IMG/VR virus record: IMGVR_UViG_3300044819_000016
Coordinates: 1-64,000 of that record
Origin: a virus
DNA: 64,000 nucleotides
Direction: 5' to 3' (one strand)
Position 1 is the stretch's first letter. Every line of letters begins with the position of its first letter. Positions 1 to 64,000 of the stretch are shown one piece after another. Both the position numbers and the translations under genes were made by a program. The notes under the pieces are model-generated. The model was not told where the DNA came from. It was given only the letters and a program-made list of their open reading frames with translations, and ran no database searches.

Positions 1-162
1 GGCCCGGGCTGGAAGACGACGGTTCCGACGTGCAACCAACGCTTGCAGGATCAGGGATTTTGACCCGCGAGTTCTGCCTGCGCGCGTTCGACCTGTGCAG
101 GTTCGTCGCGGGCGTGTGCCTGGTGTGGATTGTGATCGACCCAACCGAAAAAGGAGACTGAC

Positions 163-200
163 ATGGCAACCAAGATCGAGGCCGTGAAGGACTGGGCGCC

Positions 201-204
<4 letters not shown>
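163..204 (+). pseudogene. In-frame deletion remnant (MATKIEAVKDWAP) of the 491-793 gene
   Basis: First and last codons of the 100-aa gene joined at an AAGA microhomology; RBS AAGGAG retained. Confidence 0.85.
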
Positions 205-416
<212 letters not shown>

Positions 417-490
417 TGTTTTGATCGACCCGATCGTGGGCGTGTGCCTGGTGTGGATTGTGATCGACCCAACCGAAAAAGGAGACTGAC

Positions 491-789
491 ATGGCAACCA
501 AGAAGACGACGAAGCCCGAGTACGTGATCGTGAGGACCCGCAGCGCCGGTGCGTTCGCGGGCGAGTTGGCGTCGAAGCGCGGAACCGAGGTGACGCTGAA
601 CAGGGCGCGACGGCTCTGGTACTGGGCGGGCGCGTTCACGCTGAGCGGAGTCGCGATCGACGGGGTGGACGTAGAGGGGTCGAAGTTTGGCACCTTGGTC
701 TCGGGTCACTATCTGACCGATGTGATCGAAGTCATCCCGGCCACCGCCGAGGCTCGCGCGAAGATCGAGGCCGTGAAGGACTGGGCGCC

Positions 790-793
<4 letters not shown>
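491..793 (+). CDS. Small conserved phage protein (DUF6948-like)
   Basis: RBS AAGGAG; YVIVRTRSAGAFAG...ARRLWYW.GA..LS..A..G pattern, recognised as the family usually found next to GDGSGYG-repeat genes. Confidence 0.75.
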
Positions 794-1059
<266 letters not shown>

Positions 1060-1123
1060 TGTTTTGATCGACCCGATTCCCGGGCCGGTCGAAGAGCGAA
1101 CGAACGACTGATGGAGGTTACCA

Positions 1124-1819
1124 ATGTTCAAGAAAGCACTGATTCTGATTCTGGCAGGCGCGGCGCTGGCCGCATGCGGCGGCGAGCAGCCTTCAGACAC
1201 TGGGACGGCGAAGGAAGATCTGGCGGGAACGTTCCTGCGCGGATTCGTGGTGACCACGGGCCAGATCACGGGCCAGACCTCGGTCTGCTACGACGAGGTC
1301 GTATCCGTTGCCGACAACATCAAAGCGCCGGCCGGGACGGGGAAGGGGACGATCAACAATTGCCACGTCTCCATCGTCACGGGTGCGAACTACAGCCTTA
1401 TGCCTCTGAACGGTACGTCGGACGTCATCCGCGGGTCCTTCTATGGCGGAGCATGGACCTGCGACATGGGCAATCTGATCGCCTCGACGCCACCGTCTTC
1501 GACTCCGAACTACAACAGCTTCGTTAACTACATGGACGGGATTCTCCCGTATGCGCCTACCGATTTCTCGACCTTCGTCGGGTACCAGGGAGAAGCGTTC
1601 GGTGGAACCGGGGTGTGTACGTTCACCGGAGATCCGACCCGCTACAAAATCTTCAGCGTCAAGTTGCTGAACGGACATGGGGACGGCTCGAATCTCCTGT
1701 CCGCTCCGACCGCCACCACGAACTATGCGTACTTCGAGATTTCGATCGACGACGGCCCCGGTGGCATGAGTCAGCCGCACGATCGCCTCTACTTCTTGAG
1801 CAACACGCACAGTCCGTAG
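1124..1819 (+). CDS. Lipoprotein, unknown function
   Basis: RBS GGAGG; signal peptide MFKKALILILAGAALAAC with lipobox LAAC. Confidence 0.8.
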   Translation: MFKKALILILAGAALAACGGEQPSDTGTAKEDLAGTFLRGFVVTTGQITGQTSVCYDEVVSVADNIKAPAGTGKGTINNCHVSIVTGANYSLMPLNGTSDVIRGSFYGGAWTCDMGNLIASTPPSSTPNYNSFVNYMDGILPYAPTDFSTFVGYQGEAFGGTGVCTFTGDPTRYKIFSVKLLNGHGDGSNLLSAPTATTNYAYFEISIDDGPGGMSQPHDRLYFLSNTHSP

Positions 1820-1874
1820 CTAGAACAGAGCATGCGCGGCTGCTGAGGCGCGCTGCTGGCGGGTAAGCCGCTGA

Positions 1875-1948
1875 ACCACGAGGACGAATGGCAAGTCACC
1901 GAGGAGCGCATCCCGGTGGACCAGGGTTCGATTCCCTGGCGTGGTCCA
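1875..1948 (+). tRNA. Degenerate tRNA-like element (pseudo-tRNA)
   Basis: ACCACG/CGTGGT acceptor followed by CCA; D arm GAC-GAATGGCAA-GTC; canonical T arm CAGGG-TTCGATT-CCCTG; aberrant anticodon arm. Confidence 0.5.
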
Positions 1949-1950
1949 AA

Positions 1951-2031
1951 GGGTCCGCATGCGAGCGCCGGCAATTATGCCGACCAGTCTAGGGTCGTGG
2001 TGGCACCTAGGAGCATGCGGGCCCCCTTTTT
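1951..2031 (+). ncRNA. Three-way-junction structured element ending in a U-tract
   Basis: 12-bp closing stem GGGTCCGCATGC/GCATGCGGGCCC encloses hairpins CGGCA/TGCCG and CTAGG/CCTAG; followed by CCTTTTT. Confidence 0.45.
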
Positions 2032-2045
2032 GTCTGGAGGGATCG

Positions 2046-2558
2046 ATGGCGAAAACAGTGAAGGGCGAGCGCAAGGCCGAGAATCAGATCGTCGTGACAC
2101 CGCGTCCGTTCCTGGATGCGATAGAGAAGCGGTTCGGGCCGATCGTGTTCGACCTTGCCGCGACCGCCGAGAACCGCGTCGGCCCGCTCTACTTCGGACC
2201 AGGGAGCCCAATCGGAGAGGATTCTCTGCTCAAGGATTGGCGGATCGGTAACCCAGGTGTTCGGTTTTTGAACCCGCCCTATTCCGACCGGGACCAGCCC
2301 ATCTCGCTGTGGGCTCAACGCTGCGCCGAGATGCGCCGGCCGGCCAGTGGTCCGATCCTCCTGCTCTGCCCCGCCGCCGTCTGCACCGTGTGGTTTAGGA
2401 CCTGGGTTGCCCCCCACGCCTACGTCCTGGAGTTGTACCCGCGGGTGTTCGGCAGGGAGATCAGGGACTGCATCCTCGCCGTCTACGCCCCCGAGGGCTA
2501 CCTCGGACGGACGACGTGGGACTGGCAGGATGACTTCGCCGGCAAAATGCCGGGCTAA
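2046..2558 (+). CDS. dam: Phage DNA N6-adenine methyltransferase (Dam family)
   Basis: RBS GGAGG; TP..F...FG...FDLAA..EN N-terminal pattern and catalytic FLNPPYS. Confidence 0.8.
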   Translation: MAKTVKGERKAENQIVVTPRPFLDAIEKRFGPIVFDLAATAENRVGPLYFGPGSPIGEDSLLKDWRIGNPGVRFLNPPYSDRDQPISLWAQRCAEMRRPASGPILLLCPAAVCTVWFRTWVAPHAYVLELYPRVFGREIRDCILAVYAPEGYLGRTTWDWQDDFAGKMPG

Positions 2559-2579
2559 CTTTCAAGTCAGGAGGAACGA

Positions 2580-2810
2580 ATGAGAAACGACATCATCGAA
2601 CAGGTCGAGAAGGCACGGGTACTCTGGCGCGCGTACATGGAAGCCGACCAGGCCGAGGAGCGCGCCTTTGAATCCAAGAAGCGCGCCGGGGAGTCCATCC
2701 AAACGGCCAGAGACGCCAAGTGTCGGGCATACACCGACTGGAGAGCGGCGATGAACGCCATTTGCCAGGGCATCGCTGACGAGGAGAAAAATGCCGTACC
2801 GCGACGGTGA
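2580..2810 (+). CDS. Hypothetical helical protein
   Basis: RBS AGGAGG; GC3-rich codon usage. Confidence 0.7.
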   Translation: MRNDIIEQVEKARVLWRAYMEADQAEERAFESKKRAGESIQTARDAKCRAYTDWRAAMNAICQGIADEEKNAVPRR

Positions 2811-3396
2811 CGAGGTCGAGACTTTCCGCAACGTGGTGGTGGTGGACAACCGCCCCGCTGAGAAGCAGAAGGTCAGCGTCAAGTGCCGCTTCGCCGACGG
2901 CGTGGAGCGGTTCGTCTCTCGGCAGTGGGTCCCGAGTTACCAGGAGTTCCCGGACGACGGCTCGAACTTCGAGCTGGAGGTCTCCAGCTTCATGGTGGGC
3001 CTTTGGGTCAAGAACGACTCCGAGCCGAAGCAAAGCGTCAAGATCGCTGATGTCGTCTGCCTCCGGGAGAGCCGGGAGACGATCGAGGTCCCGAACCCCC
3101 CGAAGGGTACCGTCACCCGCCCCAAGGCACTCCAGGTCAGGCTCCCCACGGGCGAGGAAGCCTGGTGCCCCGGGAAGGGCATCCTCCCGGACTCCCCAGT
3201 CCGAGCGGACGGCGACCGTGGGGAGCTTTGGCTTGAGCCCTGGTGCGCGAAGATGAAGAACTGGGGCGCTGGGGTTCAGGCGGCGGCAAACGGGGCACCA
3301 GCGCGAAGCCAGGACGCCCAGCGCGAAGCCAGGGGCATCGCGGACGACCTCCGGGATGCCGTGGAGTCACTCGATCTCGACAAATTGCCATTTTGA
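2791..3396 (+). CDS. Hypothetical protein with SSB-like acidic C-terminal tip
   Basis: RBS GAGGAG; beta-rich body, low-complexity linker, ends DLDKLPF. Confidence 0.7.
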   Translation: MPYRDGDEVETFRNVVVVDNRPAEKQKVSVKCRFADGVERFVSRQWVPSYQEFPDDGSNFELEVSSFMVGLWVKNDSEPKQSVKIADVVCLRESRETIEVPNPPKGTVTRPKALQVRLPTGEEAWCPGKGILPDSPVRADGDRGELWLEPWCAKMKNWGAGVQAAANGAPARSQDAQREARGIADDLRDAVESLDLDKLPF

Positions 3397-3587
3397 TGGG
3401 CTCGCCGCTGAAGGCCGTCTGCCTGTACGGCCACCCGTTCATTCCCGAGAACATCCTGTGGCAGTGGAAGCGGTACTACGCGAAGGGCATCGGCGAGTGG
3501 ACCCGGTATAGGCGCCGGATCTGCCGCCGATGCTTCCGGCTCCGCAAGCGCCTGTCAGCCGAGCGCCGCCGCCGTCAGCGCGCCTGA
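3396..3587 (+). CDS. Small basic Zn-finger protein
   Basis: C..GH.....N....R.CR.C motif as appended to phage HNH proteins; TGATG coupling. Confidence 0.6.
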   Translation: MGSPLKAVCLYGHPFIPENILWQWKRYYAKGIGEWTRYRRRICRRCFRLRKRLSAERRRRQRA

Positions 3588-3862
3588 CGCTTCACCCGCC
3601 GCGCTTCCCACTGTCTGACGCCGGACACCCGTCGCTCCTGCCAGCCAGCGGCCAGAAGGTACTGCCTGATCTCGCGCCTGAACGCCGTGGACGTTGGGCG
3701 CTCCCCGAGGACCTTGGCAACCGCATCCGTGACGAGCTGGGCCTGGATCCACTCGTCCTTTCCGCGCTCGAACCCTGCCGCCAGGACGGCTCCCTTCCAT
3801 TGAACCCGGCGCTTGAATTCTGAGAGCAGGAGCGCGGCGACCTCCTCCGGTGAGAGCGTCAC
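3575..3862 (-). CDS. Hypothetical protein
   Basis: GTG start overlaps the stop of 3859-4185 (GTGA). Confidence 0.55.
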   Translation of the reverse strand: MTLSPEEVAALLLSEFKRRVQWKGAVLAAGFERGKDEWIQAQLVTDAVAKVLGERPTSTAFRREIRQYLLAAGWQERRVSGVRQWEARRVKRQAR

Positions 3863-4185
3863 TCGCCGGCCGCCGCTTTCTTTCGTGCGATGTCGGCGTC
3901 CGCGGCTGCCTTCCACTGTAGGTAGGGGACTATCGAGATGGGGGCGATCTGGAAGTTCCCCCGGTCCCACATCTCGTAGGGCTTCAGAGCAGACGGGTAG
4001 GCGTAGCTGCCGGCGAGGACCACCTCGACGACCATGTCCGCGTCCGTTGGAACCTCGGTTGATCCTGGAAGTTGAGATGACAGCCACTCCCGACTGGGAG
4101 CTTTGCGAAAAACCAGCATCCCTCCGATCTCCTCGGCTGGAAGTGGACCATCGACAAAGGTTCGAGCAGGGGCGCGTGGGTTCAT
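3859..4185 (-). CDS. Hypothetical protein
   Basis: RBS GGAGG upstream of the ATG on the minus strand. Confidence 0.7.
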   Translation of the reverse strand: MNPRAPARTFVDGPLPAEEIGGMLVFRKAPSREWLSSQLPGSTEVPTDADMVVEVVLAGSYAYPSALKPYEMWDRGNFQIAPISIVPYLQWKAAADADIARKKAAAGE

Positions 4186-4233
4186 CCAGGTTTCCTCCGT
4201 GCGGGGCGTTAGTAGTTCGTGTAGTTACAAGAA

Positions 4234-4262
4234 TTGCACAACTACGATTCTCTTTGTACCCT
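4234..4262 (+). promoter_or_regulatory. Sigma70-type promoter in an AT-rich divergent intergenic region
   Basis: TTGCAC-N17-TACCCT; overlapped by inverted repeat TCGTGTAGTT...AATTACACGA. Confidence 0.45.
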
Positions 4263-4272
4263 GAATTACACG

Positions 4273-4494
4273 ATGCCTTCGTCGTTTCATGACTGGCTGG
4301 CTCCGCGCTGCTCCTGCTTCGAGTGCGCCGCGAAGCGTGCCAACGACGGCGTCGAGGTCCGCATCCGTTCCTTCATAACCCTCGAAGCCGCTCCTCCCCG
4401 GGCGATTATCCAGTTCGGTGACACCGCATTCTTCGAAGGCGACACTGACCCGAGCGCGATGCCCACCCGCCGAAAGCGGTCTCCTCGCAAGTGA
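4273..4494 (+). CDS. Small CxCxxC protein carrying a copy of the major capsid C-terminus
   Basis: NDGVEVRIRSF-ITLEAAPPRAIIQF versus capsid DDGVEVRIRSFETLTLEGAASWATIQL; GTGA-coupled to the next gene. Confidence 0.6.
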   Translation: MPSSFHDWLAPRCSCFECAAKRANDGVEVRIRSFITLEAAPPRAIIQFGDTAFFEGDTDPSAMPTRRKRSPRK

Positions 4495-5054
4495 AAGCGC
4501 CGTCGGCAAAGCTGACTGCAGCGTGGGCTAAGCGCCTTGCGCAATCAGGCTTTGACGATCTGGAGGGCTCCGATCGCGACGCGCCGTTGTCCAACCGCGG
4601 CAAGCTTCACTCTGCCGGCGGCCAGGGCTTTCGGCAGAACGCCACCCCCAAGACCGCAGACTCGGCGGTAGGGGACGTCGGCGAGGACATGGTGGCTCTA
4701 TCCCTGCGCGTCGAGCACGGCTCCGCGTGGACGACGTGGGCCCTCGGGGTCCACCGCTCGCTCTCCCGGTCCTCGGCTCGCCAGCGGCTTGCCCGGCGCA
4801 TCTGGGGACGCTGGGCGAATGGCGAGTCTATGAAAGCCATTTCCCGGACGCCGGGGTTCACGTTCCACCAGGTTCGGGAATCGATCATTGAAACGACAGA
4901 GAAGGAGAAGCGCAGATGCGACCAGGACAGAAACCACCTTCAAGCAATCCGCCAGATGCCCGACCAACAGCTGACGGCGCTTCTGAGGGCGGCGCTGGCA
5001 GTCCTCTCTCGACGCTCGGGCCCCAGCCGCTCCGTCAGCATGAATCAGACGTAG
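4491..5054 (+). CDS. Hypothetical HTH-containing protein
   Basis: RIWGRWANGESMKAISRTPGFTFHQVRESI resembles a sigma region-4/LuxR-type HTH. Confidence 0.55.
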   Translation: MKAPSAKLTAAWAKRLAQSGFDDLEGSDRDAPLSNRGKLHSAGGQGFRQNATPKTADSAVGDVGEDMVALSLRVEHGSAWTTWALGVHRSLSRSSARQRLARRIWGRWANGESMKAISRTPGFTFHQVRESIIETTEKEKRRCDQDRNHLQAIRQMPDQQLTALLRAALAVLSRRSGPSRSVSMNQT

Positions 5055-5317
5055 CGATGGCCCTGGCGCTCGGGATCGTTCTTGAGCACCTGACAGCCGT
5101 CAAGACCGGGAAGAAAGAAGGGCGGTACCAGCCGCCCCACGACTTGAAGGCGACACTTGGCGTGGTCAAGGTAATGGGCTCGCTCCCGGGCGTCCGAGGC
5201 CAAAGCGCACGGGAAGTGAAGCGCCGGGTTCGCGAGGCGACGACGGAGGAGTTGCTCGAAGAAGCCTCGAAGCATCCCGAGCTGGCGGACGCCCTGGCCT
5301 CTTTGGAGGAGCCATGA
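4916..5317 (+). CDS. Hypothetical protein, possible terminase small subunit
   Basis: RBS AAGGAG; helical with an acidic C-terminus; upstream of TerL. Start could be 5057. Confidence 0.45.
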   Translation: MRPGQKPPSSNPPDARPTADGASEGGAGSPLSTLGPQPLRQHESDVAMALALGIVLEHLTAVKTGKKEGRYQPPHDLKATLGVVKVMGSLPGVRGQSAREVKRRVREATTEELLEEASKHPELADALASLEEP

Positions 5318-5559
5318 AGAGGATCGTCGTCCTTTCGAGCGACAAGGAGAAGTGCGCGGGCGGCGAGCGCGGGACCTTGGAATACACGATCGTTCGCGCG
5401 GGCGGCCCTGATTTTGCCGCCGAAGGGCGGCTCATCAACGGCGAGTTGTGGATCTACGACAGGTTCGCACCCGCGGATGGATTCCGCTTCGAGTTCCCGC
5501 CGAAAACCATGAAAGCGGCGGCGCTCATGGCCGTTACGTTGGTCAGGAAAAACCCATGA
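5314..5559 (+). CDS. Hypothetical protein
   Basis: RBS GGAGGAG; ATGA overlaps. Confidence 0.7.
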   Translation: MKRIVVLSSDKEKCAGGERGTLEYTIVRAGGPDFAAEGRLINGELWIYDRFAPADGFRFEFPPKTMKAAALMAVTLVRKNP

Positions 5560-5864
5560 CCGACTTCGAGATAGTCATGAATGATTTCCGTCCTCACCGT
5601 TGGGACTCCCACTCCCTGCGAGACCACGGCAAGATGTTCCAGTGCGCCGGCTGCAAGGGGTTCGTCTTTATGCTCACCGGCGAGACTGACCTGCCGCATG
5701 GATGGTGCGGCGTTCCCGAGCTTGGCAGTCAGTGGAAGGTTGGCGACAAGGTCGGAACTGTCATCATGATCGACTGGGTGCACAAGAGTTTTCGGCTCAT
5801 GACGATGGACGGGCCACGCCGGGTTCAATTGACGTTCAACTTTGGCGAGGGGAAGTTGGCATGA
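5556..5864 (+). CDS. Hypothetical protein (H..W...CxxC...C)
   Basis: ATGA coupling at both ends. Confidence 0.65.
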   Translation: MTDFEIVMNDFRPHRWDSHSLRDHGKMFQCAGCKGFVFMLTGETDLPHGWCGVPELGSQWKVGDKVGTVIMIDWVHKSFRLMTMDGPRRVQLTFNFGEGKLA

Positions 5865-6514
5865 CCCCGCGCTATCTGACGGCGACGGACGCCGGAATCG
5901 TGGTCGGCCTGCTGATCATGGGGTTTGGCTTGATCCTCGCCGCCGCCCTGAAGTTCTTCGCGAACAAGTCACGCGAGGAGTACAGGCTCGACGCCGAGGC
6001 AATGGAGGAGGGGCGCTTCCTCGAAGCCATCGAGAACGAACGGCGCCTGTACCTGCCGGCGGCTGAGGCCGAGGTCGAGCTGTTCCTGGATCCGCACTGG
6101 AAGCCTGCGAAGGCATCGGCGCAGCCGTCCTTCGTGGAGGAGCGTCCATTTGGGCAGGCAGTCATTGATTATCGTCGAATGCGCCGCGAGGAGGTCATCA
6201 AGGCCCGTGCCGAGGAGTACCGGCGCAACGACGGCGCTGACCTTGAAGCCCACGATCCTGCGCGAGAGAACTACGCCGCTGCCAGTGCGGTCGAGCGATC
6301 TGACGAGGACAACCTCGCGTTCATGGAGCAGCAGGCGAACGACCTCGACGTGAGGCGCCGCGCGCAAGCCGCGCTCGCAAACCAACGGAACGTCGATGCG
6401 TTGGCTACCGCCCGGATGTACCAAAACCAAACCCCGTACATGCCGGGATATTGCACCTACAGCAAGATGAATTGCCCGATGAGGTCTTTCTGCCAGTTGA
6501 GGCACACCTGGTGA
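5861..6514 (+). CDS. Membrane-anchored hypothetical protein with C-terminal Cys cluster
   Basis: N-terminal TM AGIVVGLLIMGFGLILAAALKFF; C-x6-C-x5-C-x3-H tail. Confidence 0.7.
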   Translation: MTPRYLTATDAGIVVGLLIMGFGLILAAALKFFANKSREEYRLDAEAMEEGRFLEAIENERRLYLPAAEAEVELFLDPHWKPAKASAQPSFVEERPFGQAVIDYRRMRREEVIKARAEEYRRNDGADLEAHDPARENYAAASAVERSDEDNLAFMEQQANDLDVRRRAQAALANQRNVDALATARMYQNQTPYMPGYCTYSKMNCPMRSFCQLRHTW

Positions 6515-7008
6515 GCGATCTGCTGCTCTTTGGGCTCCGGATGGGCGAGGAGACAGACCGCGCGTTCATCTACGACTCGTGGCTTCGCTCCTACGAGTTC
6601 CAGGTCGGGGACATCGCCGCCGACGCGAAGACCTGCAAGACGTGTGGGCGCACCCGTCGGCGTGACGTGTCCGGGGGCCACGCCAATTCAGAGATCGCAT
6701 CCCGCGACTACTGGTCATTCCAGCGCGGCAGGATCAACAGGCTCCTCGACACGACGGCGGCGGTCATCGTCGCCTATCCCGAGGGGACGCCGTCGGTGAT
6801 CGCTGGCTGGGCGTGCGTGGACAACGATCCCGAGGTCGTCCACTACGTCTACGTGCGCGAGTTCTACCGGCAGAAGGGGATCGCCAGGCGCCTGATCGAA
6901 GGTCGCAAGATTTGCACGCATTTAACCGACAGCCGGCGCCCGGATAGCGCCACGGCGTGGAAGCGGAGGATGGGGATGCGGTATCTGCCGTACCTGTTTG
7001 ATTTATGA
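6511..7008 (+). CDS. GNAT-family acetyltransferase
   Basis: VHYVYVREFYRQKGIARRL matches acetyl-CoA binding motif A (R/Q-x-x-G-x-A). Confidence 0.75.
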   Translation: MSDLLLFGLRMGEETDRAFIYDSWLRSYEFQVGDIAADAKTCKTCGRTRRRDVSGGHANSEIASRDYWSFQRGRINRLLDTTAAVIVAYPEGTPSVIAGWACVDNDPEVVHYVYVREFYRQKGIARRLIEGRKICTHLTDSRRPDSATAWKRRMGMRYLPYLFDL

Positions 7009-7141
7009 CTGTCTGGTACGCGCAGCCGAAGGGGATCATCGAGATGCGCCGGATCGGCTGGCTGTTCGTACTGGCCTATTCGTTCGATGAAGAGCCCGAT
7101 GTCCTGTTGAGTTGGGCCGAAAAATGGAGAAGGAGCTGGAC

Positions 7142-7336
7142 ATGGCAAACGGACGAAAGACCGAACTGAAAATGCCGGTGGGCGAGAACTGGGACAGCAA
7201 ATCAGCGGGCGTCAGGGACCAGATCGTGAGCAAGCTCAGCAAGTCGAAACTCGACAAGGAACTGGCGGCGCTGAACGAAGAGTTGAAGGGCGCGAGGCTG
7301 AGGAAGGTCCTGAAGCGCCTGGAGAAGAAGAAATGA
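7142..7336 (+). CDS. Small basic coiled-coil protein
   Basis: RBS AAGGAG. Confidence 0.6.
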   Translation: MANGRKTELKMPVGENWDSKSAGVRDQIVSKLSKSKLDKELAALNEELKGARLRKVLKRLEKKK

Positions 7337-7481
7337 AGTACGTACTGGCCATACCCCTCATCTACTTCGGCATTTGGTTCATCGGCGACTGCGCGATCGT
7401 TTCCTGGTACGAGGGGAAAATCTTTCTTCGAAGCATCCGGTTCCATGCCACGGTGGCCATGAATTACCTGCGAGGTTTGAA

Positions 7482-7805
7482 ATGGAAGTTAACAAGTACC
7501 TGCGCGACTGTCCGTACTCCAAGGTGGACGTCTACCGCGTCCTGGAGATTTTCCAGGTCACGAGCCCGGCGATCCAGCACGCCGTCAAAAAGCTTCTCTG
7601 CACCGGCATCCGCGGCGGCAAGGACTTCGACCAGGACCTGGAAGAGGCCATCCAGGCGCTGACCAGGCTCCAGGGGATGCGCAAGGAGGACGTCGACCGC
7701 GCGATTTTCGAACGTCAACAGCCGCCGTCCGCTCGCTCTGATCCGTCACCCGCTCAGATAGCCGAATTGCAGTATCGGACCACCGCGCTCATCAACACCA
7801 AGTGA
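7482..7805 (+). CDS. Conserved small phage protein
   Basis: VDVYRVL..F.VT.PA.QHAVKKLLC.G.RG.KD..QDL.EAI pattern, recognised as a common phage family. Confidence 0.7.
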   Translation: MEVNKYLRDCPYSKVDVYRVLEIFQVTSPAIQHAVKKLLCTGIRGGKDFDQDLEEAIQALTRLQGMRKEDVDRAIFERQQPPSARSDPSPAQIAELQYRTTALINTK

Positions 7806-9478
7806 TCGCTCTCCCGTCCATCCCGCCGACCACCGCCGCCGGCATCGCGACGCTGATGGCGCAGACGCGCGTGGTCTCGCGCGCCTCTGCCGTGAAGCAG
7901 ACGGTGACGCTGGCCCAAATCGCCGATGGACACGGGCCCCAACTTGAGCTGATGGAGCGGTGCGCAGAGCTTGCCGAGGATGGCACGTTCAAGCACCGCA
8001 ACGTCATCGCCATCGCCTCCCGTCGCGCCGCCAAGTCGACATCGATCTGCGGAATCCTGGCGACCGACGGCTCACAGTACGACGGCGTCCAAATCTACTT
8101 CGGCAAGAACAAACCGGCTGTTCGCCTCAGCATCTGGACGAAGGTCTGGAAGCCGTTCCTCCGGAAGCACTTCGGCCCCCCGGGCGGCAACTACAGCCTG
8201 AACGAAACGTCGATGGTGACGACGTTCCTGTCGGGCGGCATCGTGGCGTTCACGGGAACTGACGACGTCTCACACATCGAGAACTACCTCGGTAACAAGC
8301 TGCGCCGGGCCATCCTCGACGAGGTCCAGAGCCAGCCGTCTCGCGTCCTGAATCCCCTGATCGACCGCATCCTTCCGCCCGCTCTTTCGGATGTCGGCGG
8401 TCAGATGATCCTGGCCGGCACGATCCCCGATGTCCCTGCCGGCGAGTTCTACGAAATCTGGATGACGGGCGAGGGCTGGCTCAAGCGGAATTGGAGCCGC
8501 TTCGAGAACCCGCACCTCGGGACCGTCGAGCACCAGATGAAGGAACTGGGCATGTACCTCCGGGCCTCCAAGCGCAAGATCGACGACCCCCTTGTCCAGC
8601 GCGACTGGTTCGGGAAATTCGTCTTCGATTCGAGCGCGACCGCCTATCAGTATGATCCCTCGAAGAACGCCTATCTGCCGGTCGAGCCGCCGTGGTTCGA
8701 CGAGTGGCTTCGCCAGTTCGAGGGCGATCTTGCCTTCCCGAATATCCACCGGACGATCGAGCCCGACGACGGGACCGCGCGGCACGGCATCATGGCGGCC
8801 ACGCCGCTCCCCGGGATCGAGGTCTTCGCCTGCGCCATTGACCCGGGCGCCGGTGACAGGTTCTCGGTTGTCGTCACCGGCTGGGGAACAGGGACTCAGT
8901 CAGTCCAACAGGTGTTCGAGTTCTCGGGCCCGCGGAATGCGAACTTCTCGTGGTCGATGATCGATCCCATCCGCCGGGCGATCCAGGCCCACTACGCGCC
9001 GTCCTGGTGGTTCTATGACGCCGGTGGCTCGAAGGTCGTCCTCGACACGTTCGTTGGGGATACCCAACTCCCGGCCCTCCAGCCGGCGAAGAAGGCTACC
9101 GCCGTCCGGCACCAGGTGGCCCGCGTCTCGGACATCGCCCGGAAGGGCTGGCTCCAGATCATGAGCGGATCGGCGCTGGAGGAGGACCTCCAAAAGTGCC
9201 GATGGGACCCGGGCGCCCGCGCCAAGATGGAATGGAAGATGTCCACGACCTGGCACCCCGATCCGGCCGACAGCTTCAGGTACACCCTGGAGGCGTACTT
9301 CGACATCTACGACGCGCCCGAGAAGGAGAAGACCGACGAGGAGCGCGACCGCGAGAAGCACGACAAGGACGTGCGGCGCGCGTCCGCCCGGCGGATGGCC
9401 AACATGCTCCCCGAGGACGCCGACGAGATGTACGCCCGCCAGGACGAAGCCGAGGGAGATGGAAGTGGGCAATGGTAG
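7802..9478 (+). CDS. terL: Terminase large subunit
   Basis: Walker A-like ASRRAAKS, Walker B AILDEVQ, coupling motif LAGT, nuclease AIDPG...HPDPADSFRY; upstream of the portal. Confidence 0.9.
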   Translation: MIALPSIPPTTAAGIATLMAQTRVVSRASAVKQTVTLAQIADGHGPQLELMERCAELAEDGTFKHRNVIAIASRRAAKSTSICGILATDGSQYDGVQIYFGKNKPAVRLSIWTKVWKPFLRKHFGPPGGNYSLNETSMVTTFLSGGIVAFTGTDDVSHIENYLGNKLRRAILDEVQSQPSRVLNPLIDRILPPALSDVGGQMILAGTIPDVPAGEFYEIWMTGEGWLKRNWSRFENPHLGTVEHQMKELGMYLRASKRKIDDPLVQRDWFGKFVFDSSATAYQYDPSKNAYLPVEPPWFDEWLRQFEGDLAFPNIHRTIEPDDGTARHGIMAATPLPGIEVFACAIDPGAGDRFSVVVTGWGTGTQSVQQVFEFSGPRNANFSWSMIDPIRRAIQAHYAPSWWFYDAGGSKVVLDTFVGDTQLPALQPAKKATAVRHQVARVSDIARKGWLQIMSGSALEEDLQKCRWDPGARAKMEWKMSTTWHPDPADSFRYTLEAYFDIYDAPEKEKTDEERDREKHDKDVRRASARRMANMLPEDADEMYARQDEAEGDGSGQW

Positions 9479-9663
9479 GGATCCTCGGGATGCTCCCCGG
9501 GTACCGCGCGGTGCCATGGGGGGCGCCGGCCAGCCAGATGTCGGGGACCATCGTGATCGGGTGGCTCCGTTGGCGCTGGAAGACGAAGCGGTGCCTCCGT
9601 CGGGGCGTGGCATGCCACGGGATTACGCGGGCGGTTGATCGCCTCGTCGGCAAGGAGTGATCC

Positions 9664-9684
9664 AATCGGTCTGGCCCAGGTATG
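9664..9684 (+). promoter_or_regulatory. Putative late promoter, leaderless (copy 1)
   Basis: AATC-GGTC-TGGCC-CAGGT-ATG(9682). Confidence 0.7.
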
Positions 9685-9903
9685 GATTCGAAACGGCTGA
9701 AGCCGATCCTGAAGGCCCTGCGGGAGGCAAACGTCGCGAAGTTCACGCTTGGCGACATGATCATCGAGTTTCAGCCACCGATCCCGCCTGAATTCGTCGT
9801 TTCCGGTGAGGAGACCACCCCGAACCAGGACATGATCCTGCCGGACGGGATGTTCGACCCCCGGGCCAAGCTCGCTGAAATCAACCGCAAGGTCAGCCAG
9901 TGA
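9682..9903 (+). CDS. Small pre-portal protein
   Basis: Starts at the motif-defined ATG; GTGA-coupled to the portal. Confidence 0.75.
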   Translation: MDSKRLKPILKALREANVAKFTLGDMIIEFQPPIPPEFVVSGEETTPNQDMILPDGMFDPRAKLAEINRKVSQ

Positions 9904-12035
9904 GCAAGGTGACCAAGACGGCTCGGGGCTCCAAGCCGATTGGTCTTGGCCAGTCGAACGAGATCAAGACCTTCGACTTCTCGGGCGACGCCCTCAACCA
10001 GGGCCCGGGCCCGCGCCGCTGGTGGGACATCGACGAGATGTCAGGTGGCCTCGGGAGCGCCCCGAGCGGTTCGAACAAGACCGACCAGGACTCGGTCGAG
10101 AATTCGATGGCCGCCGCCATGGTGAACGCCGCCCGGTTCATCGAGAAGAGTCCCAGCGAACAGCTGCGCTACGACCTGAACCTGCTGTACGGCTCGCTCT
10201 ACGAGGGGCGCGAGCTTACGAACCTCTACCAGTACGGGGGCCAGTCGATGGTCACCGGCGGCGGCGCGAACGTGGGGCCTGGAGCCGTCGGCCAGATCAC
10301 CTGGAACGTGATCCGCTCTGTCGTGCAGACGGTGGCCTCCCAGGTATCGCGCAGCCGCCCGCGCGCCCGGTTCATTACCAGCGGCGGCTCGGGCAAGCAG
10401 AAGCGCCGGGCCAAGAAGCTGACGACGTTCTGCGATGGGCTTTTCACGGAGGCTCGGGTCTACGAGAAGACCCAGCAGGCGTTCATCTGCGCCGGGGCCT
10501 TCGACATCGCCGGGATCCAGGTCTTCCGCGAGCACGACCGGGTCGCCGTCGAGCTGGTCCGAGCCGCCGAGATCATGATCGGCGCGAACGACGGCATCGA
10601 CGCCAAGCCACGGGCCATGTACCGGCGCAAGTTCGTGGACCGCGGCGTCCTGATCAACAAGTTCGCGAAGGGGAAGGCAAACGAGGAGCGGCGCAACGCG
10701 ATCATGTCGGCGCACAAGGCCGACCCTGTCGGTGACCAGTCAGGCTCCAACCTGGTCGAGGTCTACGAGGCGTGGCACTTGCCAAGCGGACCGGACGCGA
10801 ACGACGGGTGGCACATCATGGCCATCGACGCCTCGGCGACCGGAAGCGGCGGCCGGCTGATGGTCGAGCCGTACAAGAAGAAGTACTTCCCGATCATCCT
10901 GTTCTGCTTGGATCCGGCGCTCTCGGGCCCCTACGGTGTCTCTGCCGCCGCGACGTTGCTCCCGATCCAGCTTGCGGTGAACGTGGCGCTCGACCGCATC
11001 GCACGGGCCCAGCACCTGGCCTGCCGCCCCGGCGTCTGGGTCCCTCTCGCATCGAAGGTCGCGAAGGGGCAGATCACAAGCGCGGTCGGCGCGGTGAACT
11101 ACTACGCCGGGCAGACGCCGCCGACGTTCTACACGCCCCAGGCGATGAGCCCCGAGGTCTACCAGCAGCTGGAGCGTCATTTCGAAAAGGCGTTCTCCCT
11201 GTACGGCGTGAACACCTCGGTGGCCTCCGGAACCAAGGAGGCTGGAACCACGTCAGCCGTCGCCATTCGCGAGTCCCTCGACGTGCAGACGGCGCGCTTT
11301 GCGGTGCTCTCCCAGCGGTGGGAACAGCTTCACCTCGACATCGCCAAGCTTGCGATCGACGTGGCGCGCGACATCTACCTCGACAACAAGGAGATGATGG
11401 TCTCGGCGCCTGGGACGGCTCTCCTCGAATCGATCGACTGGAAGGACGTCAACCTCGAAGAGGACGAGTACGTGATCCAGGCGTACCCGACCTCGCTCTT
11501 GCCGACGACCCCCCAGGGGCGAATCGACCGCGTCAACGAGCTGGTGACCTCGGGAATCTGGAGCCCGAAGCGCGGCGAGGCGGCGCTCGACGATCTCGAC
11601 ATCGAGACGGCAATGTCGGCCGACCGCGCGGCCGAGAAGAACGCCGAGCGGATGTGTGAGGCGATGCTCTACGACGGCGAGTATGAGGGGCCCGACCCGA
11701 CGAACGATCTGGTGGCCTGCCTGAAGATCGGGAGCCAGTACCTGGACGAGGGGCGCGGCGACAAGACGACCCCGCCGAAGAACCTCGACCTGCTCTACCG
11801 CTTTCTGGACGACGTGGCTGCACTGCAAGCGGCTCTCAATGCACCGCCGCCGGCCCCGGGCGCTCCTGCCCCCGGTGGACCTCCCCCGGGTCCTGGCGGC
11901 CCTCCTGGTGCGCCGCCGCCGATGCCACACCCTGCGCCCCCCCCGGGGTCACCACCCGGGCCTCCTCCCGCTCCGCCACCGGGGCCACCGGGGCCCCCGC
12001 CGCCCCCGCCGGCAGCCGCGCCGCCCCCGGCCTGA
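9900..12035 (+). CDS. Portal protein (podovirus type) with polyproline tail
   Basis: Size and position after TerL; NVIRSVVQTVASQV..SRPR..F.T.G and VEVYEAWHLPS patterns. Confidence 0.85.
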   Translation: MSKVTKTARGSKPIGLGQSNEIKTFDFSGDALNQGPGPRRWWDIDEMSGGLGSAPSGSNKTDQDSVENSMAAAMVNAARFIEKSPSEQLRYDLNLLYGSLYEGRELTNLYQYGGQSMVTGGGANVGPGAVGQITWNVIRSVVQTVASQVSRSRPRARFITSGGSGKQKRRAKKLTTFCDGLFTEARVYEKTQQAFICAGAFDIAGIQVFREHDRVAVELVRAAEIMIGANDGIDAKPRAMYRRKFVDRGVLINKFAKGKANEERRNAIMSAHKADPVGDQSGSNLVEVYEAWHLPSGPDANDGWHIMAIDASATGSGGRLMVEPYKKKYFPIILFCLDPALSGPYGVSAAATLLPIQLAVNVALDRIARAQHLACRPGVWVPLASKVAKGQITSAVGAVNYYAGQTPPTFYTPQAMSPEVYQQLERHFEKAFSLYGVNTSVASGTKEAGTTSAVAIRESLDVQTARFAVLSQRWEQLHLDIAKLAIDVARDIYLDNKEMMVSAPGTALLESIDWKDVNLEEDEYVIQAYPTSLLPTTPQGRIDRVNELVTSGIWSPKRGEAALDDLDIETAMSADRAAEKNAERMCEAMLYDGEYEGPDPTNDLVACLKIGSQYLDEGRGDKTTPPKNLDLLYRFLDDVAALQAALNAPPPAPGAPAPGGPPPGPGGPPGAPPPMPHPAPPPGSPPGPPPAPPPGPPGPPPPPPAAAPPPA

Positions 12036-12052
12036 TCGAACTGGCCCCGGTA
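12034..12052 (+). promoter_or_regulatory. Putative late promoter (copy 2), no ATG at +1
   Basis: GATC-GAAC-TGGCC-CCGGT-A. Confidence 0.6.
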
Positions 12053-12163
12053 GCACCGGCGCCAATCCTCGGTGTCTTGGCCATGGCGGGGCGCCCCGAC
12101 TCAGGGTCGGTGCGACGGGGTAGGTTTAGGGCCCGATCGGACGTCTCCCCGATCGGGCCTTTG
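12052..12163 (+). ncRNA. Putative ~110-nt small RNA
   Basis: Bounded by motif copy 2 and a terminator-like hairpin; stems GCACCGG/TCGGTGC and CGCCA/TGGCG. Confidence 0.45.
12129..12163 (+). terminator. Rho-independent terminator-like hairpin
   Basis: GGGCCCGATCGG-N8-CCGATCGGGCCT followed by TT. Confidence 0.6.
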
Positions 12164-12176
12164 ATCTGTCCGTTGC

Positions 12177-12197
12177 GATCGGGCTGGCCCCGGTATG
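12177..12197 (+). promoter_or_regulatory. Putative late promoter, leaderless (copy 3)
   Basis: GATC-GGGC-TGGCC-CCGGT-ATG(12195). Confidence 0.75.
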
Positions 12198-12503
12198 GCC
12201 AACCCACAAAATCAGCCCACACCGGCCGCGCCCGAATCGGCGCCGGCCAAAGTCCCCCTCACCCTCGAAGCCCTCATGGAGCGCATCGAGCGCGCCGAGG
12301 CCGAGAACGCCGCCCTCAAGGAGAAACTCGAAGCCGTCCCGAGCGGCCTTCCCCTGACGCCTGAGCAGATCGCCGCCCTCCAGGCTGACGCCTTGGCGGC
12401 CGGTCTCCCCGGCAACCAGGTCCGCCCGACCATGGGCCAACTCCATAAGGCCACTGGCAAGGAGATCTTCAACGGCTCTCGCCCCACCGGAAGGGCTGGC
12501 TGA
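12195..12503 (+). CDS. Hypothetical head-module protein
   Basis: Short coiled coil; leaderless start at the motif. Confidence 0.75.
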   Translation: MANPQNQPTPAAPESAPAKVPLTLEALMERIERAEAENAALKEKLEAVPSGLPLTPEQIAALQADALAAGLPGNQVRPTMGQLHKATGKEIFNGSRPTGRAG

Positions 12504-12506
12504 CCC

Positions 12507-12743
12507 ATGGCCGACGAGAGCGTCACGCCAGTCCCCGAGGTCATCCCGGTTGGTCCGGGCCGCAGCGACAACCCGGTGCAGTTCCCGGGCGGCTTGCAGC
12601 CGGTGCCCGCGCACGTCGAGGTCGATCCGCCCGTCGCCGACATCCCTCCGGCCTCTCCGCCGCCCGTGACGGTGCCGCCCGAGTCCGATCCTGAGCCGGC
12701 GCCGTTCTTCGACCGACAGTATCCGACAGGGGCGCCTCAGTGA
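12507..12743 (+). CDS. Pro-rich hypothetical protein
   Basis: Tightly packed; GTGA-coupled to the scaffold. Confidence 0.6.
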   Translation: MADESVTPVPEVIPVGPGRSDNPVQFPGGLQPVPAHVEVDPPVADIPPASPPPVTVPPESDPEPAPFFDRQYPTGAPQ

Positions 12744-13825
12744 GCGCCGCCGCTGGTGCAGCGGCAGTCCAGGCTCCGACCCCGGATGCCGGCGCCGTCC
12801 CCGACGTCGACGCAGCCGGCATCGAGTCAGGCGATGGGCCGTCCCTGGAAGACATGGCCGCGATTATGGACGAGTCTGGCGGCGAGACGCCGGCCGCGCC
12901 CGCTCCAGTCGCCCCTCCGGTTAAGGGACCGGCCACCCCCCCAGCCGTCGCCGCCGCGCCCAAGGCTCCCGAGGAGCTTCCCGGTGAGGAGCCGCCCGCG
13001 CCCGCGGTGGACGTGGCCAAGGAGGCCGACAAGCTCCGCAAGGGCTGGGCGGCGCTGGCTCGCGACAAGGAGCAACTCGTCGCGAAGGCCCAGCAGTTGA
13101 CGTCCGAGATCGAGCGCGTCAAGGCGTACGAGAACAAGGCGAAGTTCCTCGACACGCTGCCGGAGAAGATCGCCGCCAATCCCATCGCGTTCCTCGAAGC
13201 GAACGGGGTCAGCGTCGACGATCTCCTGAACCGCGTGATCGAGGCCGAGAAGTCCCCGGTCGAGCGCGAGATCGCCCAGCTCAGGGCCGAGCGCGAAGCC
13301 GAGAAGAAGCGCGCCGCCGATGAGCAGAAGAACGCCGCCGCGCGCGCCGAGCAGGAGAAGAACCAGCGGATCATCCAGGAATGGCAGCAGCGGAACACGT
13401 CGTTCGCGAGCACCAATCCCGACCGCTACGACATGATCGTGGCGCTTGAACAGGGCGAAGCCGTCCATCAGACGTGTCTCGCCTACCACGCGAAGCACGG
13501 CGTGATCCTCGACCCGGCGACCGCCGCCGACTACGTCGAGAAGGGTCTCCGCGCGGGGATTCAAAAATCCAAGTACCTCAAGGGTCTTCTGGCGTCGAGC
13601 CAGCCGAAGGCTCCTGTTCCCGCTCCAAAACCGGCTCAACCCAGCAGCACACCCAAAGTCGCCCCCAAGCAAACGGGCAGTACTGTCACGCTTTCGAGCG
13701 TGGCGACCGGAGACTCGGCGCCATCGGCGAACGATCTTCCGGCTGATTCCGATGCACGAATGGAAGCGGTCCTCCGCGAGATGCACGCTGCCGGCGAACT
13801 GCCGGATCAGTGGCGCGTCGGCTGA
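12740..13825 (+). CDS. Capsid scaffolding protein
   Basis: Acidic/Pro-rich N-terminus and long coiled coil; directly before the capsid gene. Confidence 0.8.
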   Translation: MSAAAGAAAVQAPTPDAGAVPDVDAAGIESGDGPSLEDMAAIMDESGGETPAAPAPVAPPVKGPATPPAVAAAPKAPEELPGEEPPAPAVDVAKEADKLRKGWAALARDKEQLVAKAQQLTSEIERVKAYENKAKFLDTLPEKIAANPIAFLEANGVSVDDLLNRVIEAEKSPVEREIAQLRAEREAEKKRAADEQKNAAARAEQEKNQRIIQEWQQRNTSFASTNPDRYDMIVALEQGEAVHQTCLAYHAKHGVILDPATAADYVEKGLRAGIQKSKYLKGLLASSQPKAPVPAPKPAQPSSTPKVAPKQTGSTVTLSSVATGDSAPSANDLPADSDARMEAVLREMHAAGELPDQWRVG

Positions 13826-13857
13826 ACCCTTCCACCTGACCCAAGGGGAAATCGACC

Positions 13858-15138
13858 ATGACTACCGGCGCAAATAGCACCACCGGCGTGAACTTTCTGA
13901 AGAAGTTCTACACGCCGAACTTCATCGTGAACACCGTCTCCGGGAAGGCTTCCCGCCTTTTCAATCTGATCACCCACAAGACCAACGGATCGGGGAAGGA
14001 CTACAACTTCCTGTCCGTGGTCGGCGACAACCCCTCGGGTTCGGCCGTCATGTCGAACAGCCAGAGCACCGGCACCGCGAGCATGCAGCAGGGCGTCCAG
14101 TTCGTGGTCCCGTGGTTCAACGACTACGAGACCCCGACCGTCGCTGGCGACTTGATCGCCAAGACCCGTAACGACCAGGGAGGTTGGCTCCCGGCCCTCA
14201 AGGCCGAAATGGATTCCTCGCTCCGGTACGCCGGGCACCGGAAGTCCATCGCCCTCTTCACCTCGGGTTGGGGCGAGTTGGGGCAGATCAGCGCCGCGCA
14301 GAACCTGACCCTCGCCGTCCTGACCCTGGCCGACCCGAGCGCGATCTACCGCTTCATTCCCGGGCAGCAGATCGTGTTCTCCGGAACGCTCAACTCCTCG
14401 CTGCTCCGCGGGAACGGCGACTTCCTGACGATCACCGGCGTGAACTACTCGACCGGCACGCTCCAGCTCTCTGCCGCGATCAACTCGATCGCAGCCGGCG
14501 CGGGTGGCGTGGTGGCCGTGTCGGACATCATTTTCATCAACGGCGACCGCCAGAACAGCGCCACTCCTTCTCTCCGTCGTCCGGTGGGCCTCGGCTCTCC
14601 TCTCGGTGGCGGGTGGGCTCCCATCGTCCAGCCGACCCCCGGTGAGTCGTTCTTCGGCCAGGATCGCACCCTGAACAGCTTCCTGACGAGCTTCTACATC
14701 GACGGGCGCTCTCAGCCCCTGCCGATGAGCTTCGTGCAGGCCGCGCAGACGACCTCCAGCATCGGCAACGCCGACACGCTGGTCGGTGTCTGCTCGCCGC
14801 GCCAGTTCTCGGTCCTCGCCAACTCGATGCAGGGACAGGTCCAGTACACCCAGATCACCGGCCGCGGTGGCGTGGCGTTCAAGACCATCATGGTCTACGC
14901 CGACGGCATCGAGCTGCCGGTCATCTCGGACAAGTACTGCGTGGACGGCGTCGCCTACGTGGGCGACCCGAAGACCCTCAAGCACACCTCGATCGGCGAG
15001 GCGCCGCACATCAACCACGACGACGGGCAGCAGATGGTCCGTCAGACCGGCGACGACGGCGTCGAGGTCCGCATCCGTTCCTTCGAGACGTTGACTCTCG
15101 AAGGCGCGGCTTCCTGGGCCACCATCCAGCTGGCCTAA
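13858..15138 (+). CDS. Major capsid protein
   Basis: 426 aa; follows the scaffold; strongly biased codons; purine-rich RBS; followed by a strong hairpin. Confidence 0.85.
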   Translation: MTTGANSTTGVNFLKKFYTPNFIVNTVSGKASRLFNLITHKTNGSGKDYNFLSVVGDNPSGSAVMSNSQSTGTASMQQGVQFVVPWFNDYETPTVAGDLIAKTRNDQGGWLPALKAEMDSSLRYAGHRKSIALFTSGWGELGQISAAQNLTLAVLTLADPSAIYRFIPGQQIVFSGTLNSSLLRGNGDFLTITGVNYSTGTLQLSAAINSIAAGAGGVVAVSDIIFINGDRQNSATPSLRRPVGLGSPLGGGWAPIVQPTPGESFFGQDRTLNSFLTSFYIDGRSQPLPMSFVQAAQTTSSIGNADTLVGVCSPRQFSVLANSMQGQVQYTQITGRGGVAFKTIMVYADGIELPVISDKYCVDGVAYVGDPKTLKHTSIGEAPHINHDDGQQMVRQTGDDGVEVRIRSFETLTLEGAASWATIQLA

Positions 15139-15140
15139 CC

Positions 15141-15194
15141 GGCTGACCTGACGGCGAGGGCTTGAGCAATCGAGCCCTCGCCTGACGGTCAACC
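15141..15194 (+). terminator. Extended hairpin after the capsid gene (stabiliser/attenuator)
   Basis: GGCGAGGGCTTGA-GCAA-TCGAGCCCTCGCC plus TGAC/TGAC internal loop and basal GGCTGACC/GGTCAACC; no U-tract. Confidence 0.55.
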
Positions 15195-15231
15195 ATCCTC
15201 GAAATCGCCTCTCTGAAAGAAGGATCTTCAC

Positions 15232-15663
15232 ATGGCCGATCTTCCCAAGTACAAGCCCGACGGCGTCACGCAGACTCGCGTGTCTCGCCTCACCGGGTGG
15301 CTCGCAATCGGAGCGACCGGGGCCATTACGGGCCAGTCCGGCGTCTCCACCTCGACCTCCGGTGGTCAACTGTGCGGCGTCACCTGGAGCCGCAATGCCA
15401 CCGGCGACTACCGCGCAACGCTCCACCGCGGCTACAAGCGGGCCATCCGTGGCGACGCCCAGATCATCGGGCCGACCATCGGAACCGCTCCCACGGGCTG
15501 CGTCGACGCAAGCCTGATCATCCCGCCCGGCTGCTTCATCGGCTCGACCCCGGTGGCGGCGACCGGACAGGTCGGGATCACGACCATGTCCGCCGCGGGG
15601 GCCCTCGCTGACCCACAGAGCGGATCCATCGTCAGCTACGACATCGAACTGGCGGACATCTAA
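15232..15663 (+). CDS. Probable capsid decoration/cement protein
   Basis: G/T/A-rich beta protein immediately after the capsid gene; RBS AAGGA. Confidence 0.6.
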   Translation: MADLPKYKPDGVTQTRVSRLTGWLAIGATGAITGQSGVSTSTSGGQLCGVTWSRNATGDYRATLHRGYKRAIRGDAQIIGPTIGTAPTGCVDASLIIPPGCFIGSTPVAATGQVGITTMSAAGALADPQSGSIVSYDIELADI

Positions 15664-15666
15664 GCC

Positions 15667-15993
15667 ATGGGCATGGACAGCAAAAAGCTCGCGCTCGTGA
15701 TCGCGGGCGGCATGCCGCCGCCTAACAGGCTGAGGCCAGGTGGGAGCATGAAGTTCGGCGAGGACGGTGGCGGAGACGATCCCGGCTCCGACGATGCGAC
15801 CGAGTCACCGCAGGAGGACCAGGACGAGTCCGAGAGCGGCGAGACCGGCGGCGGGAAAGCGGCTCTCAAGGCTGCCTTCGACGCCATGAAGACCGGCGAC
15901 ATGAGTGCGGCGTGGGATTCGTTCTGCGACGCCATCGACATCGCCAAGAACCGCTCGAAGCCGAGCGGCAACGAAAAGGGCGGCCCGTACTGA
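15667..15993 (+). CDS. Acidic hypothetical protein
   Basis: Tight packing; ends before a terminator. Confidence 0.7.
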   Translation: MGMDSKKLALVIAGGMPPPNRLRPGGSMKFGEDGGGDDPGSDDATESPQEDQDESESGETGGGKAALKAAFDAMKTGDMSAAWDSFCDAIDIAKNRSKPSGNEKGGPY

Positions 15994-16003
15994 TTGACCT
16001 TGC

Positions 16004-16039
16004 CCGCTCTCCTGGCTGACCCCGGGAGAGCGGCTTTTT
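16004..16039 (+). terminator. Rho-independent terminator
   Basis: CCGCTCTCCTGG-N6-CCGGGAGAGCGG-C-TTTTT. Confidence 0.85.
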
Positions 16040-16054
16040 ACGTTCGGAGGCACC

Positions 16055-16711
16055 TTGACAGTCACCCTGGCTCAGATTCGCGGACAGGCCCAGGACATCT
16101 GCGACTTCGTGAACAACCCGCAGGTAGGGACCCCGACCTGGACCCAGTGGACGAACGACGGCATCGAGAAGCTGTACCGCATCGTCATCAAGCTCTCGAC
16201 CGGCGCATTCGAGACGTCGGCTGACGTGACCCTCTCCTCCGCGACGAACCTGATTCCGAAGCCTGCTGGGTTTCGACGTCTCCTCGGCTTGACCCTGGAT
16301 CCGACGTCCCCGGGCATGCGCCGCAGCCTTCCGAAATACAACAAGGGGAACCGCGACGCCTACGGGACGCTCGGCCCCCGCCGATACCGCGTCCTCGGCG
16401 ACTCGATCTCCGTCGAGCCCTTCCAGCTCGCCGCCGGCAACTACCGGATCTATTACGTCGCCGGCCCGAACAAACTCGTCGCCGACAGCGACACCATGGA
16501 TCCCGTCCTCGCCGACTACGTTGACTACGTCGTGACCTGGATGTGCATCAAGGCGCTCGGCAAGGAAGAGAGCGACAATCGCGATCTGTACGTCGAGCTT
16601 GCGAAGATCGAACAGGACGTGATGGAAGCCTTCGCGATGATCGACGGCGACGATTCCGACACCATCGTCGATGACGACGACCGCGGGCCAAGCGTCTGGA
16701 CTGTGCCGTAG
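16055..16711 (+). CDS. Head-tail adaptor
   Basis: RBS GGAGG; N-terminal TL..IR..A....D pattern, YRIYY and C-terminal helices typical of podovirus adaptors. Confidence 0.7.
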   Translation: MTVTLAQIRGQAQDICDFVNNPQVGTPTWTQWTNDGIEKLYRIVIKLSTGAFETSADVTLSSATNLIPKPAGFRRLLGLTLDPTSPGMRRSLPKYNKGNRDAYGTLGPRRYRVLGDSISVEPFQLAAGNYRIYYVAGPNKLVADSDTMDPVLADYVDYVVTWMCIKALGKEESDNRDLYVELAKIEQDVMEAFAMIDGDDSDTIVDDDDRGPSVWTVP

Positions 16712-16774
16712 CATTTTTCCATTTGTCCGCTATCGTCATCGCCCAGTACGAAGGCGCCGCGGTCCCGTAGTCCC

Positions 16775-16795
16775 GATCCCCTTGGCCAGGGTATG
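16775..16795 (+). promoter_or_regulatory. Putative late promoter (copy 4)
   Basis: GATC-CCCT-TGGCC-AGGGT-ATG(16793). Confidence 0.7.
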
Positions 16796-16819
16796 GCCAG
16801 CATCGGGGCTCGCGCGTAA

Positions 16820-18037
16820 ATGGCTCGCAAGGGCATCTACAACCGCGTCCAGGTCCCAAACGACTCCGATCTGTCGCGAGTCCAGGACGCGATCGCGAAA
16901 GCCTTCAGCCAGCTCTCCGTCGACGACGATCTGGTCAAGGCCCCGATCACCCCGGTCGCTTCGACCGCGAAGCTGGCCAACGGCAGCACGATCATCGTGT
17001 TCACCGGGAACACGGCTCAGATCATCACGCTCCCGCTCGCCAACTCACAGGGACAGGGCGTCGGGCAGGTCGCAATCTTCTCGAACGAGTCGGCGGCCAC
17101 CACGACCCTCGCCGCGCCGGGCAGCAACACGATCAACGGGGCCACGACCCTCGGGGTAGCCCCAGGGACCACGGTCCTCGCCACGAGCGACGGGCGCTCG
17201 AAGTGGCTCGCCATCTCTGGCCCGGGCGGCACGGGCGGCGGCGTCGGCCCGACCGGACCACAGGGCAACCAGGGCCCTCCGGGGTTCGGCCAGGACGCCG
17301 ACGAGCCCGAGGGCCCTTGGCTGGTGCCTGGGCGAACCGGGAACACCGGGGCTACAGGGAACACCGGACCACAGGGCAACCAGGGCCCTCCGGGGTTCGG
17401 CCAGGACGCCGACGAGCCCGAGGGCCCTTGGCTGGTGCCTGGGCGAACCGGGAACACCGGACCACAGGGCAACCAGGGCCCTCCGGGGTTCGGCCAGGAC
17501 GCCGACGATCCCGAGTTCCCCATGATGATCCCGGGTCCCCAGGGGCTTGTGGGCCCGACCGGCCCCTCCGGCCCCATCGGACTCCAGGGGTTCGGCCTCC
17601 CGGGCCAGGACGGCGAGGACGGGGCGGACGCCATTCCGATCCCCGGGACGCCCGGCGCCCCCGGCCTGATGGGCCCCGCAGGGCCCCAGGGAGCGCAAGG
17701 GACGCCCGCGCAGGACCCGGACGACCCAGAGGCCCCAATGTTCATCCCCGGGCCTCCTGGCGCAAATGGCGCGCCCGGGGCCATCGGCCAGACCGGCCTC
17801 GGGGTCTACATCCCCTCCCCCGACCCGGACGAGCCCGAGGCCCCTTGGCCGGTTCCCGGGCCCATCGGGGCGGTTGGGCCGGTTGGGCCGGTTGGCCCCA
17901 TCGGCGGCCCTGGCCTGCCTGCCGCCGATCCTGACGAGCCCGAGATGCCTTGGCTGGTCCCAGGCCCCCAGGGCCCGGGCGGCGGCGGCACCGTGACCAT
18001 CGACCAGGTCAAGATGATCGTGGGTCTCCGCGGGTGA
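16820..18037 (+). CDS. Collagen-like fibre protein
   Basis: Gly-X-Y triplets interrupted by D/E-P-E-x-P-W/M-x-V/I-P-G motifs. Confidence 0.85.
   Translation: MARKGIYNRVQVPNDSDLSRVQDAIAKAFSQLSVDDDLVKAPITPVASTAKLANGSTIIVFTGNTAQIITLPLANSQGQGVGQVAIFSNESAATTTLAAPGSNTINGATTLGVAPGTTVLATSDGRSKWLAISGPGGTGGGVGPTGPQGNQGPPGFGQDADEPEGPWLVPGRTGNTGATGNTGPQGNQGPPGFGQDADEPEGPWLVPGRTGNTGPQGNQGPPGFGQDADDPEFPMMIPGPQGLVGPTGPSGPIGLQGFGLPGQDGEDGADAIPIPGTPGAPGLMGPAGPQGAQGTPAQDPDDPEAPMFIPGPPGANGAPGAIGQTGLGVYIPSPDPDEPEAPWPVPGPIGAVGPVGPVGPIGGPGLPAADPDEPEMPWLVPGPQGPGGGGTVTIDQVKMIVGLRG
17252..17507 (+). repeat. ~98-nt direct repeat, twice plus a partial third copy, inside the collagen gene
   Basis: ACCGGACCACAGGGCAACCAGGGCCCTCCGGGGTTCGGCCAGGACGCCGACGA at 17252, 17363 and 17456. 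Confidence 0.9.
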
Positions 18038-19806
18038 TCGTCCTCAACACCACCTCGGACGTCATCCGGGTCATCACGGGCTCAGCCGCCGCCGTCGACG
18101 TCCATGTGACCTACGTGGACAACGTGGCGTCGGTGCCCTACCTCGCCGCTCGCCAGAACACCGCGATCTCGGTCGCGGCGACGACCACGATTCTGTCCTC
18201 CCCGGGAGCATCGACCCAGCGGCAGATCAAGGTCGTGACCATCGTCGCCAAGGGCGGCACGAACACCATCACGATCCAGTTCTTCGATGGGACGACGGCC
18301 TACCTGCTGTTCGGCAATGGCCTCGCGCTCGGGACTGGCGAGACCATCGAGTACGAGGACGTGACCGGCTGGCGGGTGTTCGACGTGAACGGCCAGATGA
18401 AACAGTCGAATTTCTCGCCTGTTCAGCTGACCGGGAACGTGATCGGTGGCCCGTCGTCCGGGACGGTGGCGACGACCGTTGTCTCCCTACCGAACGATAC
18501 GGAGTGTCTCGGCGACCTGTTGGTCGACGCCATCCCAGCCCCGGCGTCACCGGCGGCCAGCAAGCTTCGCAAATACTACGACTCGTCGACGTTGGCCCCG
18601 AATGCCAAGGACTCAGGCGGCAACGTCTTCGTCATGCCGGCGGCGCTCTCCGCGGCTCTGACATCGCAGTGGGTGACTTTCATCAGCTCGGACGGCCACC
18701 AGCACACCCTTCAGCCGTCGTTCTCAGACATCTTTGGCGTGGCAGCGAATTCTCAGATCCCGGCGTTCACTGGCGACGTCACGAAGCCGTCTGGATCGGG
18801 AACGACGACCCTGGTCAACATCCCGGATGGAACGACCCAGGCCGGCAACATCAACGCCACCCTCGTCGCTGGGTATGCCCCTGCCTCTGGTGTCAACCTC
18901 TACGCCGACTCTGGATTCGGAGGATTCGCCGTCTGGCCAGCTGGAGGCGCATCGTTCACGCAGATCACGGTCTCCATAAACCAGTTCGCCGCCGCTCACC
19001 AGTTCATGAACGGGTTCGGGAACAACAGCACATTCAACTTCGCGCAACCAGACTTCTCAGACCTCACCGGCACCGCGGCGCTCGCCCAACTTCCTGCCGT
19101 CCTGATCAATGTCCAGGTCCTGACGTCGGGCGTTGGCGCGACGTACACCCCGACCTCGGGGACAAAGGTACAGATCGTGGAAGGTGTCGGCGGCGGCGGC
19201 GGCGGCGGAGGCACATCAAGCACTGCCGGTGGCGCAGGCATTTCGATCTACGCCGGAGGCGGCGGAGGCGGCGGCGGCGGCTATTTTCGTCGGCGCTACA
19301 CGATCACGACAACCGGAACCTACACAATAGGCGCTGCTGGAAGTGCAGGCGCTGCTGGAGGCAACGGTGGCAACGGTGGCAACACGACATTCACAGACGG
19401 ATCGAATCTTTGCACGGGAAGTGGCGGCAGCGGCGGCGGCGGAATGGCGAGCGCCGCATTGATCACGGCTGGCGTAGCCAGTGGCGGCAACGGCGGAGGT
19501 TCGAGCGGCGGAAATGTGAATATCGGAGGACAGGGCGGCGGCGCCGGAGTCCGCCTTGGAGCTGGACTTGGCACTACATCAGGGACGCCGATCGGCGGAC
19601 ACAGTGGAGTCGGCGGGGCCTCCATCCTCGGAGGCAGTACGCAAGCTGCCATAAACGCAAACCTCTCCACCGTGAACATTGGGGGAACCACTGGATTCGG
19701 AGCCGGCTGCTCCGGCAATAGCCAGTGCTCAAATGTCAACACGGCATCGAGCACCGCCGCCGCCGCTGGTGGCGCGGGCGGAATCATCGTCTGGGAGTTC
19801 GCATGA
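18034..19806 (+). CDS. Tail fibre/spike protein with C-terminal glycine-rich domain
   Basis: GTGA coupling; TYTPT...GGGGGGG...GGY...G.II.VWEF glycine-rich fibre domain. Confidence 0.8.
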   Translation: MIVLNTTSDVIRVITGSAAAVDVHVTYVDNVASVPYLAARQNTAISVAATTTILSSPGASTQRQIKVVTIVAKGGTNTITIQFFDGTTAYLLFGNGLALGTGETIEYEDVTGWRVFDVNGQMKQSNFSPVQLTGNVIGGPSSGTVATTVVSLPNDTECLGDLLVDAIPAPASPAASKLRKYYDSSTLAPNAKDSGGNVFVMPAALSAALTSQWVTFISSDGHQHTLQPSFSDIFGVAANSQIPAFTGDVTKPSGSGTTTLVNIPDGTTQAGNINATLVAGYAPASGVNLYADSGFGGFAVWPAGGASFTQITVSINQFAAAHQFMNGFGNNSTFNFAQPDFSDLTGTAALAQLPAVLINVQVLTSGVGATYTPTSGTKVQIVEGVGGGGGGGGTSSTAGGAGISIYAGGGGGGGGGYFRRRYTITTTGTYTIGAAGSAGAAGGNGGNGGNTTFTDGSNLCTGSGGSGGGGMASAALITAGVASGGNGGGSSGGNVNIGGQGGGAGVRLGAGLGTTSGTPIGGHSGVGGASILGGSTQAAINANLSTVNIGGTTGFGAGCSGNSQCSNVNTASSTAAAAGGAGGIIVWEFA

Positions 19807-21464
19807 TCGTCCTCAACACCACGTCGGACATCGTCCAGATCACGACGACGACGGCGAACGCCATCGACGTACACGTCACCTACGTCGACAACGTCACCGC
19901 CGCTCCGTACACCTCGGCTCGCCAGAACACCGCGATCGCATCGTCCACGACGACCACCGTCCTCTCATCGCCTGCCGCGTCCACACAGCGCCAGTTGAAG
20001 GTCCTGACCGCCGTGGCGAAGGGCGGTGCGAACGCCGTCACGCCCAAGCTGTTTGACGGGACGACGACCTTCAACCTGTTCGGCAACGGAATTTCCCTCC
20101 TGCCGAATGAGACCCTCTCCTACGAGGACGCGCGCGGCTGGTTCGTGCTCGATGCCCTCGGCCAGGTAAAGCAGGTTGGCGCCACGGGCCCGACTGGCCC
20201 GACTGGCTCTCAGGGACTGACGGGGCCCGCTGGCTTCGCCTACGAGCCCGAGGAGCCGCAGGAGCCTCTCCTCCTGCGCGGGATCCAGGGCCCGGTCGGT
20301 GGCCAAGGTCCCCAGGGCGTGAACGGACCCCCGGGCGGGTTCGGCTCTGACGGCGACGACGGAGCCGACCCGATGATGATCCCGGGCGTCCAGGGATTGC
20401 AGGGTATCCAGGGGCCGACCGGAATCACCGGGTCCCAGGGCGCGCCAGGGTTCGCGGTCCCTGGTGCCGACCCAGAGGAGCCCGAGGCCCCGTGGGTGTT
20501 CGGCTCTGGGTTCACCCAACTGACTGGCCCGGTCACCGCTGGTCCAGGGGCTGGCCCCCAGCAAACGGCTATCTCCACGAACGCCGTGGCGCTGACGAAC
20601 CTCGCACAGATCGCGACGCTGACGCTCCTCGGGAACAACACGGGCGGCACGGCGAACGTTCTGGCGCTGACGGCGGCTCAGGTGAAGACGCTCCTGGCAA
20701 TCGCGTTCGGAGATGTCTCAGGGACGCTCGCCGCTACCCAGTTCCCGGCGCTCACTGGAGCTGTCACGTCTGTCGCGGGCGGCCTTGCGACGTCGGTTGG
20801 CACGATTCCAGGGCGGTACGTGGCAACCCAGGTGTTGACCTCTGGCACGACCTACACCCCGACAAACGGCACAGTGAACAAGCAGATCGTGAGGGGATGG
20901 GCCGGCGGCGGCGGCGGCGGCGGTGTGACGACGGTGGGCACGACGAACGCATTCGGCGGAGGCGGCGCGAGTGGGGGTTACTTCCAGCGCGTTTACAACA
21001 TCACGACCACTGGCACCTATGCCATCGGGGGCGGAGGGAGCGCGGGGGCGAACACCGGCGGCACCGGCGGCACCGGCGGCAACACCACATTCACGGACGG
21101 AACGACCCTCTGCACCGCCAATGGTGGCCACGGAGGCGTCGGTATGACAGCCGCGAACACGAACTTGGTTGCGCTTGGTGGGGCGGCTCCATCTGCGAGC
21201 ACCAACGGCAACGTCAATGGCACGGGCTCCCCGGGTGGCTACGGTTTCCGGCTTGTCGGCGCCGTCGCAGGCGATGGCGTCTCGGGCTTCGGGGCGAGTT
21301 CCGGGTTTGGCGGAGGCGGCACGGCGAAGAACGCCGGAGGCGCCGGGGCCAACGCGACGGGGTTCGCCTCCGGAGGGGGCGGCGCTGCGCAAGTAGCCAA
21401 TTCAGGGGCTGCGGTCGGCGGCACAGGCTCGGCAGGCATAATCATCGTGGACGAATTCACGTAA
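19803..21464 (+). CDS. Paralogous fibre protein with collagen segment and glycine-rich domain
   Basis: N-terminus MIVLNTTSD..HVTYVDN..ARQNTAI shared with 18034-19806; collagen stretch; same C-terminal domain type. Confidence 0.8.
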   Translation: MIVLNTTSDIVQITTTTANAIDVHVTYVDNVTAAPYTSARQNTAIASSTTTTVLSSPAASTQRQLKVLTAVAKGGANAVTPKLFDGTTTFNLFGNGISLLPNETLSYEDARGWFVLDALGQVKQVGATGPTGPTGSQGLTGPAGFAYEPEEPQEPLLLRGIQGPVGGQGPQGVNGPPGGFGSDGDDGADPMMIPGVQGLQGIQGPTGITGSQGAPGFAVPGADPEEPEAPWVFGSGFTQLTGPVTAGPGAGPQQTAISTNAVALTNLAQIATLTLLGNNTGGTANVLALTAAQVKTLLAIAFGDVSGTLAATQFPALTGAVTSVAGGLATSVGTIPGRYVATQVLTSGTTYTPTNGTVNKQIVRGWAGGGGGGGVTTVGTTNAFGGGGASGGYFQRVYNITTTGTYAIGGGGSAGANTGGTGGTGGNTTFTDGTTLCTANGGHGGVGMTAANTNLVALGGAAPSASTNGNVNGTGSPGGYGFRLVGAVAGDGVSGFGASSGFGGGGTAKNAGGAGANATGFASGGGGAAQVANSGAAVGGTGSAGIIIVDEFT

Positions 21465-21478
21465 GAACAGGAGACCCC

Positions 21479-21691
21479 ATGGACCCCACTGTCACGATCC
21501 CAATCACCGAGTATGAGACCCTGATCGCCATCGTCTCGCGCCTGCGCTCCCTCCGGAAGCTTGGGCTAAAACACCGCTTCAACGCCGAGGGCAATCCTGA
21601 GTCGTATCCCGACACCGAAACCACCCCCCTCCAGCACGCCCAGGTGAACCTCGATCAGGTCATCGAGGCGGCCATGAGAGCCGGGTTCTGA
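21479..21691 (+). CDS. Hypothetical protein
   Basis: RBS AGGAG. Confidence 0.6.
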   Translation: MDPTVTIPITEYETLIAIVSRLRSLRKLGLKHRFNAEGNPESYPDTETTPLQHAQVNLDQVIEAAMRAGF

Positions 21692-21710
21692 TCGGTCTGG
21701 CCAGGACATG
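21690..21710 (+). promoter_or_regulatory. Putative late promoter (copy 5)
   Basis: GATC-GGTC-TGGCC-AGGAC-ATG(21708). Confidence 0.7.
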
Positions 21711-22046
21711 GCAACAGCAAAATCCCGACTCGTAGGCCCGACCCAGGTGGCCACCGGCCCCACGACCGTCTTGACGGCTGGTGCCCTTGAACAGTGTGTC
21801 ATTCAGATGATCATGGTCTCGAATCCGAGCGCCTCGGCCATCAACTTCTCGCTCTCGATCGGCGCCGACGCCGCCGCGACCCGGATCATCGGGACGAACG
21901 CGACGGTAGGCAATATCGCCGCGAACAGCGTCCAGCAGTTCTACGGGTCCTGGCCCGTCCAGCCGACTGAGATCGTGACCATCTCGGCGTCCACCGGCGC
22001 CGTCCTGGTCTGCGTGATCACCGGCGAGCGACGCACCCTCGGGTAA
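21708..22046 (+). CDS. Small beta-rich virion protein
   Basis: Starts at the motif; T/V/I-rich, resembling the N-domain of the two fibre paralogues. Confidence 0.7.
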   Translation: MATAKSRLVGPTQVATGPTTVLTAGALEQCVIQMIMVSNPSASAINFSLSIGADAAATRIIGTNATVGNIAANSVQQFYGSWPVQPTEIVTISASTGAVLVCVITGERRTLG

Positions 22047-22254
22047 ACTAGGGGCCAATTGTGGACCCTCACGACTCCCATTCCTCGCCGCCGGGGAACT
22101 TCCAGCAGATCCTGGAGGTGTTCCCGGTGGCGACCCCGACCGGCCTCAATGATCTCGTCACGGCGTGCATCGGGGCGACGTTTGCCGACCAACTCCTCGC
22201 CGTCGAGGTCTACATGGGGGGCGCCGGACTGATGCCTCCGGTGTCGTAAGCCAG

Positions 22255-25200
22255 TTGGGGGCGGGCCTCACAAAGCAGCTGATCCCGCTGTTCGTTGGCG
22301 GCGGTGTCGACACCAAGACGGATCCCCGTCTCGTCGGAACCGCTTCGAACGCCGTCGGTACCTCGACGCCGAACGGGGCCCTCCTCCAACTCGACAACAT
22401 GTTCATGGCTCGCACCGGCGAGCTTCGGCTCCGGAGCGGGTTCAACAACTTCTCCGGGAGTGCCTACTCGTCTGGTGTCGGCGGATCCATCTACGGGATT
22501 TTCCCTGCCGGACAGGGAAAACTCGGCTGCTATTACCAGCAGTCAGGCGTTCGCCGTGGCGCCCAGTTTCACATAGGCGCCCTTCCGTGGGACTCGACCA
22601 GCCTTAGCTCCGTTTCGTCGGCCCTCAACCAGAACGGGATCATCGCTCCGCAAGGCGGAGTCTTCCCGATCGGACCTTCGAGCCCTGCTGACGTCAACGT
22701 TCGCGCCGTCGATTGCGCCTATGCCAACGGCTGGGTCATCTACGGCTGGCGGAACAACAACAACGACAATTTTTGGGCGGTCAACAAGCTGTCAGATGGG
22801 CTGTCACTCAATGGCGCGACGGTAGGATTCAGCCCACCATGGTCGGTCTCCACTGCGACGAACGCCAAAAGCACCGTCACCTCAGCCAACAATAAATACC
22901 TCGTCTATATCGCCCCGGAAGCCACGACCAACAAGGTCAAACTCCTGGTGACAGACGTGGTCGGGAATACCGTCTCCTCTGCCGTCGACGTCTCGACGTC
23001 GATCAGCGCCCCGATTGGCGGCGCGAACATCATCTGCGCGCGGGCCCGCGCCTCCGGCAGCAATTCCATCATCATCGCGTGGACGCTCGCTGCCGCGAAC
23101 AGCGTGAAGGTGATCGAGTTCGACTGCTCGACGCTCTCCATCGTCACCTCGAACACGGTCACGGCGGACGCCTCCCAGACCATAGGCTGGATCGGCGACC
23201 CAACCGGACAGACGAGCTACTACCTCGCAGCCGCCGGAGCGACAAGTGGCGTCGTCGTCCGCCAGATCAATTCATCGCTCGCGGTCACGTCGATCGTCAC
23301 CATTGACGCGACGGTTTCTGTCACCGTCGCGAACATCTGCGGGTACGTCACGGGCGCAAACTCCTATCGCTGTGTCTGGGATCGAATCGCATCCGGGACG
23401 CTCCCGGCTATCGGATGGAGCGACAGGATCATGTCCGGCACTGTGGCATCCGGTACGCTGACTCAAGCGGCGACCCAGTCAGGTCTTGGGTTCTCCATCG
23501 TCTCCGACGTCTTTGGGATCACGACAGCATCGGGCGACACGAATCAGTACATCGTCGCTGCGTTCACCTCTCCGACCCAGTCGACTTACGTTGTCCTGTG
23601 GATCGGGATGTCGACAGTCAACAACGACTCCGACCACGAATTCCGATTCGTCTCGTCCTTCTGCCAGGGAACCGCGAGCCAGGTCCGCCGCGGGACTGGT
23701 GCAAAAGCCTCGATCGCGATGATCAATGCGAATAGGAAAATGATCGTCCTGGAGCAGGTGACTCGGATTCCAGGCATCGGCGGGACCGGGGGGTATGCCT
23801 TCCAGCAGACGTCTGGACACCCGGTGAATTTCTTCGAGATCAATGGATATGCGAATGGCTTAGCCAACGTCCAGAACGGCCTTTACAATCCCGTCGAGAT
23901 TGGCGGCACGACGTATCTCCCGGGCGGCTTCATGATGCAGGGTACGTCCGGGGCAAATCTAATTGCCGCTCAGCACGTGGTTTCGCCGGAGCCTGTTCAG
24001 TCGCTTATCGTAAACTCTGGGTCCGGCAATCTAACGCCGTCGGCGACCTACCAATATTGCTACGTCTACGTGTTCACGAATGCCGACGGATCGATCATCC
24101 GCTCCGCGCCCTCCGTCCCTGTGAGCGTCTCAACCGGAGTCGCCGCCAACTGGACGGCCAACGGAAACCTGATCTGCGAACGTTGGAACGGTCAATTCCA
24201 GGGCGATGGGGTCGCTACGATCGAGGTATATCGCGCCGGTGGAACTGCCGGATCTGTCACTTTCAACAAGGTTCTCACGCTCCCGAATCCGTCTGGGAAT
24301 GACACGGTGAATTTCAATGACGCCGTCGCCGATACCGTCGCGGCAACGGGCGAGATTCTCTACACGACCGGCGGTGTCCTCGATAACCTGCCGGCTCCGC
24401 CATGCAAGCTGATGGTCGCTAACAACGGGCGTGGCTGGGTAGTCAATTCCGAGAACCCGACCGAGCTTTGGTTCTCGAAGCAGCGGAAGGTCGGCGAGGG
24501 GCTCTACTTCCATCCCCTTCTCCGCATCCTGATCACCGGCGACGGGTTCGGCGCGATCACTGGGCTATCCGCGATGGATGGCCGCGTGGTGGTCTTCAAG
24601 TCCAATGCGATCTACGTGATCTCGGGTGATGGCCCGGACGACACGGGGGCGGGCTCGTTCAACGTTCCCCAAGCCGTCAGTTTGTCGATGGGCTGCCAGA
24701 ACCCGGCGAGCATCGTCCTCTCGGACGCCGGGATCTTGTTCCAGAACGAACAGGGGATTTTTCTCCTCGATCGCGGCTTGAACCTGACGTATATCGGCTC
24801 CCCGGTTGAGGCGTACACGTTCGCCGAGTGGATCGTCGGTGCATCTCTCGTCGATGCCTACACCCAGGTCAGGTTTGTGACCCCGAGCGGACGCTGCCTC
24901 GTCTACGACTACTTCCAAAAGCGGTGGTACTCGTGGCTCCTCCGGTCGGACACCAACGGGGTCATCTCTCCGGTTGTCGGCTGCGCCCAGGTCCCCTACA
25001 GGAACTGGGTCTATGCGCTGGCGGACGGGTCGATCTTCGAGGAGACGCCCGGTATCTGGCAGGACGTCAACGTCATCACGACGGCCATAATCCCGGTCAT
25101 CCTGTTCCCCCAGGTCAACACCGGAGGGATCAATGGCTTCCAGCGCGTCTACTGCATGCAACTCGAAGGCGCCTACCTCGGGGATCACACGCTCCAGGTG

Positions 25201-25431
25201 TCGGCGGTCTACGACCTCGGGGCGAACACGGAGCCGACCAGGTCCCTGGCGATCACCAGCGGCCCGTTCCAGTACGAGGTGTTCTTCGCGAACCCGAAGT
25301 GCTCGACCATCCAGGTCCAGCTGACGTCGAACCACGCCGCCGGCTCCGGGGCGTTCATACTCACTGCGGCATCCCTCTGGGTCGGAGTGAAGCGCGGGAG
25401 CCAGTTCGCCGCGTCGAAGAGACTCGTCTGA
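22255..25431 (+). CDS. Tail nozzle/stabilisation protein
   Basis: ~1058 aa, beta-rich; N-terminal GVDTKTDP; C-terminal LWFSK...ITGL....GRVVVFK.NAIY.ISGDGP...GC....SIV....GILFQ...GIFLLDRGL. TTG start inferred. Confidence 0.75.
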   Translation: MGAGLTKQLIPLFVGGGVDTKTDPRLVGTASNAVGTSTPNGALLQLDNMFMARTGELRLRSGFNNFSGSAYSSGVGGSIYGIFPAGQGKLGCYYQQSGVRRGAQFHIGALPWDSTSLSSVSSALNQNGIIAPQGGVFPIGPSSPADVNVRAVDCAYANGWVIYGWRNNNNDNFWAVNKLSDGLSLNGATVGFSPPWSVSTATNAKSTVTSANNKYLVYIAPEATTNKVKLLVTDVVGNTVSSAVDVSTSISAPIGGANIICARARASGSNSIIIAWTLAAANSVKVIEFDCSTLSIVTSNTVTADASQTIGWIGDPTGQTSYYLAAAGATSGVVVRQINSSLAVTSIVTIDATVSVTVANICGYVTGANSYRCVWDRIASGTLPAIGWSDRIMSGTVASGTLTQAATQSGLGFSIVSDVFGITTASGDTNQYIVAAFTSPTQSTYVVLWIGMSTVNNDSDHEFRFVSSFCQGTASQVRRGTGAKASIAMINANRKMIVLEQVTRIPGIGGTGGYAFQQTSGHPVNFFEINGYANGLANVQNGLYNPVEIGGTTYLPGGFMMQGTSGANLIAAQHVVSPEPVQSLIVNSGSGNLTPSATYQYCYVYVFTNADGSIIRSAPSVPVSVSTGVAANWTANGNLICERWNGQFQGDGVATIEVYRAGGTAGSVTFNKVLTLPNPSGNDTVNFNDAVADTVAATGEILYTTGGVLDNLPAPPCKLMVANNGRGWVVNSENPTELWFSKQRKVGEGLYFHPLLRILITGDGFGAITGLSAMDGRVVVFKSNAIYVISGDGPDDTGAGSFNVPQAVSLSMGCQNPASIVLSDAGILFQNEQGIFLLDRGLNLTYIGSPVEAYTFAEWIVGASLVDAYTQVRFVTPSGRCLVYDYFQKRWYSWLLRSDTNGVISPVVGCAQVPYRNWVYALADGSIFEETPGIWQDVNVITTAIIPVILFPQVNTGGINGFQRVYCMQLEGAYLGDHTLQVSAVYDLGANTEPTRSLAITSGPFQYEVFFANPKCSTIQVQLTSNHAAGSGAFILTAASLWVGVKRGSQFAASKRLV

Positions 25432-25586
25432 TGCCTATCGACTACGGTGATTCCCCCGAGGCGTTCAAGCGCAACATTCACACGCTTTCGAACGACAAGA
25501 AGCCCGACGGATCCCCTAAGTTCAGCCGGGCACAGATCGTGGCGATCGCCTATCGGGCGCGGCGCTCCAAGCGACCCAAGAAGTAG
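25431..25586 (+). CDS. Small basic phage protein
   Basis: MP...G.S..AF..NI......Q.VAIAY..AR pattern; TGATG coupling. Confidence 0.65.
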   Translation: MPIDYGDSPEAFKRNIHTLSNDKKPDGSPKFSRAQIVAIAYRARRSKRPKK

Positions 25587-25592
25587 GGGCCT

Positions 25593-25613
25593 GATCGGGC
25601 TGGCCACGGTATG
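25593..25613 (+). promoter_or_regulatory. Putative late promoter, leaderless (copy 6)
   Basis: GATC-GGGC-TGGCC-ACGGT-ATG(25611). Confidence 0.75.
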
Positions 25614-28565
25614 GCCGTCAACCAACCGCCGGTGAAGTCGCTACCCCGCACCGTCGCGTCCCCGCAGCCGATTTTTCCTTCAGGTACCTCCGGCGGAGGA
25701 ACACCTGCGGCCACGTCTATGCCGCAGTCTACGGCCACATCTGGGGCCTATCCTGTCGGGTCAAAGTACACCCCCGGAAGCTTTACCTACACCTCCGGAA
25801 CCGGAACGGCATACGGGCTCACCAAAGCAGATGCTGGGAACGGGAATTCATATTACGAATACCCGGACGGAAGTCGGACTCTCGTCGGACCCGACGGCAC
25901 TGTGCTCGGCAACCAGGCGCCGAGCAGTCCGACACCTGGAGGAACGCCAAGTTCCACCGGGGGGCCCGTTCAGTACCCGCCGGGGTGGGACCCAACCAAG
26001 GGAACATCGGTCAACTCTGACGGGACCGTCAGGAATGCTGATTATGGAACCAACCCGGATGGGACAGTTTCGGCAAGCACCGCGCAGGGCGTGCAGCAGG
26101 CGCTGGCAGCTGGCTACCCGCTCAACAAGATCCAGGTCCCCGTCGTTTCCGATGGCTTCAACGGTGGGCCTCCGACGACGACCTACACCACCGCCGACAA
26201 AGGCGGAATCCTCGATCCGAACGACGGCAAGACCCACACCCTGAGTTCCACCGGAGTCGAAGGCGGAACGCCGGCACCGAAGAACCTCCTCGATGCACTT
26301 GGATCCGGCGTCCCCTTCGTAAGCCCTGTTCTCGCCGCCGGTACTGGACTCGTTACCGACGTCGCCAACAAAGTCGCCGGCCTGCTTCCCCCAACTTCCG
26401 GTGGATCTGGAGGCGCCGCTCCGACGGTGGCGAATGGACCGGCAATCTCTGCCGCGATCACGGCAGCCCAGAACCAGGCGGACGCCGCGCAGAACGCCGC
26501 CAACAACTATCAGCCGATCTCGTCGCCGACCATCGGCTACGTCCCCGCGACTCAGGCCGGTCACGCCACGGCTGGCGTCTCCCAGGGCTATGGCGCCACC
26601 GGCGGAGTCTCCCAGGGCTATGCCGCCGCCGCCGGCCAGGTCGGCGCCTATCAGGCTGCCCCCTACACCGCGCCGATCCAGGCTGGTCACGCGACCGCTG
26701 GAGTCGCCACGGCGGGGCAGATCGCCTCGACGGCCCTCGCCGCCAAGCAACAGGCGATCGTCGCGCAGCAGATCCAGGCGGCCCTCGTCGCCCAGCAGCC
26801 TGCCATCCAGGCCCAGCAGGTCACGGCGGCCCAGGCCGGGCGGACCATCGTCGGCCCCACCGCGCTCGCCGACCAGTCCCAGATCGCTCCGGTGGATCTG
26901 GCCGGCAACACGACCATCGACCAGGGCGAATCCGAGCAGGCCCGCGCCGCTCAGACCGACCTGATTGGCCAACTCCAGGGCACGATCGCGGGCACTTCTC
27001 CGTCCGTCGCCGCCATCATGCTCCGCCAGGAGACGGAGCGGAACATCGCGAGCCAGTACGCCCTCGGCGCCGCCGCCAGCGCACAGAACAGCGGGCTCGC
27101 CCAGCGGACGGCGATGATCAATGCCGCGAACCTGAACCAGCAGGCGATCGGCCAGCAGGCCCTTCTTCGCGCCCAGGAGATCGCGACCGCCCAGGGACTT
27201 CTCGGGACGACTGCCGGCGCCGAGCGGACCTCGGACATCAACGTGGCCACGTCCCAGGCTGACCTCAGCCAGCAGGTCATCCTCGCGAACGCCGGGTTCA
27301 CGAACACCCAGAACATGACCCAAGCCCAACTCGACCAGGCGGTCAAGTTGGCGAACGCTGGGTTCAAGAACACCGCGACCACGACCCAGGCCCAGCTCGA
27401 TCAGGCAACCGCGGCCCTGAACGTCACGCAGGCGAACACCGTCAACCTCGCGAACGCGAAGAACGCCCTCGACGCCGCGACCACGAACGTCACCCTCGCC
27501 CAGCAGGCGATGCTCGCGAACCAGTCGGCCGAAAATGCGGCGCGCCTCGCGAACGCGCAGAACGCCCTCGCCGCCGCGACGACCAACGCCCAGCTTGCCC
27601 AGCAGGTCGAGCTTCAGAACGCAGCGGCCATCAACCAGACGAACACCACGAACGCGACGCTGTCGACGAACACGTCGATCGCGAACGCCGGGTACGCGAC
27701 CCAGGCGTCCATCACGAACGCCAACAACATCACCTCGGCGAACACGGCGTCTGCTCAGCTTGCGAACGCGATCTCAATCGCGAACGCGAACAACCAGAGC
27801 CAGATGCAGGTCGCCCAGGCCGCTGACACTACGAACGCGAACATCGCGACCGCCGGCAACTTCACTCAGTCCTCGGTCGCGAACGCCAAGAACGCGACCG
27901 ACGCGAGCATCGCATCGGCCCAAAACTACACCTCGTCCTCGGAGAACAACGCGACCAACGCGACGAACGCCTCCGAGAACAACGCGACGAACGAAACGAA
28001 TGCCTCGATCAACACGGCGACGCTTGCGAACGCCGTGAACATCAACAACGCATCGAACGCCGTGACGACCGCGGGCCAGAACATCACCGCGAAGCAGAAC
28101 GCAGCCGGGAACGCAATCACTGCCGAGGGCAACGTCATCTCGGGTCAGGTCGGGATGGCGAACGCAGCCAACGGAGCGGTCTCGGCCGCCGCCGCTATGA
28201 AGGCCGCCAACAACAACGATCCGTCAAATCCGTTCAACATCATAAAAAACATCCCGGTCCCAGGTTCCGATCGTCGCGGCAAAAAGGATATCAAAGATGC
28301 CGAGATGGACGTGAAGAAGCTGGTTGCTTCTCTCTCGGCAAAGAGCTTTGCCTACAAGGACACCTCGAAGCCAGGAACGGCTCCGGGTAGGCGTTGGGGA
28401 GTCATGGCACAGGATCTGGAAAAGACCTCTGCTGGAAAGTCCCTGGTCATGGAAACCCCAACCGGAAAGATGATCGATGCCTCTCAAGCTGTCATGACGG
28501 CGCTCGCTGCTCTCGGCCACGTCGCCAAGCGGCTCGACAAGGTCGAAAAGCGGGTGTCGCGATGA
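25611..28565 (+). CDS. Internal virion/ejection protein with C-terminal peptidase S74 (intramolecular chaperone) domain
   Basis: A/N/Q/T-rich helical repeats; SDRRGKKDI...F.YK...GVMAQDLEK signature. Confidence 0.8.
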   Translation: MAVNQPPVKSLPRTVASPQPIFPSGTSGGGTPAATSMPQSTATSGAYPVGSKYTPGSFTYTSGTGTAYGLTKADAGNGNSYYEYPDGSRTLVGPDGTVLGNQAPSSPTPGGTPSSTGGPVQYPPGWDPTKGTSVNSDGTVRNADYGTNPDGTVSASTAQGVQQALAAGYPLNKIQVPVVSDGFNGGPPTTTYTTADKGGILDPNDGKTHTLSSTGVEGGTPAPKNLLDALGSGVPFVSPVLAAGTGLVTDVANKVAGLLPPTSGGSGGAAPTVANGPAISAAITAAQNQADAAQNAANNYQPISSPTIGYVPATQAGHATAGVSQGYGATGGVSQGYAAAAGQVGAYQAAPYTAPIQAGHATAGVATAGQIASTALAAKQQAIVAQQIQAALVAQQPAIQAQQVTAAQAGRTIVGPTALADQSQIAPVDLAGNTTIDQGESEQARAAQTDLIGQLQGTIAGTSPSVAAIMLRQETERNIASQYALGAAASAQNSGLAQRTAMINAANLNQQAIGQQALLRAQEIATAQGLLGTTAGAERTSDINVATSQADLSQQVILANAGFTNTQNMTQAQLDQAVKLANAGFKNTATTTQAQLDQATAALNVTQANTVNLANAKNALDAATTNVTLAQQAMLANQSAENAARLANAQNALAAATTNAQLAQQVELQNAAAINQTNTTNATLSTNTSIANAGYATQASITNANNITSANTASAQLANAISIANANNQSQMQVAQAADTTNANIATAGNFTQSSVANAKNATDASIASAQNYTSSSENNATNATNASENNATNETNASINTATLANAVNINNASNAVTTAGQNITAKQNAAGNAITAEGNVISGQVGMANAANGAVSAAAAMKAANNNDPSNPFNIIKNIPVPGSDRRGKKDIKDAEMDVKKLVASLSAKSFAYKDTSKPGTAPGRRWGVMAQDLEKTSAGKSLVMETPTGKMIDASQAVMTALAALGHVAKRLDKVEKRVSR

Positions 28566-29104
28566 GGACCGGCTACCTCGATCGGGCGAGCGGCCAGTGG
28601 GTGGACACCGCGCCACCCGACCAACTCCCCGATCCGCCGCCCGAGCCGGTGGCGAATACGGCCCCGGCGATGAAAGCCGGTCCGAGCGGATCGACGCTCG
28701 CCCAGCGCGCCGCCGCGATCAAGGTCCTCCGGCACCCGGACGCCACCCCGAAGGACATCGCCGCCGCCCGGACGACCCTCCTAGGGTTCACCCCACGCGA
28801 GGTCCAGGTCGGCGAGGATGGGCTCGTGCGGCCGATGCCGGGGCCAGTTGGCGGTCTCCCGGCGACGGCGCCCCCCGTCGCGCCGCCGCCCGCGCCGGGC
28901 GCCCCCGACATCAACGCCCAGCAGATGCCCCCGCCCGATGCCCCTGTGGATCTCCCCGGGATGCCGACCGTGAACGTCGGCGACGATGATCTCGTGCATC
29001 CGGCGCCCCCCGCAGCCGCCGCCCCCGATCCGACCACCATGACCAAGGCGCAAAAGGCGCGAATGATCCAGGCCAACCGCCAGAAGAACATCGGAGCCCT
29101 CTAA
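28562..29104 (+). CDS. Pro-rich hypothetical virion protein
   Basis: ATGA and TAATG coupling. Confidence 0.7.
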   Translation: MRTGYLDRASGQWVDTAPPDQLPDPPPEPVANTAPAMKAGPSGSTLAQRAAAIKVLRHPDATPKDIAAARTTLLGFTPREVQVGEDGLVRPMPGPVGGLPATAPPVAPPPAPGAPDINAQQMPPPDAPVDLPGMPTVNVGDDDLVHPAPPAAAAPDPTTMTKAQKARMIQANRQKNIGAL

Positions 29105-31371
29105 TGCCGACCCCGAATCTCGCTGCCCGCGCCCGGATGATCCAGAGCTTCCGCGCCAACTCCGCCAATCACGCCGACTGGATCCGTCGGCGGGACGCCA
29201 TGCACCGTGGCGACCAGGACAAGTCCACGCCCGAGCGGAACGCCCCGGCTCACTTCAACGCCCCCGGGAAGGCGTCGGTTGATGAGAAGGCGTCCGGGAA
29301 GGTCACATCCCGCGACGCCGCCCCGAAGGTCACCAACTCGGGCTCCCAGCAGGCTTCGTCCAAGACGACTGCCAAGGTCGCCGCGCCGTCCAAGTCTGTG
29401 CAGGAGAAGGCCGACCCGGAGCGGGCGACCGAAGCGGCTCGCCATGACCCGGTGGCGCATACCGCCGACACGGCGCAGCCGTCACGTCCGGCGCCGGCCA
29501 AGTCCCCCGAGCGCGCCCCCGAGCCGGCGGCACGCCCCGCGGCCACCCCGGCCAAGGCCCCTGCGCCCTCGCAGGCGCCCCGCGCCGCCGTCCAGGCTGC
29601 GCCGGCCCCCTCGGCCAAGCCGAACGCCGTGGCGGCGAAGCCAGCGGCCCCCGGCGCCACGTCCGGGGCCGCCGTCCCGAACACCAAGATGGCTCTGAAC
29701 CCGAAGGCTGTACCCGCTGCCACCCCTGCCGCCGCCGCGCCGCCCGCGGCCGGCTCCTCCCGGCTCCTCCCGGCGACCAAGGGCCAGATGCCGCTCTCTC
29801 GCCTGCCGCCCGCGACGGGCCCGGGATCGCCCCAGAGTTTCCTCCCACTCGCTCAGTCGATTGTCGCGAAAGGTGGGCTCCCTGGTCTGCCCCTCGCACC
29901 TCCTCGGATCGGCCCGGACGGCAAGCCGACGTCGCCCCTCTCGACGACCACCCTGACCCCGGCGACCCTCCAGGCCGTCGCGCAGCACGTCGCCGCCACG
30001 GGCCCGGGGGCATCTCACCTCACCCAGAGCGTCCAGAACGGCGTCCAGCCGCCGCTGTTCGGGCCCGGGAACAAGATCCTGCCGGCCAAGATCCTGAGCC
30101 CGGCAGAGCGCGCCCAGGCCATCCAGGCGTTCCAGAAGGGCGGACCCAACCGGGACGTCGACTGGCTCCGTGACCGCGCGCGCCTCGCGCAGACCGTTCA
30201 GACCGGCGCGCCGCCGGCCCAGGCTGCCGCTGCCGCCGTCAAGGCCGCCATCCCGGCGTCCGTTGCCGCCGCCGCGCCGGTCACCGCAACGAGCGCCGCC
30301 CCTGTGACGGCCGCTGCTGCGCCCGCGCCCGTGGTGCCTCCGGTTCCCGCCGCCGCGCCGATCGCCCCTCCGGTGGCGGCCGCTGCCCCCGCGCCGTCCG
30401 ATCTCACGATCCCGGCCGCCGCGCCGGCCCCGGTCGCGCCCCCCTCGGACCTCACGATCCCCGCGGTCGCGGCTCCAGACGTCGCCCCCACCCCGCCCGC
30501 GGTGGCCCTGCCGCCCGTGGTCGCCGCCCCGGCGGCCCCGGACGCATCCCAGATCGCGCCACCCGTGGCCGCGCCCGATCAGTCCGCCCTCACCATCCCG
30601 ACGGACAACTCGGTCGCCCCGGCGCCGGTGGACGCCTCGGCCCCGGTGGCGCCGCCCGTGCCGGTCCCGGCCCAGGATGATCAGACGCTCCTGGCCCAAG
30701 CCATCGCCGCCTCGCCGCCGCCCCCGCCGGCAGTCGAGCCCTACGCCTACGTCGCGCCGGTGCAGGATCAGAGCATCGCACCGGACGCGGTGGCGCCGGT
30801 TCCCGTGGAAGCACCGGCTCCCACGGTGGCACCGGACGTCACGGTGCCGGCCCCCGCGGCGCCCGCGGCGGCTCCTCCCGCGCCTGCCACCCCTGCCGGC
30901 CCCTCGGACGCCGACATCCAGGCCGCGCTCCAGGCGTCCCAGGCTGTCCAGCCCACTACCACGCCGCCGGCCGACACCAGCACCCCGGCTGTTCCAGCTC
31001 CCGACACGTCCACCCCGGCGACGCCCGCGCCGGCTCCCGACACGTCGGCGCCCCCGGCCGCCCCGGCGCCGGCCCCCGCGGCGTCCCCTTCGGACGACTC
31101 CTCCAACCTCGCCGCCGCGATCCAGGCGGCAGCCGCTCCCCAGCCGGCCCCGGCTCCTCAGCCGTCGGCAGGCGCTGCCGCCCCCGCGGCCACCCCGGCG
31201 TCACCCGACACCAGCACCCCGCCGCCGGCTCCCGCCGCCCCGAAGTTCGACGTCGAGCACCCGACCGGGTACTCGGATGACGATCTCCAGGCGGCTCTCC
31301 GCGCCCAGCGCGCCGCGATGTACGGGCCCGGGACGACCTCGGGCACCTCCAACCAGGGGCTCGCCTACTGA
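29104..31371 (+). CDS. Pro/Ala-rich low-complexity protein (755 aa)
   Basis: Long ORF coupled at both ends; GC3-rich codon usage. Confidence 0.75.
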   Translation: MPTPNLAARARMIQSFRANSANHADWIRRRDAMHRGDQDKSTPERNAPAHFNAPGKASVDEKASGKVTSRDAAPKVTNSGSQQASSKTTAKVAAPSKSVQEKADPERATEAARHDPVAHTADTAQPSRPAPAKSPERAPEPAARPAATPAKAPAPSQAPRAAVQAAPAPSAKPNAVAAKPAAPGATSGAAVPNTKMALNPKAVPAATPAAAAPPAAGSSRLLPATKGQMPLSRLPPATGPGSPQSFLPLAQSIVAKGGLPGLPLAPPRIGPDGKPTSPLSTTTLTPATLQAVAQHVAATGPGASHLTQSVQNGVQPPLFGPGNKILPAKILSPAERAQAIQAFQKGGPNRDVDWLRDRARLAQTVQTGAPPAQAAAAAVKAAIPASVAAAAPVTATSAAPVTAAAAPAPVVPPVPAAAPIAPPVAAAAPAPSDLTIPAAAPAPVAPPSDLTIPAVAAPDVAPTPPAVALPPVVAAPAAPDASQIAPPVAAPDQSALTIPTDNSVAPAPVDASAPVAPPVPVPAQDDQTLLAQAIAASPPPPPAVEPYAYVAPVQDQSIAPDAVAPVPVEAPAPTVAPDVTVPAPAAPAAAPPAPATPAGPSDADIQAALQASQAVQPTTTPPADTSTPAVPAPDTSTPATPAPAPDTSAPPAAPAPAPAASPSDDSSNLAAAIQAAAAPQPAPAPQPSAGAAAPAATPASPDTSTPPPAPAAPKFDVEHPTGYSDDDLQAALRAQRAAMYGPGTTSGTSNQGLAY

Positions 31372-33773
31372 TGGCCTACCTCGACCCAGCTACCGGCAAC
31401 TGGATCAATGACGATGGGACCGTTGCGCCCGGCGGAATGGTCAACCAGCAGCAGGCGGACAACACGCCGCCGCTGATCCCGCCGCCGCCCGATCCGAACG
31501 TGCCCCCCGCGCCCACCTTCGGGCCCGAGGAGCAGACCGGGGATCGGGCACCATCGCTGACGTTCAATCCTCAGCCGGGCCCGAATGACGTCCTCCCCCC
31601 GGGCTACGGGCAGACCGGCGCGAACGGGATGCCCCTCGTCGACATCCCCGGGACGGACATCCCCGAGCCCGGGCAGGGCCCCGCAGTGCCGCCACCTCCG
31701 ATGGCGACCGGCGAGGAGGGCCCGACGGCGACGCCAGGCGATCCGACCCTGAAATTCGGGAGCGACATGGTCCCCCCGGACGCTGGCCCGACCGCCATCC
31801 CCGGCGAGCCCAGCCCTCCGAAATTCGGGACCGACATCCTTCCGGGCGAGCCGACGGCGACGCCGGGCGAGCCCGTGGTCAAGACGGGCGCCGACATGGC
31901 TCCGATGTCCCCGGACGACATGGTTCCCCAGGAGACCGGCGGCGATCTCCAGCCGTCGGCGAGCATGCAACTCCCCGAGCCGGCGCTCGGCGGCGCTCCG
32001 CCCGCTGGCCCGAGCCTTGGGCTGCCGCCCCTCTCCGGGCCTGGCGTGCCGCCTGCCGATCTGCAACTGACGCCCCCGGGCGCCCCCACCATCGCGGGCG
32101 CCCCGAGCCCGGAGAGTCCCATCGGCGCCCCCGAGGGCGGACCCGTCCAGCCCGGCACCAAGGAGGATCTCCTCGGAGAAGCCGTCACGAACCGCCAGGC
32201 GCAGGAGAAACTCGACGAGGATAAGGCGCGGACGACCGCCGCCTCGGCGAACAAGATCGCCGAGATTCGATCTCAAGCGGCGAAGGCCGCCCAGCTGATC
32301 ATCAACCAGGGACAGAGCGATCTCGCGACCGCCCGCCAGCAGCAGAAGGACGACTACGACAAGTATCGCGAGATGGGCGAGAAATCCGTGTGGGGCGACA
32401 ACCCGACGCGGAACATGGTCCTCGCCGGGATCGCGGCCATCGTCGGGGCTCGCCTTGGCCTCGGATACAAGCTGGCCGGCGCCATCGTCATCACCGCAGT
32501 CAACCGGCTGGAGGAGGAGAAGAAGATCGCGATCGCTCAGCAGGGGAAGCTGCTGGAGCAGGACGGAAAGAACGTCGAGCAGGTCCAGGCCATCGCCGAC
32601 AAGAAACTCGCCAACTGGCAGGTCCAGAAGGCCGCGGGGCTCGACGCCACCGTTGCGCGCGCCGAGGCAGAGATGGCGGCGAAGGGGATCCCCCAGGCCC
32701 AGATCGACGCGAACAAGGACATCATCCTCCTGAAGCAGGCCGCCGAGGACGCGAAAGAAAAGGCCGACATCCAGGCGCACAAGGTCGCCGAGGACAAGAT
32801 CAAGGACGAGCTTGCGGCGCGCAAGGCGCAGGCCCAGATCGATCTCGACGAGGCCAACGCGCGGAAGGCCGACCGCTGGCCGAACAAGAAGGCCGGTGGC
32901 GGCGGTGGCGGCGGTGGCCCGTCGATGGACGATGCGGTGATCAAGTGGAAGAAGATCGTCCAGGACGGCGTCGCCGATCCGACCACCGAGAGTGGGCGCC
33001 GCCCGTTGACGCCGGCCGAGAAGGATCAGGCGGCGAAGGATCTTCACATCCCGCTCATGGGGAAGCCGAACACCATCAACGCGGCGGCTCTCGACAAGGA
33101 AGTCGCGTTCGATGCGAGCCAGAAGCGCCAGGAGAGCCGAGCGGGCCTCCAGAATGAGAAGCAGCTTTCGAAGGAAGCTGAATCCTGGGCGCGGACCAAC
33201 GACGTCAAGAAGATCACGGAGGCACAGGCCGAGCTTGGGAAGCTTCACAAGGTGCTCCAGGACAACCCGCACAATCCCGAGGCCCAGGCCCTTGGGCTCG
33301 AAAGCGCCGTCGCGGCGGCACGTCACGGCGTCGCATCGAAGCAGGCCCTGAACCTCGCGCTGCAACACCTCGGCGGCACACTGGACACCGCCGGAGGCAT
33401 CATCGCCGGAGTCAGGTCGGGCGAAATCGGCCCCGGCCAGATGAAGAACTTCAACGACTTCCTCAACGGCCAGATCAGCGCCGTGCAGGCCGAAGGGCGC
33501 GCAAAGTACGATGCCTTCAACAAGTACGCTGACTCTCAGTCGCCGGCACTGCGCCAGTCCCTGATCTCCCAGCGCGGCCGCCTGTTCTCCGGGATGGACG
33601 GATTCGGCGGCCAAACCGGAAACGCAATGAACGCCGCCGCCGCACCGAAGACAATCCCGATCCGCACGCTCAAAGACGAACTGCTCAGGAAGAAGGCGCT
33701 CGCGACGCTGCCGAATGACCCGTTCTATGCGACCGCGCAGCAGTGGCTCGCCACCCATGGTGTCGCGCAATGA
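31371..33773 (+). CDS. Internal virion (ejection) protein
   Basis: Pro-rich N-terminus, hydrophobic segment VLAGIAAIVGARLGLGYKLAGAIVI, long coiled coils. Confidence 0.75.
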   Translation: MAYLDPATGNWINDDGTVAPGGMVNQQQADNTPPLIPPPPDPNVPPAPTFGPEEQTGDRAPSLTFNPQPGPNDVLPPGYGQTGANGMPLVDIPGTDIPEPGQGPAVPPPPMATGEEGPTATPGDPTLKFGSDMVPPDAGPTAIPGEPSPPKFGTDILPGEPTATPGEPVVKTGADMAPMSPDDMVPQETGGDLQPSASMQLPEPALGGAPPAGPSLGLPPLSGPGVPPADLQLTPPGAPTIAGAPSPESPIGAPEGGPVQPGTKEDLLGEAVTNRQAQEKLDEDKARTTAASANKIAEIRSQAAKAAQLIINQGQSDLATARQQQKDDYDKYREMGEKSVWGDNPTRNMVLAGIAAIVGARLGLGYKLAGAIVITAVNRLEEEKKIAIAQQGKLLEQDGKNVEQVQAIADKKLANWQVQKAAGLDATVARAEAEMAAKGIPQAQIDANKDIILLKQAAEDAKEKADIQAHKVAEDKIKDELAARKAQAQIDLDEANARKADRWPNKKAGGGGGGGGPSMDDAVIKWKKIVQDGVADPTTESGRRPLTPAEKDQAAKDLHIPLMGKPNTINAAALDKEVAFDASQKRQESRAGLQNEKQLSKEAESWARTNDVKKITEAQAELGKLHKVLQDNPHNPEAQALGLESAVAAARHGVASKQALNLALQHLGGTLDTAGGIIAGVRSGEIGPGQMKNFNDFLNGQISAVQAEGRAKYDAFNKYADSQSPALRQSLISQRGRLFSGMDGFGGQTGNAMNAAAAPKTIPIRTLKDELLRKKALATLPNDPFYATAQQWLATHGVAQ

Positions 33774-36532
33774 CCGACCCGTTCGCCGCTGACCTGGCGG
33801 CCAAGGGAATCGGCGGCGCGGACGACGACGTCGATCCCGAAACCCCCTGGCTCAAGAAGGGCTACAAGCCCGATCCCTTCGCCGCTGACCTGGCGGCCAA
33901 GGGCGTCGGCCTTGCGCCCGACGACACCTCGCGGAAGTTCCCGAACAACACTGGGCCCGACGTCGATCTGCGTCTAAAGGAGGAGGCCGCAGCCGCCGCG
34001 CCGCCGTCCATTGCGCATGACATCGGGCAGAGCTTCGCGAACTTCGGGTCAACTGTCGCGAAGGGCGCGGGCGCCGCCGCGCGCCTGGCATCGCCGCTCG
34101 GCACGGACGACAAGGGGGGCATCGGGCTCCACATCCCGTTCTCCGATCTGAGTCAGGCCCCCTACCGCCGAGAAGCCGAGCGTGGCGTCTCCGACGTCGT
34201 CACCGGCGGACTGGCGGAGCGCGTCGCCAACTCGCTGGATCCTGCCTTCGCCGCGTCCGGCGAGTCCGACAAAGCCGCCGCCCCGGGTGTCCGTGAAGCC
34301 GCGCAACTTGGCGGCTCGGTCCTCCCAAGCCCATTCCGCTGGCTCGGGGAGCAGGCCGCACCCGTCGCAGGGGCCCTGGCAGAGCGCGCAGGGGCCGGGA
34401 ACGTCGTCCAAGCCGCTACCCGCGGGGCGGCCGCCTACGAGGGGCAGGCGGTTCCCCTGGCGGTTGTAGCGGCACCTGACGGTCGTCGCATGGACGCCGC
34501 GGAGCGCGCGGCTCTAGATCCTGCCGGGCTCGCCCTGGCCGCCGGGGCCCCCGCCGCCACCGAGGCAGCCACGAGCACTGATGCCATCGCCGCCGCCAAG
34601 GCTCGGATGATCCAGGCGGCGCGCCGGTACGCCGTGAAGGATCTGGGTACGGACATCACAAGCGCCGACGGCGTCCGGGCCCGCGTCACGGACCAGAAGC
34701 GGATCGCCGAGGTCAACGACCGCCTGTTCAACACCGTCTCGCAACTCGACAAGGAGCAGCCTGGGTTCCGGAATGTGTTCCGAAAGCCGGCCTCCAAGGC
34801 GATCCCGAGGGTCGAGCAGGTCCTCCAGGACACGATGGCCCCCCGCGACGGGCTCTACCAGGAACTGGACGCGGCGTCAGTCGCCCCAAAGCCGATCCGC
34901 CGCGCGAACGAAGGGGCCATCCCGGAAACCATCGAGAACGAAGCCCCGACTGGCCGCATCGAGGACCCGAATTTCTCCCCGCCGGCAACCACGCTGAACA
35001 GCGGCGAGGACCATTTCGTCGAGGGCGCCAACGCCGACCGCCCCGAATCCCCATCGAGCCTCCGAACGACAGCAACCCACAACGCCGTGATCGACTATCC
35101 CGGGCGCCGCGCTGCCGGCGAGACCGGGTACGTACCGGTCGGCGACGAGGTCCTCCCGCATCGCGCCGAGGACGCTGTTCCTGTCTATCCGTACGAGGTA
35201 GCGCCTGGAGACATCATCTCGGAAGCTGCCGCGAAGGGCGGCGCTATGCGGCTTGTCGATCCGTATGAGGTAGCGCCTGGAGACATCATCTCGGAAGCCG
35301 ACGCGCCCAAGGGTGGCGTCCGTCACCGCCAGGCCGCGCGCGCTGTTCCTGTAGCGCCTGGAGACATCATCTCGGAAGCTGACGCGCCCAAGGCCGCGCG
35401 CGCTGTTCCTGTCGATCCGTACGAGGTAGCGCCTGGAGACATCATCTCGGAAGCCGACGCGCCCAAGGGTGGCGTCCTCCTGAAGGACATCATCGAGGGT
35501 CACCGCCAGGCCGCGCGCGATGCCGTCACTGCCGCGAAGGGCGGCGGCACGTTCGGCGAGCCCGACGCTTCCAGGTTCAACTATCGCGCCGACCAGTTCG
35601 ACCGGATCTATGGCAAGGACCTCCCGCCGAAGGTCGATCCTGACTTCGTGATCGACAAGAAGAGTGGGATGACGGCAGGCAAGATGCTGGAGATCCTGAA
35701 TCGTCGTCCTGACGCCCCTGGCATCCCGGAGGAAATTCAGAGGATCGAGAAGCTGGCGACGGTCCCCGGCGGACGAGACCCCGATGTCAGGGTCCCCGCG
35801 CTTCACTTCCGCAAGGAGGTCACGGAGAGCGGTAAGGCTGCCGAGTCTGTCCTTGGTGGCCTCGAAGGAACGCCGCGATTCGAGGCCCTCTCAAAGCTTC
35901 ACGAGGTCGGTCAGAACATCCTCAACAAGCACATCGACGAGTCGGGCATGGATCCCAACCGGATCGCCCAGCTTCGCGCGATGAACGACCGCTATTTCCT
36001 GCTGAAGCGTGCGCAGAACGCCATGGAGTCGCGCGGCTGGAAAGAAGCGAACCGACCAGGTTGGAGGCTCCCACACACGATCCGCTCCGCCGAGGCTGGT
36101 GGGCTCGCCAGCATTGCCACCTACGGTGGGTTTCATCCACACGCCATCGCACCCCTGCTTGCGACCTACGGAATCGCCCACACACTCCCGGCGATCGCGA
36201 ACCGTGTGAACTGGAGGATCGCCAACATGGAACCATCTGTTCCAGGGATGCTCCCACCGGAGCCGCGAGGTCCTGTCGACGGGCGCCTGCTGCTTGGACT
36301 CCCGAACCGGCTGGCGCGCACCGCGAGCGACACCTCGATGGCCAATGTCGCCGCCGCCGACCGCGTGCCTCAGATTGTCGGCCAGGAGGACAAGGAGAAC
36401 GATCCGAACCTGGGCGCCGGCCCGTTCGCCTCCCCGGACGATCTTCAGGACCTGGCGAAGCAGGCGATTGGCGATCCCGACGCCACGCCCGCCGAGAAGG
36501 CCCGAGCCCTCCAGATCCTCCGGGGGCAATAA
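33770..36532 (+). CDS. Large internal virion (ejection) protein
   Basis: Ala-rich helical protein; ATGA/TAATG coupling; internal repeats. Confidence 0.75.
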   Translation: MTDPFAADLAAKGIGGADDDVDPETPWLKKGYKPDPFAADLAAKGVGLAPDDTSRKFPNNTGPDVDLRLKEEAAAAAPPSIAHDIGQSFANFGSTVAKGAGAAARLASPLGTDDKGGIGLHIPFSDLSQAPYRREAERGVSDVVTGGLAERVANSLDPAFAASGESDKAAAPGVREAAQLGGSVLPSPFRWLGEQAAPVAGALAERAGAGNVVQAATRGAAAYEGQAVPLAVVAAPDGRRMDAAERAALDPAGLALAAGAPAATEAATSTDAIAAAKARMIQAARRYAVKDLGTDITSADGVRARVTDQKRIAEVNDRLFNTVSQLDKEQPGFRNVFRKPASKAIPRVEQVLQDTMAPRDGLYQELDAASVAPKPIRRANEGAIPETIENEAPTGRIEDPNFSPPATTLNSGEDHFVEGANADRPESPSSLRTTATHNAVIDYPGRRAAGETGYVPVGDEVLPHRAEDAVPVYPYEVAPGDIISEAAAKGGAMRLVDPYEVAPGDIISEADAPKGGVRHRQAARAVPVAPGDIISEADAPKAARAVPVDPYEVAPGDIISEADAPKGGVLLKDIIEGHRQAARDAVTAAKGGGTFGEPDASRFNYRADQFDRIYGKDLPPKVDPDFVIDKKSGMTAGKMLEILNRRPDAPGIPEEIQRIEKLATVPGGRDPDVRVPALHFRKEVTESGKAAESVLGGLEGTPRFEALSKLHEVGQNILNKHIDESGMDPNRIAQLRAMNDRYFLLKRAQNAMESRGWKEANRPGWRLPHTIRSAEAGGLASIATYGGFHPHAIAPLLATYGIAHTLPAIANRVNWRIANMEPSVPGMLPPEPRGPVDGRLLLGLPNRLARTASDTSMANVAAADRVPQIVGQEDKENDPNLGAGPFASPDDLQDLAKQAIGDPDATPAEKARALQILRGQ
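35173..35475 (+). repeat. Four in-frame copies of a 29-nt core (VAPGDIISEA)
   Basis: GTAGCGCCTGGAGACATCATCTCGGAAGC at 35198, 35270, 35351 and 35426. Confidence 0.9.
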
Positions 36533-37386
36533 TGGGCAAGTACGCAGCCCTGTTCGCGGCCCCTCCCGATGACAGCCTGAAACTCCCCACCTACGCCCCG
36601 CCAGAAGACCAGGCCGGCCCGGTGAGCCCCGAAAGCCAAGCCTGGGCCATGTCCCCCCCAGTGCAGACCGCGAACGCCCAGGCGCGCCTGGAGGGCGGCC
36701 AGGGGACATGGGAGGATCGCAAACTCCTCGGGAAGTCAGTCCCGACCGATCAGGACGAAGGCCGGGAATTCGCCAAGTTCGCCGCCCGCGCCGCTGCGGG
36801 TGAACTGGCGGCCCCGCTCATCGGCAAAGGAGTCTCGGCCATCGCCGCGAGGGTCAGGGCCATCCAGGCCGCCCGCGCTGGAGCCGGCGCCATGCCCCCG
36901 ATCGAGGAGGCCGCCGAGCCCATGGTCGCCCTCAACGCCCAGGGATCGAAGGGCGGCGCCGTTGACTTGGCCTCGCGACTGGCGGCGAAGCAAGCCGCCG
37001 AGGACTGGGCGAAAGAGCAGGCCACCGGCCAACTCGACTATGAGCCGGCGCCAGCCCAGCCCGATGGACTCGCCGAGCATGGTCTCCAGATGCACACGTG
37101 GCAGCCGTTCAAGGACGACGAGGTTTTCAGCAAGTGGAAGGCGACGCCAGAATTCAACGGTGTCGGTCTCGTGCAGAAGGACGATCCATCGAAGTTCGTC
37201 GCCATCCATCGCTCGACGAAGGAGCCCGGGAAGTGGCAGGCATCAAGCTTCGACGATCAAGGCGCCGTGGGCGACAGCATCCGCGACAATCCAGACGAGC
37301 TACTTCAGGACTACAGCCACAAGTGGTACAACCCGGTCGCGCTGAAGACAGTTGGCGCCCCGGTCGATCCCGAAGAACAGCCCTAG
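36532..37386 (+). CDS. Hypothetical virion-associated protein
   Basis: TAATG coupling; small globular C-terminal domain (HRSTKEPGKWQASSFD..G..GD). Confidence 0.7.
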   Translation: MGKYAALFAAPPDDSLKLPTYAPPEDQAGPVSPESQAWAMSPPVQTANAQARLEGGQGTWEDRKLLGKSVPTDQDEGREFAKFAARAAAGELAAPLIGKGVSAIAARVRAIQAARAGAGAMPPIEEAAEPMVALNAQGSKGGAVDLASRLAAKQAAEDWAKEQATGQLDYEPAPAQPDGLAEHGLQMHTWQPFKDDEVFSKWKATPEFNGVGLVQKDDPSKFVAIHRSTKEPGKWQASSFDDQGAVGDSIRDNPDELLQDYSHKWYNPVALKTVGAPVDPEEQP

Positions 37387-38348
37387 TCGCCGGCCATGAT
37401 CCGGTCGGTCTCGGTGCTCTCGGTCGATGCAGATCCAGGCGTCTTGGGCTTCGGAGGCTTGGGCGCCAAGGAGACCATGTCCTTCTTGAACATCGCTTGA
37501 AGTGCGACCCCAAGCGCCCGGGATGTGACGTCCTCCTGCTGCTTCAGGATTCGAAGGACCTGTTCCTTCCGAATGGAGAGCCTGAATTTCGGCTCGACGC
37601 CGTTTTTGCGGGCCAACTGAGTCTCGATTCCCTGCTGGCAGCGCGCGTAGGTGAGCGGGTACATGTCGGCGAACGCCCGCACCATGTCGCGGCTGAGAGC
37701 GTATTCGCCGACTGCTTCCATGATGACTCCGACCGGGTCGCAGGCCACGGACCAGAGGCGCCGAAAGCGTGCGACGTCGCTGTGCGCCGGCATCTCGTCC
37801 ACCGGGCCCTGGATTCCCTCGTGCGTCCGCTTGGGGACCTTGCCGAGGAGGTACGTCTGGATCTTATCGGCGATCTCGTTGGCGGCGAACGCCGTGTCGG
37901 CGTGCTCCCCGAACGCGCCCATGATCGCGGCGGTGTGCTTCGGCAGCGGCGGCGTCTTGAGATCCTCGACGACCTTCTGGAAGTCGAACGGCTGGAGCTT
38001 GGCCACCGGCAACGGCTCGTCGCTGCCGATGAACTTGTACAACTCCCGGTCAATCTCGGCGCCCAGCTTGGCGGCCCGGTCGAGATGGTAGAGGTGGACC
38101 CGTTTCAGGGTCTTGTCGGCGAACGGCTCGATGCCGAGGACCGCGACCATCGCCTCGACTGCGGCAGGATCGGCGGCCGGCGGCGGCGGCTTGGTCGGAT
38201 CGGGGGGCGGCGGAATCTCACCGGGCCCGAGGTCATCCGGGGGCGCCGCATCTGGCGGCAGAGCATCGGCCAGCGGCGCGGGCGGCTCTTCGGGCGCCGC
38301 GTCAGGTGCAGGCAATTCAGCGGGAATCGGGGGCGGTGCAACGCTCAT
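37383..38348 (-). CDS. Hypothetical protein in inverted orientation within the virion module
   Basis: GC3-rich codons on the minus strand; ATG at 38348 fixed by a minus-strand motif copy; stop overlaps the stop of 36532-37386. Confidence 0.8.
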   Translation of the reverse strand: MSVAPPPIPAELPAPDAAPEEPPAPLADALPPDAAPPDDLGPGEIPPPPDPTKPPPPAADPAAVEAMVAVLGIEPFADKTLKRVHLYHLDRAAKLGAEIDRELYKFIGSDEPLPVAKLQPFDFQKVVEDLKTPPLPKHTAAIMGAFGEHADTAFAANEIADKIQTYLLGKVPKRTHEGIQGPVDEMPAHSDVARFRRLWSVACDPVGVIMEAVGEYALSRDMVRAFADMYPLTYARCQQGIETQLARKNGVEPKFRLSIRKEQVLRILKQQEDVTSRALGVALQAMFKKDMVSLAPKPPKPKTPGSASTESTETDRIMAGD

Positions 38349-38381
38349 GAATGGGCCATCGCGATCGGACTGGCCCAACCG
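38346..38381. promoter_or_regulatory. Bidirectional putative late promoter (copies 7 and 8 share one GATC)
   Basis: GGGCCA-TCGC-GATC-GGAC-TGGCCC; the minus strand reads GATC-GCGA-TGGCC-CATTC-ATG. Confidence 0.75.
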
Positions 38382-38386
38382 AGCCC

Positions 38387-38767
38387 ATGAGCAAACCCCG
38401 GGTCACAACCCAGATTGTCACCAATGCGAACCTCGGTGCTCAGCCGATCGTGTCCTCGATCATCGACACCTGGCAGGTTGACGCCGGTAGCCTTGAGATT
38501 CAAGCCTCCGGCTCTGGGATCACCGGCACCCTGACCATCGAAGCGTCGAATCAGTACGATCCGAAGACGAACCCAACGCCGACCTTCGTCCCTCTGACAA
38601 CCACACCTGTCACTCCCGCATTCTCTGCACTCGGTGGGACAGGAGGAAGCTTCATCTACAGCTTCCTGCCGCCCGCTCTCGCGCCCAGGTTCATCCGGCT
38701 CCGCTTCGCTGGCGGTGGTGGCTCCGGGACGCTCAACGTCTTCGCCAACGTGACCGGGGCCGCCTGA
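38387..38767 (+). CDS. Tandem paralogue 1 (small beta-rich protein)
   Basis: EASNQYDPKTNPTPTFVP...RFIRLRF. Confidence 0.8.
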   Translation: MSKPRVTTQIVTNANLGAQPIVSSIIDTWQVDAGSLEIQASGSGITGTLTIEASNQYDPKTNPTPTFVPLTTTPVTPAFSALGGTGGSFIYSFLPPALAPRFIRLRFAGGGGSGTLNVFANVTGAA

Positions 38768-39189
38768 TGTCGAGGCTCCTGCTCTACCAGCCCGTGATCC
38801 AGTCGTTCGGGACGAACAACGCCAACGGCACCGTGGCGTTGCTGTCGCCGGTGATCGAGGTCTGGCCCTACTACTTCCTGTCGGCCGAGGCGAAATGGAC
38901 GGGGACCCCCTCGGGAACGTTCTCCTGGGAGGCGTCGAACCAGTACCACCCGATCACGAACCCGAACGCGACGTTCGTTACGATCGATTCTTCCTTCGTC
39001 CAGTTCATCGGAAGGATCGGCGGATCGACGTCGCCAGCCGGATCGGCCGGATCGAGCTTCACGTCCGTCAACCTGTTCGGCTCGCAGACCATCGCCGCGC
39101 TCGGGACCAGGTGGCTTCGGCTCCGCTACACCAATGCATCTGGCGCCGGCCCACTCGACGTCTGGTTCTCAGCAGAAGGGTACGACTAA
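38767..39189 (+). CDS. Tandem paralogue 2
   Basis: EASNQYHPITNPNATFVT...RWLRLRYTNASG. Confidence 0.8.
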   Translation: MSRLLLYQPVIQSFGTNNANGTVALLSPVIEVWPYYFLSAEAKWTGTPSGTFSWEASNQYHPITNPNATFVTIDSSFVQFIGRIGGSTSPAGSAGSSFTSVNLFGSQTIAALGTRWLRLRYTNASGAGPLDVWFSAEGYD

Positions 39190-39582
39190 ATGAGCAAGCC
39201 GCATGCAACATACAAAATCTTCTCCGGCGCAGTGATGTCGGGGACGAACACGATCGTGTCAGTCGCGATCGAGACGTCAATGATCGACGTCGCCGCTGGC
39301 GTCGAGTTTCAGATCACAGGCAACCCTACTGCTGGCGCCGGATTTACGTTGGAGGGTTCGAACCAGTACGATCCGTTCAATAATCCGAACGCGACGTTTA
39401 TTCCACTGGCTGTTGCTATGACCCCTGCACTCACGAGCCCTACAGCGGGAGCGCCGGCTTCGCAGTTGTGCGCATTCAGCCCCACGTCGCATCTACCATT
39501 TCGTTGGCTCCGGTTCCGATATGTAAACGCATCCGGATCCGGTACCATAGATGCCTGGGTCAATCACACGGGAGCCGCGTAG
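39190..39582 (+). CDS. Tandem paralogue 3
   Basis: EGSNQYDPFNNPNATFIP...RWLRFRYVNASG. Confidence 0.8.
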   Translation: MSKPHATYKIFSGAVMSGTNTIVSVAIETSMIDVAAGVEFQITGNPTAGAGFTLEGSNQYDPFNNPNATFIPLAVAMTPALTSPTAGAPASQLCAFSPTSHLPFRWLRFRYVNASGSGTIDAWVNHTGAA

Positions 39583-39584
39583 TC

Positions 39585-39971
39585 GTGCGCCGAATCCTGA
39601 ATACGAAACTCGTCGACCCAGCGGGAACGAACAACATGACCGGAACGGCCACGATCTTGTCGTCCGCCATCGAGACGTTTCCTTATGACAACTCCATTTC
39701 GTTCGAGATCCAGGCGACCGGGACACCGACTGGGACCCTCACGATGGAGGAGTCGAGCCAATACGATCCGGTGAACAACCCGAACGCCGCTTTCGTGCCC
39801 ATGAATCCAATCTTCAATGGAGTCGCTATTCCGACGTTCTCAGGCGCTCCCGTGTCGGCGTTCTGTACTCACACGCGCGCGGCCATGGGGAAATGGCTTC
39901 GACTTCGATACGTCAACTCTTCCGGGTCGGGACAACTCTCGATCTGGGCCTTCGGAAAAGGGAAAAACTGA
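39585..39971 (+). CDS. Tandem paralogue 4
   Basis: EESSQYDPVNNPNAAFVP...KWLRLRYVNSSG; GTG start inferred. Confidence 0.75.
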   Translation: MRRILNTKLVDPAGTNNMTGTATILSSAIETFPYDNSISFEIQATGTPTGTLTMEESSQYDPVNNPNAAFVPMNPIFNGVAIPTFSGAPVSAFCTHTRAAMGKWLRLRYVNSSGSGQLSIWAFGKGKN

Positions 39972-39972
39972 A

Positions 39973-40305
39973 ATGGCAATCGATCCGAATCCGCTACGCA
40001 ACCGAATCAAGATCATCCTGACGACAGCCGCTCTCACCATCGCGTCCTTGGCGGCCTCCGAGAAGGTATGGGGGCCACTGATCCCGACGTGGCTGCTCGC
40101 CGACCTCGACAAAGGCATCGGCCTCGCGGAACACCTCGCAGTCCTGGCCGGTGTCCTCGGCGCCAGTCCGCTCGGGCGCCTGATCTGGAAGGGCGATGGC
40201 CCCGATCTGTCGCCGCTGACCCAAGCCAATCACACGCCGTCGGGGACCGACGTCGTGATCACCCAGTCCCTCAAGAAGCCGCCCACGGAAGGATCCAAGT
40301 CATGA
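39973..40305 (+). CDS. Probable holin
   Basis: Two hydrophobic segments and a charged C-terminus; upstream of the peptidases. Confidence 0.55.
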   Translation: MAIDPNPLRNRIKIILTTAALTIASLAASEKVWGPLIPTWLLADLDKGIGLAEHLAVLAGVLGASPLGRLIWKGDGPDLSPLTQANHTPSGTDVVITQSLKKPPTEGSKS

Positions 40306-40673
40306 AACGTCTCACCTCGATCGTTGTCGTCGCGTTCGCTCTCTCCGGTGCTCTGTCGTGCGCCCACCTCCATCCTGGCGCCGTCGTCTCATGCTTGGAG
40401 AACTTCGCTCCCGGCCTCGTGACGAACGCGATGGGCGTCATCTACCAGGCCATCGAGCAGGGCTTGGCATCCGGCAACACCGAGGCCGCGATTCTGATCA
40501 GCCTGGAGAAGCTGGCCGTCGGGTTCGCCCCCGACGTCTGGCAGTGCGCAATGCAGGGAGTGTCCAGCCCCGACAGCGGGCCCTCGGTCTCGACCACGGC
40601 TGACAAGGCGATCGCCGCCGCTATCGCCGCGGACTACATCTCGGCCCACTCTGCCGCCGGCTCCCGGAAGTGA
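40302..40673 (+). CDS. Lipoprotein in the lysis cassette (spanin candidate)
   Basis: MKRLTSIVVVAFALSGALSC with lipobox ALSC. Confidence 0.65.
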   Translation: MKRLTSIVVVAFALSGALSCAHLHPGAVVSCLENFAPGLVTNAMGVIYQAIEQGLASGNTEAAILISLEKLAVGFAPDVWQCAMQGVSSPDSGPSVSTTADKAIAAAIAADYISAHSAAGSRK

Positions 40674-41428
40674 TCCCGAAGAACGCAAGGCTCGGCAAGC
40701 TGGCTGCGCGGCATGACGGCAGGACATTGCTCCTGGCCAATTATTTGCACACGTCTCAGCTCCCGGCGCCGCCGTTCCATCAGAACTGGGCGGCGCTCGC
40801 CTCGACGAACTGGGGAATGCTCGGGAACGATTCGGCCGGCGACTGCACATGTGCTGCTGCGGCACACGCCATCCAGACCTGGACGGCGAACACCGGCGCC
40901 GAGGTCACGATGTCGACCGACGATGTCCTCGCCACCTACTCGGCGCTGACCGGGTACGACCCTGCCGATCCGGACACCGACAAGGGCGCCGTTGAGCTGG
41001 ACGTCCTGACCCACTGGCGAGCGAACGGCATCGGGCCCTCGAAGCTGGCGGCGTTCATGGCGTGCGAGCCAGGGAACCAGGATCATGTCAAGGCGGCGAT
41101 CGATCTGTTCGGTGGGCTCTACATCGGCGTCCGGCTCCCGAAGTCGGCGCAGACCCAGCGCGTCTGGTCCGTACCGCCCGGCGGCCCCATTGGCGACGCC
41201 GCCCCCGGCTCCTGGGGCGGTCACGCGATCTGGGTCGTCAGCTATGACGCGACCGGCGTCACCTGCGTGACGTGGGGGGCCCTTCAGCGCATGACCTGGG
41301 GCTGGTTCGCCACCTACTGCGACGAAGCCTACGCGTTGCTCTCCGACTCGCTGTGGTCCGCGCCAGGACGTCTGGCGCCATGCGGGTTCGCGTTCGCCGA
41401 TCTGCAATCCGATCTCGCTCTCCTGTGA
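40670..41428 (+). CDS. Papain-like cysteine peptidase
   Basis: GND..GDCT.AA (catalytic Cys), GGHAI.VV.YD (His), VTWG. Confidence 0.75.
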   Translation: MIPKNARLGKLAARHDGRTLLLANYLHTSQLPAPPFHQNWAALASTNWGMLGNDSAGDCTCAAAAHAIQTWTANTGAEVTMSTDDVLATYSALTGYDPADPDTDKGAVELDVLTHWRANGIGPSKLAAFMACEPGNQDHVKAAIDLFGGLYIGVRLPKSAQTQRVWSVPPGGPIGDAAPGSWGGHAIWVVSYDATGVTCVTWGALQRMTWGWFATYCDEAYALLSDSLWSAPGRLAPCGFAFADLQSDLALL

Positions 41429-41435
41429 GGTAACC

Positions 41436-41942
41436 ATGCCGACCGACTTCGTCTCGAAGATGCTCGAATTCGCCTACGCCGAGGTCGGCGCGCGGGAGAC
41501 CCCGGGCCAGCGGAACCGCGGCCCCCAGGTGGATCAATACTGCCGGGACATCGGACACGACCCGACGAAGGGCGATCCATGGTGCGTCATCTTCGTCGCC
41601 GCCATGGCCAAGCGCGCCGCCGACTTCCTCGGGATCAAGTGCCCGGTGCCGCTCGTCGCCGGCTGCTGGACGGTGGATCAGGATTCCCCGCCCATCGTCC
41701 GAACCATGACTCCGACCTCGGGCTCCATCTTTCTGACCCTCCTGCACAAGCACTGCGGACTCGTCACCGACGTCTGGGACGACGGCACGCTTAGTTCAGT
41801 TGAAGGAAATACGGACCCCGCCGGCTCCGCTGAAGGTGACGGCGTCTACCTCAGAACCACGCGAAAGAAGACCGACATGGCCATCTTCCTGGACTTCAAT
41901 CTGCTCGGCAATCTCAGCAACCAAAGGCCCCTTGTCGGATGA
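41436..41942 (+). CDS. CHAP-domain endolysin
   Basis: RBS GAGG; PWC..FV, HCGLV and VEGNT motifs. Confidence 0.85.
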   Translation: MPTDFVSKMLEFAYAEVGARETPGQRNRGPQVDQYCRDIGHDPTKGDPWCVIFVAAMAKRAADFLGIKCPVPLVAGCWTVDQDSPPIVRTMTPTSGSIFLTLLHKHCGLVTDVWDDGTLSSVEGNTDPAGSAEGDGVYLRTTRKKTDMAIFLDFNLLGNLSNQRPLVG

Positions 41943-42285
41943 GCGTCGCAACAGTGGAGGCCCTGGGGGCGGAAGCGGAGGGAATGGTCCGGTCACAGCC
42001 CGTGTCGACATCTCACGAACCGTCGCACATGAGCTTGGCCGCGCAGTATCGCGCGCTGGCTATCTGGCGGTCGAGACTGGAGACAACCTCACGATCCTTG
42101 GAGACACGATCGAGGGCCATACGACGGCTCGGAAACGAGCTATTGTCCTTGCCCTCCTCAGGGAGCTAGAGGACGCCAAGGGCGATCTCGCCGCCGTCAT
42201 CGAGCGATGCGAGGACGCTACCGAGATGGTCCGCCGGGTGGCCGAGGACATGACCCTGGAGATGGCAAATGCCAACCGAAGGTGA
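41932..42285 (+). CDS. Helical-hairpin protein with an H-box-like motif
   Basis: TTG start inferred; VAHEL...NL..L...DL..VIE...A...VRRV..DM. Confidence 0.5.
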   Translation: MSDERRNSGGPGGGSGGNGPVTARVDISRTVAHELGRAVSRAGYLAVETGDNLTILGDTIEGHTTARKRAIVLALLRELEDAKGDLAAVIERCEDATEMVRRVAEDMTLEMANANRR

Positions 42286-42676
42286 CGTTTCCGGTGAGCA
42301 CCAGTCCATCGGGCCAGCGACCCGTACCAAGCTGAGCCTGGCCCAGTTCGTCACGATCGTCGGCGCCGTCGTCGCCATGACCGCGACTGCCCTGGCGACG
42401 TTCTACGCCCTGCGGGCCCGCGACGATCTCCAGGACGCGAAGCAGGGCGCCCTCGAAGGGGCGTTCGCCCGGCACCTTGCCGATCTGAACGCCCACATGC
42501 CCGAGAACTTCCAGCGGGCCCACGGCGAGCCGGTCGGTTCCTTCGACTTCCGCGTGACGATCGACCGGCTGGAGAAGAACCTCGAAGAGATCCAGAAGCG
42601 CCCATTCGTGCTCGACGGCGACACCTGCCGCCCGGTCCACGGCGGCACTCTCTGTCAGCAGAAGTACCCGCCATGA
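42269..42676 (+). CDS. Single-TM coiled-coil protein (i-spanin/antiholin candidate)
   Basis: TM FVTIVGAVVAMTATALATFYAL; two C-terminal Cys; RBS GGAG. Confidence 0.6.
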   Translation: MPTEGDVSGEHQSIGPATRTKLSLAQFVTIVGAVVAMTATALATFYALRARDDLQDAKQGALEGAFARHLADLNAHMPENFQRAHGEPVGSFDFRVTIDRLEKNLEEIQKRPFVLDGDTCRPVHGGTLCQQKYPP

Positions 42677-43362
42677 TCCTGTCGGCGGCCGAGCAGAAGA
42701 AGCTCGTTGCCGCCCATCTGAAGCTGGCCCAGGCCGCCGCCGCCAAGGCCCGCGCCACGATGCCCGACACGGTCGAGCTTGCTGATCTGATCCAGGAGGC
42801 GACGATCGGTCTGATTGGAGCCGCCAGGCGGTTCGACCCAGCCAAGGGCGAGGACTTCGCCTCCTACGCCTACTCGCGCTGTCTCGGCGCCGCGAAGGAC
42901 TACGTCCGGAGCCTCGATCCTATCTCGCGTGACGCGCGCCGCTACCAGCGCAAGATCAGGTCAACGGCTCACGCCCTCGAACTGGAGCCCGAGGGCGTGA
43001 GCCAGGAGGCCATCGCCGCGCGCATGGGCGTGAGCCTGGAGCGTTTCCATGCCATGGTCCTGTGGGGGGCGCCCGGCGGCTCCTCCATCGGCCTGGATGA
43101 GCCTGGCGTCATCCCGTTGATGCGCTCGAAGGATCCATCCCCCGAGGACCAGGTCGAGCGGTCACAACTCCTGGAGCGACTGGCCGGCGCCATCTCCAGG
43201 CTTCCCCATCGTCTCCAGGTAATCACCCTAGCGTGGCTCGACGGCTGGCTGATGGCGGATATCGGCGTGGCAATCGAGCGCACCGAGTCGCGCGTCTGCC
43301 AGCTACTGCAAACCGCGGTCGAGATGATCCGAGACGACATCGGGCCAACTTCGAATGGATGA
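42673..43362 (+). CDS. RNA polymerase sigma factor, FliA/WhiG-like
   Basis: DLIQEATIGLIGAARRFDP.KG..FASYA..R..GA..DYVRSLD..SR..R; region-4 HTH IGVAIERTESRVCQL. Confidence 0.9.
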   Translation: MILSAAEQKKLVAAHLKLAQAAAAKARATMPDTVELADLIQEATIGLIGAARRFDPAKGEDFASYAYSRCLGAAKDYVRSLDPISRDARRYQRKIRSTAHALELEPEGVSQEAIAARMGVSLERFHAMVLWGAPGGSSIGLDEPGVIPLMRSKDPSPEDQVERSQLLERLAGAISRLPHRLQVITLAWLDGWLMADIGVAIERTESRVCQLLQTAVEMIRDDIGPTSNG

Positions 43363-43892
43363 GCACACTTTATGGAGGAATCGATCCAGGCAAAGACGGA
43401 TGCCTGGCAACCATCGACAAGGATGACGGCTCCGTCGTGTTCTTCGACACCCCGACGGCCGAGACGGTCAAGGCGGGAAAAACCAAGCTCGGCAACGAGC
43501 GCCACAAGCGCATCTACCTGGCCCACGAGATGGCGGACTTCCTCCGACAGCTGAAGCCTCACCTGGTCAGCGTGACCATCGAGGAAGCCCTCGCGATGCC
43601 CGGGAAGGCCGGGCGCCCGATGCCGGCTCAATCAGCGCTGGAGACCGGGCTCGGGTTCGGCATCTGGCTTGGGATCCTCGTGGCGCTCGAAATCCCCTTC
43701 AGGCGCGTTCATCCCGCGACGTGGAAGGCCGCTCTCCTGGCAGGCCAGCCGAAGGTCAAAGAGGCGGTCGTCCCGTTCGTCTGCAACCTCTACCCGCAGG
43801 CGGCGCCCTATCTCCGTGGTCCCAAGGGGGGATTGCTGGTGGACCGAGCGGACGCGACCCTCATCGCTCACTGGGGGAAGACCCAGGGCTGA
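43359..43892 (+). CDS. RuvC-like Holliday junction resolvase
   Basis: GIDPG..G, VTIEE, V.PATWK and RADA.LIA motifs. Confidence 0.85.
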   Translation: MSTLYGGIDPGKDGCLATIDKDDGSVVFFDTPTAETVKAGKTKLGNERHKRIYLAHEMADFLRQLKPHLVSVTIEEALAMPGKAGRPMPAQSALETGLGFGIWLGILVALEIPFRRVHPATWKAALLAGQPKVKEAVVPFVCNLYPQAAPYLRGPKGGLLVDRADATLIAHWGKTQG

Positions 43893-43914
43893 GCACCAAA
43901 TAGTCACCAACTTG

Positions 43915-43948
43915 GCCCCGCCATCCCACGTGGATCGCGGGGCTTTTT
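43915..43948 (+). terminator. Rho-independent terminator
   Basis: GCCCCGC...GCGGGGC-TTTTT with inner ATCC/GGAT. Confidence 0.8.
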
Positions 43949-43967
43949 CGTGCCTGTACGATTCTGT

Positions 43968-43995
43968 TTGCAAAGTTTTTCAGTTACGGTAGTGT
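43968..43995 (+). promoter_or_regulatory. Sigma70-type promoter with conserved spacer box
   Basis: TTGCAA-N16-TAGTGT; spacer AGTTTTTCAGTTACGG. Confidence 0.6.
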
Positions 43996-44036
43996 TCATT
44001 TCGTCGGCAGCAACCAACTTCGAAAGGACCACCACC

Positions 44037-44177
44037 ATGACCAATCCCATCAAGCCCGGCCAGACCTTCTACCGCTACCGCGTCAACTCCTCCCGCGACT
44101 CTGCGCGTGTCGAGGTCGCCGAGGTCACGAGCGTCACGGACAAGGTGGCGTTCGCCCGAGCCGGAGGGGAGCGATGA
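44037..44177 (+). CDS. Small hypothetical protein
   Basis: RBS AAAGGA. Confidence 0.6.
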   Translation: MTNPIKPGQTFYRYRVNSSRDSARVEVAEVTSVTDKVAFARAGGER

Positions 44178-44884
44178 ATCCCACCACGCTCGAACACATC
44201 AAGGACCAGTCCCACTGGGTCGCCACCAGGCTCGGCAAGTTCTTCCATGGCTTCGAGCAGGACATCGAGCAGGAGGCATGGGTCGCTTGCCTGGAGGCCG
44301 CCAAACATCACGACCCGACGAAGCCGGGGGCGAAGGGACACTTCTACCGCTGCGCCCTGCTCCAGGTGACGCCACGGGCAAATCGCTGGATGGCCGTGAC
44401 GTCCCTGTCGAAGGTTGCCAGCCGCGCCGGCAACGTCGGATCGAGGCAGAGGAACATGACCGTCGATGTCAAGCCCGGTTTAATCCGGCTCAAGAGCTAC
44501 CGAGCCTTTGGAAGGTCGTCCTCGATCGGCGCGGGCGCCGAGCAGGCGGAGGAGTTCGACGTCTTCCCGCCCGTTCCGTTCGCGGAGGAGTCGCTCGAAT
44601 CCGTCGTGCTCCTCGCCCAGCGCGAGGTGACGCGACTCAGGGCCAAGCGCCGCCGGATCATCGACCGCCTGACCCGGAACGACACCGAGGTCTGCGACAT
44701 CGGATGCTTGCTGCTGGGGATCGACCGAGCCCCGGTGAGCGTAGTGGTGGCGGCGAAGCGCCTCGGTATCGACCTGGACGACGCCAAGAAGCTTGCAGCA
44801 CGGTGGAGGAAGTTGCTCAAGGGGGATCCGCGAGTGGCGGAGTTGACCAAACACATCGAAGACATCGAGGAGAATCTCCCATGA
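44174..44884 (+). CDS. Divergent sigma70-like factor
   Basis: QDIEQEAWVACLEAAKHHDPTK resembles region 2; C-terminal HTH-like AAKRLGI. Confidence 0.65.
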   Translation: MNPTTLEHIKDQSHWVATRLGKFFHGFEQDIEQEAWVACLEAAKHHDPTKPGAKGHFYRCALLQVTPRANRWMAVTSLSKVASRAGNVGSRQRNMTVDVKPGLIRLKSYRAFGRSSSIGAGAEQAEEFDVFPPVPFAEESLESVVLLAQREVTRLRAKRRRIIDRLTRNDTEVCDIGCLLLGIDRAPVSVVVAAKRLGIDLDDAKKLAARWRKLLKGDPRVAELTKHIEDIEENLP

Positions 44885-45348
44885 AGCGATCAGAGGAAAG
44901 TCAGCGTCTTTACGACGAGCGGCTCAAGCGGGCCCGAGCGACGGGGTTCATCCCTGTCGACGAAGCCGCCGAGCTGGTGGTGATGCCGCGGTCGAACATC
45001 TACCACTGGATCAGGAGCGGCGAGATCCGGACCCAGAACTGGGCCGGCGCCAACACGCGCCCCGTCCTGGTGTCGATCGCCGATCTGAAGTCCAAGGTCC
45101 CAACCGCGTTCGGAGGTGGAGACGTGCCTCCGAGGACCACCCCGCAGACCAGGCTCCATCGGGTCCACCAGTTGATCCCTCGGCACGCCCGGGCGCTGCC
45201 CGGTGTCGACGTGACGGCGTGCGGGATCAGGGACGGAGGGCCGAGCGTGAAATTCGGCGCGAACATCCGCGCCATCACCTGCCCGAAGTGCAAGGTGCTT
45301 CGGAAGGTCAGGGGACACCGAGCGAAGAAGGGAGGGAAGGCGTCATGA
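44881..45348 (+). CDS. Excisionase/MerR-type HTH protein with C-terminal Zn finger
   Basis: VDEAAELV..PRSNIYHWIRSGEI; H...TACG...ITCPKC. Confidence 0.7.
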   Translation: MKRSEESQRLYDERLKRARATGFIPVDEAAELVVMPRSNIYHWIRSGEIRTQNWAGANTRPVLVSIADLKSKVPTAFGGGDVPPRTTPQTRLHRVHQLIPRHARALPGVDVTACGIRDGGPSVKFGANIRAITCPKCKVLRKVRGHRAKKGGKAS

Positions 45349-45632
45349 TCAAGTTCGAGAAGATCAAGCCAGGGATGGTCCTGTACGACGTCCACACCTA
45401 CCAGATAGGGAACACCACGCTGCGGTCGTATGGGGAGTGGGAGGTGCAGATCATCGAGGTCTATCCCGAAACCCGCTCCGCCAGCGTGTCGTGGAACGGC
45501 AACCGACCAGAGGTTTGGCGGGAGAAGCAACTGAAGGGGCTGCGCGCGAAGCCGACTGAAATGGTTCGCGGTTTCCTCGGGAGCCGGCGACCCGCGAAGA
45601 AGCACGAGAAGAAGGGAGCAAAGGCACCATGA
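45345..45632 (+). CDS. Hypothetical protein
   Basis: RBS GGAGG; ATGA coupling. Confidence 0.7.
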   Translation: MIKFEKIKPGMVLYDVHTYQIGNTTLRSYGEWEVQIIEVYPETRSASVSWNGNRPEVWREKQLKGLRAKPTEMVRGFLGSRRPAKKHEKKGAKAP

Positions 45633-45844
45633 GCGTCACGCGCGTCGTACCAGAGACCGACGGAGAACAGGCTATCCGTTGGTGCAAACTGGCGGGTGAT
45701 CGGCTGAAAAAAATTTGGCGTCTGGAGGCTCGCATCCGCGAGCAGGATGCCGCCCTGAATGAGAAGGATCGTCTCCTGAAAGTCGCTGAGGAGAACGCGG
45801 CGGCTCTGAGGATTGCGGTTGCCGCATTGTGGGAACGACGATGA
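45629..45844 (+). CDS. Small coiled-coil protein
   Basis: ATGA coupling. Confidence 0.65.
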   Translation: MSVTRVVPETDGEQAIRWCKLAGDRLKKIWRLEARIREQDAALNEKDRLLKVAEENAAALRIAVAALWERR

Positions 45845-47247
45845 AGATCACAGCCGACAACCTGTGGGCGCACGTCGAGGGGACACAAGCGGAGCGCGAC
45901 TTGCTCCGCCTGTACCTGACGGTCCAGGTCAAGAACGCGGAGCACACGGAGTCGTACCAGAGCGGGCATTGGGATGGGACGGTGAAGTTGTTCGACGGTC
46001 GGCGGGAGCGGTTCGCGACTGGGCTCGTCCGCATGGTTGTCGGCTACTGCCGCGAGAAGGGTGTACCGGCCGAGGTCGTGGATGCGAGGGCTCCGCACGA
46101 GACGCGCATCCTTCCCGGCGGGGGATGGCTCCGTCAGTACCAGGCGGAGGCGGTGGAGGCGATGGTCCGCCGGGGACGAGGGATCCTGATGGCTCCGACC
46201 GGCGCGGGGAAGACGGAGATCGCCGCCCGGCTCACCCAGGCCATCCCTTGCCGCTGGCTGATCCTGGTGGACACCCGCGACCTGATGCACCAGATGGCCG
46301 AACGGATTGCCCTGAGGACAGGAGAGCCCGGCGGCCTGGCTGGGGACGGTGAGTGGTCGCCGCGTAGGGTGACCGTGGCGACCCTCCAGACCCTGCTCCA
46401 GGGGATAGGCCAAGGCGGCCCCGTGGATCGCCTCCTGGAGGGAGCCCAGGGGCTCATAGCGGACGAGGTACAGGTCCTCGCCGCCGACGAGTTCAGGAAG
46501 GTCGCGATGGCCACCCCGAACGCCTGGTGGAGGTTCGGAATCTCGGCCACGCCGCTCGAACGCGAGGACGAGGCGGACTACCGGGCCATCGAGGCGCTTG
46601 GGCCATTGATCCACGAGATTCCGGTGGAGACCCTGTTCGAACTGGGGCACCTGGCTCGCCCCGAGATCCTGATGGTCGAGTTCCCGCAGCCCAGGATGAC
46701 CGGCAGCTACCCGGAGATCTACGAAGCCGGGGTGGTCTTGTCGGACGCCCGCAACGCCCTGGTGGCCAAACTCGCCGCTCGATACCACGCTCCGCGCCCG
46801 ACGCTGGTGTTCTTCAAGTCCATCTATCACGGGAAGGTCCTGGCTCGGGAGATCGGCAAGACCGCGGAGGTCGAGGTGGTCTCTGGCGTCCACGGGACGA
46901 AACAGCGCGACAAAGCACGGGGCAGACTCACCCGTGGCCACACCGAGGTTCTGATCACGAGTCGAATCTTCAACAAGGGGATCGACATCCCTGAAGCCCG
47001 CTCCGGCATCAACGCCGCGGGGGGCGCCAGTCGGATCGACGCCCTCCAGAAGGTCGGGCGCGGGATGCGGGTGGTACCCGGCAAAACGACCTTCAGGTAC
47101 TGGGACATCTTGGACACCGGGAATTACAACCTGGAGGGCCACGCCAGGAAGCGCATCGAAGCGTACCGAAGCCGAAACTACAACGTGCGAGTCGTCCGCC
47201 AGCGGGAGCTGGACGCCGTGCTCGCCCAGATGGAGAACACACCATGA
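45841..47247 (+). CDS. Superfamily 2 helicase (UvsW/XPB-like)
   Basis: LRQYQ, APTGAGKT, ADEVQ, SATP, GIDIP and Q..GR..R motifs. Confidence 0.9.
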   Translation: MKITADNLWAHVEGTQAERDLLRLYLTVQVKNAEHTESYQSGHWDGTVKLFDGRRERFATGLVRMVVGYCREKGVPAEVVDARAPHETRILPGGGWLRQYQAEAVEAMVRRGRGILMAPTGAGKTEIAARLTQAIPCRWLILVDTRDLMHQMAERIALRTGEPGGLAGDGEWSPRRVTVATLQTLLQGIGQGGPVDRLLEGAQGLIADEVQVLAADEFRKVAMATPNAWWRFGISATPLEREDEADYRAIEALGPLIHEIPVETLFELGHLARPEILMVEFPQPRMTGSYPEIYEAGVVLSDARNALVAKLAARYHAPRPTLVFFKSIYHGKVLAREIGKTAEVEVVSGVHGTKQRDKARGRLTRGHTEVLITSRIFNKGIDIPEARSGINAAGGASRIDALQKVGRGMRVVPGKTTFRYWDILDTGNYNLEGHARKRIEAYRSRNYNVRVVRQRELDAVLAQMENTP

Positions 47248-47492
47248 CCACGCCATTCCGAGTTGAAAAAGGTGTCCCAATCCCAGAGCCCTCCCTGAAG
47301 TATCCATTCGCCGAAATGCAGGTTGGCGATTCGTTCTTCGTCCCTGGGGGAGACGTCAGGAGCCGCCTGTCTGTTGCGATCTCCGCATGGAAAAAGAGTC
47401 ACCCCGGAGACGACTTCACGATGCGGAAAGGAGCCATCGCAGGGGACCGGACGGAGTTGGTCCATGGGTTCCGCGTCTGGAGGACAAAGTGA
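47244..47492 (+). CDS. Small putative DNA-binding protein
   Basis: EKGVPIP...KYPF..M.VGDSFFVP...G.RVWR pattern common in phages. Confidence 0.75.
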   Translation: MTTPFRVEKGVPIPEPSLKYPFAEMQVGDSFFVPGGDVRSRLSVAISAWKKSHPGDDFTMRKGAIAGDRTELVHGFRVWRTK

Positions 47493-48268
47493 CCACGATT
47501 GAGTTCCCGAAGTACACCGGGGTCCGCTGCCTGATGATGCCCTACATCCAGGGCGAGCCCGATTCCCTGCCGGCGGATTACGATGCCTATCGCGACATCG
47601 TCTCGACGGTGTTCCTGCGCAAGGGAGAGGTCGGCTTCCTGACCATCGACGAGTCGCTGGCCAAGGCCGGGACGCCGCACCGTGGGGCCCGGGCGCACTA
47701 CCCTCGGGCGCTGCACACGGAAGCTGGGATCGTGCGCGAGGTCTATTGCTGGGGCAGCAGCGCCCCGACCTACGGGTGGGGAAGCCCGCCGGCCCCCACC
47801 TACGGATGGGGTGGGGCCCCGACGCCGGTCCCGAGTTGGGGTGGCCGGCGCGCGGTCACGCTGGACCGTGACGTCCGGATCCTGATCGCCTCCAACCTGG
47901 CGGACACCTGCGCCGTCTGGGACGCGGAGCATGAGGACACCTCGGACGACGGCGACATCGGGCACCTGGCCGACGAGTATCCATACCGAGACGCGGTCCT
48001 CCTGGCGGCAGGCGAGGTTCGAGAGATCGGGATCTTGACGCCACACGAAAGCCTGCCGGTGCAGCGCGATGTCCGTCGCCAGTTCCTGCGCATCGTCGGG
48101 GCCGGCGTGCATGGCCGAGAACCCTACTTCACCGAGAACCCGCTGGGTGACACCATAGAGTGCGCCTGTGGCTGCGGGAGATCGTTTCTGCGTTTCGATC
48201 CCAGCGGACGCCCGCGCAAATTCATCTCTGGGCACAACGGCTTCAAGGGACTGGTGACCCATGTCTAA
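47489..48268 (+). CDS. Hypothetical protein with internal WG repeats and C-terminal CxCGCG module
   Basis: GTGA coupling; CACGCG...F..GHN tail. Confidence 0.7.
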   Translation: MTTIEFPKYTGVRCLMMPYIQGEPDSLPADYDAYRDIVSTVFLRKGEVGFLTIDESLAKAGTPHRGARAHYPRALHTEAGIVREVYCWGSSAPTYGWGSPPAPTYGWGGAPTPVPSWGGRRAVTLDRDVRILIASNLADTCAVWDAEHEDTSDDGDIGHLADEYPYRDAVLLAAGEVREIGILTPHESLPVQRDVRRQFLRIVGAGVHGREPYFTENPLGDTIECACGCGRSFLRFDPSGRPRKFISGHNGFKGLVTHV

Positions 48269-49157
48269 TACCTCCATCGAATGGACCTCGAAGGTGTGGA
48301 ATGTCACGCGCGGTTGTGCCCGTGTGTCCGCCGGGTGCGGAACCGGCGTTGCCGGCGGTTGCTATGCTGAGCGCCAGGCGCATCGTTTCAGCGGCCCGGG
48401 TATGCCATACGAGGGGCTCACGAAGATGGGGAAGCACGGCCCACAGTGGACAGGTCGATGCATCTTCGTTCCCGAGAAACTCGACGAGCCGCTCCATTGG
48501 AAAAAGCCGGCGCGAATCTTCGTCAACTCAATGAGCGATCTCTTTCACGATGACATCACCAATGAGCAGATCTCAACCGTCTTCAGCGTCATGGCGGATT
48601 GCCCGCAGCACACGTTCCAGATCCTGACAAAGCGGCCAGCGCGAATGCTGGAGGCTCTCGAATGGATCGAGGAACACTCCGGCGGTCACCACGGCAATTG
48701 GCCACTCCAGAACGTGCATCTCGGCGTCTCATGCGAGAATCAGGAGACGGCAAACGAGCGGATCCCGATCCTCCTGAAGTGCCCGGCCGGGGTCAGGTTC
48801 GTCTCGGCCGAGCCCTTGCTGGGCGCCATCGCCTTCGGCGAGAAGCATCTCGGCCAGGGCTCTGACTGCCCGGAATGCGGGTGGGGAGTTCTCGTCGACG
48901 AGGAAGGATGCTGCGCCACCTGCGGCGAGTACTCGATGTGGTACGGGCTCGACTGGGTGATCGTCGGCGGCGAGAGCGGGCCCCGCCGTCGTGATTGCGA
49001 AGTCGAGTGGATCCACTCCATCGTCGAGCAGTGCGAGGGCGTCGGGGTCCCGTGCTTCGTGAAGCAGGACAGCGGCGCGCGCTCGGGAGGACAGGGACGG
49101 TTGTCTGACGAACTGTGGTCCATCAAGCAATTCCCCGTGACAGGAGAGACACCATGA
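48261..49157 (+). CDS. Phage Gp37/Gp68 (DUF5131) family protein
   Basis: T.IEWT..WN...GC..VS.GC...CYAE, IFVNSMSDLFH, FQILTKRP, SAEPLLG and WVIVGGESG motifs. Confidence 0.9.
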   Translation: MSNTSIEWTSKVWNVTRGCARVSAGCGTGVAGGCYAERQAHRFSGPGMPYEGLTKMGKHGPQWTGRCIFVPEKLDEPLHWKKPARIFVNSMSDLFHDDITNEQISTVFSVMADCPQHTFQILTKRPARMLEALEWIEEHSGGHHGNWPLQNVHLGVSCENQETANERIPILLKCPAGVRFVSAEPLLGAIAFGEKHLGQGSDCPECGWGVLVDEEGCCATCGEYSMWYGLDWVIVGGESGPRRRDCEVEWIHSIVEQCEGVGVPCFVKQDSGARSGGQGRLSDELWSIKQFPVTGETP

Positions 49158-49696
49158 GCCTCGCCGAGCGGATCTTGTCCCGACTCCTGCACCGCCGCGT
49201 GATCATGGACCGCGAAGGGGGAACCAAGTACCTCAGCCGGTGGTACATCCTTGGCACGAGGTTCGACTCCAACGGCAAGAAGCTGTCCCACTCCCGGCTC
49301 CCCTTCAGCCTGTTCGTGCACCGCTTCCACCGCTCGGACGACGATGGTTGCCTTCACAGTCATCCCTGGGCTTGGAGCGTGGCCCTGATCTTGCGCGGCG
49401 GGTACTCGGAGGAGCGCCGGGTGGGCGACGAGGTCATCCGCCGGCTGGTGAAGCCCTGGCGCCTGAACTTCATCCGAGGGACCGACTACCATCGGGTGGA
49501 CCTGGTAGGGCATGACGCCTGGAGCTTGTTCCTGGCCGGACCTAAGGTGTCCACCTGGTACTTCTGGGACCGGGAGACCAAGCGCCGGATGGAATGGCGG
49601 TCGTTCATTGCCATGAAGAGGGGCCTGGGAGCGCCTGGGAACGCCTGGGAGGCCGATTCGAGGGCGGCAAGCCCTGAGGTACTCACCAGGCGATGA
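49154..49696 (+). CDS. Cupin-like hypothetical protein
   Basis: H.F.RSD.D..LH.HPW.....IL.GGY.EE...YHRV.L pattern. Confidence 0.7.
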   Translation: MSLAERILSRLLHRRVIMDREGGTKYLSRWYILGTRFDSNGKKLSHSRLPFSLFVHRFHRSDDDGCLHSHPWAWSVALILRGGYSEERRVGDEVIRRLVKPWRLNFIRGTDYHRVDLVGHDAWSLFLAGPKVSTWYFWDRETKRRMEWRSFIAMKRGLGAPGNAWEADSRAASPEVLTRR

Positions 49697-49898
49697 ACGG
49701 GGCTCCTGGAGCATCCTGTGCGTTCTGGGGCCCAGACGCACGAAGGGCCCGGAGTGTTAGTCCGAGCCCTGTTCGTGCAACCCGTTTTGCTTTTTCAAGC
49801 CAGTGGGTTAATCTGGGGGTTGTCCAGACCCGCGTTCGGGGGAAAAGATCCCACGGATGCGGGCGGTTGTCAAACCCCTATCCGATGGAGACTTTCGA

Positions 49899-50465
49899 AT
49901 GAGCGCAAGCGGCGGTAGTGCGTGGTATTCGGAGATACTGAAGGACCCGAGGTGGCAGAAGAAGCGACTGGAGATCATGAGTCGCGACGGGTTCAAATGC
50001 GTGAACTGCGAAGCGTCAGATAAGACGCTTCACGTTCACCACCTGCGATACCTCAAGGGCAAGAAACCATGGGAGCATGGCGACGAGAACCTCCAGACGC
50101 TCTGCGTGGATTGCCACGCAACCGAATCAGTGGTTGACGAGAGACTGAAGGAGGCGATTTTCGCCTATGCCATTTTCTGCGGTGGCAAAGAGGGTCTGCT
50201 CGGGTACCTGGAGGCGGCGGCCGCTTATTGGCATTTTGGCAAAGATGGCGATCACGCCCCGTTGTCAGTGAAAATAATAAGTACTGCCCACGCATGCGGA
50301 ATAGCCAAGTGGCTCAGGGAGCAGGACGCCGGGGTCGACATCGATGGCGCTGGCGTAGTAGCCTTGGCAACCATCGATGAGGAGTCATCGCTGGCCATCG
50401 TCGACATCCAGGGTTTGCTGTTCAGTCTTCTGCCGGCGGGTGACCCGAGGCTTCCTCGCCCATGA
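49899..50465 (+). CDS. HNH-family protein
   Basis: LKDPRWQKKRLEI..RD.F.C..C.....LHVHH..Y...L.TLC..CH. Confidence 0.8.
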   Translation: MSASGGSAWYSEILKDPRWQKKRLEIMSRDGFKCVNCEASDKTLHVHHLRYLKGKKPWEHGDENLQTLCVDCHATESVVDERLKEAIFAYAIFCGGKEGLLGYLEAAAAYWHFGKDGDHAPLSVKIISTAHACGIAKWLREQDAGVDIDGAGVVALATIDEESSLAIVDIQGLLFSLLPAGDPRLPRP

Positions 50466-51202
50466 GCTGCGCGTGCCATGTCCAACCTTCCGTCAGAAGG
50501 ACCATCCGAATCAGCAAGGAGGAGACCGTTCGGTCCATGGTTTGCCCTTGCTGCCATGCGACCTGGAAAACGCGTGAACTGGACATCGTGGGGAGCCATA
50601 TGGAGGCAGTTAACGGGTGGCATATGGCCACTAATAGCCAGATCACAGATGTGATCGAAGATGATCCGATACCAAGAAGATCCAATGAAATTGCGGTGAT
50701 CACGAAGTTGTCGGGCATTTCTACGCCTCGCGTTAAGGGGGGAGGGGGGGTTTCCGTGATCCACTCTCCAGAAAGTGATCAGCCTCTAAGTGATGATCAT
50801 CAGGGATTGATCCTCCAACTTCCCAGTAAACCTACCGCGCGCGCGCCCGCGACCCCTGCGCCCGCGACCCCAGGGGCATTCGATCGATTCTGGGCCGCCT
50901 ACCCGAGGAAGGTGGCCAAGGCCAGGGCCCTTGCGACGTGGAAAAAGAAACGCCCAATCCTCTCCGTCGTCCTGGACGCCCTGGAGTGGCAGAAGGTCGA
51001 ATGGGCCAAGGGGGATCTGAAGTTCATCCCTCATCCGGCATCTTGGATCCACGACGGTAGATGGGAGGACGAGCGCCCGAAGCCAGGCGCCAACGCCCCC
51101 GTCCGCGACGTCGCCATTGGCTGGGCACCGGCCCCTCGTCGCTCCGAGAACTTCGTGGAAGGCGTCGGCGGATACGCCAGCGTGAAGGGGGCGAACGAAT
51201 GA
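50462..51202 (+). CDS. Replication initiator-like protein with N-terminal Zn ribbon
   Basis: FDRFWAAYPRKVAK..A...W and FIPHPASWI...RWEDE; directly upstream of the DnaC/DnaB-like genes. Confidence 0.75.
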   Translation: MSCACHVQPSVRRTIRISKEETVRSMVCPCCHATWKTRELDIVGSHMEAVNGWHMATNSQITDVIEDDPIPRRSNEIAVITKLSGISTPRVKGGGGVSVIHSPESDQPLSDDHQGLILQLPSKPTARAPATPAPATPGAFDRFWAAYPRKVAKARALATWKKKRPILSVVLDALEWQKVEWAKGDLKFIPHPASWIHDGRWEDERPKPGANAPVRDVAIGWAPAPRRSENFVEGVGGYASVKGANE

Positions 51203-51849
51203 AACTTCCAGAGCGCACCGCTGGTGAAGACCTGGAGGCGTGGATCGCTCGCCTGTACGAATTGGAGATGTCTCCAGCCGGGAAGGCGGCTCGGCGCGAC
51301 GAGGTCGCCGCCGGGATCGTCAAGGCCCGTGGCGAGCAGCGGGCGCAATTGGTGGCGATGGGCGCCCCTCTCGTGGCGGTCACCGCCCTTGAACACTTGA
51401 AGAAATCTCCCCTCATCGCCGCCGTCCGGGAGAATCCACCGCGTGTTCTCCTGGCCCTATCTGCTGGCGTAGGAGCTGGAAAGACGGTCGCAGCATGCGC
51501 GGCGATGCTCGACGTTCTTCAGTCAGGCTGGGAGTCGCTGTTCGTCCGGGCCATCCCATTCGCCCGGTGGGATCGATACGATGATGACGAGATGGGTCGG
51601 CTATTGGAAACTCGACTCCTGATCATCGATGATCTCGGACAGGAATTCATGGACGCGAAGGGGAATTTCGCCGTCCTCCTGGACGAAGTCACGGCAACGC
51701 GATCGGAGAATAACCTGCGAACGATCCTGACGACGAACCTGAGTGTCGGCGACTTCCGGACTCGATACGGTGAGCGCATCGCCAGCCGCATCTCTGGCCT
51801 CGGGGGATTCTTCGAATACTCGGGCCGCGATCTCCGGGTGAAGCCATGA
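51199..51849 (+). CDS. DnaC/IstB-like helicase loader ATPase
   Basis: GVGAGKT, LLIIDDLGQE, TILTTNL and YGERIASRI motifs. Confidence 0.85.
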   Translation: MKLPERTAGEDLEAWIARLYELEMSPAGKAARRDEVAAGIVKARGEQRAQLVAMGAPLVAVTALEHLKKSPLIAAVRENPPRVLLALSAGVGAGKTVAACAAMLDVLQSGWESLFVRAIPFARWDRYDDDEMGRLLETRLLIIDDLGQEFMDAKGNFAVLLDEVTATRSENNLRTILTTNLSVGDFRTRYGERIASRISGLGGFFEYSGRDLRVKP

Positions 51850-53222
51850 ACGCGCCGCCGTTCTCCATGGAATCCGAGAAGGCAGCGCTCGGGTCAGTCC
51901 TGATCCGGAACACAGCCTACGACGAGGTGTCATCGCTCGTCGTCGCGGAGGACTTCGTCGGCCTTGGGCACGATGCGATCTTCCGAGCGATGGGCGTCCT
52001 CGTGGCTGCTGGCAAGCCGCCGGGGGACGTGATGCTGCTGATCGAAGAGGTCCGTCGCTCGGGCAGTCTCGGCAAACTCGACGGCGGCGAGATGTACATG
52101 CTCACGTTGAGCGGGGCTGTCCCCACAGCCGAAAATGCTGTTCACTACGCACGGATCATCCGGGACAAAGCCGTCTTGCGCCGGGTCATGGCCGCTTGTG
52201 CAGAGACGATTGCACGAGCCAGTTCCAACGAGGCGGTTGGCGCATCCGCCGTACTGGCGGATCACATGGCTGGATTCGAAGCCATTACGATTCGCGGCGA
52301 TCGCGGCTCCGAGTCATACTCCGATCTCGGTAGTCGCGTGCTCGATGTCGTCGAGGCGAAGTGCAAGGCACCTGACGGCTACCAGATCCCGATCGGCATC
52401 AAGGAGTTCGACGAGGAATACGGCGGCTTCAGAGCTGGGCAATTCGTCCTGATCGGTGGGCGCCCAGGGAACTTCAAGACGACGTTTGCCGTCAACACCG
52501 CCGTCCGGATGGCGATGACGAGCAACATCTCGTCGCTGATCTTCTCGCTCGAAATGTCGAAACAGGAATTGTTCGAGAAGATGCTGGCCCAGATTTCCGA
52601 AGTGGACTCGAAGAAGATCACACGCGGGACGCTCGACGTCGCGGAATGGAAGTCAATCCACGGGGCACACAAGGTTCTGTCTAAGCTCCCGATCCTGATC
52701 GACGACCGCGAAGATATCGCCGCCGAGGATCTGTGCTCCGCGGCTCGGATGTGGTCGCGCTCGGTAGATGCCGGCGGACCACCGAAGATGAAAGCGATTT
52801 GGATCGACTCCATGTCTCAACTCTCGCTGCGAAAGGAAGGTCGGCGGTTCGATGACGTCTCGAAGATTTCGCGGATGCTGAAGCGCCTGGCGCGGTCCCT
52901 AGGCTGCCCGGTGTTCCTGGTGGCGCACGTCAACCGCGAGGTCGAAAAGTCAGTGCGACCGCGCAAGCCGAGGCTCTCCGATCTCCGTGAGTCTGGAAGC
53001 CTTGAGCAAGACGCCGACGTCGTCCTGTTCCCATGGATCACTCCGGGCCAGTCGGCAGACGTCCTCGACGCTCACCTGCTGATGGTCAAAGTCCGCGACG
53101 GCGTGCCGTCCGAGGTTCCAGTCTCGATCCATCGGCGGTGCGGGGCCTTCAAAAGCCGCGAAGACTCAACGTTCGTGAGCACACTCGCCTCTGCCCCCGA
53201 CCATTGGGGCAACCCGGAATGA
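51846..53222 (+). CDS. dnaB: Replicative DNA helicase DnaB
   Basis: PP.S.E.E.A.LG, GRPGNFKT, FSLEMS and SDLRESGSLEQDADVV motifs. Confidence 0.95.
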   Translation: MNAPPFSMESEKAALGSVLIRNTAYDEVSSLVVAEDFVGLGHDAIFRAMGVLVAAGKPPGDVMLLIEEVRRSGSLGKLDGGEMYMLTLSGAVPTAENAVHYARIIRDKAVLRRVMAACAETIARASSNEAVGASAVLADHMAGFEAITIRGDRGSESYSDLGSRVLDVVEAKCKAPDGYQIPIGIKEFDEEYGGFRAGQFVLIGGRPGNFKTTFAVNTAVRMAMTSNISSLIFSLEMSKQELFEKMLAQISEVDSKKITRGTLDVAEWKSIHGAHKVLSKLPILIDDREDIAAEDLCSAARMWSRSVDAGGPPKMKAIWIDSMSQLSLRKEGRRFDDVSKISRMLKRLARSLGCPVFLVAHVNREVEKSVRPRKPRLSDLRESGSLEQDADVVLFPWITPGQSADVLDAHLLMVKVRDGVPSEVPVSIHRRCGAFKSREDSTFVSTLASAPDHWGNPE

Positions 53223-53527
53223 AGACCAAGAACATCGATATGTTTGCCGCCCCGGCTGCTCCAGTCGCTCCCAGTGCCCCGCTCAGGGCCTCCAAGGCCC
53301 CGGCGCCCCAGCCGACAGAGAACGCCCCGCCAGCGCGAAGCCAGAGGCCCTGGGTGACGGCTCCGCCGGCCAGGACGCCTGTGTACTACATCACATCGGG
53401 CATCTCGACCTACGTCTGGCTGTGCCCCAGGCACGTCGTCGCCCGGAAGAAGGCCGGTTGGACGGTCAAGGGAACCGGGACCTACGCTGACTGGGGCTGC
53501 GACGATTGCCCTCGCGAGACGGGCTAA
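53219..53527 (+). CDS. Hypothetical Zn-binding protein
   Basis: ATGA coupling; C..H...C..C. Confidence 0.6.
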   Translation: MKTKNIDMFAAPAAPVAPSAPLRASKAPAPQPTENAPPARSQRPWVTAPPARTPVYYITSGISTYVWLCPRHVVARKKAGWTVKGTGTYADWGCDDCPRETG

Positions 53528-53549
53528 CTTCCCTCGTACGGAGGGAACG

Positions 53550-54110
53550 ATGAGCGAAAGAAAAGTCAGCACCGATGCCTTGGAGACCCTTGGCACGATT
53601 CACACGAAGGACGAGAAGCGCGATGCCATTCACCTGGCGGTCGTTCAGGTGAGTGCCAAGATGCTCCTTAATCCAGGGGAGTCGATCGCGATCAGGAACG
53701 GCTGGGCACACATCCCAAGAGGCGACGAGGAATCCCTGGCCATCGTCGACCCGTTCCTCACGGCCAAGGTGCGCTATGGCGATCGGTTCTGGGCTGTCCT
53801 GCGCCCGCGCTTGGTGACGTCACTGCGCCACGTCTGGACGCATACCGCGTTCCCTGACACCGAGGCCCACCAGGATGGCCGCACGGCATCCGAGGTGTGG
53901 ATGGACGACTTCTCCAAGTCCCTCGGGATAACCACGGAGACGCTCATGGAGGGCGCGAAGAGGTACCTGAAATATGACGACCGCCTGTATTGCGGGGAGT
54001 TGTTCGACGGCAAGGAAATTCCCAAAGAGTTTTGGAGGCACTTCGAGGAGATCGAGAAGACCACCGTCCCCCAGGAGAAGCGGCACGACTTCTTGAGCTG
54101 CTCATGCTGA
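53550..54110 (+). CDS. Conserved hypothetical phage protein
   Basis: RBS GGAGG; RDAIHLAV...IVDPFL...SLRHVWTH..F...SCSC. Confidence 0.8.
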   Translation: MSERKVSTDALETLGTIHTKDEKRDAIHLAVVQVSAKMLLNPGESIAIRNGWAHIPRGDEESLAIVDPFLTAKVRYGDRFWAVLRPRLVTSLRHVWTHTAFPDTEAHQDGRTASEVWMDDFSKSLGITTETLMEGAKRYLKYDDRLYCGELFDGKEIPKEFWRHFEEIEKTTVPQEKRHDFLSCSC

Positions 54111-54595
54111 AGCCAACGACGAAGCAGATCGCCGATGCCATGCCGCTGACCGAGAGCCACACGGCGCCGCACGGTCCATTCCCGCTGGAGCAGTTCATGT
54201 GCGGCATCTGCGGCCAGGGCTCCGGCTCCCTCGCGCTCTACCGCGAGTGCGACGTCGTCGACAAGCCGTATCCCGGCGACGAAGCCTTGATCTTCATCGG
54301 TAGGGACCACGCCGGGTGCATGCGTGCGATGGACGCCCATCCTCGGCTCTACATCGAGGAGTCCGGGAATCCGGGCAGCTTCCCGGCGCTCTGCGGGGAG
54401 TGCACCTGGCGCGTCGATTTGCGCTGCGAACACCCTGATCAGTTCGTCAAAAGCGGTCCCGGTCTGAAGGTGGATCTGACAGACCCACTCCGCGGCGCAA
54501 TCGTCTGCGGGACTGACAGACAGGGGCGCCGCGCGCGAATCAGGATGGTCAACCGCGCCGTCTCGTGCGCTGGCCAAGAAATCAAAGGAGGGTGA
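54104..54595 (+). CDS. Cys-rich hypothetical protein
   Basis: Multiple CxxC motifs; tight packing. Confidence 0.65.
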   Translation: MLKPTTKQIADAMPLTESHTAPHGPFPLEQFMCGICGQGSGSLALYRECDVVDKPYPGDEALIFIGRDHAGCMRAMDAHPRLYIEESGNPGSFPALCGECTWRVDLRCEHPDQFVKSGPGLKVDLTDPLRGAIVCGTDRQGRRARIRMVNRAVSCAGQEIKGG

Positions 54596-54596
54596 G

Positions 54597-55253
54597 ATGA
54601 ACGAATCGAAGCCAGAGCATCCGACGGGTGACACGGTGGCCACGGACCTGAATGTCGAGATCGATGCCATGCGCAAGGTCTACATGGCGGTACTCGCCGT
54701 GCCGCCCGAGCGCCGCGCCGAGGTCTTGGCGTGGGTCAGCAAGCGCCTCGAACCCCAGCGCGCGAAGCAGTTCGTCCGCGACCCGCAGGCCGCTCAGGCG
54801 AACCCGGTGATCCTGCACGTCGGCGACCCGACTCCGCATGAGGTGGCATTCACGAACGACCCGAGGAAGTACGCGCATCTCATGGATCCCCAGGACGTCC
54901 AGTCGGCGACGGAGAAGATTCAGCAGCTGCGCCCCAGCCTCGGCCTAGTGAACCCTGGTGGCGGCCTCACCATCGCAATAGGAGGCGGCGGCACGTCGGG
55001 AGCCGGCGAACCGACCGCGACCATCAAAGACATCCGTGGCCACCACTCGCCATACGCCGAACTGGGGACTTTGCGACAGGTGATCACCGAGGTGGTACGT
55101 CACAAGTTCGGAGGTGTCACACCTGCCCCCGTGGCGATGGTGGAGTTCATCCGGGAGCTTCGAGATGGACCGAACGGCCCGACGAGGGGATTTCTGAACG
55201 TGATCCCGGACGACACGCTGGAGGAGCGGATCACCCAGCTCCTGGAGGGCTAA
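54597..55253 (+). CDS. Hypothetical protein
   Basis: RBS AAGGAGG. Confidence 0.75.
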   Translation: MNESKPEHPTGDTVATDLNVEIDAMRKVYMAVLAVPPERRAEVLAWVSKRLEPQRAKQFVRDPQAAQANPVILHVGDPTPHEVAFTNDPRKYAHLMDPQDVQSATEKIQQLRPSLGLVNPGGGLTIAIGGGGTSGAGEPTATIKDIRGHHSPYAELGTLRQVITEVVRHKFGGVTPAPVAMVEFIRELRDGPNGPTRGFLNVIPDDTLEERITQLLEG

Positions 55254-55290
55254 CTTAGACCCTGTCACCCCACCCCGAACGGAGACCAGA

Positions 55291-55746
55291 ATGGCCCCAC
55301 CGACCAAGCCCCTTCCGGAAGTCATCGACGAGAAGACGATTCGCCTCGCCATCTCGATCAACGCCGATGCGATTCAGCAGGAGTACATCGAGCTTCCATC
55401 GACTCGCTACAAGTTCACCCGCCGGCACATTGCCTCCGCCAAGGCTCATCGGCTCGCCGAGTTGGAGGACGAGATCGAGGAGCAGAAGATTCGAGCCGAT
55501 CTGAAGCGCATCGCCGACGAAGCCAACCCGCCGAAGAAGCTGACGGTCGCCGACATGGAGCAGATCGTGATCCTCGATCCCCGCTACCGCCAGTCGAAGG
55601 AACGTGTCATCAACGCCCGCGAGGCGATGGACCAGGCCGCCGCCATCGTCGCGAGCATCTCTGATAAAAAGGAGATGCTCGTCTCCCTGGGCGCCGACCT
55701 GCGCACCGAAAAAGAAGCCGACCCAAGCATCCGCACCCGCCGCTGA
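55291..55746 (+). CDS. UvsY-like recombination mediator (helical)
   Basis: All-helical 151 aa with K.T......V..DP.Y......KKEML.SLGA..R.E; lies near the SSB and RecA genes. Confidence 0.6.
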   Translation: MAPPTKPLPEVIDEKTIRLAISINADAIQQEYIELPSTRYKFTRRHIASAKAHRLAELEDEIEEQKIRADLKRIADEANPPKKLTVADMEQIVILDPRYRQSKERVINAREAMDQAAAIVASISDKKEMLVSLGADLRTEKEADPSIRTRR

Positions 55747-55769
55747 CACCAATAAAGGACCCATCCACA

Positions 55770-56132
55770 ATGGCACTCAAGGACATGGAAACCCTGCATC
55801 AGCTGTACCGCGATCTCCAGGTCGCAAAGCAACTCGGCTACAAGCGTCTCGCCGCTGCTCTCGCCACGACGCTTCTCACCTTGGCTCATGGGCTCATCGG
55901 CGAGTGCATGGGCGCCGAGTTGATCGCGAAGGCGGCGAGCGCGGCGAAGGAGGACATGCCGCCCGACGAGGTCAGGCTTCTGTTGCTGATCGTCACCGCC
56001 CCGAATGAATCGTTCGAGACCGTGACGAAGGTTCTCCAGAGGGATCTGGATGCCAAACTCGCCAAGGAGCGCGAGGCGTCCCAGGAGCCGGCCCAGACGA
56101 CGACGGAGGAGCGCGAAACGACGGCGGGCTAA
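55770..56132 (+). CDS. Hypothetical protein
   Basis: RBS AAGGA. Confidence 0.7.
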   Translation: MALKDMETLHQLYRDLQVAKQLGYKRLAAALATTLLTLAHGLIGECMGAELIAKAASAAKEDMPPDEVRLLLLIVTAPNESFETVTKVLQRDLDAKLAKEREASQEPAQTTTEERETTAG

Positions 56133-56180
56133 CTTCCATCCCAACCACCAACCAACCCAAACCCAAAGGAACAAACGCAC

Positions 56181-57233
56181 ATGGCAACAACGACCGACAC
56201 TTTCGTGGAAACCGAGTGGGAGCGATCTTCGCCCGAGGAGATGCGCGAAGACTTCGACGCGTACAAGCGTGACGAAGCCGAGCGCAAGGCACGCGGCGCC
56301 GTGGTCAAACCCGAGGTGGGCAAGACCGTTTGGCGCATCATGCCCAAGATCAAGGGGAAGCGCCTGACGAAGCGGACCTGGACGCACAACGTGAACAACA
56401 AGGTCCTCGCGCAGGCGATGGACCTACTTGCTGGGCTCCCGGACGAGCCGCGTCTGAAGGCAGCCGCCGCGCTCGGGATCATGGACATCCCGGCCCCCAC
56501 GTTCTCCGATGGGTTCTCCGCGACCGTCTGTGCCTCCAAGGTGGAGGACAAGCCGTGCTTCTACTGCACGCTGAACAGCATCCTTCGCGGCATCGGCAAC
56601 GCAGCGCCGGCCCTGGCCGAGACGACCAAGTACCTATCTGGCGAGATCAGTTCGAGCCAGGAGTATTTCGTGGGCGCCGTGAACCTCAGCGACAAGGCCG
56701 AGATGGCGCGTGGACCGCGGATCTTGAAGCTGACAAAGGGGCAGTTCGAGGACCTCGATCGGATCTACTGGGACAAGGAGGCCGGCGGCGACTTCTCCGA
56801 TCCAGACAAGGGGTTCAACCTGATCATCGATCGCATCGAGGACCCGAACACGACGATGGAGATCAACGGTAAGTCGATGCCCAAGACGACCTACAAGATG
56901 TCGGCGGCGCGGACCTCGACCCCGATCCCGAACAGGGACTGGCTGAAGCACCTTCACGATCTCGACACCGCACGCCCCGTGCTGGACGTCGGCGAGGTGC
57001 GAAGGCTCATCGAGGGCACGCCGAAGGGCCCCCAGGCGCCCGCAGCGCCGCAGGGACGTCAACTCACCTCCGTTCCCCCGCCGGCAGCCGTTGCTCCCGC
57101 TGGCGTCGCTCCTGGTGACGCTGGCGAAGACGATGGCGATCCCGACGAGGTCCTCCAGAATCCGAAGGACAGTTCGGACTTCGACAGCCGAGCGAACTTC
57201 AAGAAGCGCGGGATCCGCGGCATCCCAATCTGA
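56181..57233 (+). CDS. Single-stranded DNA-binding protein (gp32-like)
   Basis: G....RIMP, H...C...C..C Zn site, DFSDPDKG.N..I.R and an acidic tail. Confidence 0.7.
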   Translation: MATTTDTFVETEWERSSPEEMREDFDAYKRDEAERKARGAVVKPEVGKTVWRIMPKIKGKRLTKRTWTHNVNNKVLAQAMDLLAGLPDEPRLKAAAALGIMDIPAPTFSDGFSATVCASKVEDKPCFYCTLNSILRGIGNAAPALAETTKYLSGEISSSQEYFVGAVNLSDKAEMARGPRILKLTKGQFEDLDRIYWDKEAGGDFSDPDKGFNLIIDRIEDPNTTMEINGKSMPKTTYKMSAARTSTPIPNRDWLKHLHDLDTARPVLDVGEVRRLIEGTPKGPQAPAAPQGRQLTSVPPPAAVAPAGVAPGDAGEDDGDPDEVLQNPKDSSDFDSRANFKKRGIRGIPI

Positions 57234-57243
57234 TTCACCGATG

Positions 57244-57280
57244 GGGGAACGCCTGGTACTGGGGAGTCCAGGCGTTCCCC
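57244..57280 (+). terminator. 13-bp perfect-stem hairpin between the SSB and recA genes
   Basis: GGGGAACGCCTGG...CCAGGCGTTCCCC-TAATTT. Confidence 0.65.
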
Positions 57281-57301
57281 TAATTTGTCAGGAGGAATCA
57301 G

Positions 57302-58303
57302 ATGGCTCGACCGAAGAAGATCAAGACCGAGAAGGAACCGAAGGCGAAGGCGACCGAGAAGACGTTCGCCGAGCGCGCCGCCGAGATGCTCCGCGCCGAG
57401 TTCGGAGAGGAGTCAGCGGATACCCTGGCGGACGGCGGCTACTCCAAGGTCCACGCCGTGCTGCCAACCGGCCTCGAAGTCCTGGACCGCTGGGTCATCG
57501 GGATCGGTGGCCTGCCCTACGGAAGGATCATCGAGATCAGCGGCCCCGAGGACGTTGGGAAGTCGAGCCTGATTAATGCTCTGATGGCCGCTGCACAGCG
57601 CGATGGCGCGGTGGCTTGCTTGGGGGATGCTGAGCGCAAGGTGCAGCCAGAATGGGTCGATACGTTCGGCGTGAACCGCAAGGAGATCATCCTCCTGCCG
57701 GCGGAGACGGTGGAACAGTTCCTCAGCCAAATCCGCATGATGCTTCGGAAGTACGGCAAGACAAAGAAGATGGTTTTCATCCTCGACTCGGTGGCTACCT
57801 GCATGCCGAAGAAGGCACTTGAGTCCGACCTGAACGAGGCGGAGATCCCTGGTGCGATGGGAGCCGCCTGGAGCCGTGGTCTCCGGGCCCTGCACAAAGC
57901 CCTCTCATCGAGCAATTCGATGCTTGTCTTAACGAACCAGCAGAGATCAAAGATCGGGGTCCTTTTCGGTCCAACCGAGGACACTCCAGGAGGCCGCGCG
58001 ATCAAGCACTATGCCTCGTTGCGGCTTGGAATGTTTCATGGAAAATCGGTCAAGGATGGTGACCGCCACGTAGCGAAGTGGGCGAACGTTCGCGTGCTGA
58101 AGAACCACCTCGGGCCCGGGGCGAACCACCGCAAGGCGGCCATCCTCCTCGATTTCAAAGCTGGATGGGACGACGGCAAATCGACGCTCTATCACGCGCG
58201 CGAGGTCGGCTGCGCGGACGCGAACACGCGGTCTGTCGAGGAGGCGAGGAAGAACCTCGGGTGGTCAGTCGTCGAGGACGCCGGTCTCCCCGGGGCGGCC
58301 TGA
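57302..58303 (+). CDS. recA: RecA/UvsX recombinase
   Basis: PTG...LD....GGLP.GRIIEI.GPE..GKS, ILDSVA, NQ.R.KIG..FG..E.TPGGRA.K.YAS.R. Confidence 0.95.
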   Translation: MARPKKIKTEKEPKAKATEKTFAERAAEMLRAEFGEESADTLADGGYSKVHAVLPTGLEVLDRWVIGIGGLPYGRIIEISGPEDVGKSSLINALMAAAQRDGAVACLGDAERKVQPEWVDTFGVNRKEIILLPAETVEQFLSQIRMMLRKYGKTKKMVFILDSVATCMPKKALESDLNEAEIPGAMGAAWSRGLRALHKALSSSNSMLVLTNQQRSKIGVLFGPTEDTPGGRAIKHYASLRLGMFHGKSVKDGDRHVAKWANVRVLKNHLGPGANHRKAAILLDFKAGWDDGKSTLYHAREVGCADANTRSVEEARKNLGWSVVEDAGLPGAA

Positions 58304-58568
58304 GCCGTCGGCGTCCTGGGCCTGCACCAAACTCCAGCCGGTTCGCGTCTGCAAGAAGAAATGATCGCCCCAGCGAACGATCGTGAGCCGGTCTGGATTG
58401 TAGGTCCCGTCCACTGATTCGCGGCTGAGTGGCGGCGCGGTGTTTTCCATGGGCGCCCGTCACTGCGAACGCCGTGCCAGCTGGAATAGCGTAGATCCGC
58501 CTACATCGCGTTACGCAATGCACCCGATGTCCGAGGGATGGATCGGCGAGCGGGCCAACTTCGAAACT

Positions 58569-58847
58569 ATGGGCAAGGAGAAACAAGTGGCCAAGCAACC
58601 ATCCAAGATGCCGAATCCGTGCGACCAGTGCGGCGGCGAAGAGTGGCACGCCCCGGGGTCCAGGATCTGTAAACAGAACCGGGCCCGCAACGAGCAAGAC
58701 CGAACGGCCATCGAGGCGACGGTTCGCGAACAATCGCGGTGCATCGCCTGGATCCAGGAGTACCGGCGCCGCTCCTTGAATGCCTTCGATCCTGAGTTCC
58801 TGATCCTCGACATCGAGAGCGGACTGAACGCCGAGGACGAAGTATGA
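58569..58847 (+). CDS. Hypothetical protein
   Basis: C..C...H...C; ATGA-coupled to sbcD; start uncertain. Confidence 0.55.
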   Translation: MGKEKQVAKQPSKMPNPCDQCGGEEWHAPGSRICKQNRARNEQDRTAIEATVREQSRCIAWIQEYRRRSLNAFDPEFLILDIESGLNAEDEV

Positions 58848-59986
58848 CCACCACGGCGAAGTCCAAGAAACCGAAGTACGATGTTGCCATCGTCGCCGAC
58901 GTTCACCTCGGGAACCACCGAGGATGGGGTGGCCCCGTGGGTACCGATGGGCTGAACCAAGCCGCGAGGCTCGGGATCGAGAGCCTGGTGGAAGCCATCG
59001 AGATCGCGAAGTCTGCCGGCTGCTCCGTCCTGATCGTGGCTGGTGATCTGTTCCAGACAGCGCGCCCCGAGCCGGCTCTCATCGCCGCCGTCCAGCACGC
59101 GATCACGGCAGGCGAGCTTCCCGTGGCCCTGATCCCTGGGAACCACGACATGCCTGACGCCACCGCCGAGAACGGCAACACGGCGCTTGCCCCGCTTTGG
59201 GACTGCGCCCAGATCGTTGGCAGTCCGGAGCGCATGGTGCTGAACACGTTCGCCATCGTCGCGGTACCGTTCGACGCCCGCGCCCCGATGCGCAATGTCC
59301 TGGACGAGTGCCCGCTCCTGGAGAAGCCAAACGCCGACGAGAGCCGGCGGACCATCCTTGTCACGCACGTTGGGGTCTACGATGACTTGGACGCCAAGTT
59401 GTCGCCCTGGGTTCGCCTGGCCAAGGACGGAATCTCGGACACGGAGATGTTCGCGATCATGAAGCGCGCCGGCATCCGCCTGGCGTTCGTGGGGAACTTC
59501 CACGAGCATCGGCAGTGGACGGACCCGGACGGCCGCACCATCATCCAGTGCGGCACGCTGGCGCCGCACAGCTTCTCGGACGCCGGGACTCACCAGCGCG
59601 GGCTCGTCATCCTGACGGACGGCGAGATGTTCAAGACGAGTGAGGCGCGCGGCGTCCGGTTCGTGAACCTTCGGGGAAATGACCCGAACCACCTCGCCAG
59701 CCTCACCCAGGGGATCAGCAAGGGCAATCGCTACGTGGTTCGGCAGACGGGCGGCGCGCGCTGGGAGGAGTCGGAGATCAAGGAGCTTCTGGCCTACGAG
59801 TGGGTCCCCCAGAAGGCGCCGACCGAGAAGGCCAGCGGGGGCCCGGCGCCGACGTCCGCCCCCGATCCGATGGCCGCGCTGACGGCGCACCTCGCTGCCG
59901 CCCCGATGCCGCCTGGACTGGACTCGACCGTGGCGCGCGCCAGCGTGCTCGCGCTGGTCAAAGACTTTTGGAAACGCTCCGCCTGA
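58844..59986 (+). CDS. sbcD: SbcD/Mre11-like metallophosphoesterase nuclease
   Basis: ADVHLG, AGDLF, GNHD, VTH and GNFH motifs. Confidence 0.9.
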   Translation: MTTTAKSKKPKYDVAIVADVHLGNHRGWGGPVGTDGLNQAARLGIESLVEAIEIAKSAGCSVLIVAGDLFQTARPEPALIAAVQHAITAGELPVALIPGNHDMPDATAENGNTALAPLWDCAQIVGSPERMVLNTFAIVAVPFDARAPMRNVLDECPLLEKPNADESRRTILVTHVGVYDDLDAKLSPWVRLAKDGISDTEMFAIMKRAGIRLAFVGNFHEHRQWTDPDGRTIIQCGTLAPHSFSDAGTHQRGLVILTDGEMFKTSEARGVRFVNLRGNDPNHLASLTQGISKGNRYVVRQTGGARWEESEIKELLAYEWVPQKAPTEKASGGPAPTSAPDPMAALTAHLAAAPMPPGLDSTVARASVLALVKDFWKRSA

Positions 59987-60000
59987 AAGGACCACCACCC

Positions 60001-60201
60001 ATGCAAACCCAAGACGTTGAGATCGAAGCCGAGACGGTTGTCGTCAAGATCGAGGTCGAGTCCGTCCTCGTGACCCTCTGGCAGTCGACGGTGACGGTCG
60101 ATGGCTCCGTCCGCTACACGGCGGCATTCGAGAACAGCCCAGCTGCCGCGTTCATCAAGGCCCTCGACTTCGCGCGCGGCGCGAACCTGGTGAGCCAGTG
60201 A
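60001..60201 (+). CDS. Hypothetical protein
   Basis: RBS AAAGGA. Confidence 0.6.
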   Translation: MQTQDVEIEAETVVVKIEVESVLVTLWQSTVTVDGSVRYTAAFENSPAAAFIKALDFARGANLVSQ

Positions 60202-60440
60202 GCAGCGCTGAGAAGGCATGCCTGGAGTTCTATGTCGCCAGCCGGGAGCTTCTCCTGATCGAAGGCGCATGGGCGACCAGGGATCGGGACGTCAACATCG
60301 GGCGTTCACTGAACGAAGCCACCCAGTACCAGGCCGACAAGGAGAAGGCGACCTTGAGGGTCAAGAATGCCGAGTTCGAGATCAAGAACATCGGCGCGTT
60401 TCTCTACGAGAAGGGGCGCCCGAGCGCGGTGCCGCGATGA
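60198..60440 (+). CDS. Hypothetical protein
   Basis: GTGA/ATGA coupling. Confidence 0.65.
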   Translation: MSSAEKACLEFYVASRELLLIEGAWATRDRDVNIGRSLNEATQYQADKEKATLRVKNAEFEIKNIGAFLYEKGRPSAVPR

Positions 60441-62101
60441 TCGTCCGCCGGATCCTCCTGACCGACTTCTTGCGCTACAAGGATGCGACCATCGACCTGC
60501 CCGAGGTCGGGCTCGTGGCGTTCTGTGGCCTGAACGGTAGCGGAAAGAGCAGCTGTCTGGAGGCTATCGCTTGGACGCTCTGGGGTCGCTCCCTCCGCGG
60601 CGCCGACGACCCGGGCCCCGCCGGCTCCGCGACCGCCATGCTTGACGACGGGTTCCATATCGAGCGCCAACGCTCCGGCCGCACGACCAAGGGCCTGACC
60701 CTGTCCACCGCCGCCGAGTCCCTGTCCGGCCAGACCGTGACCCAGACCCAGGTCAAGATCGTGGAGCGCTGGGGGACCTTCGAGCGGTTCGCGGCAACCA
60801 GGGTGTTCGGCCGTGACCTCCTGTCCAGGTTCGGCACGGCGACCAACAGGGAGCGTCAACAGCTCCTGGAGTCCATCCTCGGGTTCGAGCAGTTCTCCCG
60901 GGCAGAGAAGCTGGCCCGGGTCGAGCTTTCGACGCGGCGCTCGGCCCAGGACGGGGCGGACTCGGCCCTCCGGTACGCCGAGAAGGTGCTCCAGGACGCG
61001 CAGGAGCGCGCCCAGGGCTCGGGACCGCCCCCGAACCTCCTGGTGCTCCAGGACGAGATAGACGCGGCCCTACGCGCACGCCAAGCAGCGGAGGAGGCCA
61101 TCGCGAAGGCGCGCGCCGCCCGCGACCGCTCCGCGTCCCTTCTCGACCGCCAGCGCCGGGCCCGGTATGACGCTGGTCACGAAGCCGACCAGGCCAAGGC
61201 CGAGACGATGGTGGCGGCCGGCAAGATCCAGGCGGCCCGCAAACTGCTGGAGTGCCCGGTGTGCCTCCGGGGCGCGTCCGAGGAGGACAGGGGCGTCATC
61301 GTCGCCCACCACCAGGCGACCCTCAACGCCGCCGCCAAGCGCAAGGCGGACGCCATGAACCTCATCGAGGCGCTCGATGCCGACATGGAGGACCTCGGCG
61401 CCCAGGTCGCGATCCACGACAAGGTGATCCGAGCCGCCGACCAAGATCGGAGCGTCGCGTCCATCGCCTACGAGCAAGCCAAGGCAGACCTCAGGGTGGC
61501 CCAAGCCGCCAATGCCCAGGCCATGCGCGCCGCCGACGAGATCGACAAGGCGCAATCCTTGGTCACAGAGACCACCCAGATCGCCACCACGGCACGGGCA
61601 GTCGTCCAGCAGGCCCAGGCAGCCGTCGAGGCCCTTGGGCCCCGTGGCGCGCGTCTCAGGCTGTTCAGCGACGCCCTGCAACGCCTGGAAGCCGAGACCA
61701 ACGCCGTGCTCGACCGCCTAGGAATGGGCCTCGCCGTCGAAATCTCGGCCCGCAAGACCCAGGCCAGCGGCAAGGAAGTGGACGAGGTCTCGATCACGCT
61801 CAAGGGCGCAGGTGCCGGCGAGTACCTCGGGGCGTCGGGCGGAGAGCGCACCCGCGTGGACGTCGCCATGATCCTGGCCCTCGGGCGCCTCTCGGGTGAC
61901 GGCGGCCTCCTGGCGTTCGACGAGGTGTTCGATCCCCTCGACGACGACGGCATCGAGCGCGTCTCTCAGTTGCTGGAGGAGCTTGCCGAGAAGCGCCAGG
62001 TCCTGGTGACGAGCCACAATCCCAGGCTCCTGGCGTCCATCCCAGCCAGTCAGATTCGCCGTGTCTCCCGGAACCCGGAAGGCGGATCGCAAATCACGTA
62101 G
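60437..62101 (+). CDS. sbcC: SbcC/Rad50-like ABC ATPase
   Basis: GLNGSGKSS, coiled coils with CPVC zinc hook, SGGE signature, FDEVFD and SH motif. Confidence 0.9.
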   Translation: MIVRRILLTDFLRYKDATIDLPEVGLVAFCGLNGSGKSSCLEAIAWTLWGRSLRGADDPGPAGSATAMLDDGFHIERQRSGRTTKGLTLSTAAESLSGQTVTQTQVKIVERWGTFERFAATRVFGRDLLSRFGTATNRERQQLLESILGFEQFSRAEKLARVELSTRRSAQDGADSALRYAEKVLQDAQERAQGSGPPPNLLVLQDEIDAALRARQAAEEAIAKARAARDRSASLLDRQRRARYDAGHEADQAKAETMVAAGKIQAARKLLECPVCLRGASEEDRGVIVAHHQATLNAAAKRKADAMNLIEALDADMEDLGAQVAIHDKVIRAADQDRSVASIAYEQAKADLRVAQAANAQAMRAADEIDKAQSLVTETTQIATTARAVVQQAQAAVEALGPRGARLRLFSDALQRLEAETNAVLDRLGMGLAVEISARKTQASGKEVDEVSITLKGAGAGEYLGASGGERTRVDVAMILALGRLSGDGGLLAFDEVFDPLDDDGIERVSQLLEELAEKRQVLVTSHNPRLLASIPASQIRRVSRNPEGGSQIT

Positions 62102-62115
62102 CCCCGGCTCCCCTC

Positions 62116-62420
62116 GAATTCGAAAGAGGGTCTTCGAATTTTTCATGAGCACCTGAAATTCGAAAGAGGGTCTTCGGTTTTTCCAGGGACTCCCGGAATT
62201 CAAAAGAGGGTCTTCGATTTTTCTGTGAGCACCCGATAGCCCCGCCCGGGGCTTTTTGAATCCCCCCTCCCGGATTCCTAAAGAGGGTCTTCGAATTTTC
62301 CGCACCCGCCAGCCAGCTGCCGCGGAAGGATCCCGCGCGCGCTGCGCTTCCGGGAATCAAAAGAGGGTCTCGGAATTTTCCGACACTCCCGGATTTCTAA
62401 AGAGGGTCTTGGATTTTTTC
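62116..62420 (+). repeat. Six iteron-like direct repeats at ~40-bp phase
   Basis: AAAGAGGGTCT core (consensus continuing TCGAATTTTYC) at 62123, 62163, 62203, 62280, 62360 and 62399. Confidence 0.9.
62238..62257 (+). terminator. Rho-independent terminator inside the repeat array
   Basis: AGCCCC-GCCC-GGGGCT-TTTT. Confidence 0.7.
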
Positions 62421-62480
62421 GTGAGCACGGGCCAGCCAGCCCCCGCGCGGAGCCGGTGCACAGTCCGGATTCCGGAAAAA

Positions 62481-62581
62481 AGCACGGAGCACGGAGCACG
62501 GAGCACGGAGCACGGAGCACGGAGCACGGAGCACGGAGCACGGAGCACGGAGCACGGAGCACGGAGCACGGAGCACGGAGC
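62481..62581 (+). repeat. Perfect heptamer array (AGCACGG)x14
   Basis: 14 full copies plus AGC. Confidence 0.98.
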
Positions 62582-62641
62582 GATCGCGCATGGGACTCAA
62601 ACCTCCGAAAGAAAAAGATCGGGGAGCTTGAAAATAATTCA

Positions 62642-62670
62642 TTGACGAAGTTTCTTAGTTACGGTATTCC
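62642..62670 (+). promoter_or_regulatory. Sigma70-type early promoter with conserved spacer box
   Basis: TTGACG-N17-TATTCC; AT-rich upstream; spacer AAGTTTCTTAGTTACGG. Confidence 0.7.
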
Positions 62671-62679
62671 TATTTCACC

Positions 62680-62865
62680 ATGACGAATCAAACGAACAAC
62701 GGAATCCACGCAAACGAAGCAATCGAGACGGCGCGTCTGGCGCTGGACCGCGCTCTTAACCGCGCGCTCGATGCACAAACGGACTATCTCGCGAATGCCG
62801 AATGGCACACGCAATCGGCTCTCGGGTGGTTCGACTTCGCGGCAGACATGCTCGCCTGCACCTAA
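62680..62865 (+). CDS. Small early protein
   Basis: Directly after the promoter. Confidence 0.55.
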   Translation: MTNQTNNGIHANEAIETARLALDRALNRALDAQTDYLANAEWHTQSALGWFDFAADMLACT

Positions 62866-62891
62866 CCCACAAACTCGAAAGGACACGCACT

Positions 62892-63317
62892 ATGATCAAT
62901 GCATCACCTGTCAGACTCGGCAATGGTACTTGGGGGGCCCGCGTGGCGGACCCTGTCAACGTTGGCGATCCTGTCCTGATCCGAACCTCTACCGGGAAAC
63001 GCTGGACTGCTTTCGTGACTCGTCTCGTATGGTCGAGCGGGACAGGCTCGATCGTCGAAACCTCGAAGGAACGGCCATCTGTCGCACCCGTCGAGTCATT
63101 CACTGCCGAGTTGGCGCGCGGCATGCGCGAAGGGTCGGAGGCAACGCGCGCCGAACGTGCGCCCGTCAGATTCGCGCCGCGCGTCCAGGTTCCCGCGCAA
63201 GCCCCGATCGAGGTCTCCGAGGTTCCGGCCGTCAAGGTCGAGATCCCGGAGATGCCGGCATGGTTGACGGAGGAGATCCCGGCCGATCCCGACGAATTGA
63301 TTCCCGTCGACGAATAG
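62892..63317 (+). CDS. Hypothetical early protein
   Basis: RBS AAAGGA; G.WG.RV.....GD.V...T..GK beta domain and acidic tail. Confidence 0.75.
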   Translation: MINASPVRLGNGTWGARVADPVNVGDPVLIRTSTGKRWTAFVTRLVWSSGTGSIVETSKERPSVAPVESFTAELARGMREGSEATRAERAPVRFAPRVQVPAQAPIEVSEVPAVKVEIPEMPAWLTEEIPADPDELIPVDE

Positions 63318-63323
63318 ACGTTC

Positions 63324-63366
63324 GCCAGCTTGATCCACGAAGCGGTACTTCGTGGATCAAGCTGGC
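63324..63366. repeat. Perfect 19-bp inverted repeat with a 5-nt loop
   Basis: GCCAGCTTGATCCACGAAG-CGGTA-CTTCGTGGATCAAGCTGGC. Confidence 0.95.
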
Positions 63367-63429
63367 TAGGGTCTCCGGTCTGACGTCGATGTTTACGAGA
63401 CCCAGTAGACGATTCTCAAGAATAGTTTG

Positions 63430-63457
63430 TTGACACTTTTATTACTTACGATATCTT
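63430..63457 (+). promoter_or_regulatory. Sigma70-type early promoter
   Basis: TTGACA-N16-TATCTT; spacer CTTTTATTACTTACGA. Confidence 0.7.
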
Positions 63458-63498
63458 GGTCTCTCCGGTTCACACACTCTTTCGAAAGGCAAACCAAC

Positions 63499-64000
63499 AT
63501 GACCCTTCTCGCAACCAATGAATCCCAGCGCCAGACCGCATTGACCCGTCTCAACCGCTACGTCACGGAGGGACAGGCGCGCGCTGTCTCCGTCATGAAG
63601 CGTATCGAGACGGAGATCCCCTCCGATCATATCGTCAAGGCCGAGGTCGTTTCGTTCGGCCAGCACGACGGAGCTTTTCAGATGATCCTTCCGCGTCCTG
63701 GCTCGCAAGGTGCAATCCGCGGCACGATCCATCGCAATGCGCTCGGACAGATCGTCGAGCGTTGCGGAATGCGCGACATGCGCTACGCCGACCACTTGAT
63801 CTCGACCGACTGGGGCCGAAACGTGCTGGCGAACAACCTCCAGCAAGGGATCCGCAACGGCAATTCTGGCTCCAAGTTCCTGGTACGCGGAAACTCGGGA
63901 CAGGTGCGCGGATTCCTGTCCTCAAAGTTCAGACGCATCGACGCGCGGCCGATCGCGGACACCCTGATCACGGAGGCCAAAGCGGCAGGGGCGATCGTGA
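63499..64000 (+). CDS. DUF932-like protein (runs off the window end)
   Basis: RBS AAAGG; open to the window end; H.NALGQ...FLVR.....VRGFLS.KFRRID pattern. Confidence 0.65.
   Translation, partial: MTLLATNESQRQTALTRLNRYVTEGQARAVSVMKRIETEIPSDHIVKAEVVSFGQHDGAFQMILPRPGSQGAIRGTIHRNALGQIVERCGMRDMRYADHLISTDWGRNVLANNLQQGIRNGNSGSKFLVRGNSGQVRGFLSSKFRRIDARPIADTLITEAKAAGAIV

Follow-up and report, generated by a model that had tools for sequence, protein, structure and literature searches.

A conserved, folded non-coding element with a terminator-like hairpin, flanked by head genes in an uncultured soil phage

Short terminated RNAs and leaderless late messages in phages

In phage lambda, the late promoter pR' and the terminator tR' give rise to the 6S leader, a short terminated transcript that lies directly upstream of the late genes, works with the Q antiterminator and heads the whole late operon. 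The element described here shares with this arrangement a late start signal (putative in our case), a short transcript that is predicted to terminate, and late genes that come next. It differs in lying inside the structural region and in being followed by another start motif, and Pfam scans of the predicted proteins gave no Q-like protein.

In virulent Pseudomonas phages, 29 ncRNA candidates derived from 5' untranslated regions have been reported to arise when transcription from a promoter stops prematurely ahead of the next gene, and one of them precedes the gene for the major head protein of YuA (PMC10914365). Like these candidates, as far as that report characterises them, our element is about 100-200 nt long, is bounded by a promoter and a terminator (both putative here), and lies upstream of a gene, in one of their cases a head gene. 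It also shares with them the terminator before the next gene, the lack of an open reading frame with a ribosome binding site, the sequence conservation among close relatives (80% identity in the two that carry it) and the lack of an assigned function. The Pseudomonas RNAs were detected by cappable-seq and northern blots, whereas the element here is known from its sequence alone. Unlike those RNAs as they are described, it has a second copy of the start motif after the terminator, and the core of the predicted RNA is an inverted copy of that motif. By analogy, the element looks like the promoter-proximal, terminated ncRNA candidates known from phages; because such RNAs of unassigned function are already known in cultured phages, it would be a modest addition to phage biology. 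The same report describes ncRNA1 and ncRNA2 of phage PAK_P3, which are late, abundant, derived from 3' untranslated regions and processed, with no transcription start of their own (PMC10914365). In that description they too lie between phage genes and end at a terminator, and they serve below as the model for a 3' untranslated origin of our element; so far as the report permits the comparison, they have no sequence relation to it.

For the Thermus phage Lalka27a, late promoters that give leaderless mRNAs were mapped experimentally, with the consensus TAGGGT and a start 6 nt downstream (preprint 10.64898/2026.04.20.719267). As in Lalka27a, where according to the preprint the first base of the start codon, A or G, is also the first base of the transcript, the genome studied here has many closely spaced phage-specific late motifs and late genes that are predicted to lack leaders. 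The motif differs from the one presented there: it is GATC-N3-YTGGCC-N4-6-ATG, adjoins the ATG, contains no TANNNT and was read from sequence.

The portal-g102 junction and its predicted folds

The window analysed is a stretch of 64,000 nt (positions 1 to 64,000 of IMG/VR record IMGVR_UViG_3300044819_000016) from an uncultured soil phage. A gap of 160 bases between two of its head genes contains a folded non-coding element with a terminator-like hairpin at its end, and two related contigs, L005 and L006, carry the same element. The features of the locus are as follows.

9900-12035, + strand: probable portal gene, encoding 711 aa with a C-terminal tail rich in proline; J2 overlaps its stop codon TGA (12033-12035)
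12034-12052, + strand: J2, a copy of the junction motif J (GATC-N3-CTGGCC-N5-A) lying on the portal TGA; GCACC comes next, so that it has no start codon
12052-12165, + strand: predicted non-coding RNA of about 110-115 nt, made up of a 5' domain closed by helix P1, a linker, a terminator hairpin and a U run; proposed from J2, P1 and the hairpin
12053-12113, + strand: 5' domain, with P1 (12053-12060 with 12106-12113, 8 pairs) and P2 (12061-12064 with 12084-12087, 4 pairs)
12072-12105, + strand: invJ, a diverged inverted copy of J and a gene start, whose reverse complement aligns to the J copies
12094-12120, + strand: helix P4, 12094-12098 (or 12099) with 12116 (or 12115)-12120, interleaved with P1
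12128-12163, + strand: hairpin T, GC-rich, 12-13 bp, with an 8-nt loop containing a conserved GUCUCC and then UUUG; terminator-like
12177-12197, + strand: J3, a copy of J adjoining the ATG of g102
12195-12503, + strand: g102, 102 aa, coiled-coil-like, first gene of the head-morphogenesis unit

The portal label comes from weak PHROG matches (phrog_332, E = 7.2e-9; phrog_156, portal, E = 5.7e-5) and from the position of the gene after the large terminase gene at 7802-9478 (phrog_2, E = 4.5e-24). The protein is 85-88% identical in relatives; it has no Pfam match, and neither it nor the capsid protein has a match in a PDB sequence search. The head-morphogenesis unit comprises g102 (homologues in L005 and L006 59-64% identical), g78, g361, the capsid gene at 13858-15138, whose family includes PF17236 members and homologues at 74-86% identity, g143 and g108, and it ends at a terminator at 16004-16033. 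Strong hairpins are found 3' of the capsid gene (15153-15182) as well as of g108 (16004-16033).

A repeat finder returned J as a 19-nt direct repeat, with GATCGAACTGGCCCCGGTA at 12034-12052 and GATCGGGCTGGCCCCGGTA at 12177-12195. The two copies are 89% identical at a spacing of 143 nt, and the last base of the second is the A of the g102 start codon at 12195; the homologue of J3 in L005 and L006 is GATCGGGCTGGCCGGTTCATG. About 75 nt separate J2 from hairpin T. The original prediction, which proposed a late small RNA with its own promoter and terminator after the portal gene, had picked out most of these parts, and each was found in place: the motif copy that overlaps the portal stop without an ATG after it, the copy that restarts at the next gene, the hairpin of about 12 bp with a short U-tract (13 pairs at most, then TTTG), the GCACCGG/TCGGTGC stem, which lengthens to the 8 pairs of P1, and the CGCCA/TGGCG arm at 12060-12064 with 12084-12088.

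Hairpin T contains a perfect 11-nt inverted repeat (12130-12140 with 12149-12159), reaches its 13 pairs when G-U and A-U are counted, has 9 G-C pairs and is calculated at -25.6 kcal/mol, compared with -23.9 for the canonical terminator at 16004-16033. As a GC-rich stem-loop just 3' of a coding region it has the form of an intrinsic terminator. A consensus terminator scan (at least 5 T in 8) did report 16004-16033 and did not list hairpin T, because its T run is short. The run is UUUG in the window and UUUUCC in L005 and L006, and with only three or four U residues termination at this site may be partial. The ATG of g102 lies 34 nt past the end of the hairpin. Upstream of the hairpin, P1 recurs in the minimum-energy fold of each of the three sequences (window, L005 and L006), and in each it starts one base past the end of J2, at 12053. 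Since P1 and P4 are interleaved, they would form a pseudoknot or alternative conformers and cannot be drawn together in a nested fold. Folding energy was moderate for 12036-12194 (z = -2.72; 2 of 200 shuffles) and unremarkable for 12052-12163 (z = -1.67), where 14 of 200 shuffles fold as well. An extended hairpin base in the minimum-energy fold of 12036-12194, pairing 12111-12119 with 12169-12177, was rejected; two of its nine pairs are broken in L005 by the changes that compensate in P4.

Searches for known RNA families gave no match in the window at Rfam gathering scores. When 12000-12230 was searched at E <= 10, 19 rows were returned, none near its gathering score; the best were ar14 (25.8 bits, gathering 58.8) and Rhizobiales-2 (28, gathering 40), both driven by the hairpin. 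The row named 'pRNA' at this threshold is RF01518, the eukaryotic NoRC-associated RNA. ARAGORN returned no tRNA or tmRNA gene in the window.

Conservation, compensatory changes and distribution

The element is identical to that of L005 at 127 of 159 positions (80%), and the value for L006 is also 80%. Four-fold degenerate sites are identical at 53% in the portal gene, 50% in the terminase gene, 60-63% in g102 and 73% in the capsid gene. The original prediction was open to failure if conservation were confined to the terminator. Instead, the region 12053-12127, which holds the 5' domain, is about 80% identical to the relatives, as conserved as hairpin T, against 50-63% at the flanking four-fold sites. 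DNA-run contigs from three runs that span the element carry 12169 T>C as the only change within it among the best-supported changes listed, with 64 further changes outside that list; the flanking genes have about 2-3% changes.

The substitutions are distributed in a manner that points to base pairing. Across the 30 pairs of P1, P2, P4 and hairpin T, 25 are unchanged and five have changed on both sides so as to keep or gain pairing; one-sided changes and broken pairs were both zero. The 10 substitutions that fall in P1, P4 and hairpin T thus amount to five compensatory pairs. In P1, G12058>A occurs together with C12108>T and no pair is broken, and the four pairs of P2 are invariant. P4, a helix chosen after the substitutions had been seen, has the double changes C12096>T with G12118>A and A12099>G with A12115>C, the latter gaining a pair in L005 and L006. 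Hairpin T has two G-C/C-G flips relative to both relatives and no broken pair. When 27 substitutions were placed at random, four or more compensatory pairs arose in 7 of 20,000 placements and an absence of broken pairs in 10 of 20,000, while the two together were obtained in 0 of 20,000. In a MAFFT alignment (A5) evaluated for P1, P2 and P4 only, 98.1% of cells were paired, versus 28-44% when the partners were slid. Because this alignment and a second one (A3) put the hairpin arms of L005 and L006 one column out of register, hairpin T was counted from a separate pairwise alignment. Shuffling the alignment matched the observed covariation in 56 of 500 cases and the observed percentage of paired cells in 28 of 500, a control that is weak because only two independent lineages carry the element. 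For the covariation across relatives that the original prediction had called for, these two lineages give five compensatory pairs and none broken. On the opposite strand, two conserved G-U pairs would turn into A-C mismatches, which favours the + strand as the one that folds. Judged by these comparisons, selection maintains the interval as a structured non-coding element that is more than a terminator.

The element has a narrow distribution. A search with nhmmer over 23 related loci matched only L068, which is the L006 contig, and the element was absent from all 16 loci with a readable junction, four of them at 62-68% capsid identity and 12 more distant. All 16 have the same terminase-portal-capsid module. 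In these outgroups the portal stop is followed by J and then ATG without an insert, which indicates that the element is a recent, clade-specific addition. Pattern scans, with hits read or checked by nhmmer, returned 61 loci in viral contigs, of which two were real, and 26 in genome contigs, of which none was; further scans of viral contigs gave 2 real of 3 and 2 real of 43. The real matches were always the L005 and L006 contigs. Over the whole 83-kb record nhmmer found the element itself and no second copy. A capsid-based locus search of genome contigs yielded no relative, and thus no host can be named.

In both L005 and L006, accessory genes of about 1 kb lie between the portal gene and the element, upstream of J2, and the element follows the accessory-gene stop in the same TGATC context. 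We suggest that an insertion or duplication where the portal gene meets the head-gene unit gave rise to the element, within a single small subclade of SU10-capsid-type soil phages. The element would then show how duplication and inversion of a gene-start signal, at a hot spot where genes come and go, can give birth to a new RNA. A moron cassette was considered: the insertion does lie between genes that are adjacent in relatives, and no conserved open reading frame exists between J2 and hairpin T to serve as its protein-coding gene.

A putative late transcription unit and its alternatives

The 12-mer core of J, allowing up to two mismatches, has 17 matches in the window where shuffles give 7.3 +/- 2.4, and none of the 100 shuffled sequences reached 17. 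Copies at 9660, 12177, 16775, 21690 and 25593 each end on the ATG of a gene that has no Shine-Dalgarno sequence. Early genes have GGAGG-type sites. J copies are spaced by 2.5-5 kb, and for the one at 9660 there is no upstream gene that could provide coupling. Relative to L005, J2 has five substitutions (12038-12040, 12049 and 12051), all at positions that vary among J copies, with GATC and CTGGCC unchanged; in L006, the first 13 nt of J2 are common to another J of that genome. The phage encodes a FliA/WhiG-like sigma factor at 42673-43359. Taken together, the substitution pattern of J2, the phage sigma factor and the J starts without Shine-Dalgarno sequences fit a late promoter. In the outgroups, J is often a hairpin or palindrome of 5-7 bp adjoining the ATG, which could equally be a signal at the RNA level. 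A scan for sigma-70-type promoters over 7000-17000 found none, and J has no recognisable -10/-35 pair. A sigma-54 reading was rejected; its GG-N10-GC spacing fits J3 and not J2, and the outgroups have TGAC instead of TGGC.

The explanation that we tentatively prefer, plausible though short of probable, is that J2 drives a small late transcription unit whose product is an RNA of about 110 nt. J2 would be a late promoter, probably read by the host RNA polymerase with the phage sigma factor, and transcription would begin at 12052 or a few bases earlier and give a product without a start codon. The RNA would fold into the 5' domain closed by P1 one base past J2 and end at hairpin T, at a length of about 110-115 nt. 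Its role may be the control or insulation of the head-gene unit, either because the g102 start is sequestered in read-through RNA or because the RNA is an antisense regulator. The promoter activity of J, the ends of the RNA, termination at hairpin T and the function are all what we infer. The late ncRNA of the original prediction survives in part: the conserved, structured non-coding element with compensatory changes stands, with a J2 that evolves like the working J copies, and the role in packaging does not. One puzzle counts against a J2-driven unit, namely that J3 comes directly after it, so that the unit is not needed for g102 expression. RNA-run contigs from one metatranscriptome run that contains relatives fall at 12320-12460, 12800-12952 and 13163-13500, on g102 and g361. 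In the same run there is no RNA depth in the bin 12092-12175 on the element, and contigs cannot show RNA ends; the depth in 11924-12091 comes from contigs on the proline-rich repeat, whose listed pieces end at 12011 with a loose end at 12031. If the RNA is real, it is a conserved, structure-supported small RNA in an uncultured soil phage lineage. It would also be a test case for whether J on late starts lacking Shine-Dalgarno sequences is a promoter for the phage's own sigma factor, and for how the phage keeps its leaderless late messages separate from RNA that reads through.

The most serious alternative, which we regard as possible but rather unlikely, takes the interval up to hairpin T for the 3' untranslated region of the unit that precedes it (terminase, p73, portal and, in the relatives, accessory genes), with no start of its own. 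Hairpin T would terminate or stabilise the RNA, the 5' part would protect or process the 3' end, possibly freeing a small RNA in the manner of the late PAK_P3 ncRNAs as reported (PMC10914365), and J2 would be an ancestral leftover. Since the outgroups have J directly 3' of the portal stop, in the place of J2, J2 can indeed be the ancestral copy; the position of the element after the accessory-gene stop in L005 and L006 and the hairpins that follow the capsid gene and g108 agree with this origin too. It leaves unexplained, however, why J2 keeps the J consensus without an ATG, why P1 starts exactly after J2 and why conservation in the 75 nt 5' of the hairpin matches that of the hairpin itself, and the outgroups do without any terminator at this junction.

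The inverted motif copy bears on the possible function. Pairing of invJ (12072-12102) with J3 and the g102 start (12177-12207) gives a duplex of 25 pairs at -45.1 kcal/mol, compared with -34.9 +/- 3.7 for shuffles. Duplexes as good arose in 4 of 500 shuffles for the window, 18 of 500 for L005 and 47 of 500 for L006, and in the same register L005 has lost four of the 25 window pairs. Since the core of the element is an inverted J, the RNA, or a transcript that reads past hairpin T, could pair with J3 and the g102 start. This suggests an extended version of the preferred reading that we consider unlikely: the duplicated late start signal would drive an ncRNA whose core is antisense to that signal and to the neighbouring gene start, and this RNA or the read-through transcript would police translation of the head unit so that only leaderless RNAs started at J3 are allowed. 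To our knowledge, no riboregulator built for leaderless late genes has been described. In a scan of 75 gene starts for targets in trans, the 5' end of g102 (+1 to +30) was outside the best 8; at -30 to +20, J-bearing starts ranked second to fifth, merely because of the inverted J.

The same complementarity would be part of a cis-acting leader or attenuator, to which we give slightly less credence again. Here the P1 and P4 folds and the invJ:J3 pairing would form a switch, triggered by a protein or ligand, that acts on passage of hairpin T or on g102 translation. The order of structured domain, terminator hairpin and gene start 34 nt on is that of an attenuator, and the two interleaved helices both have compensatory changes. 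Yet the 25-pair complementarity is weaker in both relatives, no riboswitch or leader family of Rfam matched even at E <= 10, Pfam scans of 55 predicted proteins gave no antiterminator-like protein, and J3, if a promoter, bypasses the switch.

An improbable alternative places the feature at the level of DNA. The J2-invJ-J3 triplication would have arisen by template switching, and it would be kept, if at all, as a binding or methylation cluster, or with invJ as a leftward promoter. The order of J2, invJ and J3 does match a tandem inversion duplication, a J half-site, CGATCGGGCC, lies inside the arms of hairpin T, and a Dam family methylase is encoded at 1941-2555. The element has five GATC within 147 nt, whereas roughly 1% of 150-nt windows contain five or more; GATC is, however, 2.8-fold over-represented genome-wide, so that the cluster is not unique. 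If the interval were a neutral relic, it would have diverged like the synonymous sites (50-63% identity), and the observed identity is 80%. The compensatory changes from G-C to A-U and the flips point to base pairing and not to a fixed protein site. A reading of the GATC cluster as a P1-pac-like site was set aside; it is in the top 1% or so of windows, yet the whole genome is GATC-rich.

A small protein is very improbable: open frames do exist from GTG 12072 (30 aa) and ATG 12083 (93 aa, running off-frame into g102), but long ORFs out of frame occur often at 65% G+C, neither start has a Shine-Dalgarno sequence, indels of 1, 2 and 3 nt relative to L005 shift the frames, and the first 14 codons after ATG 12083 have four non-synonymous and two synonymous changes. 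Read-through of the portal TGA was considered and rejected; an in-frame TAG follows five codons on.

The role in packaging at the portal vertex that the original prediction had floated, on the model of the phi29 pRNA, is equally remote: the predicted RNA is likewise phage-encoded, structured and of roughly similar size, and its position beside the probable portal gene is the one point in favour, but no phage pRNA family matched at gathering score in the window or at E <= 10 in 12000-12230, phages with the same packaging module do not all keep the element, which is missing from the 16 relatives above, and in L005 and L006 it lies away from the portal gene, with about 1 kb of other genes in between.

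Composition of the post-portal element

The window forms the first 64 kb of a virus record of 83,041 bp (estimated completeness 76%), with almost every gene on the + strand. The genes of the head module, the copies of the 19-nt late-gene junction motif (J) that end on an ATG, and a phage sigma factor are located as follows.

Head-module genes, junction motifs and sigma factor (window coordinates)
7802-9478, large terminase (phrog_2, E = 4.5e-24)
9660-9684, J copy ending on ATG
9682-9903, 73-aa gene between terminase and portal
9900-12035, probable portal, 711 aa (phrog_332, E = 7e-9; phrog_156 'portal', E = 6e-5)
12177-12197, J copy ending on ATG (J3)
12195-12503, g102, followed by g78 and g361
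13858-15138, major capsid protein (SU10 capsid domain PF17236 present in some homologs)
16055-16708, SU10-type adaptor
16775-16795, J copy ending on ATG
21690-21710, J copy ending on ATG
25593-25613, J copy ending on ATG
42673-43359, phage sigma factor (Sigma70_r2 and r4 domains, phrog_351 match)

A Pfam search with eight head-module proteins gave no match, nor did a PDB sequence search with the portal and capsid proteins. The portal ends in a long proline/glycine-rich tail (11860-12032). Related contigs of public runs have in-frame deletions of 12 and 15 nt there, at 11963, and many unrelated contigs cross-matched this low-complexity stretch.

The original prediction placed a late small RNA with its own promoter and terminator directly after the portal gene, and all the sequence features from which it started are present. 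A repeat finder returned a 19-nt direct repeat (12034-12052, termed J2, and 12177-12195; 89% identity, 143 nt apart) and a perfect 11-nt inverted repeat (12130-12140 with 12149-12159). The portal TGA runs into J2, which is followed by GCACC and not by an ATG, and the last base of J3 is the A of the g102 start codon at 12195. The intervening terminator-like hairpin, T, can be extended to 13 pairs (-25.6 kcal/mol) and is followed by TTTG; because this T run is short, T was not among the terminators listed by a simple terminator scan. The 12-mer core of J matched 17 times with at most 2 mismatches, compared to 7.3 +/- 2.4 in shuffled sequences (at least 17 in 0/100 shuffles). Folding energy was unremarkable by itself (z = -1.67 for 12052-12163 and -2.72 for 12036-12194). 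A protein-coding reading of the element was rejected on account of indels and the substitution pattern.

Conservation and distribution among relatives

Two close relatives, L005 and L006, were identified among viral contigs by searching with the portal; their portal segments are 88% and 85% identical to the window, respectively (whole gene ~87%). In both, the interval between portal and g102 homolog contains extra genes (about 1.0 and 1.26 kb), and the element is retained as 160 nt immediately 5' of the g102 homolog (L005 6935-7095, L006 7194-7353). The element is identical to the window at 127/159 positions (80%), while identity at four-fold degenerate sites is 53% in the portal, 50% in the terminase, 60-63% in g102 and 73% in the capsid gene, which argues that the element is under purifying selection. 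Conservation is not confined to the hairpin, since the 75 nt 5' of it (12 substitutions, 3 gap positions) are conserved to the same degree. In the arrangement of the window, the element is also spanned by contigs of three public DNA runs; among the best-supported changes listed for them, one lies inside it (12169 T>C). The post-portal position is an accessory-gene hot spot, where L005 (6104-6934) and L006 (6089-7193) carry two extra genes each; the first differs, its start in L006 resembling a lipoprotein signal (MKKLLALMFLVACGG), and the second is common to both.

Capsid alignments led to more distant relatives, at 16 viral and 7 metagenome loci. An nhmmer search with the element over these 23 loci (L068-L090) matched only L068, which is the L006 contig. 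The portal/g102 junction could be read in 16 of the more distant loci, six others stopping short of it, and the element was absent from all 16. Four of these (L084, L085, L087 and L089; 62-68% capsid identity) pass from portal stop to motif to ATG with no insert, and in most of the 12 more distant junctions portal stop, motif and ATG fall within ~50 nt. A small additional ORF occupies this position in L075 and L082, and in L081 it is taken up by some 190 nt of unrelated non-coding sequence with several hairpins (2746-2925). Four pattern scans across viral and genome collections yielded no additional copy. This absence from distant relatives, together with the lack of further copies, indicates that the element is a recent addition within one small subclade, at a site of gene gain and loss.

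RNA structure and the inverted motif copy

We compared 30 pairs in four helices between the window and L005: P1 (12053-60/12106-13), P2 (12061-64/12084-87), P4 (12094-99/12115-20) and T (12129-40/12149-60). Twenty-five pairs are unchanged and the other five show two-sided changes that keep or create a pair (G58>A/C108>T; C96>T/G118>A; A99>G/A115>C; and two G-C/C-G flips in T), with no one-sided changes and no broken pairs. With the 27 substitutions scattered randomly across 156 ungapped columns, 4 or more compensatory pairs arose in 7 of 20,000 trials, zero broken pairs in 10 and both together in none, figures that derive from only two independent lineages and include P4, a helix noticed because of its substitutions. 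By tool count, 98.1% of cells in P1, P2 and P4 were paired, against 28-44% with partners slid, and the shuffle control of this count was weak (covariation 56/500, percent paired 28/500). Minimum-energy folds instead extend the hairpin base (12111-19/12169-77), and two of the nine pairs of this extension are lost in L005. Since the very changes that break this stem are compensated in P4, the comparison supports P4 more strongly than this extension. P1 interleaves with P4, and only 2 nt separate their 3' strands, so that the two would be alternative conformers or make up an unusual pseudoknot. The + strand is mildly favoured by two conserved G-U pairs, which on the opposite strand would become A-C mismatches.

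A diverged inverted copy of J, invJ, occupies the middle of the element (12072-12105). It is complementary to J3 together with the initial 13 nt of g102 (12177-12207), a match that the repeat finder gives as 81% over 21 nt. In the best duplex, 25 pairs yield -45.1 kcal/mol, compared to -34.9 +/- 3.7 for dinucleotide shuffles, of which 4/500 were as good (18/500 for L005 and 47/500 for L006). L005 has lost 4 of these pairs if the window's register is kept, although a shifted register gives it a duplex of 27 pairs. The reverse complement of invJ aligns to the J copies, including the TGA and ATGGCCAA at an identical 16-nt spacing. The parts thus follow one another as J2 (direct), invJ (inverted), hairpin, J3 (direct), as a tandem inversion duplication would leave them.

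The junction motif and the predicted late RNA

J has the form GATC-N3-YTGGCC-N4-6-ATG, often including the TGA of the preceding gene, and its copies are spaced 2.5-5 kb; a weaker copy lies at 12485-12509. The genes it serves lack a Shine-Dalgarno sequence, and the early and replication genes (53-80 kb) carry normally spaced GGAGG-type sites. Upstream of the copy at 9660 there is no gene to couple to, and the copy at 16775 precedes a mini-ORF of 8 codons (16793-16822, ATGGCCAGC...TAA) whose stop overlaps the next ATG (TAAATG), the start of a 405-aa collagen-repeat tail-fibre-like gene. A sigma-70-type promoter scan of 7-17 kb found none. In relatives, homologous J copies retain GATC and YTGGCC and vary elsewhere; all five substitutions between J2 and its L005 counterpart fall at J-variable positions, the first 13 nt of the L006 J2 are identical to another J of that genome, and the J copies of L075 and L082 contain the octamer GTCGTGAC. 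We lean towards J being a late promoter, probably that of an entire phage lineage, and the sigma factor at 42673-43359, whose best NCBIfam rows (FliA/WhiG) lie below their cut-offs, is a candidate for its reader. Many late promoters with leaderless transcripts are described on experimental grounds for Thermus phage Lalka27a, with a consensus that differs from J (10.64898/2026.04.20.719267). J contains no recognisable -10/-35 pair, and outgroup copies often consist of a hairpin or palindrome of 5-7 bp with covarying arms (e.g. CCCTGACCAGGG, CGCTCTGACCAGAGCG, TCGCCCTGACGAGGGCGA), a form that could be an RNA-level signal instead of a promoter. GATC, present in every junction motif, occurs 733 times in the record, 2.8-fold more often than expected (8.8 vs 3.2 per kb), and a Dam-family adenine methylase gene lies at 1941-2555.

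If J is a promoter, then J2 would initiate an RNA that lacks a start codon, enters its closing stem from the second base and ends at T, ~110 nt on. A small late RNA from J2 is our tentative best reading, and the element's RNA is plausibly a late transcript of its own. Such an RNA, here predicted from sequence, would be of the same kind as the 29 ncRNA candidates that a cappable-seq study of Pseudomonas phages describes as arising when transcription from a promoter ends prematurely, before it reaches the next gene; these are reported as conserved within genera and of unknown function, and one precedes the YuA major head gene (PMC10914365). In the one metatranscriptome run that contains relatives, contigs mapped to g102, g361 and further right and none on the element, although such contigs reveal neither ends nor absence. 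The main alternative, possible but doubtful, is that there is no separate start and that the stretch between J2 and the end of T is the 3' end of the upstream unit, which would parallel the processed late ncRNAs described for phage PAK_P3 (PMC10914365). A leader or attenuator switch appears unlikely, and a DNA-level relic or cluster of sites quite unlikely. What stands of the original prediction is an element that is conserved, structured and non-coding and includes a terminator-like hairpin; the packaging role it raised is very improbable, since the element matches no pRNA family, is missing from relatives with the same packaging module and in L005 and L006 does not even adjoin the portal gene.

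Further hairpins were observed elsewhere. Two strong ones belong to the head module: one of 13 pairs without a T run (15153-15182) lies directly 3' of the capsid gene, and a canonical terminator 3' of g108 (16004-16033) has a junction-motif-like core in its loop and is retained in L068 with a compensatory change. A perfect 19-bp hairpin occurs at 63324-63366, and past the end of the window a pair of near-identical hairpins of 11 bp (GGACTCCCGAG...; record 64605-64630 and 65864-65889), 1.26 kb apart, are each followed by TAGCGGGCCC.
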